A stretch of DNA of 62,293 nucleotides, counting the filler, from Hausera hauseri (Eukaryota), in assembly GCA_046269625.1 (NCBI GenBank). It is 11 parts of 11 records of this genome, joined end to end, with 100 filler letters (N's around TTAATTAATTAA, not from the genome) between each part and the next. Parts side by side here need not be neighbours in the genome. Positions count along the whole stretch, not along the records: positions 22,572 to 27,243 come from JBJURY010481132.1; 10 more parts are not named here. One strand, given 5' to 3'. The notes below the pieces were generated by a model, which was given only the letters and a program-made list of their open reading frames with translations, made no database searches and was not told the origin of the DNA. The position numbers were made by a program, and so were the translations under genes. Positions 1-62,293 of this stretch are shown one piece after another; the first letter of the stretch is position 1; every line of letters begins with the position of its first letter.

Positions 1-553
1 CGGACGCTAAACGATGAAATCGACGTAAAATAACATATAAAGACGAACCAGTTGTAAGCGAGTTAAAACAGAGACAGAACATATACAAAAAGTTTTATAA
101 TACTTGAAATTTTATAAACTTGAATATATTACATTTTTTTTAAATTTATCCATTAAATATTTCATACACAAGTAAAAGACGATTGTAAAACACGTTTAAT
201 CGTGTTAAACCCGTTTAAATGGGTTTAACGCGTTTTTTAACGCATTCAAACGCATTTTTAAACGCGTTTTTAAATTGTGAATTGTGAAGCGAATATATAC
301 ATATTTTAAATATTAAACATTGTTTTAAATGAATCCCGATAATAAGCCCGTTACTGTTACCAAATGAATCTTTGTATCCGACATGACTCGAAAAAAAAGG
401 AATTCGTAGATGTGAAAAGTAGATATATTGAACTGTACAAGCGACACTCTGTCAAATTATCATGATGGTGAAAACTGAGAAAGGTAAGTGTTATAATAAC
501 AAAGATGTATGTGAACGTGTCAAATTACTACAGTAGTAGCGTATAAAAACCAT

Positions 554-770
554 TACATACCTTTAACGTACCCACATTCGCAAGTAACAGACCATTGAGT
601 TACAGGTTGTTACGCCGTGTCAGAGCTATAATCTGCCACCTCGATGGTCCAGTAACAATACATACCGTAAACGTACCCACATTCGCTTGTAACAGACCAT
701 TGAGTTACAGGTTGTTATACCGTGCCAGAGCTATAGTCTGTCACACTGATGGCCCAGTGACATACCACCT
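554..770. repeat. 105-bp tandem duplication (about 2 copies)
   Basis: tacatacc..aacgtacccacattcgc..gtaacagaccattgagttacaggttgtta occurs at 554 and 659. Confidence 0.85.
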
Positions 771-1013
771 TTCATATCAGCGCAGAGGTTTATGACCATT
801 CATTCACACTGTACGTTTAGGTATTGTATTGTTCAGGAATCGGTACATTCGGTAAGATGGAACGAAATCGAGACAGTGTGGAAGATGAATAGTTATGCGT
901 CTCTATAACATCTTTGTTATCGTTAACATCCCTTTCACTATAGATAAGCTACTTTAAATTATATATAAAAAAAATGATAGATTACATAATCTTTTGGCTA
1001 ACTAATGTTAGCA

Positions 1014-4000
1014 TCAATCAAACAATCTAATTAATTCTAACGGTGATTCAAAATGGCCCCAAGCAAGGGTGTTAATGGGATCAATTGCTAGTCTTTTGTC
1101 ATCAAAGTTGACAATAGCCTTTTTATTGGTTGCTATAGTATTAATATCATGTTTTTTAGATCCAAACAATAGCATATTCCGATAAATTTCTAAATTTTCA
1201 TCGTTGAGGCAATTTTTGTAATCTTCAAATGTAATTGATTTTTTAACAACGTTCTTTTTTACACCCTTCGCCTTTTTTACTGTTACATCATTGACAGTAT
1301 GAAACGTGTATAATTTTGCTCTCAGACCTATGAATTCTGTGATAGGTATACCCGCTGTTTCATCTTTAAATTTACCCAGTACTTTTTTATTTACAACAGA
1401 ATAACTAGGGTGGTCTGGTGGATAGTCGGAAGTATCCAAGTGGTACATCACTTTGGGGTCTAATATATCATTGTAAAAATCATTTGTGATAATTTCATAG
1501 ATGAAACTATCTGTATCCATATACAACAGATTTATATTAGTATCATATTTTGGTTTCATAACGTCATAATGGAAGTAATACATTAGCGTTTTACTAAGAT
1601 CTAGGACGGCAAGACCGGTGTATATTGGTTTGTTTAGACAAACTGTATCTTTAGCCAGCTCTATTCCGATAAGGTTTTCTTTATAAATAATACGGTCTAA
1701 AAATGTTGGTTTAGAAACATATTTTAATGCTCTTTTTTCATCGGGAATTAGTTTAAAATTTATACGGTTCCTAACATTTTCCATTAATTTACCGAAAACT
1801 GAATTATTCATCAGTTTGAAAAAATCTTTTTCAAAATCATTTGTAGCGTTTTGTCGATTGAATGTGTTTAAATCAATATATTCCTTTAACCAACAGCTTT
1901 GGGTAAATTTTAAAATATTGTGCACCTTTGTAACTACTAGACCATGTTCTACTGCCTGTTTAAAAGTAGTGTAATGACAAATGTAATTTTGTTTTGATTT
2001 TAAAGTTGTCAAAAGTTTCTTATTTTTGGAACCTGGAGGTCTTTCATTTATAGGAAGAAATGGTAAATCGTTGTGCAAAGTATGTAATGACGATGGATAA
2101 TCCATATCCACTTCAAGAATGTACCCTATAGAAGAATCAATAGGAATATTGTGTAAAATGTTGTTAAGAACGGTTGCATGATCTTCGATCTTTACCCATT
2201 CAAAGTTTGAAATGGGTAGCTGTTGGTTCATAGCATAACCGTACAAATTATTTGCATCCATATAGGAAATATATTTATGTGGTTCATTTGGATTAAAGGT
2301 ATCTCTAATGTATTTGTTATTTGCAACACTATTTTTCTTCACGCAAGTGGTAATTCCACCTCTTATTCCGGCTTCTATAAAAGTGTACATGTCTACATCT
2401 GTTAAAAGTTCCAAACTGACGCCTGTTTTGTACAACATAGCGTCGAATGAGAGACCTGGTGCACTAACGTAGAAGGCTGGATCGAGATGGTATTCTCGCA
2501 GACAAAGTTTTCGGAAATTCTCAAAAACTTCACATAATAAAACGGTATCCAATTTGAGGTAAATGTCGCTGTAATCAGCAAGAGTTTTACATTTGAAGTG
2601 ATTCCAAACTCGTAAAGCATGATCGTAATCTTGCTCAGAAATGTGAGTATCGTTCAATGAGCTATAAAAATCTTCTTTAGATGGTAATTGATTTTCTTCT
2701 AATACAGACCAAGAACTGGTATACTCATATGGATAAACACCCTTTCTAGTGACAAGTTGTAAATCTTCCTCATTAAATATTTTGGAAGTGTGTATAAAAG
2801 AATCAGGGGTAAGATTGGAGACGAGTTTTTCTAAGCTGGATGCCATGAACTGAAAAGTGTCTATAAATTTTACAGACATTCTATTAGCAACTTTCTTTGT
2901 GAAAGTTATGAATTTTTCTTTTGTCCTGGGAATAATATTAATTCTTTTATCGTCATAATCTAATTCTTTTATGATGAAATGAGCGTCGTAAGAAGCCAAA
3001 TTGTGAATAAAAATAGGAATATTAATTTGCTTAATTCTTTTTAGATTACAGCTGTTGCACAAAGCAGCACGGTACCTTCCAGAAAAATGGCAATGGTCTC
3101 TGACCGCGATTAGGTTAGGACAGAATTTTTTGTTGCACATTTCACATTTCTCCGCTGCTTTAAATGCTGCTTCATCCTCTTGTGTAAAAATCATTTTTTC
3201 ATTTGTTTTTTCTATAAAATCGGCTATTTTTCTGCTTGTGTCGACTAATGTTTTCATAAAATGAGTAGGAGCGTTTGGACCTCGATAAAGAATGGGATCT
3301 TGAGGGACAATATTTTTTAGCGCCTGATGAAGTGTATCATGGCATACGAAATATAAACAATAGCTCATTGGCTCATGTTTGTGTGTTGAATAGGTAGAAG
3401 CTGACGAGGATGAAGAAGAAGAAATCGGGTCTTTTTGGTTGTCGACTGGTATGAGAAGGGATTCGAAATCTGCGTATGCCACCAGGGGAGCTGGGAACTG
3501 GTTTTGATAATTTTTGAATTGTATACTTGGGATTTCACCATTTGGTCCTTTTTGGGGTAGCATTAAACGGGCTGGTTGATTATTGAGACATCTGTTCGTG
3601 TGATAATGCATTTTACTCTCACCATCAATGTCTTTATGATAAAATTGTAAGCAACGTTTACAAATAATTACTGGCGATTTGTGTTTAGTTAGCTGTGAAT
3701 GAACTAGACGAGACAGATCGGTGATATAACAGTAATGCTGATTGGTTTCATTTTGTATATATAATAAGTCGAAATGGTCTGATTTTTCAATATTGCAAAC
3801 TTTCAAAGGAAATACAGTATTTTTATCATTTAGTCCGTAAACATTAACGGAAACGTTTTGATTATTTTTTTCAAACCGTTCAATATCTTTAAGAGTGCAT
3901 GGAAAATTTAAACCAGAAAAATTATATTTGTTTTTAATGGAAAAATATCTACTATCTAAACGGTCCCGATTTCTGCCTCTTACATATTTTGTTAGGATTG

Positions 4001-5015
4001 CATATTTAAAACATTTATTATCATTATTTTTTACATTAATTACACAGTGTTTTCTTTTAATAGCAGAAGGTAAGTCTATAAATGATGAACCGCGGAATGG
4101 ATTAAATTTATTTACCCGTAGAAGCAAACCATCTATAGAACATAAGGACCATCCGCTTCCCTTAGTTTCAAATTCCGTTTCTTCACTAATTATTTTTTTA
4201 ATAGCTCTGTCTAGTGCCCTATCAAGGTCGTTTTCGCTATATACGGTAAACTGTTTTGTTTTAAAATTTGAATTTATTTCCATTAAAGCACCCGTTGTAC
4301 TTACAAATAATTTTTCATGTGTACATTCTAACAAAAGATTAAATTTTAGAGAGTTACCATACTTAAGTAAATCACCTAGTAAAGCTATCATTGAAGGAAT
4401 TAGAGAGGTGAGATACAGTGCGATATCGTTTACATTGCTTTTTTTATTATTATGGTAATAAGTGATGAAATTTTTTTTGAATGCATTTTCTATGTTTACA
4501 AAAAGATCCGGTTCTGAAATTTCTAATCTAGGTTTCTTTGTTCTGTTTTCTATATCAAGCCCGCAACCTTCAATAATATTTGTTTTTGTTAGATTTACTC
4601 TTTTACAATTTAATTTAATATCGATTATTAAGCCATCAATAAACAATGAGTCTGAGGAAGCAATGTTTTCTATGAAAGAATGAAAGGTGTTTTCAATGAA
4701 TCTAACTTTATCTTTACTAACAATTAAAGTAGATGTGCCACTTTCAAATTTCAAATCAGTATCAAGATTACTTGTACATTCCATTACAAATTTAATTTCT
4801 AAAGAGCTGGCTTTAGATAGCAAATCTGTTAACATTTTATCAATATCAGGGGAAATCAATGATGTGAAATCAACTAGAGAAAAACTGGAAATGTTTTTAT
4901 ACAAATATGATCTAATGTTACCCGTTTCGTACATGATTTTATCAAAATTATATCTGTCTTGTTTTGACAACAGATTTTCATAGCCGTTAGGTAAAAAGAT
5001 CTTTTGAAATGACAT
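1014..5015 (-). CDS. polB: Polinton/Maverick (adintovirus-like) protein-primed DNA polymerase B, intact, 1333 aa
   Basis: Exonuclease motifs YADFES and HNLASYD, KGVYPYEY, polymerase motifs YMDANNLYG, KLMNNSVFGK, YMDTDS and KKAKGV. Internal EndoVII-like insert (CEMC...RDHCHFSGRYRAALCNSCN). N-terminal GSGW...GSSFIDLP and DNKCFKYA...HYCYI segments are typical of Polinton pPolB. Confidence 0.95.
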   Translation of the reverse strand: MSFQKIFLPNGYENLLSKQDRYNFDKIMYETGNIRSYLYKNISSFSLVDFTSLISPDIDKMLTDLLSKASSLEIKFVMECTSNLDTDLKFESGTSTLIVSKDKVRFIENTFHSFIENIASSDSLFIDGLIIDIKLNCKRVNLTKTNIIEGCGLDIENRTKKPRLEISEPDLFVNIENAFKKNFITYYHNNKKSNVNDIALYLTSLIPSMIALLGDLLKYGNSLKFNLLLECTHEKLFVSTTGALMEINSNFKTKQFTVYSENDLDRALDRAIKKIISEETEFETKGSGWSLCSIDGLLLRVNKFNPFRGSSFIDLPSAIKRKHCVINVKNNDNKCFKYAILTKYVRGRNRDRLDSRYFSIKNKYNFSGLNFPCTLKDIERFEKNNQNVSVNVYGLNDKNTVFPLKVCNIEKSDHFDLLYIQNETNQHYCYITDLSRLVHSQLTKHKSPVIICKRCLQFYHKDIDGESKMHYHTNRCLNNQPARLMLPQKGPNGEIPSIQFKNYQNQFPAPLVAYADFESLLIPVDNQKDPISSSSSSSASTYSTHKHEPMSYCLYFVCHDTLHQALKNIVPQDPILYRGPNAPTHFMKTLVDTSRKIADFIEKTNEKMIFTQEDEAAFKAAEKCEMCNKKFCPNLIAVRDHCHFSGRYRAALCNSCNLKRIKQINIPIFIHNLASYDAHFIIKELDYDDKRINIIPRTKEKFITFTKKVANRMSVKFIDTFQFMASSLEKLVSNLTPDSFIHTSKIFNEEDLQLVTRKGVYPYEYTSSWSVLEENQLPSKEDFYSSLNDTHISEQDYDHALRVWNHFKCKTLADYSDIYLKLDTVLLCEVFENFRKLCLREYHLDPAFYVSAPGLSFDAMLYKTGVSLELLTDVDMYTFIEAGIRGGITTCVKKNSVANNKYIRDTFNPNEPHKYISYMDANNLYGYAMNQQLPISNFEWVKIEDHATVLNNILHNIPIDSSIGYILEVDMDYPSSLHTLHNDLPFLPINERPPGSKNKKLLTTLKSKQNYICHYTTFKQAVEHGLVVTKVHNILKFTQSCWLKEYIDLNTFNRQNATNDFEKDFFKLMNNSVFGKLMENVRNRINFKLIPDEKRALKYVSKPTFLDRIIYKENLIGIELAKDTVCLNKPIYTGLAVLDLSKTLMYYFHYDVMKPKYDTNINLLYMDTDSFIYEIITNDFYNDILDPKVMYHLDTSDYPPDHPSYSVVNKKVLGKFKDETAGIPITEFIGLRAKLYTFHTVNDVTVKKAKGVKKNVVKKSITFEDYKNCLNDENLEIYRNMLLFGSKKHDINTIATNKKAIVNFDDKRLAIDPINTLAWGHFESPLELIRLFD

Positions 5016-5304
5016 GTTTAGATTATTAAATTAATAACGATAAATAAATGAATTTAAAAAAAAAAATTAAATTAAAATTTTATACTTTAGAGGGTAAAGT
5101 AATTTATTTAAGCTACTTTTAAAGTTAACTAAATCCAAATATAAAGTTTATTGGAAATTAATTATTATTAAAAAAAAAAAAAAAACTAGCTTGTTTGATA
5201 TTAATAACTATATACTTCCCAATCGGATACTTGATGAATGATATAGGCTGTCAACTCTGATGAAGAGCAATTAGTATCGTCTACACTCAATGAAAGCTCA
5301 AAAA

Positions 5305-5342
5305 AGACTGACAAAAAAAAGGGGTGGAACAGTACTTATATA
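5305..5342 (-). promoter_or_regulatory. Putative Pol II core promoter of polB (TATA + TCAGT initiator)
   Basis: Minus-strand TATATAAG (5342-5335) with TCAGT at 5311-5307, about 31-33 nt downstream, and about 300 nt upstream of the polB ATG. Confidence 0.6.
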
Positions 5343-6099
5343 GTATTTTTTAAAACAGGGGTACCAGCATTAAAACCAAAATTATCCTACTATTAGTAAA
5401 AAAGGGAAAAAGGGAAATTTTTTACAAGAAAAGGGAAATTTTTCACAAGATAGGGGAAATTTCAATGTGGTGTTAGAGACAAACCAGCCTAATAGTATGT
5501 TGAATCGACCTGTAGTGAAATTTGTTTTAAGTGTTTCAAAATGAGTGTTAAACTTTTTTTAGAGAGGTGGTACACATCTGAGACGGACAGTATTTCCTGT
5601 GCTCAAACTAGAAAAAGTAAAGTTGAGGGGTAACGACTGCTGGATTTTTACTACAATGGGAATTTGTACAATTTTCAATTTAGTCGACTTTGGGTGAATC
5701 TCTGCAAAACTAGCTTGCGTGCCCAGACAGGTTGAGACTTGCTAAAGACATGTTCTGACATGTCGATGGGAGAGCATTGACCTGGTCCTTTCGCGTATAA
5801 GGTTGACCTTGAAAGGGATGAGTCATGCTTAGTCTGCAGGTCGTCCTACTACCTAGGTTGTAACATGCAAAGTTGGACGGGACTACATACAGTTGGACAC
5901 AAAAATATTGCACTTATGGGAGGGGGTTATACCATTAGAATGGTATTCAAACTAGTCTTCATATAATATCTAGTCTTCCTATAGGAAAAAAATTGCAATC
6001 CCGTTTTTATCTTACTAGCACAATATTACGATGATACACGGGTGTATTTTTCTGTGGAGGCGTGTGTGCAGTATGAACAGGAGTTTGGTGTGTTGAACC

Positions 6100-6240
6100 A
6101 CCAGTCGTTCCACCGTACTACGATCAGGGGGAGGGAGGAGTCGGCCGTTGCTGGCGGGTAAAACTGGTCTTCCACCACCCGTCTCATCCTACTATGGTGG
6201 CACCGGGGTTTTATAACAAAAATACAATTGTACTCTCTCT
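6100..6240 (-). mobile_element. Probable Polinton terminus (start of TIR)
   Basis: Minus strand begins AGAGAGAGTACAA followed by a GC-rich block. Sequence character changes to AT-rich repeats after 6240. Polinton ends are known to start with AG-based short repeats. Confidence 0.55.
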
Positions 6241-6344
6241 CCATCTATCTATACCTTATGCTATATATAAATACTATAACTCATATTAAGGCGAGCAGTA
6301 AATTACTACACAAAATGTTATTAGAAATACAGATATTAATTTAC

Positions 6345-6565
6345 AATATATTAATTAAGGTGAACAGTATTTCTTTTGGATATATTATTAATGCTAGCAG
6401 ACGACGTTCGGCGACACTAGCGCTGTAGTTCTAATTAATAGAAATATAACCAATTATAGATATTATTTAACATTATATTAATTAAGGTGAGCAATAATTT
6501 TCTCATATATATATTATTAATGCTAGCAGACGACGTTCGGCGACACTAGCGCTGTAGTTCTAATT
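6345..6565. repeat. ~129-bp-period direct repeat in flanking DNA
   Basis: atattattaatgctagcagacgacgttcggcgacactagcgctgtagttctaatt is present twice (gctagc at 6393 and 6522), with a partial third gcgacactagcgct at 6580. Confidence 0.85.
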
Positions 6566-6705
6566 TCTTCCGCACTAATGCGACACTAGCGCTCCACTTC
6601 ATCTGGTGGCAAAAATTGGAACTATGTGCCAGAACCGGCATAACATATCTACTGAACTCATTAGAGAGTAATAGGATATTCAAAATTCAGAAGAAAATAT
6701 TACGC

Positions 6706-6805
6706 NNNNNNNNNNNNNNNNNNNNNNNNNNNNNNNNNNNNNNNNNNNNTTAATTAATTAANNNNNNNNNNNNNNNNNNNNNNNNNNNNNNNNNNNNNNN
6801 NNNNN
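6706..6805. other. Artificial contig linker (N44-TTAATTAATTAA-N44); the same linker occurs at 12566, 18431, 22472, 27244, 33025, 38063, 42449, 51620 and 57498
   Basis: Identical 100-bp spacer with a six-frame stop core, repeated ten times. Confidence 0.99.
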
Positions 6806-7169
6806 GGTCAATTCGACAAGGGTAAGTTCAGTGGTGCGGTCGGATTTTGCGTGTCGCAAAAGACAAAGCCGGGAAATGCAAAAGAATAAAAACGAACTTT
6901 TTCCAGAAGCAAAATTTGAGCGGGGATGAATAGGAGAAAGTGTAGGGTAGAGTATGAGGCGTTTTAATGATTGGGAAACATGGGGGTTCGCATGTTTACG
7001 GGAAAGTCGGTCAAAAGAGAGAAGAAAAGGTAGCGCCAATGGAAACTCAGGTGAATATCAATGGATCCATTGATGTTAACGCCAGTAAATGAACGGTTTG
7101 TGATCAAATCGACAACGGCAAGTTCAGTGGTGCGGTCGGTTTTGCGTGTCGCAGAAGACAAAGCCCGGA
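6806..7169. repeat. ~68-bp imperfect direct repeat (6806-6874 and 7102-7169)
   Basis: Shared core aagttcagtggtgcggtcgg(a)ttttgcgtgtcgca.aagacaaagcc. Confidence 0.85.
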
Positions 7170-8172
7170 TACGACGACGAGTTGACACGTGCAATGGTGA
7201 GGCGTGACGTGAAACAGGTATGCGTTACGCGCCAGACATGCCTGCATGCAAAATGAAATAATGAATTTTGACGTAAAGCGTGTGTGTGTATCCAAAAGCT
7301 CATGTTAATGGAAATTTTGTACTTTTTCTCATGATTCGTTCTATTGCTAGTGGTGTAAAGGGTAGTGTGTCGAAATAATGGACATTTGGTTAGATATGGT
7401 TTTATTTAGGAGTCACTGTTTTCACAAAGTCAATAGTACTTGTCAACAGTACTTTGCGAAAACAGAAGATAAATATTAGTTTATTTTTATTTTTCTTTTA
7501 ATAATTTTTATATTAGTAATAATTTTAATTTCTTTTTATTTAATTTACCCACCATTTCCCTACGTGACCTAGTTTTTGGACAACACCTTTCCTCGCCTAC
7601 CTCGTTCTGAGTAATGAGAAAACAAAACATTTACATCAAACTTTTATTCTTTTTATATTGTACAATTACTACTACCACTACTACTAAATCTTTCGAGTCA
7701 ATTCGGATTACACAAACCACAAGGATTATCCAATTCCGAAGAAGAAGAAGAATGATCCAGACCGTTGGAATTAATCATTTTGCAATATTGCGTCAAGCAA
7801 ATTTCATCTGCTGACTGCCGCGTAGGAATGTAATCCGTCTGACTACTACCACTATGTTTGATAAAATCGGTCATAAATTGACGTACTTGACGAGAATTAT
7901 TATTATCGTCCAACGTCGTCGTCGTCGTCATTTTTCCACCAAATATGCAAAAAATCTTACGGAATAAAACTTCCATATCACCAACAACCTGCTTCATATG
8001 GCGTAAGTAGGGTTCTAGTGCCCTCCAATTCTGCTCAGCAAGTAGGAGTCTCTTAAGGAGGCAAATACCGAGCATTGTCCAAAGGACGATCAAAATTGTA
8101 CAGGTGGTTCCTGAGACCGTCGAATGAGTTGTATAAGCTAATGAGTTGTGTCAAGTCAGACATTGTATAATC

Positions 8173-8547
8173 TTATGGGAAAGAAACACAAGTATTTATA
8201 CCGCAATGTAGATTGAACACAAAATAAATTGCATTAATACATAAAAACAAACACGTATCGAAATTATATGTGTGGTCAATCAACTTTTTCTTTATAATAC
8301 AAAGCGGAGCAGTAAATACAAGTCCAATGACAAAACTAATCCATCGTTGTTGTTGTTGTTGTCGTTTTCGTCTTATTTCATTCTCGATATGTTTTATGAA
8401 GAGATATCTGACTATCAATTCAATATACTCTCTCCTGCTCATTGTTCTCGTTTCTGTCAGTTCACATAAAAACTGCACATCAAACACATGTCCCATAATT
8501 GTGTCATCGGTCAATTTCTGAATCTCACTTTCAATGTACTGTTCCAT
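8173..8547 (-). CDS. Hypothetical protein (124 aa) with hydrophobic C-terminal half; probable Polinton accessory ORF
   Basis: ATG-initiated ORF. Helical acidic N-terminus, poly-Q, then WISFVIGLVFTAPLCII. Divergent from the polB remnant. No family recognised. Confidence 0.35.
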   Translation of the reverse strand: MEQYIESEIQKLTDDTIMGHVFDVQFLCELTETRTMSRREYIELIVRYLFIKHIENEIRRKRQQQQQRWISFVIGLVFTAPLCIIKKKLIDHTYNFDTCLFLCINAIYFVFNLHCGINTCVSFP

Positions 8548-8846
8548 TTGATTAGTAGTAGTAGTATGGGGAACAAATGTTTATAACAGAATAAGGGAAT
8601 TTCACAGACTATTCGGGTTATGTGTTTTAATTTATTTTATTTAGAATTTTAATCTATTTTAAATGTTAATTTGTTTAAATTAAGAAATGCAAGCAATATC
8701 CGATGTATTGCGTCTTTCGCATACATGCGGAGAGTAATCAGTGCCATCAACAGATGGCGAAATATTACAGCATTGGTTCGGACTCATAGCTGTGTCCGAC
8801 GTATAATAATATTTTAGCCCAATTTCCGTACTCCGATTAATATGAG

Positions 8847-9185
8847 ATGCACAAGCATCATCTCGGACCGTTTACACGGCCGAAGAAGATAATGCTAGTG
8901 CATTGCCCTATGTACCCACGATACTGTACAAGTACAGTGGACGACGTTGATGGTTGCCATAGTGCAATGAAGCAATACTATGGCGCCACAACAGTGCACG
9001 GTAAACGGGCCTACGTTTGTCCCAGTTGTTGTTCTATTGTTAATGAAATCAACTATAATCAATTTTATAATGAGCACCGGGACCACTTGAACCAGTTTCA
9101 GAGGTCCAAAAAGAAAATATTAATGGAGGCAAAAATGCAGTATTCCCTCAACAAGCAGGAAACGTTAAGCATCAACAAGTCTTGA
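8847..9185 (+). CDS. Hypothetical Cys/His-containing protein (112 aa) upstream of the polB remnant
   Basis: ATG ORF with HCPMYPRYC, GCH and CPSCC motifs. No family recognised. Confidence 0.35.
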   Translation: MHKHHLGPFTRPKKIMLVHCPMYPRYCTSTVDDVDGCHSAMKQYYGATTVHGKRAYVCPSCCSIVNEINYNQFYNEHRDHLNQFQRSKKKILMEAKMQYSLNKQETLSINKS

Positions 9186-9229
9186 CGAATACCTGCAAAG
9201 CAGCAATACAGACCAGCAGCAGCATCAGC

Positions 9230-12200
9230 AGCAGAAACCACCCATTACTGTCAAGTACGACCTAAAGAGATCGTACGTGGACATAAAAGCGAACATGTCG
9301 GCGACAAAAACAACGCACTTGAGACATGTTCCGCATAAAGTTCCCTACCAGTTGGAATCCGAAGTGGAGAAAATCAAACAACATCAACACCATTGCAAAG
9401 TGCAATATTGTGCACTTGCAGAATTTGGAAACGTGCAAGGTGACAGGAAACAGTGGTACTTGTCACATCGAGCCGAACAGCATTTTGACAATTTTATTGC
9501 CGATGTAGGCTAAAAGCTCGATAAAAAAATCGAAAACTACACCGAAAATAGTAGTGGATGGCGAATTATAAAAATAATCACTCTCGGCTTTATCGTAACA
9601 AAGTCGAGTGACATAATTTACCTGTCCGGTCGATCATTTATACCGTCACCTACACCCTGCAGCATTCACATGCAGTATTGAATGTAAAAAATACAGTATT
9701 CTGGCGGTAATAAAATATGACCAAGTGGACAGACATAGTGCAAATCGTCCAAATCAGTATCGGCAGTACTTTTCCGAATTGGATTTCGATGAGTACTGGA
9801 TGCCGATGAAACTAAACACCAATCCGGCTTTTGAACGGCGTAATCCAACACTGGCAATAAATGTGTTGCGGTAAAATACAATCCTAGAAATAACGGCAAA
9901 CGAAGAGATATATAAGAACCCGCATGTGGACATAATATATCGAAATCGGAACGCAACGGGACGCCAAATATATTTGTTACTGCTGGAACAAAAAGAAAAT
10001 TTCCATTACATGGTAGTGACCAATTTGGACCGACTGTTGAACATGGATCATCATCAGTTTGTCCAAAAACGTATACAATGTAAATGGTGTCCTGTATGTC
10101 TGCATGGTTTCAGGTTGAAAACAACATACGAGAAACATGTGGAGCTGTGCAAGCAGAATTTAACGGGAACAACCATGTACGTCATGTCACTCAAAAAGGA
10201 GCTCCGATTCAGTGATTGGTCGAAAACGGACAGTCCGGCATATGTGGTATATGCCGATATTGAGGCAATTCTACCACGGCATAACGAGTATGATCAAAAA
10301 CATGTTCCAATTACCGTTGGTATGTTGATGGTCCCAATAAAAACGGTCGGTCAGCTGCAGTATTACGCCTTTCACGGCTGGAACTGTGTACGTGATTTCC
10401 AGCAGCGTTTAGAAACTATAGTAGAAATGGAAATAGAGCCCTGGTATCGCAATAATTCCACTAAGCCATTTATGTGGGCAGATAAATATGAACCGCTGAT
10501 GTTCGCTGCGACTGATGAATGTTACCTGTGCCACAAAATATTATCGTTTGGCGCACTGGAACGGCTCGTACCGGATCACGATAATTTCACTGGTCAATAC
10601 TTGGGAGCAGCATGCAACGCATACAATTTAGCAAGACGGGTGCGGCCATTCCTGCCGGTGATATTTCATAACTTCAGGGGTTATAACTGTCACTAAATTC
10701 TAAAATGGACCATAAATGGATTTCCGCACTAAGTAATATCCATAATCCCAACAACGATGGAGAAGTACCTGTCCTTATCGGCAGGCATAAACCGGTTCCA
10801 GGTACGCTTCCTCGATTTATTGCAATTTCTCAATTAATCGCTGGCAAAGCTGGTAAATGCCTTGCCGGATGTGCCGATAATATTGACGCAGTTCCCCGCA
10901 CATATTGCACGCATTAAAGGTATACTCCCGTATGACTTTGCTGTGTCATATAAGCGACTCCGGACCACAGAAGAATTACTGCCGCGATGGATAGGTATCA
11001 CAGAACATGAATATCACAGAGCACAAGAATCTTGGACAGAGCTCGGTTGTAGAAACATATTTACTACATGCTTCATTATCTAAAGTTCGATGTGTACCTA
11101 TTAGCCGATGTATTTCAGACATTTCGGGCTAAAGCGTTGGAGAAAGATAGGTTGGAACCGCTCAACTTTTACTCAATACCGGGAATGAGTTGGGCATCGG
11201 AACTAATGTCACTTGATCGGGCCATTGACCTGCTACAAGACCCGAAATGTACCGACTGTTTGATGTCGGTATTCGTGGCGGTATAGCGTTTGTCAACAAG
11301 CATCACGTAACCAGTGATGATACAACGTCAAAGTTGTACATCGATATTAATAACCTGTACGGCTGGGCGCTTTCGCAACCCTTGCCGTACGGTTCATTTG
11401 AATGGATAATGGACAATCAAGAACTAGATACATTGCTGGTTAGTCTTTCAGAAGCAGCAGCAGCAGCCAACACGATAGAAAGCAGCTCAGTCGGCTACCT
11501 AATGGAAGTTGATCACGTAGTACCGGATGATATGCATGACGCTCTGGACGAATTACCCGTGGCACCAATCAGACAATGTCCACCCGACGGCTCGACAAAA
11601 GTAAAGAAGCTGCCCATGACACTTTAACCCAAATCGAATTTCGTGGTTCATTGGCGTCTGCTGCAGTTTTACATGCAGCTCGGCGTACGCGTCACACAGC
11701 TGCATCGTGCAATCCGCTTCAATAAGGCGCCGATATTCAAGGCGTACATTAATGGAAATTCCGGGAAACGAGCCGCAGCTTGTACAAAGTTCGCAAAGGA
11801 CTATTACAAACTCAAAAACAATTCACTGTACGGGAAAACAGTGGAAAATCTGAAGAAGCGGCTCAGTGTGCGCCTGTGCAACAACGAAAAACGACTGGTT
11901 ACATACACCAGCCAGGCTCAGTTCAAGCGGTCAATGCACATTGCCAATAGATTGGTCGCCGTGCTTCTAAACCGGGAAGAAGTCGTACTGGATCGGCCAA
12001 TCTACATCGGACAAGTAGTATTGGACCTGAGAAAGTTGCGAATGTACGAGCTTTAGTATCGCGACTTGGCACGTTACTGGCAAATGTTCGGCGGCGGCGG
12101 TGGCGGCTGAGATCAGTATCGTTGCCGGTGATACAGATAGCTTTTTCCTTGAGCTGAAAAACGTCAATCGAGACCAGTTGCTCCAACAAATGATGTCATA

Positions 12201-12565
12201 TGGACTAATGGACACGTCCAACTACCAATTGGACCATCCACTGTACAGCAGCGTGATAACAAACAAAATCGGCTGCTTCAAGGACGAAAGTAAAGGCCGG
12301 GTTCAATATAGGGAATGGATGTTTTTGCGCCCAAAGTGTTACAGTCTTCTGGAGGACTGGGCCAAAAATGCGGGCAAAAGGCATCCAGCTGAAACAGACG
12401 GAAATAAATCACGGTGATCATCGCTGTGTCTATGATGGACAGGAAGAAGACGGAGAAGGAAAGGCTGTTGTGTCTCAAACGAACGTATGATCGATTGAGC
12501 ACCAGCTGTATACCATCACAAATAAAAAGGTTGCTTTGTCATGCAACGATGACAAGCGAAAGTGG
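9230..12565 (+). pseudogene. polB: Decayed Polinton-type pPolB (many frameshifts and stops)
   Basis: Fragments in order: ENSSGWRI, YVVYADIE, DHDNFTGQYLGAACN, IFHNFRGY, LKFDVYLLADVF, GIRGG, YIDINNLYG, KLKNNSLYGK, GDTDS, KIGCFKDE, LRPKCYS. Confidence 0.92.
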
Positions 12566-12665
12566 NNNNNNNNNNNNNNNNNNNNNNNNNNNNNNNNNNN
12601 NNNNNNNNNTTAATTAATTAANNNNNNNNNNNNNNNNNNNNNNNNNNNNNNNNNNNNNNNNNNNN

Positions 12666-13217
12666 ATTCGGATACCATTATCGAATAGTCCACGTCTTGG
12701 GCTTTCGTTCCATATGCTACTCGACGCCCGCCGCCTTCATCAGTGCACACACGGGCTTCTGTGACGTCATTGGTGCATCGTGCACCCGTCTTTCCGGTGC
12801 CGTTCGGCTACTCACAGGCCCACTGTTTTGGGGCCATCAACCGTTGATCGCCAACGTTTCCCACTTCCCCACAAACTATAGGCCGGTTCTGGATCACTTT
12901 TTTGCCTGAGCCCCTTTCTTCCGCCCGACATCCCATCGACTTCGGTCCTTCACCGTTCGATGCGCCTTTTCTTCCCCTTCATTCCTATATGCCACACACC
13001 TCCGTGCACCACTTCCTTCTTACATCCGCTTTTTTCGTTCACTTCCCCTGCTTCCGGGGTGCACCATGCACCGTGCGCGGTGTGTTTTTTGAAATCTACG
13101 TCGTCGATTCTATCCGTCCGTGCGGGTGTGCGCATCAAGCAAGCTTCGGATTGGCTGCATGAGGTGGGCCCGGGGGGCAGGGGTGGGGTGAGCCAGTACC
13201 GGCATTTTTCTACTACT
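12666..13217 (-). mobile_element. Polinton-like terminal inverted repeat, terminus at 13217
   Basis: Minus strand reads AGTAGTAGAAAAATGCCGGTACTGGCTCACCCC, matching the termini at 18074 and 22383. GC-rich, GTGCAC-rich interior. Confidence 0.7.
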
Positions 13218-13925
13218 CTCGTCGTTAAAACAAAAACTGTAATACACGATGGAACTGATATTATAACAGATTCCGATATAACACCGTCGAATTTTATGCT
13301 CCACGCACTATTCAAAAAAGCAACGCTCACACTGAACAATGTCAAAATGGAGGATACAAACGATACATATATGCAGAAATCTATTATCGAAAATGTTCTC
13401 AATTTTGATAATCATACCAAAACCGTATTCCTAGAGTCCATAAGGACGTAGCTAAATGTAAAGAGTGGATGAAAAAGTCTGTATCTCTGATAATTTGTGG
13501 TTCGCTGCATTTGCATTTCTTTAACCAACCAAAATATCTACTGCCACGTATTAATGTAAACCTTAAATTGACAAAAAATGTCGGTTCGGTTGTTTACAAA
13601 TACGTTAAAGGAACTGCTGCTCATTCTACGTGTGAATGTAGATCAATCCAAAATGATTGGACATCGTCAATGATTGAATGCGTAGAATGCAGTGTATCCG
13701 TTTCAGGAAACGAAAATAGTTCACTTTACCATTCCAAAAGATTTCCATGGAGAATATAAGGGCAATCTGTTTTCCGATGAACGATTACAAAAATTTGTTA
13801 TGATTGCTTTTCAAACATCAAAACAAGCGAATAGCGATTATGGTTCATTTTGTAGTCAGTTTGCAAATAACGGTGTAAAATCCATAACTAGTATGCGAAA
13901 CACTGACTTCCGCGAAACGTACTCG
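13218..13925 (+). pseudogene. Polinton/Maverick major capsid protein (double jelly-roll, F54H12.2-like) fragment
   Basis: LHALFKKATLTLNN..DTYMQKSIIENVLNF, GSLHLHFFNQPKYLLPRINVNLKLTK and NLFSDERLQKFVMIAF resemble the conserved blocks of Maverick MCPs. Split across three frames. Confidence 0.75.
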
Positions 13926-13929
13926 TGGT

Positions 13930-16194
13930 GCCCGAGTTCGCGGCACCACACTACAATTTGCAAGTGAACTTTTCTAACTTTTCCTCCTTTCAGAAAAAGT
14001 CAATTTCCTTGGCCACGTCGTCACACCCGATGGTCACAGTCCACAGCCTAATAGAATTCTTCAGTTACGAAACATCGATCTACCAAAAACCAATACTGAC
14101 ATCCGTAGTTTCCTTGGGACTTTACATTTTGCTCATAAATACATCCCACACTATAGCCAGTTAACTGCTCCTTTCGCTCAATTAGGAGCAGGGCCGAAGA
14201 AAAAACTTATATATTGGACACCAGAACTTGTAAACCAGTTTGACGAACTCCGCGACAAGCTTAAAACAGTTGAAGTATTAGCTTACCCAAAATCTGATGC
14301 CGACCTTATTCTGACAACTGATGCATCAACCACAACAGTATGAGAAGTTCTTCACCAAATATCTCAAGGTACAAATGAGCCACTAGAATTCTTTTCACGT
14401 AAGCTTCAGCCACAAGAACGCCGTTATTCCACCTTCGATAGAGAACTCTTGGCCATTGTTTTAGCTCTGAAACACTTTTCACATTTACTTATAGCTCGTT
14501 ACTTCGCCACTCAAACGGACCATAAACCTCTCGTCCACGTAATGAACATGAAACAACCACCACTCCGTCAAGAACGCGATATATCGTACCTGTCAAAATT
14601 TAACTTTAAAATTTGCCATATTACTGGCACAGACAATTTAATAGCCGATTTCTTATCACGATCAGTCGGTGCAATTAGTGTCACACAATATTCTCCAAAG
14701 AACAATTAGTCTAAAACTCCCCTTCAGCGGATATTCTTAAACAATGCAAATCTGTACAAATCATCGATGGCGTAGCCATGGACACGTCGACACCTGGACA
14801 ACATTTGTCAATCTTGGCACCTTCCCTACAACAAATTGCATTTAATCATATCTATTCGTTACATCGCCCAGGTACAAAGGCTACATTCCGCCTTCTCAAA
14901 CGTCACGTAACTTGGCAACCGATAAGGTCTAACTTACAGGACTGGGATAGACGATGTGTGACTTGCCAAAAATTCAAAGTAGCTAAGATCTCAAGGCACC
15001 TTTATTTCATTTCCCCTGCACGTTCCGTTTTGAATCTGTACATCTAGATATCATAGGCTCATTACCTTCCGATAACGGCCACCAATTCATCTTAACAATG
15101 ATGGACCGCGCATCTTGTTGGTCTGAAGCCGTTCCATGGCGCTCCATCAATATAGACTCCATAGCCGAAGCATTCATAAGAATTTTTGATTAGCCGGTTC
15201 GGTTCATTTCGCTATATAATTACAGACCAAGGTCCTCAATTTTAATCGAACTTATTCAAGTCTTTAGTTAATCGACTGGGCATAAATCATATACATGCAA
15301 CTCCATATCACCCGCAGTCAAACGGCTTATTGGAACGCTTTCACCGCACATTTAAAATCTCGCAGAAAATTCTGGCTGAAACTCATACCAACTGGACTAC
15401 TACCCTTCCTTTCGTTCTACTCCGGTGGCGCAACACACCCTCTACTACCACTGGTTGCGCACCGCTGAAGAAATTTTTGGTACCACAATTCGTGCACTCT
15501 TTGAACTCACCGGTTTGGACAACACACCAACTGACGAAACCATTAGGTCCGCACAAAATCATTTCGTCCAGTAAAGCCACGACTCTTTCTGAAAAATATT
15601 ACATGGTGACAAAACATACTTACCTGATTCACTATTTAATGCAAAGTTCGTGTGATTAAAAAACCTTTCACCTCCCAGATTCCAACCAAACTATTTAGGA
15701 CCATTCAAAGTCCTCAATATTACCTCACACACAGAGTTACAATACTCAAAAACTACAAAGAACAAAACGTGCACGTAACCTACATAAAACCCGCATTCTT
15801 CGTTAATGACACACCGGATCCTTCGATTGATTTTGCATAAACTTTTTTTGACTCCTTCAATTCTTCATCCACTCTGCCTACACGACAATCTGCTACTCCA
15901 AAACCTACATCAACCCAAAAATCTATACTAAGCGACATACCAACCAGTTCTCAACCTGCTGACAGATCAAATCAATATATAACTTCCTCCCAACTAACTC
16001 AGCAAACAATCAAACAACACGCTAAACAACATAAGACAGTTACCTTCAGTAAATATAACAGAGAACAAAACATCAATAAGGTTTCACGCCTTGTCCACAC
16101 AAAGACTCAATAGTTTACATATACTGTTCTGCTTGGCCTTTTTCTTTCTCCTACATTAATGGCCCATTGGTAACATCTTTATAACGGGGGGTAG
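13930..16194 (+). mobile_element. Decayed Ty3/Gypsy pol (RT end, RNase H, integrase) ending in a polypurine tract
   Basis: VNFLGHVV, LILTTDAS, PLEFFSRKL..RYSTFDRELLAI, TDHKPL, CVTCQK, TDQGPQF, YHPQSNGLLERFHRT. GGGGGGTAG lies just before the 10-N gap. Confidence 0.88.
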
Positions 16195-17762
16195 NNNNNN
16201 NNNNCTGCAGTCAGTGCAAGAATAGCTCAGATAAACAAACCAGATTATTGCTCTACTCCAGATAACAAAAATAAAGTTGAACTCAAATCAGAATTAGACA
16301 CGTTTTCAAAACAATGGTTGTACGTCAATGGATTCCTACACTTGTAGTTCAGATGCACTCCTGAGAAATATTATCGATCAACCTAATGGAACCAATCAAA
16401 TGATTTCATACCTCAATTCTATCAATGATATGTCCACAGAAACATCTTTGTTCAATCACTTGTCTTTGAAACCATATTTTTCCTTCACATGTGCTCAAAG
16501 TTCTTTATTTGGAAGACATTTTCAATTAAGACAGTTTCAGTCGATGATATTTTAACGGCAATCCTGGACAAGGTACCACGAAGTGTTAACATTATAACGT
16601 TTAATGCATCAAACAATGTTCCATTGAATGAAGACATATGTGCAGTGATCAGCGCCGGTATTTTGTATTTTGTCGGCCCGTGTATCACAGAAGATTGGTA
16701 TCCGAAGTTGGCATTAAGTTTTTTATACTATCTTATAACAATGACTAATCACGCGTTCCTACTCGGTAACAATATTTAATGTTGTTGATCGGGATGTTTT
16801 TCCACAAATGTGGATCGTAAAATGGCTCGGAATATTCGATTGTTATCATCTAATGATGGAGTTGTTGTGATGTTATTTCGATTGCAGGCTAGAGTATTTA
16901 ACTTTTTCAATTTTTACTGGAATGTTTTCAAAATGTCTTCTACACAATTAGTTATTGAATGAATAAAAGAAAACGTAAAGTTCAGATTTTGAGACAGAAA
17001 CGGGATAAAGGAAATGATATACTGGAATAACTCTGAATGTCATTTTTTTGGATAATTAGTGTATGAACAGTAAAACATTGACGTAGACTCATTGAGCGAC
17101 ATCAGAATAGATATAAGTGACCATATACTTACATACCCTCAGCATTGGTGAACTACTACTATTCTACTTCACTCAATTGCATTTACTGAATATTGAAATG
17201 TCAAGCAGCACAGAAGACAAACAGATTAATAAAATAGATTTGTTATCAGTATTGGGATCATGAATGGATTTTCGATATCGTTAATAAACGTTCTTGAACC
17301 AATTTCCGATGGTGGAATTATACTTTACGCAACGAAATTACTAAATGGATCATGTTATTCCTGAGTCATGAATGGATCTTTGTGGAAAATATTCCGTGAA
17401 ATTTTTGAAAAATCCTCAATCTAGTTGATATTACATCATGGCATTCGTTATACTTTTTATATTTATATTGCTAATCATGGTAATGAAAAATTTTAGGAGA
17501 TTGATTAATTTTTTGATTATTATGAAATGTTATTAGCAATAAATTCTTTTATTTCGTAATGCTTTCTCGTTTTCTCTCGAAGTTACTTTTAACTGGAATG
17601 TAATTTCAAGTGTCAGAATTGGGATTTGCAGCTAATGTTCTTGGGTCTTACGCATTGGTCGTCAGTTTTAATGCTGAAAATATTGATGAATTTCTGAGTT
17701 TGTTTACATCAAATAAATATCTATTTACGGATTGATATGTTGCTGATTCATGCAAAAATGAT

Positions 17763-18014
17763 TTGTTCGCTACTGGCTATGCATTACAGCGGGGATTAAC
17801 GACTGCCGAAAACAGATTTATTGTTTATGCCAAATGCAGAAATCCTGTTGACTTTGCAATTACAATGGAAGTTCCGAGTAAGGCTGACATCAAATTTATT
17901 GACGAAGACGTTGGCGTATACTTGGTTTGTTACACAGTTATAACACCGGGGAAGTACATTTGTTCCATAAAACTCAATGTTCTAAAGTCCCCTTATCGAA
18001 TCATGGTGGAATAA
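17763..18014 (+). pseudogene. Isolated filamin-type Ig repeat fragment
   Basis: ATGYALQRG...F.V...PSKADIKFIDEDVGVYLVCYTVITPGKYICSIK...KSPYRI matches the filamin repeat pattern, but conserved glycines are lost and it has no ATG. Confidence 0.6.
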
Positions 18015-18073
18015 TCTACTAGCAATTCAGTAGACAATTTTATGGGTAGTATAATATCGAGTAATTGAAAGAT

Positions 18074-18430
18074 AGTAGTGTAAAAATGGCGGTTCGCGCC
18101 CACCCACCGGGAGGGGACGAATCAATAAATCGATTTTGCACATGTGTCGATCGATAGTGCACTGCACTATCGATTCATAAAGTGCCTAGCAATGGTGCCG
18201 CTAGGCACCGTTGCTAAGGGCACTTTTGCACTTTTCACTTATCGATTACTGCACGGTGCACTATTGATCGAATCGATCGGGACAAAGTGATAATCGGTAG
18301 AGCACATGAAGATGCATCGATTGGTGCACAGTGCAAGTGTGCAGCACATGTGTAAGTGTGCAAAAATCAATAATATTGGATTTTCGAGTTTTCAAAAATC
18401 GATCTTTGGGGCTCGAGACCGGGTGCAATC
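18074..18430 (+). mobile_element. Polinton-like terminus/TIR with nested palindromes; contig breaks inside it
   Basis: AGTAGTGTAAAAATGGCGGTTCGCGCCCACCC followed by multiple inverted repeats. Confidence 0.65.
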
Positions 18431-18530
18431 NNNNNNNNNNNNNNNNNNNNNNNNNNNNNNNNNNNNNNNNNNNNTTAATTAATTAANNNNNNNNNNNNNN
18501 NNNNNNNNNNNNNNNNNNNNNNNNNNNNNN

Positions 18531-20740
18531 ATCATGTCATAGTCCTTAATGATTTATAGCCTGATACCGGTATAGCGCAGCATTGCTGCCCAGCTTATCC
18601 CTGGAGCCGTGAAGAAATGAACCGGATACAAAGTAAGTCTCTTCACTGTGACATCCCTGAAACTTTTAAATACATCTGTCAGCAACAGCGCATCGGTTTG
18701 GCGATATATATCAATATATTCCCATAATGTTTTGCATTGGAATGCCTGCCAGACGTTCTGAGCATTTTGGTAATCCTCATCACTGATATCACTATCCAAC
18801 AACTGGCTGTAAAAACCATCCTTGAACGGTAATGAGGATTCATCCAGTGTTTCCCATGATGTTATATAATCATAGGAAAACACTCCTTTCCTTTTATCTA
18901 GGTTAAAAATAACCGGAAAGAATCAGTTCGTTTCCTTGAGTTCTTCGGTAGGCAGATTCTTCACGAAACTGTCCAGTGAAGACAACATGAGTGGGAAACT
19001 CTTGATGAAGTAAAGTCGGATTTTACCAACATGCTTAGTGAAAGTTATATATTTCTCCTCACTGTTGTGGATCACTTCTATATTGCTATCAATGATGCCT
19101 AATTCTCGGACTATGAAATGGCTGCCATAGCCGCTGAGATTGTAAAATACTACAGGCACATATGTGCATGTTTTGCATTGTAGATTGCAGTTGTTACATG
19201 CTGTGCCCCGATATGCATTTGTAAAATGGCAGTGATCTTTAACTTTCTAATTTTTCTTGGTGAAGGACTTGTCGCACAAGTAGAATGATGCTGCCTTTCG
19301 CAATTCTTGTTCTTGTATCCAAGACATGCTCATGTCGTTCTTATGTTGTCGTCGCATCTTTTTACCTTATGAGCCATGTCTTCAAGTCTCTTCATGAAAT
19401 GTGCTGCTGCACCTGGACCCCTGAATTGATATGGTTTACTGTTCAATCCCTTGGCATACATACAATACGATGAGAGTTCGTGATATTGGTATGCCGTTGT
19501 ACTGCTATGTTGAGAACTGGGACTGCATGTATGAACTGGCCTGAGAATGGCCTCAAAGTGGCAACAGATTACAATTGGGACCTTGATCTTCTCAAATTCC
19601 TTAAATTCTATATAGTTCTTTTCGGGAAATTCTCACATTATACAATAATTGTTCTTGCAGTATATCTTGTGCTCTTTCAGCTTCTCTACAGCTAACTGAC
19701 CTCTGAAATACAATAAGCATCTTTTACATATTTCGATTCCGTGTTTATGCTTTGTTATTTGGGATATGACTAAACGCTCAAAATTCTTTATCCAAACATA
19801 ATATTTCTTATTGCAATTGTCTAGTAGAAGCAGATCCTTATGGTCTTCCAATTTAGCATTGCATATTTGCAAGGGGTAGAATTTGTCCTCCTCATCCAAT
19901 CCAAAGATAATGATGGACAAGTTGTTGATGCGGCTGAACTTCTTGATTGCATTTATAGATAGAGGGAATGTTATACGCCGAAAGTCGTAGTTGTGTTGGA
20001 GATCATTATATAGTCTAATTCAATCTGTTACATGTTTTTGATCCCGTACAAGTTTACATAAAATGGCATACATGAAGCACTTGTCGTTATCATTAAGGTC
20101 ATTGATACATGTCTTTGATTAATTGTCTATTCCGGAAGCTGTATATAAACTGCCTTGCATGGGGGAGTATCTGTGTATTTATAGAAACAGTCTCTTAATT
20201 GTTGTCAGACTCCATCTACTCTTCTTATCCAGGCTGTCATTGGCTTTACGGATCAGCTTCGTATGCTCTTTATGCAGCCAATCATATATATTTGTGTTTT
20301 CCAATATGGGTCTATTTTTGGTCTTGAAGGTCTTATTTGATTCTTCAGTATCGACGTTGATGTATGCGGCCTCAAGTTTCATATTAAACTTAAGGAACTT
20401 GAGCTCAGTCATATTGTCCTGGAAGATCCCCTCTGTTTCTTCCTTTGTATATTCCAGGAACTCCTTGATGGTTATTTGTCCAGCTGCATTAATGACATAT
20501 TTGCGGACTTTTTTCTTTAATGCAGCAGCATCAACTGGCCGCTATCTTTGGCTTTTTGTCGCAGCCGCTACGTTTGTTGAGCCTGAGGCATCTGATGGAC
20601 CTGATGGGCGTTTTAATCCTGAATATCGATGTACTTCTGCAGGCTGTCCTGCTGCGTCTGGCTGTACTGTGGACTGTAAAACTTGCCTAACCTCATTAAA
20701 TATGATCTTCTTGGACTTTGATGCCAAGTCAGTCAAATAA
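18531..20740 (-). pseudogene. polB: Decayed Polinton-type pPolB (N-terminal ~700 codons)
   Basis: AFKKKVRKY, LKFNMKLEAAY, NDNDKCFMYAIL, YYVWIKNFERLVISQ, DHCHFTNAYRGTACNNCN, PVVFYNLSGYG, KGVFSYDYITSW, DALLLTDVF, TAPGISWAAML. Confidence 0.92.
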
Positions 20741-20765
20741 TGATTATGATCTTCATAGAACTGTA

Positions 20766-20899
20766 AGTAGTTGTATAATGGCTGGTATGGACCAGGGTCT
20801 TAAATTTATTAAAAAAATTTCAATCGTTCGCACGGCTCACTTATGAAAATTTAAAAAAAAATTGAAAAACCAACCCATACCAGCCATTATAAAACTACT
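20766..20899. mobile_element. 134-bp miniature element with 25-bp AGTAGT-initiated inverted repeats
   Basis: agtagttgtataatggctggtatgg (20766-20790) versus ccataccagccattataaaactact (20875-20899), one mismatch. Confidence 0.65.
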
Positions 20900-20924
20900 T
20901 TCATTTTTTTTAAAATTAGTCCAT

Positions 20925-21175
20925 TTTAATTAATTAATTACCCAATTAATTAATTAATTAATTAATTATTAATTAATTATTTAAATTTTATAAAAAATTT
21001 AATGAAAATTTTATAAAAAATTTAAAGAAAAATTCTTAAAACAATTTAATGAAAATTTCTTAAAAAAATTTAATGAAAAATTTTTAAAAATATTTAATGA
21101 AAACTTTTTTAAGAAATTTGAGAAAACTGACCCTATTTAATTAATTAATTATTAATTATTAATTATTAATTAATA
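20925..21175. repeat. AT-rich low-complexity region with (TAAT)n blocks and ~21-bp aatttaatgaaaa repeats
   Basis: Directly visible. Confidence 0.8.
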
Positions 21176-21180
21176 AAAAA

Positions 21181-21315
21181 ATGAGTTCAAATAATTCAAA
21201 TTGTAAATTTTGTGAAACAGGACACATAATAATAAAATCAAATAGTAAATACATTTGGAGTAAATGCACAATTTGTAAATGTTGTATAAATATTATTGAC
21301 ATAAAAAATGCATAA
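21181..21315 (+). CDS. Putative 44-aa zinc-ribbon microprotein
   Basis: MSSNNSNCKFCETGHIIIKSNSKYIWSKCTICKCCINIIDIKNA: two CxxC pairs, A-rich start context. Below the ORF-track cutoff. Confidence 0.35.
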   Translation: MSSNNSNCKFCETGHIIIKSNSKYIWSKCTICKCCINIIDIKNA

Positions 21316-22382
21316 TCCAAAACCACTGATTTTAAATTTAAATAAACCCAAATTTCAAAATAAATTATTTTCAAGTAATTCTCGTTTATTAATAATGACT
21401 CATAGCAAACATAATACAACTATTAGTAAAATTGTTATAAAAATTTCTGCAAGTAATTGATGCTAATTATCAGGTTGAGTTAATTATTATCTTGGGAGTA
21501 AAAAAGAAACCCAGAAAATCAATTTTCATTTCAATTCTTAGATGGTTTGTTATACAATTTGAAGCCAAAGACAGAAAGAATCAAATATTTTCTTACTGAC
21601 AATAAAAACACACTTGATAACCGTAAATTAAAATCCAGTTGTGTTGCTATGTCAACCTGAATGAATATCTCAGGTAAAAGGCACGATGATTTTTCAAATA
21701 AAAAAGCTGAAAGCAATGTACGTGCATTTTATGAGAACTGTATGTAGTCGAACAGAGAGAGAGTACAAGTAATCGATGCAAGTACAATTCACACCAGTCA
21801 TCATTTGTTAATAGTCAGAATTACATTGGAACAGAATTACATCGGAGAATTTCATTTATTAAAAAGTAAGTTAATTTGATTTTTATTTTTTACAAATAAA
21901 GCTAAGATTACATTACATTCTGAAACCCAATATATAGAAGGTTATTTAACTTTGAATTACTTAAATTTCTCTAATGTGTAGAATAATTTGGAAATTCTAT
22001 AAAAGCATGTTGTTTATACTAAAGAACAATGTATTCGTCTAATTTTCAGTTGTTTCTTAGCTTGCATATAAATTTGTGTTTTTGCACATAATAAATTACA
22101 GATTACGAGCCGCGTATTATACGGATTTTAATAAATTCGATAAAGCATTATAGGTCAAAAAATGAGCGAATATTTTTTAAAATCTAAAAATTTACGTGCG
22201 TGTTAAGTGAAAATGGAAGAAATGCAAAATGATGTAACACTTGAAAGCTCTAATCATTAATCATCAAACGTATATACTTGTATAACAAATATTTAAAAAG
22301 CTTCGACTAAAGACCAAAGAAGATTAATTGTGGTAAAATTTCTAATATAACTATTTCTTTTGCCTATTCATTAATTTTGTAT

Positions 22383-22471
22383 AGTAGTATAAAATTGCCG
22401 GTTCTGGGCCACCCCCTCCCCCCGATTGCGTAACTTCCGGTCTGAATTTGCGCAACTTCCGGTGGAAATTG
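22383..22471 (+). mobile_element. Polinton-like terminus/TIR start; contig breaks inside it
   Basis: AGTAGTATAAAATTGCCGGTTCTGGGCCACCCC, with an abrupt AT-to-GC transition. Confidence 0.7.
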
Positions 22472-22571
22472 NNNNNNNNNNNNNNNNNNNNNNNNNNNNN
22501 NNNNNNNNNNNNNNNTTAATTAATTAANNNNNNNNNNNNNNNNNNNNNNNNNNNNNNNNNNNNNNNNNNNN

Positions 22572-25500
22572 AGCTTCTGCTAAAGTTTCTGCCTTGTGAT
22601 CCGTTAGCGCTACCAACTCGACGAAATGAGTTAGTCGATCAACACAAATCAAGATATATTTATTATTTTTGTGGGTCGTAGGTAGCGGTCCTACGATATC
22701 CATTAACATGGCTTGCATTGGTCTGTCTAGTACGTGATTGGTTTCAGTTCTGCCATGTAGTTTTTCGTCTTCTTCTGCTTGGTTGCACATACCTCACAAG
22801 CACTTACCCAATTCTTTATATCAATATAGATACTGGGCCAAAAGTATTTATTCAATGTTCTTTCCAATGTCCTCTTACATGACATGTGTCCTGCTAAATA
22901 TGAATCATGTTCTGCCATTAGAACTTCAGTTTGTAATCTCTGGAATGAGTATAACTTTTCTGCCCTTTCGTTCATAATACAAAATATCTTCGTGGCTTCT
23001 ATCGTTTAAGGCACAATAATTGCGGCCGTGCCTATGTAGGTGTTTCTTTAGCTGTCGTCCTTTGGTCATTGTGTTTTCCTTAGCAAATTCTATAATCTGC
23101 TGGATGACTTTATCTCCTTTCTGTTCGGCTGAAATTTGAATGGCTTTATCCAACGTTAGAACGCGTTGGAGATCTATTAATTCTTCAAGCTGGGCTTTCT
23201 TCATCACCGTAATTGCGCTCTTCTTAGTCTTCAGTCTCGATAGTGCTTCAGCATCTACATGTTTGTTTCCAGGCCTATATTGAAATTCAATATTATATCT
23301 AAAGATTTCTTCAATCCATCTGTTAAGTCAACATATCGGATTGCTTGCCCGTCTTTTTAAGGTTGTAACAGCTTTATGATCCGTAACGATTATGATTTTC
23401 TGTTTGTACACGTAAATAGTAAAATGTCGAAGTGCTTCTTTAGCGGCTAAAGCTTCCAATTCTGTAACAGAATAATTTTTCACAGCCTTTTTTAATAAAC
23501 GTCCTCCATGTGCGATTAGATGTTTTAATTCTTCATCTTCTCTTTTCTGAGCTAGTTCATATCCAATACCTTCTTTACTGGCGTCGGTCTTAATTATAAA
23601 TGGTAGATTGAAGTCTGGGTACTGTAAAACTGGTTCGCTAGTTAAAATCTTTTTCATTTCATTGAAAGCCTTCTGTTCGACATCTGTCCATTTCCATTTG
23701 ATTCCTTTTTTAAGGAGACGATACAAAGGCGCATTTATTATTGAGTTGTCGGCATACAGGTGGCATAATATACACATAAACCTAGCCAATGTCTTAACTC
23801 TTTCTGATTTTGCGGCTCCATGCAATTTGATATCTTACTTAACAACGATTTATATGGTTTTAATCCTCCTTCGCCAACTATATGGCCAAGGTAGGATACT
23901 GCATTTTGAGCCCATTTACATTTCTTCGGGTTTAATTTTAATTCTGCTTGCTATAATTGCATTAGCGTGTATTCAGTATCCCTTAAATGTTCTTCCTCTG
24001 TCTTCGACGCTATCATTACATCATCTAAATATTCAAAAGCGTGATCTTGTTCCATTAACATTTTGTTCATCATTCTTGTAAAAATAGCTAGTCCGATGGT
24101 AATTCCGAACGGCATAACATTAAATTCGTAAATACAATCATGCATTTTGAATGCTGTTTTATAGCGATCTTCGTCTTCAACTTCTATTTGCCAATATCCG
24201 GTAAACCGTTTTGCCCCTGACAGCCTATCAAGAGCTTCTTTTACTGATGGCAATAGAAAAGAATCCTTCATCATAAGATTGTTTAGTGCCCTATATCGAT
24301 GCAAAATCGATGTTTCCTAGTGTCCTTCTTCTGAACCATAAGAATTGGCGAGTACCAAGGTTTATATCTGGGCCTAATTATGTCCGCTTTAAGCATTCGT
24401 TCGACTTCCTTTGTTATCTCGGGTCTCAATGAATAAGGTGGAGGGTTTCATTTTGTCATCTTCTGATCTTCTAAATCTATCTCTTCGTTTGAACCGGGCT
24501 TCTTAAGCGGAATAGTCAGTTTTAAGGCCTTTGCTCTGCCGATATCCTCGTCATCCTTCGAAATAATCGTGTTAGAGCGACATAATAGTTCGTAGAATCA
24601 ACAATAGATTCAGGCGAAGACTTAGTTTCGACATGAGGTGAAAATTCAACATATTTTTAAGGCTTTTCTTCGATATTGATGGACGATACTTTATAGGTAT
24701 CTCCTAGAGTAGTGTAATCATGTAACCTGATTGGAGTCGGCCCATTATTCGCTATCCTGATTGTCACGCGATCCAAGTGTACTCTTGCCAATACATTACT
24801 AAGTGTTATATTCGAATTTAACGTTTTCCTTGGTTCAAAATATACTGGTTGATCATTATCTTGTTGTATTTGCGCGTAAATTATTATCTTTGTTCTTCGG
24901 GGAATGTTTTCATCGACTGGAATCCACCGTTCTCCAAATTTCCTACCTTTGGCGATTTTTATGCCTCTGTTTGTCCGAATTTCTATTAGCTTTCCCGCCT
25001 GTAAATCTATTGCTGCGATTGGTAGTCTTTTTAGTAGGTCGCAGCCTAGAACTACATCATCAGTTAATTGTTACATAACTGCAAATTCGTGCTGGAAAAA
25101 TTTCCGGGTTCCACAAGAACATCGGTTTCGACATTTGACCAAAAGCTCCTGTGCTACCGGGGTATTTCGTTGGCGGGTACAGTTGTACTCTCAATGTTTG
25201 GGGAATTGAGTCGTTTTTGATGTAAGACATCTCAGAACCTGTGTCGATTAGGGCATATACTCCCCAATCTTCAATAGTGATTTTGGCGAAGGGTCTTCTT
25301 TCTATTACCATTCCGAAACGGCTTGATGCAGCCTTTGGGCGCTTAATTGCCGATATTTTGTGCCCATTAATTCTGATTTCTGGAGAAGTTAGTATATTTC
25401 CCGATAGTTGCCTCAATTCTCCATTTGGATATAATTGATTATTTTCGATGTTAGATTCTTCTGCTTCATGAATACTGATTAATGGTTCTCGGTTGTTAGT

Positions 25501-25810
25501 GTGCGGTTCTATATTCCGAAAGGTTTGTAATTTTCGATTTCCCCACACAGGTGATTTGGTCTTTATATTTCGAGGTTCTCTGGGCAAGTATAGGATCCTA
25601 GGATCGTCCATAGGCTGCCGATAGCATATCTTTCGCGGGATCCAGTATTGCTTATTTCCTTCATAAGAGTCTTCGAGGCTAACTGTTCTCTTGTAGATTT
25701 CCTTTTGATATGAGCCCATTGATCTCTTATCACAGTCTTTGTAGACTGGAGCAGACGGAGGTAATATGGGAAACGGCGCCTTTATGACAAAATATGTCTT
25801 GTCTATCTAC
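22572..25810 (-). mobile_element. Decayed Ty3/Gypsy pol: protease, RT, RNase H, integrase
   Basis: ALIDTGSEMSY (protease), GYWQI..KTAF..FNVMPFG..YLDD (RT), FIIKTDAS..NYSVTELEALA..TDHKA (RNase H), HDSYLAGH..CEVC and MDIVGPLP (integrase). PR-RT-RH-IN order. Confidence 0.93.
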
Positions 25811-27200
25811 TTTTAAGGGAACTTCTCCCTTAGGCTCGTCACCATCTAAATTATTTCTGCGTGTGTTCAGTTTGGTGGGCTTCCGCTTATACAAAAACAT
25901 AGGCCTTCCTTTTCGTTTACGATTATGGTAGCCGACATGACGTTCTACGTCTGATTTCCCTCTACTTTCTTCATAAACCTTTAAAAACTTTCCGAAAGGT
26001 GTGACGATTGAGGTAGATATTTTATACGAGAATCCCGTCAATGTAAGCATTTCATATTCGTTTATTCCTAGTTGGGTGACCGCCTTAATTAGTTGTGTCA
26101 TAGAATATATCGCTAGAAATCCAGATGCGGATTGTCCAAAAATTAAAAATCTTCTCCAAATATTGTAGAGTATTTCCTTAGTTACTCGTTGGTAATGATT
26201 TACTCCGAGCAAGGTTTCCTATTTAGCTTCATATCGAGTATCGTCTAGTATTGAGGCCATGGCTGGATTCAATTCGTGCGTTTGGTGTCGTGAGAAAGCC
26301 AGGAATTGTCTAAAAGCTCCAATTTCCTTTGGTATATAAATTCCTTTTGATGAGATGTAATGAAATTTATCATCCATGATTCCTTTCACGTGATTAGTTC
26401 CCGTTAACTTAATTGGGGAGGTAGTAATACCTCCGTTTGGCAAACTTACCCCATCTGTTTCGCTACGTCTAAACATAGGTTCGCCTAAGCTTGCCTTACA
26501 ATCTTTAAGGATCGTTGGCTGAGTCGCGTTATCTAACAATACTTTAGTAAGTGGCATGGCTAAGCCAGGAATGTTTTGGTATATAACCGGAAGTTTTTGT
26601 ATACACCGCTTTAATTCGACATTGATCAATACATCCCTTTTTTCACATTCGTAAGTATATAAAACCTCACCGGTGACTCGAGCGAAAATTCCTTCTCCCA
26701 TACAAATTATCGGTGATGTTAATTCAGGATTAGCATAAATGACAGCTAATTTTGTTCTCCTAATTTCAATGTCTAGCTTGCAATTGTTCCTTATCATTTT
26801 ATGGTATAGTTCAGCTATTCCAAATTGCCCTTTGTAATAAAAATAATCGTCTCGGTTTTTCAAGTAAATTTCAATACGAATATCCTGTGTTTCAAATTGA
26901 TAAGTCTCTGCATTTATTTCCGTTTCTGCAACGAGAAATGTTTCATAATTAGAGGCAAACATCACAACCTCGCAACCTGAAATCATTTCCTTTTTAATAA
27001 ATTTCAGCCCATAGGTATTAGAAATCAGTATCGTGGGTGTAAAATGCTATGACACGTCTTCCCGCGTTCTTGAGTTACTGTCGAATTTATCCACGTACCG
27101 CTTCCCGGTGGATTCATTGAATTTCAGTTCCTTAATTTTGATAAAATTACAGTTTCTTTTAGAGGGAGGTTCTCATATTATAACAGAACTTCTAAAAGCA
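25805..27200 (-). pseudogene. Chuvirus/herpes-gB-like (class III) envelope glycoprotein, C-terminal half
   Basis: LYHKMIRNNC..LAVIYANP..GIFARVTGEVLYTYEC..CIQKLPVIY..PLTKVL, SKGIY..FRQFLAF and WRRFLIFGQSASGFLAI..LIK..GFSYKI follow the block order of chuvirus-like glycoprotein EVEs. ORFs 26219-26986 and 25730-26212 are in the same frame, separated by one TAG. Confidence 0.8.
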
Positions 27201-27343
27201 CACAAGTAGGTAGATGTGAGGACACCACGCCGAACCCCCCCCCNNNNNNNNNNNNNNNNNNNNNNNNNNNNNNNNNNNNNNNNNNNNTTAATTAATTAAN
27301 NNNNNNNNNNNNNNNNNNNNNNNNNNNNNNNNNNNNNNNNNNN

Positions 27344-29656
27344 TTCGTTCCTTTGCTTCTTCGTTCGTTCGTTCGTTTGTTCATTCTTTCGATCGTTCTT
27401 TCGTTGGTTTGTTCGTTCGTTCGTTCGTTCTTTCGTTCGTTCGTTTCTTCCTTCGTTCGTTCGTTCGTTCTTTCTTTCGATCGCTCGTTCTTTCGGCCAT
27501 TGTTTCTTTCCATCTTTCGTTCCTTTTATCGTTCCTTCGTTCGTTCGTTCGTTCTTTCTTTCGTTCGTTCGTTCATTACTTCGGTCGTTCTTTGTTACGT
27601 TCGTTCGTTCCTTCGCTTCTTCGTTCGTTCGTTCGTTTGTTCATTCTTTCGATCGTTCTTTTTTTCGTTCGTTCGTTCCTTCGCTTCTTCGTTCGTTCGT
27701 TCGTTTGTTCATTCTTTCGATCGTTCTTTTTATCGTTCGTTCGTTCCTTTGCTTCTTCGTTCGTTCGTTCGTTTGTTCATTCTTTCGATCGTTCTTTCGT
27801 TGGTTTGTTCGTTCGTTCGTTCGTTCTTTCGTTCGTTCGTTTCTTCCTTCGTTCGTTCGTTCGTTCTTTCTTTCGATCGCTCGTTCTTTCGGCCATTGTT
27901 TCTTTCCATCTTTCGTTCCTTTTATCGTTCCTTCGTTCGTTCGTTCGTTCTTTCTTTCGTTCGTTCGTTCATTACTTCGGTCGTTCTTTGTTACGTTCGT
28001 TCGTTCCTTCGCTTCTTCGTTCGTTCGTTCGTTTGTTCATTCTTTCGATCGTTCTTTTTTTCGTTCGTTCGTTCCTTCGCTTCTTCGTTCGTTCGTTCGT
28101 TTGTTCATTCTTTCGATCGTTCTTTTTATCGTTCGTTCGTTCCTTTGCTTCTTCGTTCGTTAGTTCGTTTGTTCATTCGTTCGATCGTTCTTTCGTTGGT
28201 TTGTTCGTTCGTTCGTTCGTTTTTTCGTTTTTTCCTTCGTTCTGTCGTTCGTTCTTTCGTTCGTTCTTTTTTTCTTTCGTTTGTTCGTTCGTTTGTTTAT
28301 TCGATCGTTCGTTCGTTCTTTCCGTCTTCCCTTCGTTCGTTCTTTCATTCGTTTATTCGTTCGTTCTTTCGATCGTTCCTTCGTTTTGTCTTTCGTTCGT
28401 TCTTTCGATCGTTCGTTCGTTCCTTCGCTTGTTCGTTCGTTCGTACGTTCGTTCCTTCGTTCGTTCGTTCCTTCGTTCGTTCGTTCGTTCGTTCGTTCGT
28501 TCGTTCTGTCGTTCGTTCCTTCGTTCCTTCATTCGTTCGTTCATTCTTTCGTTCATTCATTCGGTCCTTCACTCGTTCGTTCGTTCTTTAGTTCGTTCGT
28601 TCGTTCCTTCGCTTGTTCTTTCGATCGTTCTTTCGTTCGCTCATTTGTTCGTTTGTTCGTTCGTTCCTTTGTTCCTTCGTTCGTTCTTTCGTTCGGTATT
28701 TCGTTCCTTCGTTCGCTCGTTCGATCCTTCGTTCGTTCGTTCGTTCGTTCTTCATTTCGTTCGTTCCTTCGTTTTTTCGTTCGTTCCTTCGTTTTTCCTT
28801 TCCTTCTTTCTTTCTTTCGTTCGTTCTTTCTTTTGCTTGTTCATTCTTTCGTTCATTCGCTCCTTCGTTCTTTCGTTCCTTCGATTGTTCATTCGTTCGT
28901 TCGTTCGTTCGTTCGATCGTTCTTTCATACTTTCGTTCGCTCGATCGTTTCTTCGTTCGTTCGTTCGTTCTTTCGATCGTTCGATCGTTCCTTCCTTCGT
29001 CCGTTCCTTCGTTCGTTCGATCCTTCGTAATTTCGTTCATTCTTTTGTTCGTTCTTTCGTTCCTTCTTTCCTTCATTCGTTCGTTCGTTCAGCCGTAAGT
29101 TCGTTCGTTCTTTCTTTCGTTCGTTCGTTCTTTCGTTATTTGGTTCGTTCTTTCGTTCGTACTTTCGTTTGTTCGTTCGTTCCTTCGTCCGTTCGTTCCT
29201 TAGTTCATTCTTTCTTTCGTTCGTTCGTTGGTTCTTTCGTTCGTTCGTTCTTTCCTTCTTTCGTTCGTTCGTTCGTTCGTTCTTTCTTTCATTCGTTCGT
29301 TCGTTCTTTGTTTCGTTCTTTCGTTCCTTTGCTTCTTTGTTCGTTCGTTCGTTTGTTCATTCTTTCGATCGTTCTTTCGTTGGTTTGTTCGTTCGTTCGT
29401 TCGTCCTTTCGTTCTTTCCTTCGTTAGTTCGTTCGTTCGTTTGTTCTTTCCGTTTTCGTTCGTTCGTTCTTTCATTCTTTCATTCGTTCGTTCTTTCGTT
29501 CGTTCTTTCGTTCGTTTGTTCTTTCTTTCGTTCTTTCTTTCGTTCGTTCGTTCGATCCTTCGCTTGTTCGTTCGTTCTTACGTTCGTTTCTTCGTTCGAT
29601 CGTTCGTTCGTACGTTCGTTCCTTCGTTCTTTCGTTCGTTCGTTTCTTCCTTCGTT

Positions 29657-29687
<31 letters not shown>

Positions 29688-32591
29688 TTGTTCGTTCCTT
29701 CGTTCTGTCGTTCGTTGCTTCTTTCCTTCTTTCGTTTGGTCGTTCGTTCTTTCCTTCCTTCCTTCGTTCGTTCGTTCTTTCTTTCGTTCGCTCGTTCTTT
29801 CGGCCATTGTTTCTTTCCATCTTTTGTTCCTTTTATCGTTCCTTCGTTCGTTCGTTCGTTCTTTCTTTCGTTCGTTCGTTCATTACTTCGGTCGTTCTTT
29901 GTTACGTTCGTTCGTTCCTTCGCTTCTTCGTTCGTTCGTTCGTTTGTTCATTCTTTCGATCGTTCTTTTTTTCGTTCGTTCGTTCCTTCGCTTCTTCGTT
30001 CGTTCGTTCGTTTGTTCATTCTTTCGATCGTTCTTTTTATCGTTCGTTCGTTCCTTTGCTTCTTCGTTCGTTCGTTCGTTTGTTCATTCGTTCGATCGTT
30101 CTTTCGTTGGTTTGTTCGTTCGTTCGTTCGTTTTTTCGTTTTTTCCTTCATTCGTTCGTTCGTCCTTTCGTTCTTTCCGTTTACGTTCGTTCGACCTTTC
30201 ATTCTTTCATTCCTTCGTTCTGTCGTTCGTTCTTTCGTTCGTTCTTTCTTTCTTTCGTTCGTTCGTTCGTTCCTTCGCTTTTTCGTTCGTTCGTTCGTTT
30301 GTTCGTTCGTTCGTTCTTTCTTTTGTCCGTTCTTTCCTTCCTTCATTCGTTCTTTCGTTCGTTCCTTCGTTTGTTCGGTCGCTCGTTCTTTGGTTCTTTC
30401 GTTCGTTCGTTCTTTCCTTCTTTCGTTCGTTCGTTCGTTCGTTCGTTCGTTCGTTCATTCGTTCGTTCGTTCTTTCTTTCGCTCGTTCGTTCCTTCGCTT
30501 CGTTCGTTCGTTCGTTCGTTTGTTCGTTCGTTAGATTGTTCTTTCGTTCGTTCTTTCGTTCGCTCGTTCGTTCCTTCGTTCCTTCGCTCGCTCGTTCTTT
30601 CGGTATTTCTTTCGATCCTTCTTTCGTTCTTTCGTTCTTTCGTTCATTCGTTCGTTCGTTCTTTGTTTCGTTCTTTCGTTCCTTTGCTTCTTCGTTCGTT
30701 CGTTCGTTTGTTCATTCTTTCGATCGTTCTTTCGTTGGTTTGTTCGTTCGTTCGTTCGTTCTTTCGTTCGTTCGTTTCTTCCTTCGTTCGTTCGTTCGTT
30801 CTTTCTTTCGATCGCTCGTTCTTTCGGCCATTGTTTCTTTCCATCTTTCGTTCCTTTTATCGTTCCTTCGTTCGTTCGTTCGTTCTTTCTTTCGTTCGTT
30901 CGTTCATTACTTCGGTCGTTCTTTGTTACGTTCGTTCGTTCCTTCGCTTCTTCGTTCGTTCGTTCGTTTGTTCATTCTTTCGATCGTTCTTTTTTTCGTT
31001 CGTTCGTTCCTTCGCTTCTTCGTTCGTTCGTTCGTTTGTTCATTCTTTCGATCGTTCTTTTTATCGTTCGTTCGTTCCTTTGCTTCTTCGTTCGTTAGTT
31101 CGTTTGTTCATTCGTTCGATCGTTCTTTCGTTGGTTTGTTCGTTCGTTCGTTCGTTTTTTCGTTTTTTCCTTCGTTCTGTCGTTCGTTCTTTCGTTCGTT
31201 CTTTTTTTCTTTCGTTTGTTCGTTCGTTTGTTTATTCGATCGTTCGTTCGTTCTTTCCGTCTTCCCTTCGTTCGTTCTTTCATTCGTTTATTCGTTCGTT
31301 CTTTCGATCGTTCCTTCGTTTTGTCTTTCGTTCGTTCTTTCGATCGTTCGTTCGTTCCTTCGCTTGTTCGTTCGTTCGTACGTTCGTTCCTTCGTTCGTT
31401 CGTTCCTTCGTTCGTTCGTTCGTTCGTTCGTTCGTTCGTTCTGTCGTTCGTTCCTTCGTTCCTTCATTCGTTCGTTCATTCTTTCGTTCATTCATTCGGT
31501 CCTTCACTCGTTCGTTCGTTCTTTAGTTCGTTCGTTCGTTCCTTCGCTTGTTCTTTCGATCGTTCTTTCGTTCGCTCATTTGTTCGTTTGTTCGTTCGTT
31601 CCTTTGTTCCTTCGTTCGTTCTTTCGTTCGGTATTTCGTTCCTTCGTTCGCTCGTTCGATCCTTCGTTCGTTCGTTCGTTCGTTCTTCATTTCGTTCGTT
31701 CCTTCGTTTTTTCGTTCGTTCCTTCGTTTTTCCTTTCCTTCTTTCTTTCTTTCGTTCGTTCTTTCTTTTGCTTGTTCATTCTTTCGTTCATTCGCTCCTT
31801 CGTTCTTTCGTTCCTTCGATTGTTCATTCGTTCGTTCGTTCGTTCGTTCGATCGTTCTTTCATACTTTCGTTCGCTCGATCGTTTCTTCGTTCGTTCGTT
31901 CGTTCTTTCGATCGTTCGATCGTTCCTTCCTTCGTCCGTTCCTTCGTTCGTTCGATCCTTCGTAATTTCGTTCATTCTTTTGTTCGTTCTTTCGTTCCTT
32001 CTTTCCTTCATTCGTTCGTTCGTTCAGCCGTAAGTTCGTTCGTTCTTTCTTTCGTTCGTTCGTTCTTTCGTTATTTGGTTCGTTCTTTCGTTCGTACTTT
32101 CGTTTGTTCGTTCGTTCCTTCGTCCGTTCGTTCCTTAGTTCATTCTTTCTTTCGTTCGTTCGTTGGTTCTTTCGTTCGTTCGTTCTTTCCTTCTTTCGTT
32201 CGTTCGTTCGTTCGTTCTTTCTTTCATTCGTTCGTTCGTTCTTTGTTTCGTTCTTTCGTTCCTTTGCTTCTTTGTTCGTTCGTTCGTTTGTTCATTCTTT
32301 CGATCGTTCTTTCGTTGGTTTGTTCGTTCGTTCGTTCGTCCTTTCGTTCTTTCCTTCGTTAGTTCGTTCGTTCGTTTGTTCTTTCCGTTTTCGTTCGTTC
32401 GTTCTTTCATTCTTTCATTCGTTCGTTCTTTCGTTCGTTCTTTCGTTCGTTTGTTCTTTCTTTCGTTCTTTCTTTCGTTCGTTCGTTCGATCCTTCGCTT
32501 GTTCGTTCGTTCTTACGTTCGTTTCTTCGTTCGATCGTTCGTTCGTACGTTCGTTCCTTCGTTCTTTCGTTCGTTCGTTTCTTCCTTCGTT

Positions 32592-32622
<31 letters not shown>

Positions 32623-33024
32623 TTGTTCGTTCCTTCGTTCTGTCGTTCGTTGCTTCTTTCCTTCTTTCGTTTGGTCGTTCGTTCTTTCCTTCCTTCCTTC
32701 GTTCGTTCGTTCTTTCTTTCGTTCGCTCGTTCTTTCGGCCATTGTTTCTTTCCATCTTTTGTTCCTTTTATCGTTCCTTCGTTCGTTCGTTCGTTCTTTC
32801 TTTCGTTCGTTCGTTCATTACTTCGGTCGTTCTTTGTTACGTTCGTTCGTTCCTTCGCTTCTTCGTTCGTTCGTTCGTTTGTTCATTCTTTCGATCGTTC
32901 TTTTTTTCGTTCGTTCGTTCCTTCGCTTCTTCGTTCGTTCGTTCGTTTGTTCATTCTTTCGATCGTTCTTTTTATCGTTCGTTCGTTCCTTTGCTTCTTC
33001 GTTCGTTCGTTCGTTTGTTCATTC
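27344..33024. repeat. Degenerate (TTCG)n/(CGAA)n satellite with ~60-, 396- and 2935-bp higher-order periods
   Basis: Marker cggccattg at 27494 and 27890 (offset 396). Identical translated ORFs are offset by 2935 (28160/31095, 29200/32135). Confidence 0.97.
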
Positions 33025-33124
33025 NNNNNNNNNNNNNNNNNNNNNNNNNNNNNNNNNNNNNNNNNNNNTTAATTAATTAANNNNNNNNNNNNNNNNNNNN
33101 NNNNNNNNNNNNNNNNNNNNNNNN

Positions 33125-33437
33125 AGGTCAACGACAGCGGATAGCAATTGCAAGGGCATTTATGGCCAATCCGGAATTCGTTATTTTGGACGAAGCAACG
33201 AGTGCACTCGATAGACATAATGAAGAGCTTGTTCAATTAGCGATAAATGAAATTTTCTGCGGACGTACAATTCTTATTATTAGCCATCGACCGAGATTAC
33301 TGCAATCGGCCGATTTTATTTATGTCCTTAACAAGGGGCGAATAGTTTGCCAAGGCCCATTTAAGGACCAAATGATGGGCACCGGTGATCATTTTAGTGA
33401 ATTAGGGGTTGATACATATGCGAATATTGTGAAATAA
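33125..33437 (+). CDS. ABC transporter (ABCB-like) nucleotide-binding domain, C-terminal end
   Basis: GQRQRIAIARAFMANPEFVILDEATSALD (signature end, Walker B, D-loop) and IISHR (H-loop). Truncated by the contig start. Confidence 0.92.
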
Positions 33438-33820
33438 ATTAGACTTGTTTCATATTTATTTTCCTGATTTTGATGCGTTCGAATCGTTGAGAATGGTACA
33501 GTATCAGACTGATGGATGACTGCATGAGAAACGGCACATTTAAATATAAAACAATTTACATATTAAATATTGATCACCAAATGCTTTCCTCACTACAATA
33601 TTAGAACTTTACCAAAATATGAATTATCATCATTATTAGGTCGAGTAAAATGAAAATGTAGAATATATTATTAACTTAAGATTTAGAATTTGAGAAAAAA
33701 TTATACATTTTGTCAAGAACAACGTAAAAAGACAAAATTCAAATGTAATTGAAAATACGACAAATCCTCGAATAAATAATATTGTATAAAAATTAAGAAT
33801 AAAAGCATATCTGTGGCTAT

Positions 33821-36800
33821 TCAATGGAATGATAATTGGTTCAACAAATCACTACTGAACGATAGAACATTTGCAACACTATCGTGACGAATTTCTTCTT
33901 CAGTCAGTTCTACCGAATGCAATTTCGTAAGTTTATCCATGTCCTCCTTAAAGTCAAATTGAAACGAAACAAAATTGAAAGAAATTCGAACCGAGTTTAA
34001 CTTATCTAACTTCATCAATTCTGACCAAATTAATTCAATCAAAAACCCATATTCGACGTAAATGTTAGACGGCATCGGCTCGTACAAAACCTCCCTAAAC
34101 GGAGCATAGTATTCGTTGTGATGTCCACGTCAAATTACTTTAGTTTCCCCAGTTGCGATTCATGGTGAAATGCTAACAACTGTTCCACAAGACCTTCCCA
34201 AACGATAACACCGATCTTTGACAACGGAATGTTTCTGACAACACTTATTTTGTCGAATAGCATTAAGAGATGACTACATTTGAAATGACTATTACTCTGG
34301 TTTTTGTCAACGTAAGTTAGAACAGCATTGCGCGCAAAGTTGCGAATATCAATGGATTCATCGAAACAACAAACAGAAAGCAAAGAGAAAAGCGATTGTG
34401 GAGAACGACGGATTACATAACCGGAATGAGGACTAACCAATAACGCTTCCAGACATTTAATAGATGTCATTCTAACATGTTCGGTGACAGACGCATCAAG
34501 GCCAGAAATCAGCACGTCGATATAACATTGGAAACTGGTATCAGCTAACGGTAAAAGATCGCGTAAGAACATCCACGTGACTATTTGCAGAAACGAAAGT
34601 CGAACAACTTCAGGTGAAAATTCGTCGAGTTTTCTTAGCTGTTGTTGGAACAGATGACAACTTTGAGTGATTGATATAGATGGGAAAAATTGACAATGGA
34701 GAACAGACGCACCGAATTGGAGAACATATGGGGTATAATTAGAATCATATTCGCCCAATGATCGCTGGATGGTCGACAATAATGTTTCACAAATGTGTAG
34801 CTTTAACGAAGGAATGGAGAATGATTCGGTGTAGCTGGAACAAAGATGTTGCAGAACACAGAAATGATCACGATGCAGAAGAAACATGAGTACATCGTCA
34901 GAAATAGACTGTTGAAATTTAAGCAACACCGAAAGAATGGCGGACAATGCATTTAGTTTACCAATGTCTGCATTGCCTTTTAAACAGTTTCCGATGGAGA
35001 ACAGCAGTTGAGTTAAGGACAAAATGTGGTCATCATTCAGAAAGACAGGAGTTATGGACAAAAGGCTGAGAGCAGATTCAATAAGTAACCAACATGCTTT
35101 ACTTGACATGTAATGGCAATAATCCAGAATGTTCTGAGTAAGATTAGTTTGGTGAATCTCATTCAGAGTCAGCTTACGCAATACTAGTCTAAATAGATAC
35201 AATTCGCCGTGTTGTCGGTTACATGGAATAGACGCAATATAATGTACGGAAATGGTATCTCCGTGAACAATTTGCCAAAGTAACATGGAATTCCCAACAA
35301 CTGTCTCAAAGGCAACAACACCAACCGGAAGGCATTGGACGATACATTTGCAGACCAATCGACGAACGGTAGAAACTTGATTGCCGAGAAGTGGCCATAG
35401 AGCATCTAATAAGTGCGACATTCGGAAACCGGAAGGTAAATGTTTGTCATGGCTATAGTAGAGACAGGACATGAGAGTAAGTGTTGGAACTAGAACATGG
35501 TTCTGCATGAATAAATTTCCAGTGACACTTTGTCTGATGATACTCAAAATCGGATGCCATAATTGTGGATACAGGGAAAATAATTCGGAAAAAGATGAAT
35601 TCGTGTGAAGACCCTGTGTAACACATGCGATGCGAGACAAAATCGTTGTGAACAGTTGCAGAGCAGCATTCCGAATACCCCAATTTGTCGAGGAGAATTT
35701 GGATAAGGCAGTGAGAGTAATGTCACCGTAATATGGAAACAGCATATTGACCAATGACGGTTCTTTGCACATATTTCGAATGAGATTCAGATGGTGAATA
35801 ACCGGTGGATCACAACCGAGTTGCCAGCTATTCTCATCCATATTCTGTGACAAATCCAACAACATTTTCAGACACCTATCAACTAAATTAGCAGCTCCTA
35901 TCGAAATCGAACTGGACGTCAAAGCTGCCATCAAAACCAATGGTAAACCGGCACTACGTCTTGTTACGGAATAATTATCCCTTGCCGAGATTTCAATACA
36001 ATCGTTCAATGCAACTTCTGTCGGGGTAAGCCATTCGCCATGTTTTTCGTTCGCTTGTGCCAATTGCAAATACTTTTGCAAGCACAATCCGACGCTTTCT
36101 ATCGTACCCCGGTGACGACTTCCACCCATTATCTTCATCAGAAGGAGACCGATTTTACGAAATTCATTTTGCTGTCCGTGTCGAACAGACGCGTCGCACC
36201 AGCTGATTAAAATTGTTGCGATTAACTTTAACGTTTGCCAGGCCCAAGATAAGATGTGTTGAAATTGATGCATAACGGAATCATCGGCCTTTTTCGTTAC
36301 AGCATCACCATCGCATGATATTAATGAAGTTATGGTAATTCCGATTTTTTGGAAAGATGCTAGTCCATTATCCTCACAACCCATGATTTTCATGACCAGC
36401 TTAACTATGTTGAATGCAGCATCCGGGATTCTATTCGACAAAATATCAGTGTTGCCGTTTATTTGTTGCAAGATTATATTAAGAGCCGCCAACAAGCCAT
36501 GGCCAGGACGTTTGTAGACAATTTTCAGAACGTATTCAGGTTTCAATTGTGACAGTTCTTCAATGAACGACATGAGATATTCCATGACAGTTGAAGTTTG
36601 ATTAATCAAATAATTGCTAAACGACCGAGAGTAATGATTTGAACTCGTGGAAAAGTTGTTACCAATGATGAAGGAAAGATAAAATATAAGAGCCAGCAGA
36701 GTTCATATTCGGTTGATAACTATTGCTAAGACGTTCGGCTTCTGAAAACAGATAATCAACATCGAGGCTCGAATATGAAACCGAATGATTTCGAACGATC

Positions 36801-37090
36801 TGAATCGTTAAGTCATACAAGTCAGCTTGTATTTCGGATTTAGTCAAGATTATCGATTGGAGGAAGTTTTTAATAGCCGCTTCCGGAGTACTAAAATATT
36901 CGATACAACAATCGATACAACACTTTTTTCACTGAATCCAGTTGTTTTATCAATGGAAAAAGACGGTTTTAAAAACGATTCGTAAATTATCTTGATGATG
37001 TCAATTAAACAGCGTTGTCTTTGATAATTCAAAGAACAAGAAAACAATGGCTGACAGTACACAAAACGACAGAATGTTATTAACAATGCT
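33821..37090 (-). CDS. THADA: THADA / Trm732-like armadillo-repeat protein (DUF2428), spliced, 5' part unresolved
   Basis: SRHRG, SVTRRSAGLP, HHLNLIR, WGIRNAALQLF. GT-AG introns at 36617-36662 (46 nt) and 34095-34138 (44 nt) restore the frame between adjacent ORFs. Confidence 0.88.
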
Positions 37091-38162
37091 GAAAAATAAC
37101 ATGATTAATAATTTATATAATATTGACGACTCTGCACGGGGTCGCTGAATAATCAGACCTGTCCAAGAGCCGATGAAGTTCGATGTGTTTTCACGTTATC
37201 TCTCTAATCAGCATATCGCTTAAGCTTTCACACTTTTAGGTATCGGACTATCCGACTTATACGGAGTTGAATGTAGAAGTTAATTTTAAATGAAATATTT
37301 TTCCTTGGTCATTTTTGTCAACTGTGATTAGGACAACAATTATATATGCTTTGTAACAAAGCTAAGAATATGCAACATTGACTTCTAATTGTTACGTCAT
37401 TTACACTTCTTCAATTTCCCCCTATCAGACAGACGAAAAATTTGAAATTTCATAAAGTTTTCGTTTCCCTTTCCAATCAATATTTTACTAAATTCGAATT
37501 TCTAGTTTGTCATTCACATTATGTCAAAGTACAACGTAATCGTCCAATTATCAGTCTCACCTCACTAATATTTGAATAAGTGCAAAATGACGTTACTTAA
37601 TCTTAGTTTTGCTTGCAAAAATATTTTTTCGTATTGTTAACAAGCATAAAATTCATTACTCAATATTCTGGAATTTCAAGATAAGAACAAAAATAATTAT
37701 GAAACAGAAACCCATCAAAATCAATGTTTTGAACGAATGTTTGTTATGGAATCGCCAAAATAATGTAGATGTCAATTAATTTATATACTTTAAGTGCTAT
37801 ATAGAGTTCAATATTTTTACACACACACACACACACATTCAAGTTGCTATTGGCTGATTCTAAAAATAAGTTCCCCCCCAACACACTGAAAAGTAAACAA
37901 TGCTAATAGTAAATGAATAAACGCTGTTGCTCATTTAACATACTTATTAACTCAATTGATGTCAGATAGGGTTAATCGAAATCACCTTTAATCATTTAAA
38001 AAATGTTACAAACAGATTTACCGATATTTTTAAATCTTAAACTTTCTAATACCGTCGAAGCTNNNNNNNNNNNNNNNNNNNNNNNNNNNNNNNNNNNNNN
38101 NNNNNNTTAATTAATTAANNNNNNNNNNNNNNNNNNNNNNNNNNNNNNNNNNNNNNNNNNNN

Positions 38163-38509
38163 ACTAATGTCATAGTTGGTTGTTCAATAATGTTCAGATA
38201 CACGATCACTCCTTCTATCATATAATACTCAATGTCTTCGTAACAATATGGGCATAATTGGTATGTTTCGACATGGCTTTTGATGCACTCCTTACAAAAT
38301 GTGTGCTTACAAGAAAGCTCCACTATGTCATCGGATATCAGTTGATAGCATAACCAGCATAAGACGTATGCTTTCCTACAGCACGGGCAAGTATTCTGTA
38401 CCATCATCCAAGTATCGATGCAAGGGGTGCAGTACTCGTGTCTGCAAGGTAATATTGTTTTTTGGGTTGCTATTTCTTCTAAGCAGATAGGGCATTTTTC
38501 GATTTCCAT
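38163..38509 (-). CDS. Double RING-HC finger protein (3'-truncated by contig end)
   Basis: CPICLEE..LPCRHEYCTPC..W..CPCCR and CWLC..LSCKHTFCKEC..CPYC. Confidence 0.88.
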
Positions 38510-38659
38510 TCCGTCCTCATTTCCGCTTCCATTTCTGTTTCCATTTCCTTAAACGATAATAGTTTATTCCAATTATATTCTATATTCATTTACTAATGGT
38601 AATTCCTTCCAATTAATAAAACAACTTTTATATACTAAAATTTATTAGATTATAACTAT

Positions 38660-38927
38660 TCACAGATCAACGATTCCTGTTAATTTTCTAATTTCCTGTA
38701 TATCGACGTCTGACAAGGCACATATAGGACATAACAAAAAACACCCATCGTCCATGGTCATCATGTCTAATTTTGTGTCCTGTCCACAATAGGCGCATAT
38801 GAATGAGTCTTCTATTTGGTCCAATCTCCTGATAAAATCGCACAATGGGCATTGGATTCCTTCGTTTTGATCTCCATTGATCTTCTGACATATGATACAC
38901 TCTTAATATGTCCCATATTAATACCAT
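38660..38927 (-). CDS. 75-aa protein with three CxxC pairs; ATG-only first exon and 40-nt intron
   Basis: ATG|GTATTA...TCAG| (intron 38885-38924) gives MKINGDQNEGIQCPLC..CAYC..CPIC in frame to the stop at 38660. Confidence 0.6.
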
Positions 38928-39003
38928 TAACTCTAATCCTCATCAATTAAATATCCCTTGGTCAAGTTGAAGACAACTTTTATATTAAGGTTTATTATAA
39001 TCA

Positions 39004-39314
39004 TCAGATGGGCATATAAACCAGTCCATTGGGCCCAAATACATATAGATCATGCTGATCCCCTGGTACCGGATTCTCATCCCCCTCTGTTTCACTTTCT
39101 TCTTCGTCTTCTTTGTCGTCTGGAATTACCACTACTGTGGCTCCTCGACACTGATACGAACTTATCTTCCTCCGGCAAAAGGGGCACGTCTGGCTCTTCG
39201 ATAGCCAACGATCTGCACATTTAACACACATAATGTGTGTGCACCGAAAAAGTGCATAATGGCGTCCCAGTAATCCGAAGCAAATTTCGCATTTCACTGG
39301 TCCGTATTTGCTAT
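39004..39314 (-). CDS. RING-HC finger protein with acidic tail (start exon unresolved)
   Basis: CEIC..CTHIMCVKC..W..CPFCR followed by DDKEDEEESETEGDE. Confidence 0.85.
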
Positions 39315-42300
39315 CTGAATTTCAAAATCTAGGTAAAATTTTCCTAAAATTATCAATTATCATTTTAGTCGTAATCCTTCTTGTATAGTCCAAGGGTGTC
39401 CTCACTCGGGGCACCAGTTTATATGTTGGTGGTACAGGGGTTATTTAACCTTAGATCGTACCTAACATATAAAATTAATTTCTTATTCAAGAAACCGTTC
39501 TTATAAACACTGGCTTATAATCTAATTGAGTTTCTACTATTAGATAAACCTGTCTCATTATCTGAGGGGTACGTGAGTCTTCATATCTTCAATGGTCTTT
39601 AACGATAACATCGATTGAATTATAACTAATTACAAGGAATATTTGATATCTATCTTCTTACGCACGGATATTTGCAAACTATATCTATTTTTACGCTCTA
39701 TGATTTTGTACAATCAGCATGATTGCGTTTGGCATCAAGGCTTATCTTTCCGAAAACTAAATCTTTCCAAAAACTAAATGTATTCCGATTCTGAACTACC
39801 CAAATATTCGATAAGTTACATTCATAGTTTAATCTTTCTTCTATAATAATACATCTGTGTATCCATGAACATCCTAATACTCCATTAGTTATCATGACCT
39901 TCTATTTGTCATCGTTCCTTTCTCAATTTATAGTCTATTTTTCCAATTCAGTATGCACTTCTAGGTACTCATCTGTCATTATTGTATGGATGCAATTATA
40001 AATTAACTATTATTATAAGTCGTCGAAAGGGAAATATGATATTTAAGTGTTCATACATATGATCGAAACGAATACAGATAGACTTATTAAATAATACTAT
40101 GAGTTGATAAAAGTGCGAATGTAGTTCTCCATTTGTCATGATTCCATTCTTAATTTATCATAATCCTCTCAACGATTCGATTATGAAGGAGTCTATGGAA
40201 CATTAAATATCACTGTCAGTCAATAAAGAGTAAATATAATAATTTAAATATTTATGTACGCGAATAGAGTAATGATCAATGGATCTATTTAATACTAACT
40301 AGAAACATCAGTTATACAAAGGGGTGGATGCGATAATCTAAATATTTATATATGTGGAATTAATACAAATATGCACGATTCCGATTAAATAATACTTAAT
40401 CAAGCTTTTCATCGTACAATTTCCATAAAACTGTAATACATAAACTTTATCTCGGAAGTTTAACCCACTGTTAACGTCATAACGAACAACTGTAATTTTT
40501 CAATTTACTTCAGGGAACTAACCTTATCCATAAACCCGACACAGGGTATTCTTCAAAATGTCGTGGTTTATATATAATCCATATAGTTATTGTTATAATT
40601 CAGCTTACTTATTATCATGCACTCAAATCCAGTTCTTCTCTCATGTTCAGCAGTAAACAATCAGATATGCTGTTGCACACTGATCCGGATTTCCAACAAT
40701 GTCGCCCTGACAAATAACACAATTGCTAGTTGAACTTTTTTATACGTCATTCTATAATTTTACATACTCTCACCTTTGCATTTTGCATTACGCTGGATCC
40801 TTCAAAATTTAGTCAATCATGATTTTATTTTACAAAGAATTACTCATCTCTCTTTCTCTAACGGCACCATTTTCCATGGTATATACACCATCATTACTCA
40901 ACTATCGAAGGTTGTTCATAATAATTTGCTCAATTTACTATTATCTTTAGTTTCACAATTACATACACTTGATTTTATCAAGGACAAGACACAAAATCAA
41001 CTAGTCAAGGTTTTCTATCATCCATCATTAGTGAAAAAACTAAATTATAGCTTATTTGTATCATGGCCGATAACAAAATACTTCATTATCTTTCGCGTTT
41101 CAGTAATAAAAATAATTATATACACATTGAGACATTATGCTAAACAAATAATGATTTAATTGTTTACTATCATACTAATCAACTAGAACAATTGATTCAC
41201 AATCCCCTCCATGGAAATATCATAAACCGGCAAGGATTCATTATTCATAATTTTCTTTGTATCAGCTGTTCAGATGGGAAGCGTATTCATCATCGAGGAA
41301 CGTGATCATATTCCACTGACTGTCTTTTAATCCACCCGGGCATTTAACCGATGACTTCGCATTTTCGTATCAAAATCAACTAATTTGGATCATATTCTCA
41401 TTGGGAAGAATGTTATAGACATCTAAATTACTCACTTACGTTCGTTCGTCTCATCGATATAAGACCTTCCAAATAACGTTTTTATTTCATTGATTAAATT
41501 ATATATAAAGCACAAATTTACAATTTAACGAATTAAACGAACGGCTAGATAGCAACTTATGAATATATATAATAAATTATATACCCAGAGAATCTCCTGA
41601 TTGAGCCAGATCATTAACATCTCGTGTAGCCATTATTTGTATACTGATTTCTGTGTTTTTGTTTAACCAAATTCGTAATCGATATTATTCTGTAATCTTC
41701 AACGTTTGGATAGCTTATGATGTTCCCAGATATTTTGATTTCTGTAATATTTAGCGATACCTGTTTTCAAATTATTCCAATAATTTGATTAACCGAAAAC
41801 CTACTTATCGGTTTCCTCTGAATTCGATATACTTCACTTCAGTTAAGACTAAAATTTCAGTTTGTGTAATGTGTGTTATGTGTGATGAATGTCGTTGGTT
41901 TTTATACCAACCCTTTCTGTCAATCTTTTTTCAAATTTGTTTTCTAATATCCGTCTGTCACTCATTGATGGTTTTTTAAATTTGTTTGCTATTGATTCTA
42001 TGTATTTCTACAATCAATTTTAACATCTGGTCTTGGTTCTTTAATTGACATTTCTAAATTCAACATGTGTCTTGAATCCATAATTCTATGATTGGCGTTT
42101 TCTAATATTCGTCGATTCTATGATTGAAGTTTTCTAATATTCGTCGATGATCGACGTGTACTTCAATTTTTAAATTTCAAATGGTTGATATTGCGTTTTT
42201 CTAAATTTCAAATGTTTGGCATGTACTTCAATTTTCAGAGAATTTCAAATGATTGGCATGGTTTATAGATTTCAAATAATTTGTATTTTCTCAATTTATA

Positions 42301-42548
42301 CTTTAACAATAATGGCTTTAAAATATTATTCTATTTCTCACCAGTTGCTTCTATGCCGTTATGTGGATAACAATCATATATACATGGTATCAGTATAATA
42401 ATAGTTGATCACCCATCAGTGGGTTGTACAAGAAAACAGAAGGAAAAGNNNNNNNNNNNNNNNNNNNNNNNNNNNNNNNNNNNNNNNNNNNNTTAATTAA
42501 TTAANNNNNNNNNNNNNNNNNNNNNNNNNNNNNNNNNNNNNNNNNNNN

Positions 42549-44050
42549 TCTGAGGTCCTTCAGCGACTCTAAAAGTCTCATTCTGCACATGAGAGCTGCA
42601 CATTCTGTTCTTTTCTGCTGTTCAACGCTCGATGGTTCACCTTCCGTGTTTACGACTATTAGACCTCCTCCGGAACCGCCTCCTAATGAAAAGAGTTCAA
42701 GACCAAATTTGGCGGTTCTTCATGGCAACGGGAGCAATACATCAGTAGGATATTCACGCGATGAGAAGGGGCGCTTTCTGTGCCCTGTTTGCGCAACAAC
42801 TTACTCAACAAAAGGTTGGGTGACTCGCCACATGAAAGCTTCTCACACTACAGAATATGAGGCGAGGCTTAGAGAACAAGCCAGGCTAGACAACAACACT
42901 AATAAGAGAGGCAGGGAGACTAATACAGCTACAGTATCCGATTGCGAGAGCAATCAACCGTCCCGTCATCCCTGCCGGTCCTTCACTCAAGTTGTCACGC
43001 CCGCTCAACCATCCACTCCTGCGTTGTTGAGTGGATCTCAATCTAACGTGAATGTACCTGTTTTGGCTAGGCCAGTTGCAAGAGAAACTCAGAGGCCTTT
43101 TCCTTGCCCTCAGTGCGAGAAGGGTTACACACACAAATCGTCATTAAATAGACATATGAAAGCTACCCACGCATCTGAGACAACACATAGTAATACCACA
43201 AGGCCACGCTCTAGTTCTTGCTCTGTAGACCCAGACGCCCCTCAACCTCCTAACAAAATGATTTGCATTGATGTCACTCCTATTTCACAAGCCTCCGCCG
43301 AGAACGCAACTTCATTTCGCTGCACCGTTTGTGATAATAGGTATACGGCATGGTCTAGTCTTGTAAGACACATGAGATCGAAACATCCTGGAGTTACTAT
43401 TATTGATCAACGTCCAGGGAAAAATACTACTGTACCAACTCCTGTGTCGATGCTTGTCTGTGAGACCTGTCAAAGGACCTTCACATATAAACAGCACCTC
43501 ACCAGACATAAGATGAGCTGCCACGCTCAAATACGACCCTCAACTGTCACTGCAAATCATGACTGTGAAGAAACCGCAGAACATCTGTTATTATGCCCAG
43601 GACTTCTGGAACGTCGAATAGAATATAACATAGAAGGCGTACAAATATCTGAAGTAGCACATACCCATAGACTTGCGAAATTTCTTTTAACAATTTTTTC
43701 TTAGTTTTATATTTTACTTGGTTTATTTAGTTCATAATTTTGCTTATTCCTACAAGACCGGCGTGCTGTTAGTAGATTACAGATTGGAGCCAAGAGCCCA
43801 TTTCTCCATGTCAGTCCCATTATCTTCATGCTGTGTTCCCGGAGTGTTTTTCTCTTTTTTGTTTTTTAGTTTATTGTTTTCAGTGCTACGTCGAATTTGA
43901 CAGGGGCTTTGTTTTTACATAAGATGGGTGGAGATGAGTGTGAAACTCCACTGCTAACTGAGGTTGCTTTGGACGTCGCCTTGGTGTAATAGGGCAAATG
44001 TCATGTGAATCATAACTGCGCGTGCTAGAAAAAGCACGAAAAAAAAAAAA
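42549..44050 (+). mobile_element. 3' end of an ingi/L1Tc-like non-LTR retroposon (C2H2 fingers, 3' UTR, poly(A))
   Basis: Four complete plus one partial C2H2 fingers and terminal CEETAEHLLLCP, homologous to the C-terminus of the 1811-aa ORF. Poly(A) at 44039-44050. Confidence 0.9.
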
Positions 44051-47000
44051 ATGATGCCCCCGGGAATGCCGGCCACCTTGTCGTGGTCCCGGGGCTCAGT
44101 ACCCTCACAAAGGGGAAGCCAAGTGCCTGCACACTTCCATTGGTGGAAGATGTGTTGGCAGGCTGGAGCGGTAACTAGCGCAGGAACTCAGTTTTTATGG
44201 CGGAGACAGCTAGCGCCGAGTCAGGAGTTGAGAGAGTTCCGATGCACGTGTGAGCGTGCTATTATATTAATAATTATTTTTAGTCTATTACAATGCGGCG
44301 ATATTGAGGAAAACCCGGGTCCATCTCTACGAGGAGCACAGTGGAATGCTGCAGGTTTGACGAGAGCCAAGCGTTTATCCTTGGCTAGGTTCTTGAACCA
44401 GCACGAAATCTCATTCTGCTTACTCTGTGAAACGAAAATGACCGTGAACGAAGTAAACTGTTTTGCGCTTGATGGATATCAACATGTTGGCATGGCAAGA
44501 AATTGTCAGGGAGGTGGAGTCTCGATACTTGTTCGTGACGACATTCGTGTGTTAACTGGTTCAGCTGTGATACAGGCACACGAGTACGTTAATGCAACTC
44601 TTTATATAGGTGACTTGCCCCTCTCAATTACATCTGCTTACTTTGCCAAAAGAAACTATGTAAACGAAGTCCGACTAAATGACCTCATTAACTCTGGTCC
44701 TCATATTATTGGTGCTGACTGCAACGTTCACCATCCACTGTGGGACACCAAAGCTCTCCCAGATGCGGGAGGCGAGATCCTAGTTGATTGGTGTTGTAGT
44801 AACCAGTATATGATTGCGAATGATGGCTCAGGTACGCGAAGAAACATTGTTACCGGGGCTTGGTCCACACCAGACATCACCATGGGTAAAGAGTGCGAGA
44901 TCTCAAACTGGCGATCGATTTTTAGCGCAGACAGTGACCACAACTTCATCGTTTTTGATTCAATATTCGGTCACGATGATCTACCAATTCCTCATTACAA
45001 ACCTGGAAAGCCGCTTTTTTCATGGAGCAAGGCAGATTGGAACTGCTTTAGCCGTAGTTTAGCGGGAGAAATGAAGAACATTGCGAGGAAGAAAGAAAAA
45101 TTACAACCACTCATCAAGTCGGTTAAAGAAAGGGAGAAAAAACCGAAATCACATCCTGTTACAGGTGGAAAGAAGGCCAGACGATCCATTGTTGCAGATA
45201 ACATTAAGACGTTAACAAAGAAAAAGATTGTCTTGCCTAAGCGTCCTTTGAGATTTCGGTTGGGGAAACATCACCAACTCAGTACTGATCACAGACCTCA
45301 GAAAGGTAAACATGTTTCCAAAATGTCCCTAAACCGCATAATGAGGGGTCATACAGTGTCCTCCATTGCTAAGGCCTTTAGTACTGCCGTTAATAAAGCT
45401 ATGGTGAAAGCTGTTCCAAGAGGTGCTAGAACAGCCTCCATATTTTGGTCAAAGGAACTAAAAGATCTTGACCTACAGATTGAGCGTGAAGTGAGCATCA
45501 AAAGACGACAGACATTAATCACTTCAAGACGACAACTTTTAAATGAAGTAGTGACAAGTAGATGGAAGAAGAATTGCTCGTCAATGACATCAAATAATAG
45601 AATGAGTTGGCGCACGATTGCTGCTATTAAAAAACCGCGTACTCTTAAGACGCCAGCAGTTGTGGTCAACAATGTAACTTTAAGTCATCGACAGCATGCT
45701 ACGCGCCTTCTGCGTTTGTTTCAGCGCAAGTCTACTAGAGCGTCACATGCCCCGGTACTACGCCGACAACCTGGTGGCTCGGACTTTGTCCCAATTATTA
45801 TGACAGAACTAAGAGAAGCATTGTCCGAATTGACAACTGGCACGGCCCCTGGTCCTGACGGAGTTCATCCTGAGAGTTTGAAGGCTCTGAATTCTTTTAG
45901 TTTAAAACTGCTCCTTAAGATTTATAACAAGAGTCTGCGGAGCGGTGTTGTTCCCCAACAATGGAAAGAGGGAGTTATTATTCCATTACTGAAGCCAGGC
46001 TTGCCGGCAACGGAGTTAACCTCCTTCAGACCAATAACCCTCACAAGCAACATCTGTAAAGTCATGGAACGGATAATTGTTGCGCGGCTTAGAGAACATA
46101 TTGAACCGAAATTAAGTCATGCACAATCGGGCTTTCGCCCTGGATGTTCTACAGCGGATCAGATGGCACATTTGCAATTTCTTTTGTTGAGGCGACAAGC
46201 GGCTGAGAGAACTGGCGCGGTCTTCATCGACTACGCTCGAGCCTTTGACTCAGTGGATTTTAGTAAAATTATTCAGGAACTCCAATACTTTAATGTCCCC
46301 TTGTACCTGATTCGTTGGGTAGGGGATTTTCTGAGTAATAGGATTACTAGGGTTCGTGTCAAGTCAAAGTTGTCACCGGCAGCCACATTCACATGTGGTG
46401 TGCCACAAGGGTCGGTCTTGGGTCCCTTTCTTTTTATAGTAGTTATTGACTCGCTTAGCAGGCGCTTGAACACTGTTAATGGACTGGATCATGGACTCTT
46501 TGCAGATGATCTTACGATACTATGTCGTAACACGTCCAGAGACTGTATTCAAGATATACTACAACAGGGCCTGCAAGTCATTGAAGATTGGTCCCGAGAG
46601 TACTTTATGGAAGTCAATCCTGCGAAGACGAAATATACGTTATTTAATAGTAAGAGAGCAGATCCTATGCATCTGACGTATGCAGGACATACGATTATGG
46701 AAGATAGGCAACCCAAGTTGCTCGGATTAACTGTTCAGATATATGGCGGCGCTAGTAAGCATGTGGATAACATGGCTGCCATTTGCCACAAACAGTTGCA
46801 AAAATTAGTTGCGATATCCGGGCGGACATGGGGACCAAAGCGTGATGTCTTACGTACGTTCTATATTGCTCTCATTCGCAGTCGACTTCTGTATGGCGTG
46901 GAAGCGTGGTGGCCCCAGATATCAAAAACGGCAGCAAACAAGTTGGAAGTAATACAAGGAAAAGCTGCTAGATTAATAGCAGGTATCCCGGGCCCTACAG

Positions 47001-49486
47001 ATTTACAAGACGCACTTGCTGAGGCAAATCTCCCGCCTCTTAAAGAGGTAGCCTTACTTCGTTGTGTGAAATATCTACTACACAGCCAAGTAGGAGGTTG
47101 GGAACGCCGGAGGGTTGCGGAGCAGATATTCACTTCAACACACCCTGCTCGTCAACTACTAGATAGAACGGGACCATATTTTCCCGTTCTCGAAAGTCCA
47201 AGCTCTATATTCTCATATAGAGAACTACAACATGTCAAGCACTTTCCGATAGCAGCAACAATTCCGTCAGGCTCCGCGTCGCAAGATCAAAAGACCGGAC
47301 TGAAGGATATTTTTGAGAAGGCTTGTGCTCGACATGTTACACCAGAATATGAGTTGTGGACGGATGGTTCTGCAGTAATGGAGTATGGATCAGGAGCTGC
47401 CGCTGCCCTGTATCAGAAGGGCAAACTTCTCCATACGTTTGTGCAAGGCGCAGGGGTCTTAGCTTGTAGTTTCCGTGCTGAGTGTGTGGCCTTACAAATT
47501 GGATTGCAAGGTATTGTAAACAAAGGCATACATCGCACAAAGGAAAGACCGCGCCTAACCATCTTTACGGACTCTCAATCTTTACTTATGCATTTAAAGA
47601 GAGGGCCCCGAAATGCTGAGTGCCACACAATTAGTACGATCTGGCAACATCTTATCCTCCTCCGGCAACATGGGATGCGAGTTAGATTTCAATTTGTGTT
47701 TTCCCACTGCGGAGTTGAACGGAACGAACATGTGGATCGTTTGGCGAATACTGGTCGGGAAATGCATCAGAGGGTCCCAACATGGATCCCTGACATAATA
47801 TCTGCCGCCAAACGTCAGTTGAAGCGTGAGAGAGAATATGAAGAGACGAGAAGATCAAAATTACTGGGTAACTTCTCTCCGACCCCTTCTTCCAGCATGA
47901 GTCGAACCGAAGAATGTTTGCTAGCACAATTCAGATGTGGTACATCTAGTCATTTTGATTGGCTTGCGAGAGTCCTAAATAAAGATATGCAACAGACGTG
48001 CCGTTGGTGTCATACACCTGAACCACGGAGTGAGGTAGTCATAGATACAGTGAATGCGCGGCCTACAAGAGCGAGTGATCCGGTCGCCTGCCCTATATGT
48101 TTATTTACTTTTAGCAATAGGGATGCGGCTGTTACTCATATGACACGTCTCCATGGACATACTCGTACCGCTGCTAGATCCATCGTTAAAGGTTGTCCGT
48201 TAGCTAACACACCGTCGTCGACAAATACTACATGCCCAATCTGTAACAGAGATTTTCCTGTCCTTCGACAGCTGATTAGTCATATGAAAGAACAACACCC
48301 TGAGACTATTAATACTAGAGGACCACTATCTCAGGAGAATAATCAGCTTCGCACCCGTCCTCTCCCAGAACCTCCACCGGTATCTCCTTCCTTGAAAGTC
48401 ACCGTCTCTACTCCTATACAGTGTGCAACGACAGCCAGTAATGTGTCGGCACCAAAAGGACGTGATCAAGGGAACTCTCTAAGATGTCCGGTGTGTCAAA
48501 AGGAATACAAGTCAAAAGGATGGGTCACGCGACATATGAAGGAAGCTCACCCTGCCGGAAGCATGGAACAAACAACACCGCCTCCAACCACTACTACAAA
48601 ACGATTGAAGGTAGAAAAACGAGATAGAAAAGACACAGATAAAGACGCAGAAGAGACGGAAGATAGGAAGTTCTGTTGCCAGCTATGTGACAAGCAATAT
48701 GCATCACGTGGTTGGCTAACACGACATATGAAATCTGCACATCCGTCGTCTACTGCCCAGCAAAATGTGGGTGCCTCAGCGCCTACAATAGTAGATACTG
48801 TGTCTTCTCCAGGAAATCAAGCTCCTTCAGATCGCTTTAGTTGCCCTCTGTGTCCTAACACGTATTTACGAAAATCATCTTTGCTAAGACATATGAGGAC
48901 AACTCATCAAACATCAACGTTGGAGTCTGGTACTACTGCGCCATGTACAGCTGTGAAAAGAGAGAAGGCCCCTGATGTAGATCATCTTAGCCCAGATTCT
49001 TATCAACAACGAATCAAAGTTGAGATCCCTGTCCCAGCGCCCTTGCAAACCAGGATTTCTTTTCCATGCCCACACTGTGATAAAGAATACTCTGCATGGT
49101 CTAGCCTGGTGAGGCACCAGAGAACCGCTCACCCTGGGACGCGTATTATTGACCAACGCCCTGAAAGACAACGATCTACGATACTTCCAGAGCCCTTACT
49201 GGTATGCGACCTCTGTGATCGCTTGTTTACTTACAAACAGCACTTAACTAGACACAGAAATACGTTTCATGGTATATCGGTTGAACCGCGCACGACACAA
49301 CACCATGAATGTGAGGAAACAACCAGACACATACTTATATGTCCGGGTCTAATGGAACTTCGTATAAGGCATAAAATCGAAGGATGTACTATTGAGCAAA
49401 TGGCATACTCAAATGCGTTAGCGAACTTTGTTGTAGATTTGGTCCAGCTGATAAAAGTGAGAGCTCGACCCGCACGACAACTTTGA
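44051..49486 (+). CDS. Polyprotein: 2A peptide - AP endonuclease - reverse transcriptase - RNase H - 7 C2H2 zinc fingers (true start probably downstream of 44130)
   Basis: LLQCGDIEENPGP; QWNAAGL, LCETK, GADCN, PDIT, SDH (APE); APGPDG, FRPITL, QSGFR, DYARAFD, GVPQGSVLGP, LFADD (RT); WTDGS, FRAE, IFTDSQS, SHCGVERNEHVD (RNase H). Confidence 0.95.
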   Translation: MMPPGMPATLSWSRGSVPSQRGSQVPAHFHWWKMCWQAGAVTSAGTQFLWRRQLAPSQELREFRCTCERAIILIIIFSLLQCGDIEENPGPSLRGAQWNAAGLTRAKRLSLARFLNQHEISFCLLCETKMTVNEVNCFALDGYQHVGMARNCQGGGVSILVRDDIRVLTGSAVIQAHEYVNATLYIGDLPLSITSAYFAKRNYVNEVRLNDLINSGPHIIGADCNVHHPLWDTKALPDAGGEILVDWCCSNQYMIANDGSGTRRNIVTGAWSTPDITMGKECEISNWRSIFSADSDHNFIVFDSIFGHDDLPIPHYKPGKPLFSWSKADWNCFSRSLAGEMKNIARKKEKLQPLIKSVKEREKKPKSHPVTGGKKARRSIVADNIKTLTKKKIVLPKRPLRFRLGKHHQLSTDHRPQKGKHVSKMSLNRIMRGHTVSSIAKAFSTAVNKAMVKAVPRGARTASIFWSKELKDLDLQIEREVSIKRRQTLITSRRQLLNEVVTSRWKKNCSSMTSNNRMSWRTIAAIKKPRTLKTPAVVVNNVTLSHRQHATRLLRLFQRKSTRASHAPVLRRQPGGSDFVPIIMTELREALSELTTGTAPGPDGVHPESLKALNSFSLKLLLKIYNKSLRSGVVPQQWKEGVIIPLLKPGLPATELTSFRPITLTSNICKVMERIIVARLREHIEPKLSHAQSGFRPGCSTADQMAHLQFLLLRRQAAERTGAVFIDYARAFDSVDFSKIIQELQYFNVPLYLIRWVGDFLSNRITRVRVKSKLSPAATFTCGVPQGSVLGPFLFIVVIDSLSRRLNTVNGLDHGLFADDLTILCRNTSRDCIQDILQQGLQVIEDWSREYFMEVNPAKTKYTLFNSKRADPMHLTYAGHTIMEDRQPKLLGLTVQIYGGASKHVDNMAAICHKQLQKLVAISGRTWGPKRDVLRTFYIALIRSRLLYGVEAWWPQISKTAANKLEVIQGKAARLIAGIPGPTDLQDALAEANLPPLKEVALLRCVKYLLHSQVGGWERRRVAEQIFTSTHPARQLLDRTGPYFPVLESPSSIFSYRELQHVKHFPIAATIPSGSASQDQKTGLKDIFEKACARHVTPEYELWTDGSAVMEYGSGAAAALYQKGKLLHTFVQGAGVLACSFRAECVALQIGLQGIVNKGIHRTKERPRLTIFTDSQSLLMHLKRGPRNAECHTISTIWQHLILLRQHGMRVRFQFVFSHCGVERNEHVDRLANTGREMHQRVPTWIPDIISAAKRQLKREREYEETRRSKLLGNFSPTPSSSMSRTEECLLAQFRCGTSSHFDWLARVLNKDMQQTCRWCHTPEPRSEVVIDTVNARPTRASDPVACPICLFTFSNRDAAVTHMTRLHGHTRTAARSIVKGCPLANTPSSTNTTCPICNRDFPVLRQLISHMKEQHPETINTRGPLSQENNQLRTRPLPEPPPVSPSLKVTVSTPIQCATTASNVSAPKGRDQGNSLRCPVCQKEYKSKGWVTRHMKEAHPAGSMEQTTPPPTTTTKRLKVEKRDRKDTDKDAEETEDRKFCCQLCDKQYASRGWLTRHMKSAHPSSTAQQNVGASAPTIVDTVSSPGNQAPSDRFSCPLCPNTYLRKSSLLRHMRTTHQTSTLESGTTAPCTAVKREKAPDVDHLSPDSYQQRIKVEIPVPAPLQTRISFPCPHCDKEYSAWSSLVRHQRTAHPGTRIIDQRPERQRSTILPEPLLVCDLCDRLFTYKQHLTRHRNTFHGISVEPRTTQHHECEETTRHILICPGLMELRIRHKIEGCTIEQMAYSNALANFVVDLVQLIKVRARPARQL
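44057..44130 (+). ncRNA. HDV-like ribozyme / Pr77-type 5' hallmark
   Basis: P1 ccccggga/tcccgggg, P3 ccac/gtgg, P4 ccct/aggg, J4/2 gaagccaag, P2 gccggc/gcctgc. The core GCCGGCCACCT..CGTGGT..AGTAC..GGAAGC.AAG.GCC matches the trypanosomatid L1Tc/ingi 77-79-nt signature as I recall it. Confidence 0.85.
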
Positions 49487-49737
49487 GAATGTTTTACTCT
49501 TTTTGCTTTTTAGTTTACCATCTCCCAAGTGCCCATTTTGTTGTCCAAAGAGCAAGATTCAGGAGAAAAGTTTATGGTCACTAGTAGTCTCACGGGGTTT
49601 CTGAGGGTAAACATACTCTCGAAGGATCTGTTGTTGACTGCTGTGTTTCTCCGAAGTGGTGAGTACCTATATCTAAGCATTGTAGTAGATTAGAGATGAC
49701 GTTAGTATAGTAGTACGTGCAGTAAAACGCACGAAGG

Positions 49738-49765
<28 letters not shown>
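44057..49765 (+). mobile_element. Full-length, apparently intact ingi/L1Tc-clade non-LTR retrotransposon
   Basis: 5' ribozyme signature, one long ORF, 3' UTR and 28-nt poly(A) at 49738-49765. Confidence 0.93.
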
Positions 49766-49768
<3 letters not shown>

Positions 49769-50914
49769 GAAGCGGATATTCCTGCCAAGATGAGGGTGTT
49801 GGAGGAGAGGATCAAGCTGTTCAACACGGCTATTGCTGACGCCCAACGGAGCAACGCAGAGATGGAACAGTTGAAGGAAAAGACAACAGAGGAGTTATCG
49901 AAGATTAATGAGCAAAAGATTACACTTGAAGAGCTGAATCATCGAGGAGATATGGACGATATTGACAGGTTTCTGGACAATGATACGGCAGGTGCTGATG
50001 CCCACAGGCAAAAGCAGGCGGAAATTACGTCTTTGCGGACCCAGCTCGAAGAAAAGAACAAAGTATATAACGCAAATGAAGAACGAATACAGGCGCTAGA
50101 AGAGGGAAACAAAAGCGATCGTCAGCGAATTGAGGAAAAAAGGGGCGAACGACAACAACTCGCTGATAAACATCGGGATTATCAGCGGGTTCTGAATAAC
50201 TGGTATACTTTCATTGTGTTCATGGTTGGTGTGGGTCAATTTCTTCGTGAGGAGCAAAACCGTATCTCTGCAGCGATTGAGAAGCTGGACGAGGAGATAA
50301 GATCTCTTGAACAGCAGATATCTGACAGAGATCTCGAACTCGAGCGACTACGCAAAGATGACAGCGAGTTGCAACTATATATCGAGGAACAGCTACGAGC
50401 ACTTGAGAAATGCGAAGAAGATGCAGAAGCGAAGCAAAGAGAGACCAAAGATAAAGTGAAATGTACGCTTCACACGTACGATGAATCAATTAAGGAGTGT
50501 GAGTGCCAAATTCAACACTGCCACGAGACTATTCGAAACAATAAACAACGCATAGAGTCTTCTCACCAGGCGCTGCCTGAACCAAAGGCGGAGCTAACTA
50601 TCGCAAAGAGGGAGAGCGTGTATCTTGCAGTTGTTATCAGCGCCAAGCGTGAGAATCCAGAACTCCTACGACGGTTTGCTCGTATTACAATTGAGGGGTT
50701 GGGAGTAGAGGACACAAGAGGGAGCGAGTATCTTTCTGATCTTTTGAATGGATATGCGGAGTACTTTGATGCTAATTGGGGAAAAATTCTGCAGAAGGCT
50801 GAAGAGGATATTCGAGATGGTCCTTTGACAGACACCAAGTGTGCTCTTGGTTACTTTCTTCCCACTATTACTTCAGATATCACATGTCACACATTGGTAA
50901 CTGTTTTGACATGA
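49766..50914 (+). CDS. Coiled-coil protein, probably a host gene interrupted by the retroposons
   Basis: E/K/Q/R-rich heptad pattern. The frame is open upstream of the ATG at 49790 (YEADIPAK) right up to the poly(A). No introns apparent. Confidence 0.6.
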
Positions 50915-51946
50915 GGCTTGTTATACATCGCGATATGAACTGCATCGAACACAACAAAAATGTGAGGAACGACGGTAGCAGAGCACACTAAATTTACTTT
51001 TTTTTTTTTTTACTTAATCTCATTGATGTATTGTTTATGCTACTGGTGGACGGATAAAAGCATATTCTGCTCATTGATGTATTACCAGAGCATATATAGC
51101 AGCTTACACATATGTGTTATTACCTCTGCTGAACATTGTTTTTCTTTTTTTTACTTTTATTTTGACATCTATTGATACTTTGCCATTGTGATAATCTGAC
51201 CACGGTAGATTATTGCTCGTTTCTAACACTAACATCACTCCATACATTAATAGTGGTCGTCTTGCAGCTGAAATATAATCATTTTGCATAATGAGTGATG
51301 TTGAGAGCATACATTGTTATTTTCAGATGACCACTAAATTTTCGTTTTATTTATTTCCTCTCCTTTTCTCTTTGACTGTCGTGTAGTGCTTGCTACTGTT
51401 TGTTAATTGAGTTTGCTGACGCTTATTCATTTTCATGAACTCAAACAAGACACAAACACCCCTTCAACTTAGCACAAGAAGATGCACTAGTGGTTATTGT
51501 TTTCATTTTTATTCGAGCCTGCAGTTGAATGTGTGTTGTCGCTATATACAATGTTGTTTTTGTTTTGGACGTGGCGATTTGTTGCGTTGTGACATGCTTG
51601 TCCATATGCAATTTTCGTGNNNNNNNNNNNNNNNNNNNNNNNNNNNNNNNNNNNNNNNNNNNNTTAATTAATTAANNNNNNNNNNNNNNNNNNNNNNNNN
51701 NNNNNNNNNNNNNNNNNNNTACAGAACAAGATCGAGGCCTGGAAGCATTGTCTCACATTGTGGGTCGACAGAAGCAGATGGCAGTTGACATAGGAAATGA
51801 GGTGGACAGTCAGAATGGTAAACCAGAACCTTCATTTTTATTTTGTGTTTTGTCACAGTTACAAACAACTGCAGAATATGTTACTTTTCTTCACCTTTTC
51901 CTTGGTTGACAATGTGAACAGTTATTCATGTTCTGTCAAAATAAGG

Positions 51947-52163
51947 GTAAAGTTTTCATGCCAGCACTGTTACATATGTAAAGTTCTCATGTTACCACTG
52001 TTATGTGTGTAAAGTTTTCACGTTACCCCTGTTATGTATGTACAGTTTTAACATTGCCATTGTTAAGTGTGTAAAGTTTGTACGTTAGCACTGCTACGTA
52101 TGTAAAGTTTTCGTGTTAACACTATTACATTTGTAAAGTTTTCACGTTAGCACTGTTATGTAT
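51947..52163. repeat. Minisatellite, 7 x 31 bp
   Basis: Consensus gtaaagttttcacgttagcactgttatgtat. Confidence 0.9.
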
Positions 52164-52399
52164 TACAATACAAGATGCTTTCATTGATATTTGGCTTTTT
52201 CTTTATTATTCTCACATCACATAAATCACATGAAAAGTAAATAAAACACTAAAAAGAAGGTAAAACGTTAAAAGACTATATACAAGTAAGTAGACTTACG
52301 AGGTACAACCGACCTCCTCGTTCAGCTTAGAGAATAAGAAAAGAAAAACTATGAGATCGCATTAAAGAAACGTACAGTTGGTTGTAAGAATTAATAAAT

Positions 52400-52980
52400 T
52401 TATGACAATATATTATAAAATAATTTACAATTCTTTAAAAAACTACTCAAACAGAAATCCATCTTATTCTCTCCCGTATCTCTATTAAAATTGGGAAGAT
52501 TATAAATAAGAAAACTTTCAAAAATTTTCTTCTTGCGTGCAGATGATTGCTCCATCACCACTTCTGTTCCTGCAGCATCCAGTCTGTGATTGTAATCCCT
52601 TCTGTGTTGACAGAGTGCTGAATTGAAAGCATCAATATTGAGGTCGCTCTTGTGTTGTTGTACTCTCCTATGGATATCTGAGGACTCCCCAAAATAACTC
52701 TTACAACAGTCTTTACATCTTATTCTGTAGATTCCTGCAGTATGTTTATCATTAAATTTGTTGTGAGTTCTGTTAGTTTGTTCGAATTCTCTTTTAGTTG
52801 TTGGGATGGTTTGTACTAATTTTACAGATTGAGTAAATTTCTTATGCATAGAAAAATCTTTGTCAAAAGGAAAATTAATGTATTCATTATGAGAGTTACT
52901 GTCGTCATAGTTCGTATAAGAAACATTATAAAACTTTTTTCTAGCTTTACGATAAGCTTTGTTTATAAAATAAAGAAATT
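52400..52980 (-). mobile_element. Penelope-like element remnant (GIY-YIG endonuclease)
   Basis: AGIYRIRCKDCCKSYFGES..RRVQQH..SALCQH..NH..KKKIFES..FN. Confidence 0.85.
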
Positions 52981-53759
52981 ATAACTAATTTTGCTGGACC
53001 ATTCACATGCCCCAATGAAATGTTGCCTTTTTTACTACAGCGTCACTAGCTGTCAGAATATGCTACAATTTACAATATCCAGATTTGCAGAGATTACAAA
53101 ATAGTCTCAATACGTGGACGAATTATTTCCGTGGAAATCCACGATACAGTAACATTAGCCTATCGTAGAGTACTTCTGATAATCCCAAAACTCTCGAATA
53201 AATCAAAGAACAGACCTGCGAATATGTTTCTCCGTATCCCGGTAGATATGACAAGTAAATCGAAGATCACAAGCCCATCGAAGCTGACGTCCGAAATGAA
53301 TGTAAAAGGCAAAATACAATATTTATAAATGGTGTCAGGAGTAGGACGAAAGTAGCTCAATTTAGTTTTTTGCCTTTATTGCGAGCTATCCCTAATTAAT
53401 AATCTTTTTCAAATGAAAAGTAGCACCAAACTTAGCATTCAACCTCTGTTCCCTATGTTTAATTTTCAGTTTCGATTTATTAATAAATATTTTAATATTA
53501 TGCTGTATAGTAATGTAACACATTCGTACCTAATTAAAGCAATAAAAACAGCCCGTTCTTGTCGATCACACATAAATATGACCATTTGACATTCTTTAAC
53601 CCTTACATACGACACTAACTAATATATCCAATTCTTTTAAATCTGGAGAACCTGTAAGATTGGAAATTTCCGTCGGCTTAAGAGATGGCACACAAACAAG
53701 AAATTCACAGGAAGAAATTAAACAATAACCACCATCCACCAACAGCTTTCCGTGCCATC

Positions 53760-56700
53760 CATTCTTCAAAGTCAAGGGTTTTGCCAGCCAATGATTTGGT
53801 CGACACAAACAATGGTTTTCAGATACCAATCTGGTCAACACGAAAGCGCAAGCCTATTTCCTTCTTTCTCAATTACCTACAGAATTTAACCAAAAATTAC
53901 GGAAATACCGTTGTTCGCATTAGAACAGGCTTATGACGCTTTATGCCAAGCCACCATTAAGTTGTCAGAAACGCCGGTACTCGAACCGATAAAAAATACT
54001 TTACAACAAACCTGATAAGTTCTGAAACGCCCACCGAATATTTACGTCTCATAAAAGACGACTTTTTAAGACTTCAAATTAACGTTAGCGAAAATGAAGA
54101 TTTATTGAAACATCTGTTCGTGCAGAGTTTTCTTCCCGAACTGCACATTCTCTTCCCAGTTGCTCCACCAACGTTAAGCCTTGACGACTTTGCAGTAATG
54201 GCGGAAAAGTCTTTAGAATACTTATGAGCTCTACAACCTCGACAACAAGCAATATGCGCAATGACAACAGCACCAACCATAGCCGCCACGTCCAGAAAGG
54301 AACCAGAGTCTTCTGCTGGACTCGTGGACTCCATAAATAAACTAACCAAAACCTTAAATTCTTTTATGACGGTGCAGGCGATCCAAAATAACAATATTCA
54401 CCAGTCACTTCAACAACTAAACGCGTATAATTCAACTACCCCGTCACGCAACAGATCCGCATCGCGTCACAGATCTGAGTCTCGCAGTCGAGGACTGATC
54501 TGCTTTTACCACAAACGCGTCGGTAAAAGAGCATTAAGGTGTCATATCGGTTGTAATTTCTGCAACAAAGGTGTAGCCATAATTTCAAAACTTTTCGTCT
54601 TCCATGCAGTATATTGTAATTGTTACTAGATCGCGTCTCTACCGTCCCGACCTGCTTGTATGCCCGTCTTTCTGGCATGACCATCATTTCATCATGCTCT
54701 TTGCCTGCGTATCGTGCAACTTGAAATCCCTCCTTTCCTATCTTAGGTTGTCAAATTTGTGAACCACCACATCCCGATAACTCAGATGATCATCTCTAGT
54801 GTATTCTCTGACTGTGTTTATCTCTTCCGTCTTTGTTGCCACTTCTGGACTTTCTGCATTTTCATTGTGATTTGTTCTACGTTTTTTTCGTCGCTGCAAT
54901 AAATTTCCTTCATCTCCGGATTGACACAACAGTGGATTATCAATTCCTCTGTTAGAGCTTCGGCTGTTATTATGTGGCTAAGGATACCCTTCACCAGATG
55001 TTCGATTTTGCTGAAGTAGGCGACCGGTTCTGCCCCCTCATTCTGTGGTCCAAGGCCTCCTGTAGATATCCACAGAGCGTTGTGGATTTTGAAAAGGTTT
55101 TTCTCAATCGGTTTTGGTACCCTTTCACTTTCTTGCTCACCAGATTGTATTTCTCCTGTGCTCCTTCCGTCAAAAGGCACAGGACCGCGGTTTCCCGATC
55201 CGTCTCTGACATCTTTATGAAATCGAAGTATCTCTCGCATTTTCCAATAAAGGTTTCTACGTTGTTAAATTTCTGGAATTCTTTGGGCATCAATGTCTTC
55301 TCGAAGAAGTCTCTTTAAGCGTTGGTCGACATGTTAGTAGATCGAGTCTCTACCGTTCCGGCCTACATTACAACCTGACTTGATTATTGTAATATAGAAT
55401 TATCCATAAGAGGTTAATTATAAATGTTCATATAACACGTATCTCCGTTCACTCGAGAAATGAAGCTCATTTTCCTTCTTTTCTAAATTTCCTGACTTTC
55501 TTTTGGCTGTTTATTGAATTAACTTTGATTTAAATTTTAACATTAATATCCGTGTCAATTCCTCCTCACAGTGATAATGCAAAAATTGCTTCCCCGGTTG
55601 CAACCGCAACAATTCTCCATCTAACACCACATCATCAGCTTTAAGTTTATAATGCCGCCAAAGGGCTCGGCAAACTCTGGCATGAATCTTCGCCGTTTAT
55701 TCTTATATACCCAGTTGAAACAACTGTAAACGACGTCTTCTTTATTCAAGCAACTATCAATACCATGCACTCTGACATACCTATTTCTTTCCTTATTGAC
55801 ACGGCTTCCGCAATTTCTGCTCGTCCTCTCTCTTATGCGGCAACAGGCAACAATATTGTTTCTCACAACCTAAATACTGTCTCAGATACACCCATCAAAA
55901 CTGCTGGAGAGCGAAAATTGTCATTTAAACTCCTCTCTTTAAACAACGTTTTCTCGTTGCAACTCATTGTTGCCGACGTTCAACAGCCAATTTTAGGCTC
56001 AGACTTTCTTCAAACCTTTGATTTACTTGTTGATTGGAAACGCAGAATGCTGTTACCTTGAGAAAATTATAATCAGGCTAACAACTAATTTAAAATCGCC
56101 CATTAATTCAATCCTTAAATCAGCGGAGAACAGTAAAAATAAGAAACAAAATGTTTCATGGCAAAGTCCCATAGTAACAAAAACGAACGAGGAAGTCGAA
56201 CGAACTTTCCGTCGCCCCTCGTGCCTTACAATCTTTTATTGTCACAAATTGCGCGAATACACTAAAAAGTACAAAGTCTTTAAGCCTGCAGCTTCAACAT
56301 TTCACAACATTCACATGAGTTCACACGCTCCAGTTGCACACCACCGTCGTGAACTCCAACCAGAACGCAACAACATGGTTGAAGTTGAATTTTTGCGACT
56401 TGAACGAGCGGGTACAATTCGACCGTCTATCTCTCTCTGGATTTGACCACATCACGTCGTACCAAAAAAGATAGTACGCTTCGGCCTTGTGGAGATTATA
56501 TTTGGCTTAACGCCTTAACTACACAAATAGTTATCCTCTCCCTATGATCTTTGACATTTTCCGCAGGTTAGAGGTAGCAACATATTTTCCACCGTGGACT
56601 TGCACAAAGCTTATCATCTAATTCCAATCGTTCAAGAAGATATTCAGAAAACCGCTATAACAACGTCATTTGGTCTCTTCGAGTATCTTCACATGCTGTT

Positions 56701-57497
56701 TGAACTTCTCAACGCTGCGAAACATTCCAGTGGCATATAAACTCTATGCTATCATATTTTCCTTTTGCATTCCCGTATATCGACGACATAATGATAGCTT
56801 TCGGAGACGACGAACAAAACACGGAACACATGCACAGTCCTTTCAAACGCCTTCACGACCATAATCTCCAAATAAACTGGCGTAAATCTCATTTCTTAGC
56901 CCAGCCTGTCACATTCTTGGGCCATGTTATTTCAGTGCAAGGGCACGCACCATTGCCTGAGCAATTACATTCAATTCGCAACATTGCTTGCCCATCGATC
57001 GTAACAGAACTGCGCAGCTTCCAAGGAATGGTTAACTTTTGCCACTAGTACATCCTTAACTGTACACATTTCATTGCAAAACTCTCTGCCCTAGTTTCTG
57101 GCCAAAAACGACGTGACGTTCAGTGGACGGATTGCTTAAAGACTGATATTAACACTCTAAAATCACAGCTACAGGATTTTAGAGTTCTCACCAATCCCAG
57201 AAAGGACGCACCATTATATCTGTCTACTGACGCATCTACAATAGCGGCAGGCGCAGTTCTACATCAGCGGACCAACGAAACTCACGAGCCATTAGAATTC
57301 TGGAGCTAAGTTCTCTGAAACCGAAACGCTTTGTTGGACTTTTGATAGAGAGTTGCTATAAATTTTTTTAGCCATCAAACATTTCCAACACATGTTGATA
57401 GGAAATTCTTTCACAATTCAAACCGACTATAAACCACTGGTATATATGCTACAAATGCGTAACCCATCCCCACGCAAATTTCATTTCTCTCAATTTA
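53760..57497 (+). mobile_element. Decayed Ty3/Gypsy element (gag, protease, RT, RNase H)
   Basis: LLKHLFVQSFLP, LICFYHKRVGKRALRC (gag); FLIDTASAIS, PILGSDFL (protease); [27 protein letters not shown] (RT); LSTDAS, PLEF, DREL, TDYKPL (RNase H). Confidence 0.9.
54621..55542 (-). mobile_element. Nested, internally deleted LTR element (LTR 55332-55542, PBS-like site, gag fragment, 33-bp LTR remnant)
   Basis: TGTTA...TAACA LTR ends; 33-bp direct repeat at 54621 and 55332; gag-like VETFIGKCERYF..AVLCLLTEGAQEKY; flanks gtaat/ttaat. Confidence 0.7.
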
Positions 57498-57737
57498 NNN
57501 NNNNNNNNNNNNNNNNNNNNNNNNNNNNNNNNNNNNNNNNNTTAATTAATTAANNNNNNNNNNNNNNNNNNNNNNNNNNNNNNNNNNNNNNNNNNNNCCG
57601 GGAAACCCTGTATATATGTGTCTTATACCAATCCAGTTTTGGAGCTATCCACATCAAACTTGGCATGTGTGTTGTTTATCGTCAGGAAACGAACACTACG
57701 GAAATGAATTCCTCTCCCCACCCACCTAGGTTCTTGG

Positions 57738-58855
57738 TCACCCCCCAAAAAATATGGTTTCTGGTTTCTTTATTTTTACATGATTTAGCTGAAACTTTTC
57801 AGAAGGGTGGAAATGCCTAAGTCTAGTCGCGTGTACAAATTCTGTACTAGATTTGCTAAGTGCATTAGGTCTATTAATTTCAAAGAGTACATCTGAACAT
57901 TTCTGTAGTATTTCGTACGGACCATTATAAGCAGGGGTTAGCTTTCTTGTATGGGGGTAAATAAATTCCTCATACATTACTAAATCACCTACTTTAAAAT
58001 CTGCTTCTTGAAATTTTTTATCATATCTTATTTTGTTGATTTTGTAATACTGTTCAGTTCTTTCTTTTGCAATTTTTCGGGCTTCATGTAATGGTGGATA
58101 AATTTGGTTTCCTGTAATTGTGACTTCGTATGGTAATGTTCCGAACATTAAATAATTTGGAGGGAATTTTGTGATGTTGTGTGGTGTATTATTGTACTCA
58201 AGTGTGACTTGTTCCAACAATTTTGTCCAAGGAACTTTATTAGGGGAGCTGCTAACTTTACATTTTAATCGTGTAATCAGGGTCTGATTAACGCGTTCCA
58301 CTTTACCGTTTGTTTGTGGCCTATGGGAAGAAGTTAACTTTTGTGTGATGTTATTGTGGCGGAGGAAGTGTTTAAACTTAGGAGAAGTAAAGGCAGCGTT
58401 TCGGTCACTTAGGATTGCTTGTGGAATTTGACTTTGGAATATTTGTTTTAAACAATTGATGTAGGTTTCTGTTGTTGCGTTTTTTGAAGGAAAAGTCCAT
58501 ACATATCTTGTTGCATGATCTACCACAATGTGCAAAAATTTCTTTGTAGAGTTATAATAACTAAGTCCTCCTACTGTATCAATTGACAACAATTCATATG
58601 GGTTTTCACAGAGAGGAAGGGATTGTAAGAGTCCATACTTTCTCTGATGTGATTTTTTGTTGAATTGGCAATTTTCACAGTGTCTAACATAGTTTCGAAT
58701 ATCTTTAATAATATTAGTCCAGAAATATTGCGGTGATATAATTCTAAGCATAGTACTTACTCCTGGGTGTCCAAATTTTTCATGTGCATTTTCTATAATT
58801 TTACTCTTAATGCTCTAGGGACTATAATTTAAAATAATCCTTGTCTTTTTACAAC
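57738..58855 (-). pseudogene. Ty3/Gypsy integrase, separated from Pol by two stops and a frameshift at 58790-58858
   Basis: AHEKFGHPG, CENCQ, SIDTVG, ILSDRN, PQTNGKVERVN, YNGPY. Ends in TTTTTTGGGGGG (PPT-like). Confidence 0.9.
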
Positions 58856-60955
58856 TCATACATCATCTCTTTTTTGAATTTTGGGCCCTGAAATATTTTC
58901 TAGATTTTGGAAATGGATAATTTCATTTTTGTCCAATAATGGCTCTGGAGGAATAGTAGTTAGATGATGTGAAATAGGATTTCGGGTTAACATATCCGCT
59001 TCAATATTTGTACTGCCTTTTTTGTATTTAATGTCAAAGTCGTACATAGAAATTTTGAGGGACCAACGAAAAAGTCTACCTGTGGGATTTTTTATTTTTT
59101 TCAGCCAAACAAGGGCAGCATGATCAGTATGCACTGTGAAATGTGACCCATGAAGGTAGCAATGATACTTGTCCAAACTGTCTATTATAGCTAAACATTC
59201 TAATTCCGTAATAGTATAATTTTCTTCATATTTTCTAAGGCGTCGAGAGTGGAAGGCAACTGGGTGCTCGAATCCATCAGGATATTCCTGTTTTAATATT
59301 GCAGATATTGATTCTTTAGAGGCATCTACATAAACATGACAAGGATAATTTGGATTATACAGTTTTAAGATAGGTTTTGATATTAGGCTGTCTTTTAATT
59401 TCTGGAATGAATTTTGACATTCTGTTGTCCATACCCATTGTGTATCTTTCTTCAGAAGGTTGTTTAAAGGGATTCTTAATTTAGCATATTGTGGTATGAA
59501 TTTGTGATACACATTTATAGAGCCAAGGAATCGTTGTAAGTCTTTCACATTACGGGGAGGTAATAATTTTCTGATTACTTCTACATTGACATTATTTGGG
59601 CTATATGAGCCATTCTTTATTTCATATCCTAGGAAATCTATTGTGTCTTTTGCAAATTGACATTTCTTTTTATTTAACTTGATATTTTCCTTTTTGCAAA
59701 TTTCAAACAACGTAGTTAAGTGTTTCACGTGTTCGGCACGGGAATTTGAGAAAATGATGATATCGTCAAAGTAGTTAATGGCAAAATTAATTCGATATTT
59801 ATTTAAAATTTGTTGTAAAGCGCGTTGGAATATGCTAGTTGCATTGCGATAACCGAATGGTAATTTTTTAAATTGGAAAAGTCCATGGTTTGAGGTGAAG
59901 GCTAATTTTTCTGCTTCTTTATCATCCAATGGAATATGCCAATAGCCTGAACAGAGGTCTAAAGTAGAGAAAATTTGTGCATGGGTTAATTTGTCAATGA
60001 TATCATCAATTCTGGGAATGGGACCAGCATCAGGTTTAGTTATTTGATTAATTTTCCTATAGTCTATGCACAAACGTGTTCTGGCTCCATCTTCTTTTTT
60101 ATATACTAAAGTGATAGGGGAAGAGTAAGGGCTATGGGATGGCTTAATAATATTAGCTTTTAACAAATTATCTATTTGGTTTTTAATTTCAATGTCATCT
60201 CTTTGAGAAGTCCTGTATGGGCGAGAATTTATGGGCAATTCTGAGGTTAAAATCACTTTTGGGGGGTCTACATTAATTTCTCCTACATCATATTTATCTT
60301 TAGCAAAAATGTGCTTATACAACATAATTAGATTATCAAATTCATCAGAAACACTATTATCAACATTATTACATACATCATCAATACACTTTCTTTCAAA
60401 TTTTTTAACTTTATACATTGTATATTTTGAATTATAAGGTTTTTCAAAATGTTTCTTTTTACCAGACCTATTATTATAACATTGATTATCATAAAGTGAT
60501 TTACTCTTATTAACATATTTTGAAATATTGTCATTAGTATACAATTTTTTAACTTCATTATATCTATCATTTTGTAACTGAATAGACTTACCTGAAATTT
60601 TCGGTAAGTGTCTTCCATATTGTAGGACACAATTAGTTGAAAACTGAATATTTAATTTAAAAGTTCTAATTAAATGTATAGAACCTATAGCATATGACAA
60701 GTTCTTATTTTTGATAACATGAAACAGAACGTTTCTTAGACTCTGTCCAATTTGTATCCTGATTTGTGCGATTTTGATGGTGTTGATAGTTCCATGTAAG
60801 GATGAAATAGTTGACTGCGAGTCCTTTTGAAAAACAATCTGATGTTTTGGTACTTGTTGATATATTTGTAACGGCAAAATGTTCACATTTGATCCACTGT
60901 CCAGTAATACTGGTAGAGTCAAATTTTCAATAAAAGCTGGCACAAAAATTAAATT
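58856..60955 (-). CDS. pol: Ty3/Gypsy Pol (protease, RT, RNase H)
   Basis: VLLDSGS, RLCIDYRKIN, LDLCSGYWHI, LPFG, NYFDDI, VYVDAS, ITELECLAI, TDHAAL. Same frame as gag. Confidence 0.95.
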   Translation of the reverse strand, partial: NLIFVPAFIENLTLPVLLDSGSNVNILPLQIYQQVPKHQIVFQKDSQSTISSLHGTINTIKIAQIRIQIGQSLRNVLFHVIKNKNLSYAIGSIHLIRTFKLNIQFSTNCVLQYGRHLPKISGKSIQLQNDRYNEVKKLYTNDNISKYVNKSKSLYDNQCYNNRSGKKKHFEKPYNSKYTMYKVKKFERKCIDDVCNNVDNSVSDEFDNLIMLYKHIFAKDKYDVGEINVDPPKVILTSELPINSRPYRTSQRDDIEIKNQIDNLLKANIIKPSHSPYSSPITLVYKKEDGARTRLCIDYRKINQITKPDAGPIPRIDDIIDKLTHAQIFSTLDLCSGYWHIPLDDKEAEKLAFTSNHGLFQFKKLPFGYRNATSIFQRALQQILNKYRINFAINYFDDIIIFSNSRAEHVKHLTTLFEICKKENIKLNKKKCQFAKDTIDFLGYEIKNGSYSPNNVNVEVIRKLLPPRNVKDLQRFLGSINVYHKFIPQYAKLRIPLNNLLKKDTQWVWTTECQNSFQKLKDSLISKPILKLYNPNYPCHVYVDASKESISAILKQEYPDGFEHPVAFHSRRLRKYEENYTITELECLAIIDSLDKYHCYLHGSHFTVHTDHAALVWLKKIKNPTGRLFRWSLKISMYDFDIKYKKGSTNIEADMLTRNPISHHLTTIPPEPLLDKNEIIHFQNLENISGPKIQKRDDV

Positions 60956-62023
60956 TCACTGTTGTTGAGATCTGGTATGGTGGGTGAATGGATTTCTGGT
61001 TGAGCTTTGATTTTGGGTTCTTTGATAATTAACAGCAGGTCTTTGAAAAAATGGAGGTCTGCTTCCTGGATAATTATTATTTCTCCAATATGTGGGAGAA
61101 CTTGTGCTAGATCCTCTCTGGAAAGTCGATGAGGGAGCTGCCCTGGAGTAAGACGGTCTTGGGTCTGTTCTCTGACCATAATGGTATGTTCTGTTGATAA
61201 ATGGTGGTCTATATGGTAACTGTACTGGGACTTTGGGTGTAGTGAATTTGATTTCTTTACATTCAGATTCTTTCCTATTCTTGTCCAACGTTTTCAAATA
61301 ATTTTTTAGTTCTTCTAAATTTTGACAATTAAGAAGGGCTACTTTAATGGGTCTGGGTTCGTCCAGACCATCAATAATATAATATTGAATTGATTTATCA
61401 TCTAATTTTGCATGGGAAGAGATTTCCAAAATCCTATAATAAAAATCGATGTACGTTTCAGCTGAGTTTTTCCTTGCATTTTTAAGTGTTTGATGAATCT
61501 CAGCCGGATTTATATCCTTTTGGAATTCTTTCCAAAGAAGATTCTTTAGATCTGTGAAATTTGTGATGACGCACTGTGAGTCCAAAAATAGGGCTGCAGT
61601 TCCTGTGATTAATTTACGGCAAAACACTATTTTCTGTTTTTCATTGAGTTCAAAAGTTCCGGCGATTTCCTCGAATCTCGAAATCCACGGCAGTATCGGC
61701 TTGTCATTAGAATAGTCTTTTATAAAAGGACGCAAATCGTCGAACTTTATTTGATTTGCGCAGCTGTACGTAATTGCAGGTTGATTATCCATACTAGTAG
61801 AAGTGTTTGAAGAGTCAGTCTTCTGTCCCGCGACTTCCGGTGTTGTATCAGGATTTGGTTTGTCATTTATAACTATCGGATTGAAAACACTTCCGAGGTC
61901 ATTTGTATCGGTCCCCTTATCCTCATTTGTTGACATTTTTGAAGTGATATCCACAAATCTGTCCAAACTGAGTTCAGAAAGAAGAGTCAGGGCTACTTCC
62001 GCTAAAGTGTTTTTCTGCATCAC
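60956..62023 (-). CDS. gag: Ty3/Gypsy Gag
   Basis: PWISRFEEIA..LITGTAALF..FTDLKNLLWKEF..ETYIDFYYRI..YIIDGL (retrotransposon capsid pattern). Confidence 0.88.
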   Translation of the reverse strand: MMQKNTLAEVALTLLSELSLDRFVDITSKMSTNEDKGTDTNDLGSVFNPIVINDKPNPDTTPEVAGQKTDSSNTSTSMDNQPAITYSCANQIKFDDLRPFIKDYSNDKPILPWISRFEEIAGTFELNEKQKIVFCRKLITGTAALFLDSQCVITNFTDLKNLLWKEFQKDINPAEIHQTLKNARKNSAETYIDFYYRILEISSHAKLDDKSIQYYIIDGLDEPRPIKVALLNCQNLEELKNYLKTLDKNRKESECKEIKFTTPKVPVQLPYRPPFINRTYHYGQRTDPRPSYSRAAPSSTFQRGSSTSSPTYWRNNNYPGSRPPFFQRPAVNYQRTQNQSSTRNPFTHHTRSQQQ

Positions 62024-62293
62024 ACGGCATTTTCATCTTTGAACACTCCACACCCGAGGTCAAGGACGGGACAAGTCTCCTCTTTCGATGAACTCGGCAG
62101 AAGTTTCTCCTCTCTCCTATTACGTAAGACCCATCGGCGCGGGCGAAGGGCGAAAAAGTGCTCTCCTCTCTCGGAAGGAAAAGACTGGGAGTGGCTTCAG
62201 AGCAAATTTTGAGGAATTTTTATCCAATCCTACAATTTAGGTTAAATTTTAAGCTTTGTGACAGGTAGGATTATCCTGCTGACTAAATTAATG

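Follow-up and report, generated by a model that had tools for sequence, protein, structure and literature searches.

A decayed, many-copy Ty3/Gypsy element in Hausera hauseri with a gB-type env ahead of pol

Background

Work by Sacco in 2022 reportedly found a continuous gag-env-pro-pol ORF in endogenous retroviruses of nematodes, an arrangement said to be restricted to nematodes. The order GAG-ENV-POL, with only gB-type ENV, has been described in several clades of elements from Nematoda, Bryozoa and Platyhelminthes (Chary and Hayashi, eLife 2026, PMC13524379), and Sacco et al. 2022 (J Gen Virol 103:1739) is cited there for a nematode metavirus in which the ENV/POL order is flipped. The text of that article leaves the entry mechanism of gB-carrying elements unexplained; the text and the preprint do not treat a single Env-Pol ORF or its processing, and the figures and supplementary files 2-6 may state ORF continuity.

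Chuvirus glycoproteins, of the same family as the Env studied here, were also captured by another type of LTR element, Anakin, as described in the text of Dezordi et al. 2020 (PMC7642597); the Pol of Anakin is of the BEL/Pao type, whereas that of the contig studied here is Gypsy-type. Outside the retroelements, the G of chuviruses (Monjiviricetes) and the gB of herpesviruses resemble the Env of the contig in PF24664 and in class III fold matches, but they are stand-alone type I proteins, whereas the tail of the element's Env runs into the protease.

Compared with the gB-type GAG-ENV-POL errantiviruses as the text of PMC13524379 presents them, the contig is alike in its Ty3/Gypsy pol and in the gB-type env before pol, and differs in being dead and truncated. 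The element is a real but dead member of an already published kind, and its gene order is not new. The initial annotation of this DNA had proposed an enveloped metavirus lineage with (gag)-env-pol order; such a lineage is not of an unknown type, the same order with gB-type ENV having been described in three phyla (PMC13524379). Since the gene order has already been published, the present copy adds one more decayed example, and the remaining interest lies in the processing and packaging of a membrane-crossing Gag-Env-Pol protein.

The reading that we hold to be very probable is that of a dead, many-copy Ty3/Gypsy element with a gB-type env before pol, whose intact relatives have Env and Pol in one frame, several of them together with Gag. 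Its product is predicted to be a membrane-tethered polyprotein from which the protease likely freed the enzymes, and the frame change seen in the contig copy is likely due to decay.

Structure of the element

The window is the whole stretch of DNA that was analysed, 62,293 nucleotides with filler included. A THADA ORF in the window indicates a eukaryote and resolves no further than Eukaryota. The element spans an entire contig of 4,672 bp (22572-27243), bounded by N spacers within the contig string, one of which starts at 27244. The contig ends in env at one side and in integrase at the other, with Gag and LTRs lying off it; because the whole contig stands between spacers, the missing upstream gag and LTR carry no information. 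Near the env end, 40 contigs of one sequencing run have loose ends at 27202 and continue differently there. Features are collected in Table 1.

Table 1. Features of the contig, with positions along the window
Feature	Position	Strand	Details
Integrase zinc-binding domain and core start, cut by contig end	22572..22966	-	Integrase_H2C2, E 2.6e-15
Connection / RNase H	23235..23738	-	RT_RNaseH_2, E 2.3e-31; RT_RNaseH, E 9.4e-24
Reverse transcriptase, YLDD, broken	23765..24597	-	RVT_1, E 9.5e-15
Aspartic protease	25000..25300	-	DTG at 25245-25237; broken by frame change and stop; aligns to P0004 protease
Linker, second part of Env tail	25246..25806	-	PSAP at 25758, LYPNGEL at 25434
74-nt overlap, env frame to protease frame	25733..25806	-	Start of open protease frame at 25806
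First part of Env cytoplasmic tail	25733..26059	-	RKRKGR at 25921-25904; end of env frame at 25732
Membrane-proximal region, in-frame TAG (26221-26219), predicted membrane helix	26060..26221	-	Helix start WRRFLIFG at 26158
Env ectodomain, C-terminal two thirds, chuvirus/gB-type	26222..27202	-	PF24664 profile 264-498, E 4.7e-18 on 26222-27046
Last 41 nt of contig	27203..27243	.	Apparently not common to other family copies; element cut or interrupted here

Pfam matches and motif positions bear out the minus-strand order that the initial annotation had proposed: chuvirus/gB-type glycoprotein, TM region, basic tail, linker, protease, RT, RNase H and integrase. The protease motif, placed there near 25240, has its Asp at 25245. 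One TAG (26219) and one frameshift (~25805) had been given as all that separates glycoprotein and protease; both are present, but env has further stops at 27175 and 27049. The remainder had been called just as decayed; the copy as a whole carries seven changes of frame and is interrupted by no fewer than seven in-frame stops. The linker, first put at ~150 codons, actually comprises 187 codons counted from the frame change or about 225 from the basic tail. The contig is a dead, truncated copy of one Ty3/Gypsy element with env ahead of pol.

The Pol order PR-RT-RH-IN is that of Metaviridae (Ty3/Gypsy), and the matches to RVT_1, RT_RNaseH and RT_RNaseH_2 are those of a Gypsy-type RT and RNase H. 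The protease match to RVP is weak and below the cut-off (E 0.0054), as is the match of the integrase core to rve weak (E 2.1e-4). Gypsy-type Pol domain sets were found in all 20 RNase H relatives. Membership in the BEL/Pao Anakin group was rejected, the Pol pieces matching Gypsy-type families and no BEL-specific family. As in the elements of PMC13524379, the Env of the contig is of the HSV/gB type and lies upstream of POL within 2 kb on the same strand.

With the TAG read as X, Monjiviricetes_fusion (PF24664) matches 27046-25733 over profile positions 264-607 of 653 (E 5.7e-32); alignments of the relatives to Env begin at 27160-27220. The AlphaFold model of Env, made from a 101-row alignment, has a mean pLDDT of 81.6 and a pTM of 0.48. 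Its best Foldseek matches are glycoproteins of chu-like viruses (E 4e-14 to 1e-9), and all 40 PDB matches listed are herpesvirus gB (E from 1.6e-4), with TM-scores of about 0.3 for what is a partial monomer. A sequence search of the PDB gave no real match. As modelled, this Env is a class III-type fusogen, in agreement with what had been expected from the sequence. The W..F..FG motif of its membrane helix recurs in 13 of 18 relatives examined, and the helix is weakly hydrophobic here, the best 19-residue mean being 1.19 vs 1.7-2.5 in relatives.

Env-Pol relatives

A HMMER search with Env among 1.84 billion representatives gave 306 proteins at E<=0.001 and 10 at E<=1e-30. Behind Env in the same protein, 8 of these 10 best relatives have a protease by Pfam; the other two comprise one with a DTG motif only and one ending after the membrane helix. 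RT and RNase H follow Env or protease in P0001, P0004, P0008, P0018 and P0020, as well as in the cluster members P0151 and P0154, and P0001, P0004, P0151 and P0154 are colinear with the contig over env, (protease), RT, RNase H and integrase. Among the 15 listed matches longer than 950 aa, a CCHC (Gag zinc) knuckle stands ahead of Env in five and RT stands ahead of Env in none; P0010 has a weak Retrotrans_gag match. The relatives are about 30% identical to the contig in Env, and frame rules may therefore differ between them. Word-based protein searches with Env found no relative among 2306 and 2085 candidates, and relatives were reached by HMMER only; a search of the viral contig collection found none, and the Atlas feature search with an Env piece gave only unrelated matches, below 0.9.

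The RT of the contig is 38-46% identical to that of the env-pol relatives. The RNase H score alone does not separate the groups (best row lacking env 127 bits vs 125), and when RT and RNase H scores are ranked together the best 8 of 29 rows all belong to the env-pol set. In a 30-row RT/RNase H tree, which has no named reference set, the contig groups with the env-pol relatives at 89/90. In an Env tree of 45 rows, including the first 44 long matches, it falls with all 13 protease-bearing rows at SH-aLRT 81. The support values of both trees are below the strong threshold of the tool, and the contig is a long branch. At the level of sequence comparison, this evidence demonstrates a common ancestry for the Env and Pol of the contig and a single predicted ORF in the relatives. 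On the points that the initial annotation had put to intact relatives and to an RT phylogeny, the results are that G and Pol share one ORF (a protease behind Env in 8/10 of the best matches, RT following in seven relatives), signs of gag stand upstream of env, and the contig groups with the env-pol set.

Copies of the family and the env/protease junction

Further copies were found in one sequencing run with matches (share 0.49), possibly from the same sample as the window, and the run is for this reason not independent evidence. The listing of runs with the element includes no RNA run. A total of 10,401 contigs of the run fall on the element stretch, covering 30/30 bins, and most are less than 95% alike. 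The Ty3/Gypsy element of the contig is a many-copy element. Family contigs cover env and pol heavily, and coverage is lowest in the linker, where the bin at 25536-25691 has a summed depth of 116.

The poor conservation of the linker among copies would suit two unrelated neighbours, namely an ordinary env-less Gypsy pol and, beside it, either an inserted glycoprotein of chuvirus origin or the env end of a different element. Stand-alone glycoproteins of this Env family are common, and the search with RNase H returned 20 proteins of which none carries Env, giving env-less Pols only. Against such a juxtaposition, Env and RT lead independently to the same env-pol relatives, both genes are heavily covered by family contigs, and none of the 15 listed joints (of 112) lies in 25400-25900. 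Nor does the junction hold an LTR-like repeat or gag: blastn of the contig against the window detected no repeat within the contig, a search of the env/protease junction for repeat or gag found none, and the sole purine run of at least 11 nt nearby (25914) is coding sequence of the basic tail. Two unrelated neighbours are thus very improbable. The initial annotation had likewise seen no LTR, PPT or gag between glycoprotein and protease, and neither a G downstream of integrase nor an LTR, TSD or recombination junction at 25400-25900, which would have spoken against one element, has appeared.

The linker itself might be taken for a short, decayed gag, in which case the order would be ENV-GAG-POL as in oribatid mites. 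That order, with a short GAG, is described in the text of PMC13524379, and the linker, read in the Pol frame, runs to 187 codons and includes PSAP. However, the six mite elements listed there have F-type and not gB-type ENV, the linker (25246-25806) has neither a Pfam match nor a CCHC knuckle, and in the relatives the signs of Gag precede Env. Membership in the mite group was rejected on the type of Env and on the linker, and a gag origin of the linker can be given almost no credence.

Frame change in the Env tail

In the contig copy, the env frame and the protease frame overlap, and a single 350-nt contig (25576-25925) spans the frame change with no differences; the frame change is therefore not an assembly slip. 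In the protease frame, LYPNGEL precedes the protease Asp by 62 residues, and PSAP lies further up. That this hydrophobic-YP motif of the Env tail is read in the protease frame places the frame change within the Env tail instead of at the border between env and pol, in favour of an ORF that was once continuous and has decayed. Judged from the sequence, the frame change is most likely one of the seven decay lesions of this copy.

A genuine frame change in the same gag-env-pol element would instead end env at 25732, with Pol reached through a programmed +1 shift or made from a message of its own, so that Pol would be kept scarce relative to Env. The two open frames overlap cleanly over 74 nt with a double stop behind, and the distance from helix to protease, 304 codons here vs 131-224 in 10 of 11 relatives, makes the tail longer than in most of them. 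Moreover, the indel table of other copies lists no frame-changing difference at the env/protease junction; that table is incomplete, missing most other frame changes as well. The overlap was scanned for an XXXYYYZ heptamer and has none, nine of the ten closest relatives read through, the contig copy carries six further frame changes, and the motif at the end of the Env tail sits in the protease frame. A programmed shift or separate message is accordingly regarded as unlikely, and decay of a continuous frame is preferred.

Predicted Gag-Env-Pol polyprotein

Under the usual rules for ER insertion, Gag would remain cytosolic, the ectodomain would be translocated, signal peptidase would cut, and a tail followed by PR-RT-RH-IN would be cytosolic. 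The relatives have a hydrophobic, signal-like stretch ahead of Env and one helix behind. In a continuous Gag-Env-Pol protein, the Gag portion would be made in the cytosol, and the internal signal sequence ahead of Env would route the ectodomain into the ER, with signal peptidase cutting there. The membrane helix of Env would then bring the chain back to the cytosol, leaving tail-PR-RT-RH-IN tethered at the budding site. The motifs of the tail resembling PSAP and YPxnL may recruit ESCRT and drive budding, and the protease may dimerise on clustered Env trimers and free the enzymes. Pol could alternatively be supplied by a spliced gag-pol message. On the predicted topology, Pol is likely to be membrane-tethered through the Env tail. 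That Pol would be packaged through this tether and released by the protease, as the initial annotation proposed, follows from the same predicted topology.

PSAP and YPxnL are forms of retroviral late domains, which bind TSG101 and ALIX. Late-domain-like motifs in the Env tail of the element are PSAP and LYPNGEL. When the fused relatives are counted one per cluster (n=11), a hydrophobic-YP motif occurs in eight, 33-92 residues before the protease Asp; shuffles have a mean of 0.79, and 0/3000 reach the observed count. Among the stand-alone Env proteins it marks the end of the tail in 29 of 69, standing 5-76 residues ahead of the C-terminus (shuffles: mean 4.4, maximum 12), this set being the 76 matches of 600-900 aa less seven dropped for having no helix. 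The motif was picked after being noticed, and the relatives are kin and not independent rows, so that the shuffle counts overstate the case. PTAP/PPxY motifs are not clearly enriched in the fused relatives, occurring in 2/11, a count reached by 155 of 3000 shuffles.

A wider proposal is that the lineage builds its particle from one flavivirus-style, multi-pass polyprotein, composed of Gag, a class III fusogen with a tail that bears ESCRT late domains and holds Pol by a tether, and, after integrase, a second type I surface protein acting as the receptor-binding partner that gB-type fusogens normally need. We regard this proposal as tentative and rather doubtful. If true, it would answer how gB-carrying retroelements enter cells and would provide a way of packaging Pol that needs no Gag-Pol frameshift. 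The relatives provide handles on these points in the conserved late-domain-like motif at the tail/protease boundary and in the predicted second surface protein after integrase.

Such a second predicted surface protein is present behind integrase in 5/5 long relative ORFs. A fold of the P0001 domain behind integrase, predicted from its sequence alone, has a pLDDT of 33.

C-terminal region of Env-Pol relatives

Among the relatives, fused Env-Pol proteins matched by an HMMER search with the Env of the decayed Ty3/Gypsy element, or cluster members of such matches, five (P0001, P0004, P0020, P0151 and P0154) have an open reading frame extending well beyond the integrase. In 5/5 of these, the C-terminal part (375-490 aa) consists of a signal-like hydrophobic stretch, a domain of 215-330 aa and another hydrophobic helix. 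From this layout the region, not visible in the window, is predicted to be a second surface protein. The pattern C..L.P.T.[YH], which is reminiscent of fibronectin type III, is common to 4/5 of the domains. The core motif was reached in 11-49 of 5000 shuffles per sequence, and a leave-one-out HMM on the domains sharing the pattern gave E values of 0.001-0.12.

Further domains were found in P0002, P0003, P0004, P0009, P0010 and P0151, which contain 2-7 protease-like DTG/DSG domains per ORF, placed between Env and RT and also past the integrase. In P0151 (4844 aa), ankyrin and C2H2 domains are matched as well. The gag-env-pol protein P0001, 2627 aa long, is labelled hypothetical in its database entry, which assigns it to a Flavobacteriaceae MAG; most likely, it is animal DNA that was mis-binned.

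Motifs in the tails of stand-alone glycoproteins

Late-domain-like motifs are enriched over shuffled expectation in the cytoplasmic tails of chuvirus-type glycoproteins. Among 69 tails of stand-alone Env hits (P0021-P0150), which are kin, PTAP/PSAP/PPxY was present in 17 (shuffle mean 2.5) and hydrophobic-YP, a motif selected after being seen, in 29 (shuffle mean 4.4).

Other elements in the window

The window (1-62293) comprises 11 short contigs. These are joined by N spacers, which contain TTAATTAATTAA; adjoining contigs have no physical linkage.

Features of the window outside the Env-Pol element
Feature	Position	Strand	Content
ORF, 1338 aa	1014-5030	-	endonuclease VII match; DNA-polymerase-B-like motifs
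Two decayed relatives	9875-12056; 18554-20541
THADA/Trm732 ORF	34135-36702	-	855 codons, no introns
LINE ORF, intact, 1825 aa	44009-49486	+	endonuclease, RT, RNase H, many C2H2 fingers
Gypsy element, env-less-looking	57738-62032	-	gag stop, then pol at once, same frame

The 1338-aa ORF is presumably Polinton/adintovirus-like, and the LINE, which has a 2A-like GDIEENPGP motif, is assumed to be ingi/L1Tc-like. Its contig has raised GC (0.43-0.47) and possibly comes from a second organism. In the Gypsy element, which served as a control, gag-pol read-through is possible judging by the reading frame. The THADA/Trm732 ORF may be a retrocopy or a single long exon. A degenerate AACG-type satellite with higher-order repeats occupies 27344-33024, in which the same translations reappear at 2,935 bp spacing.
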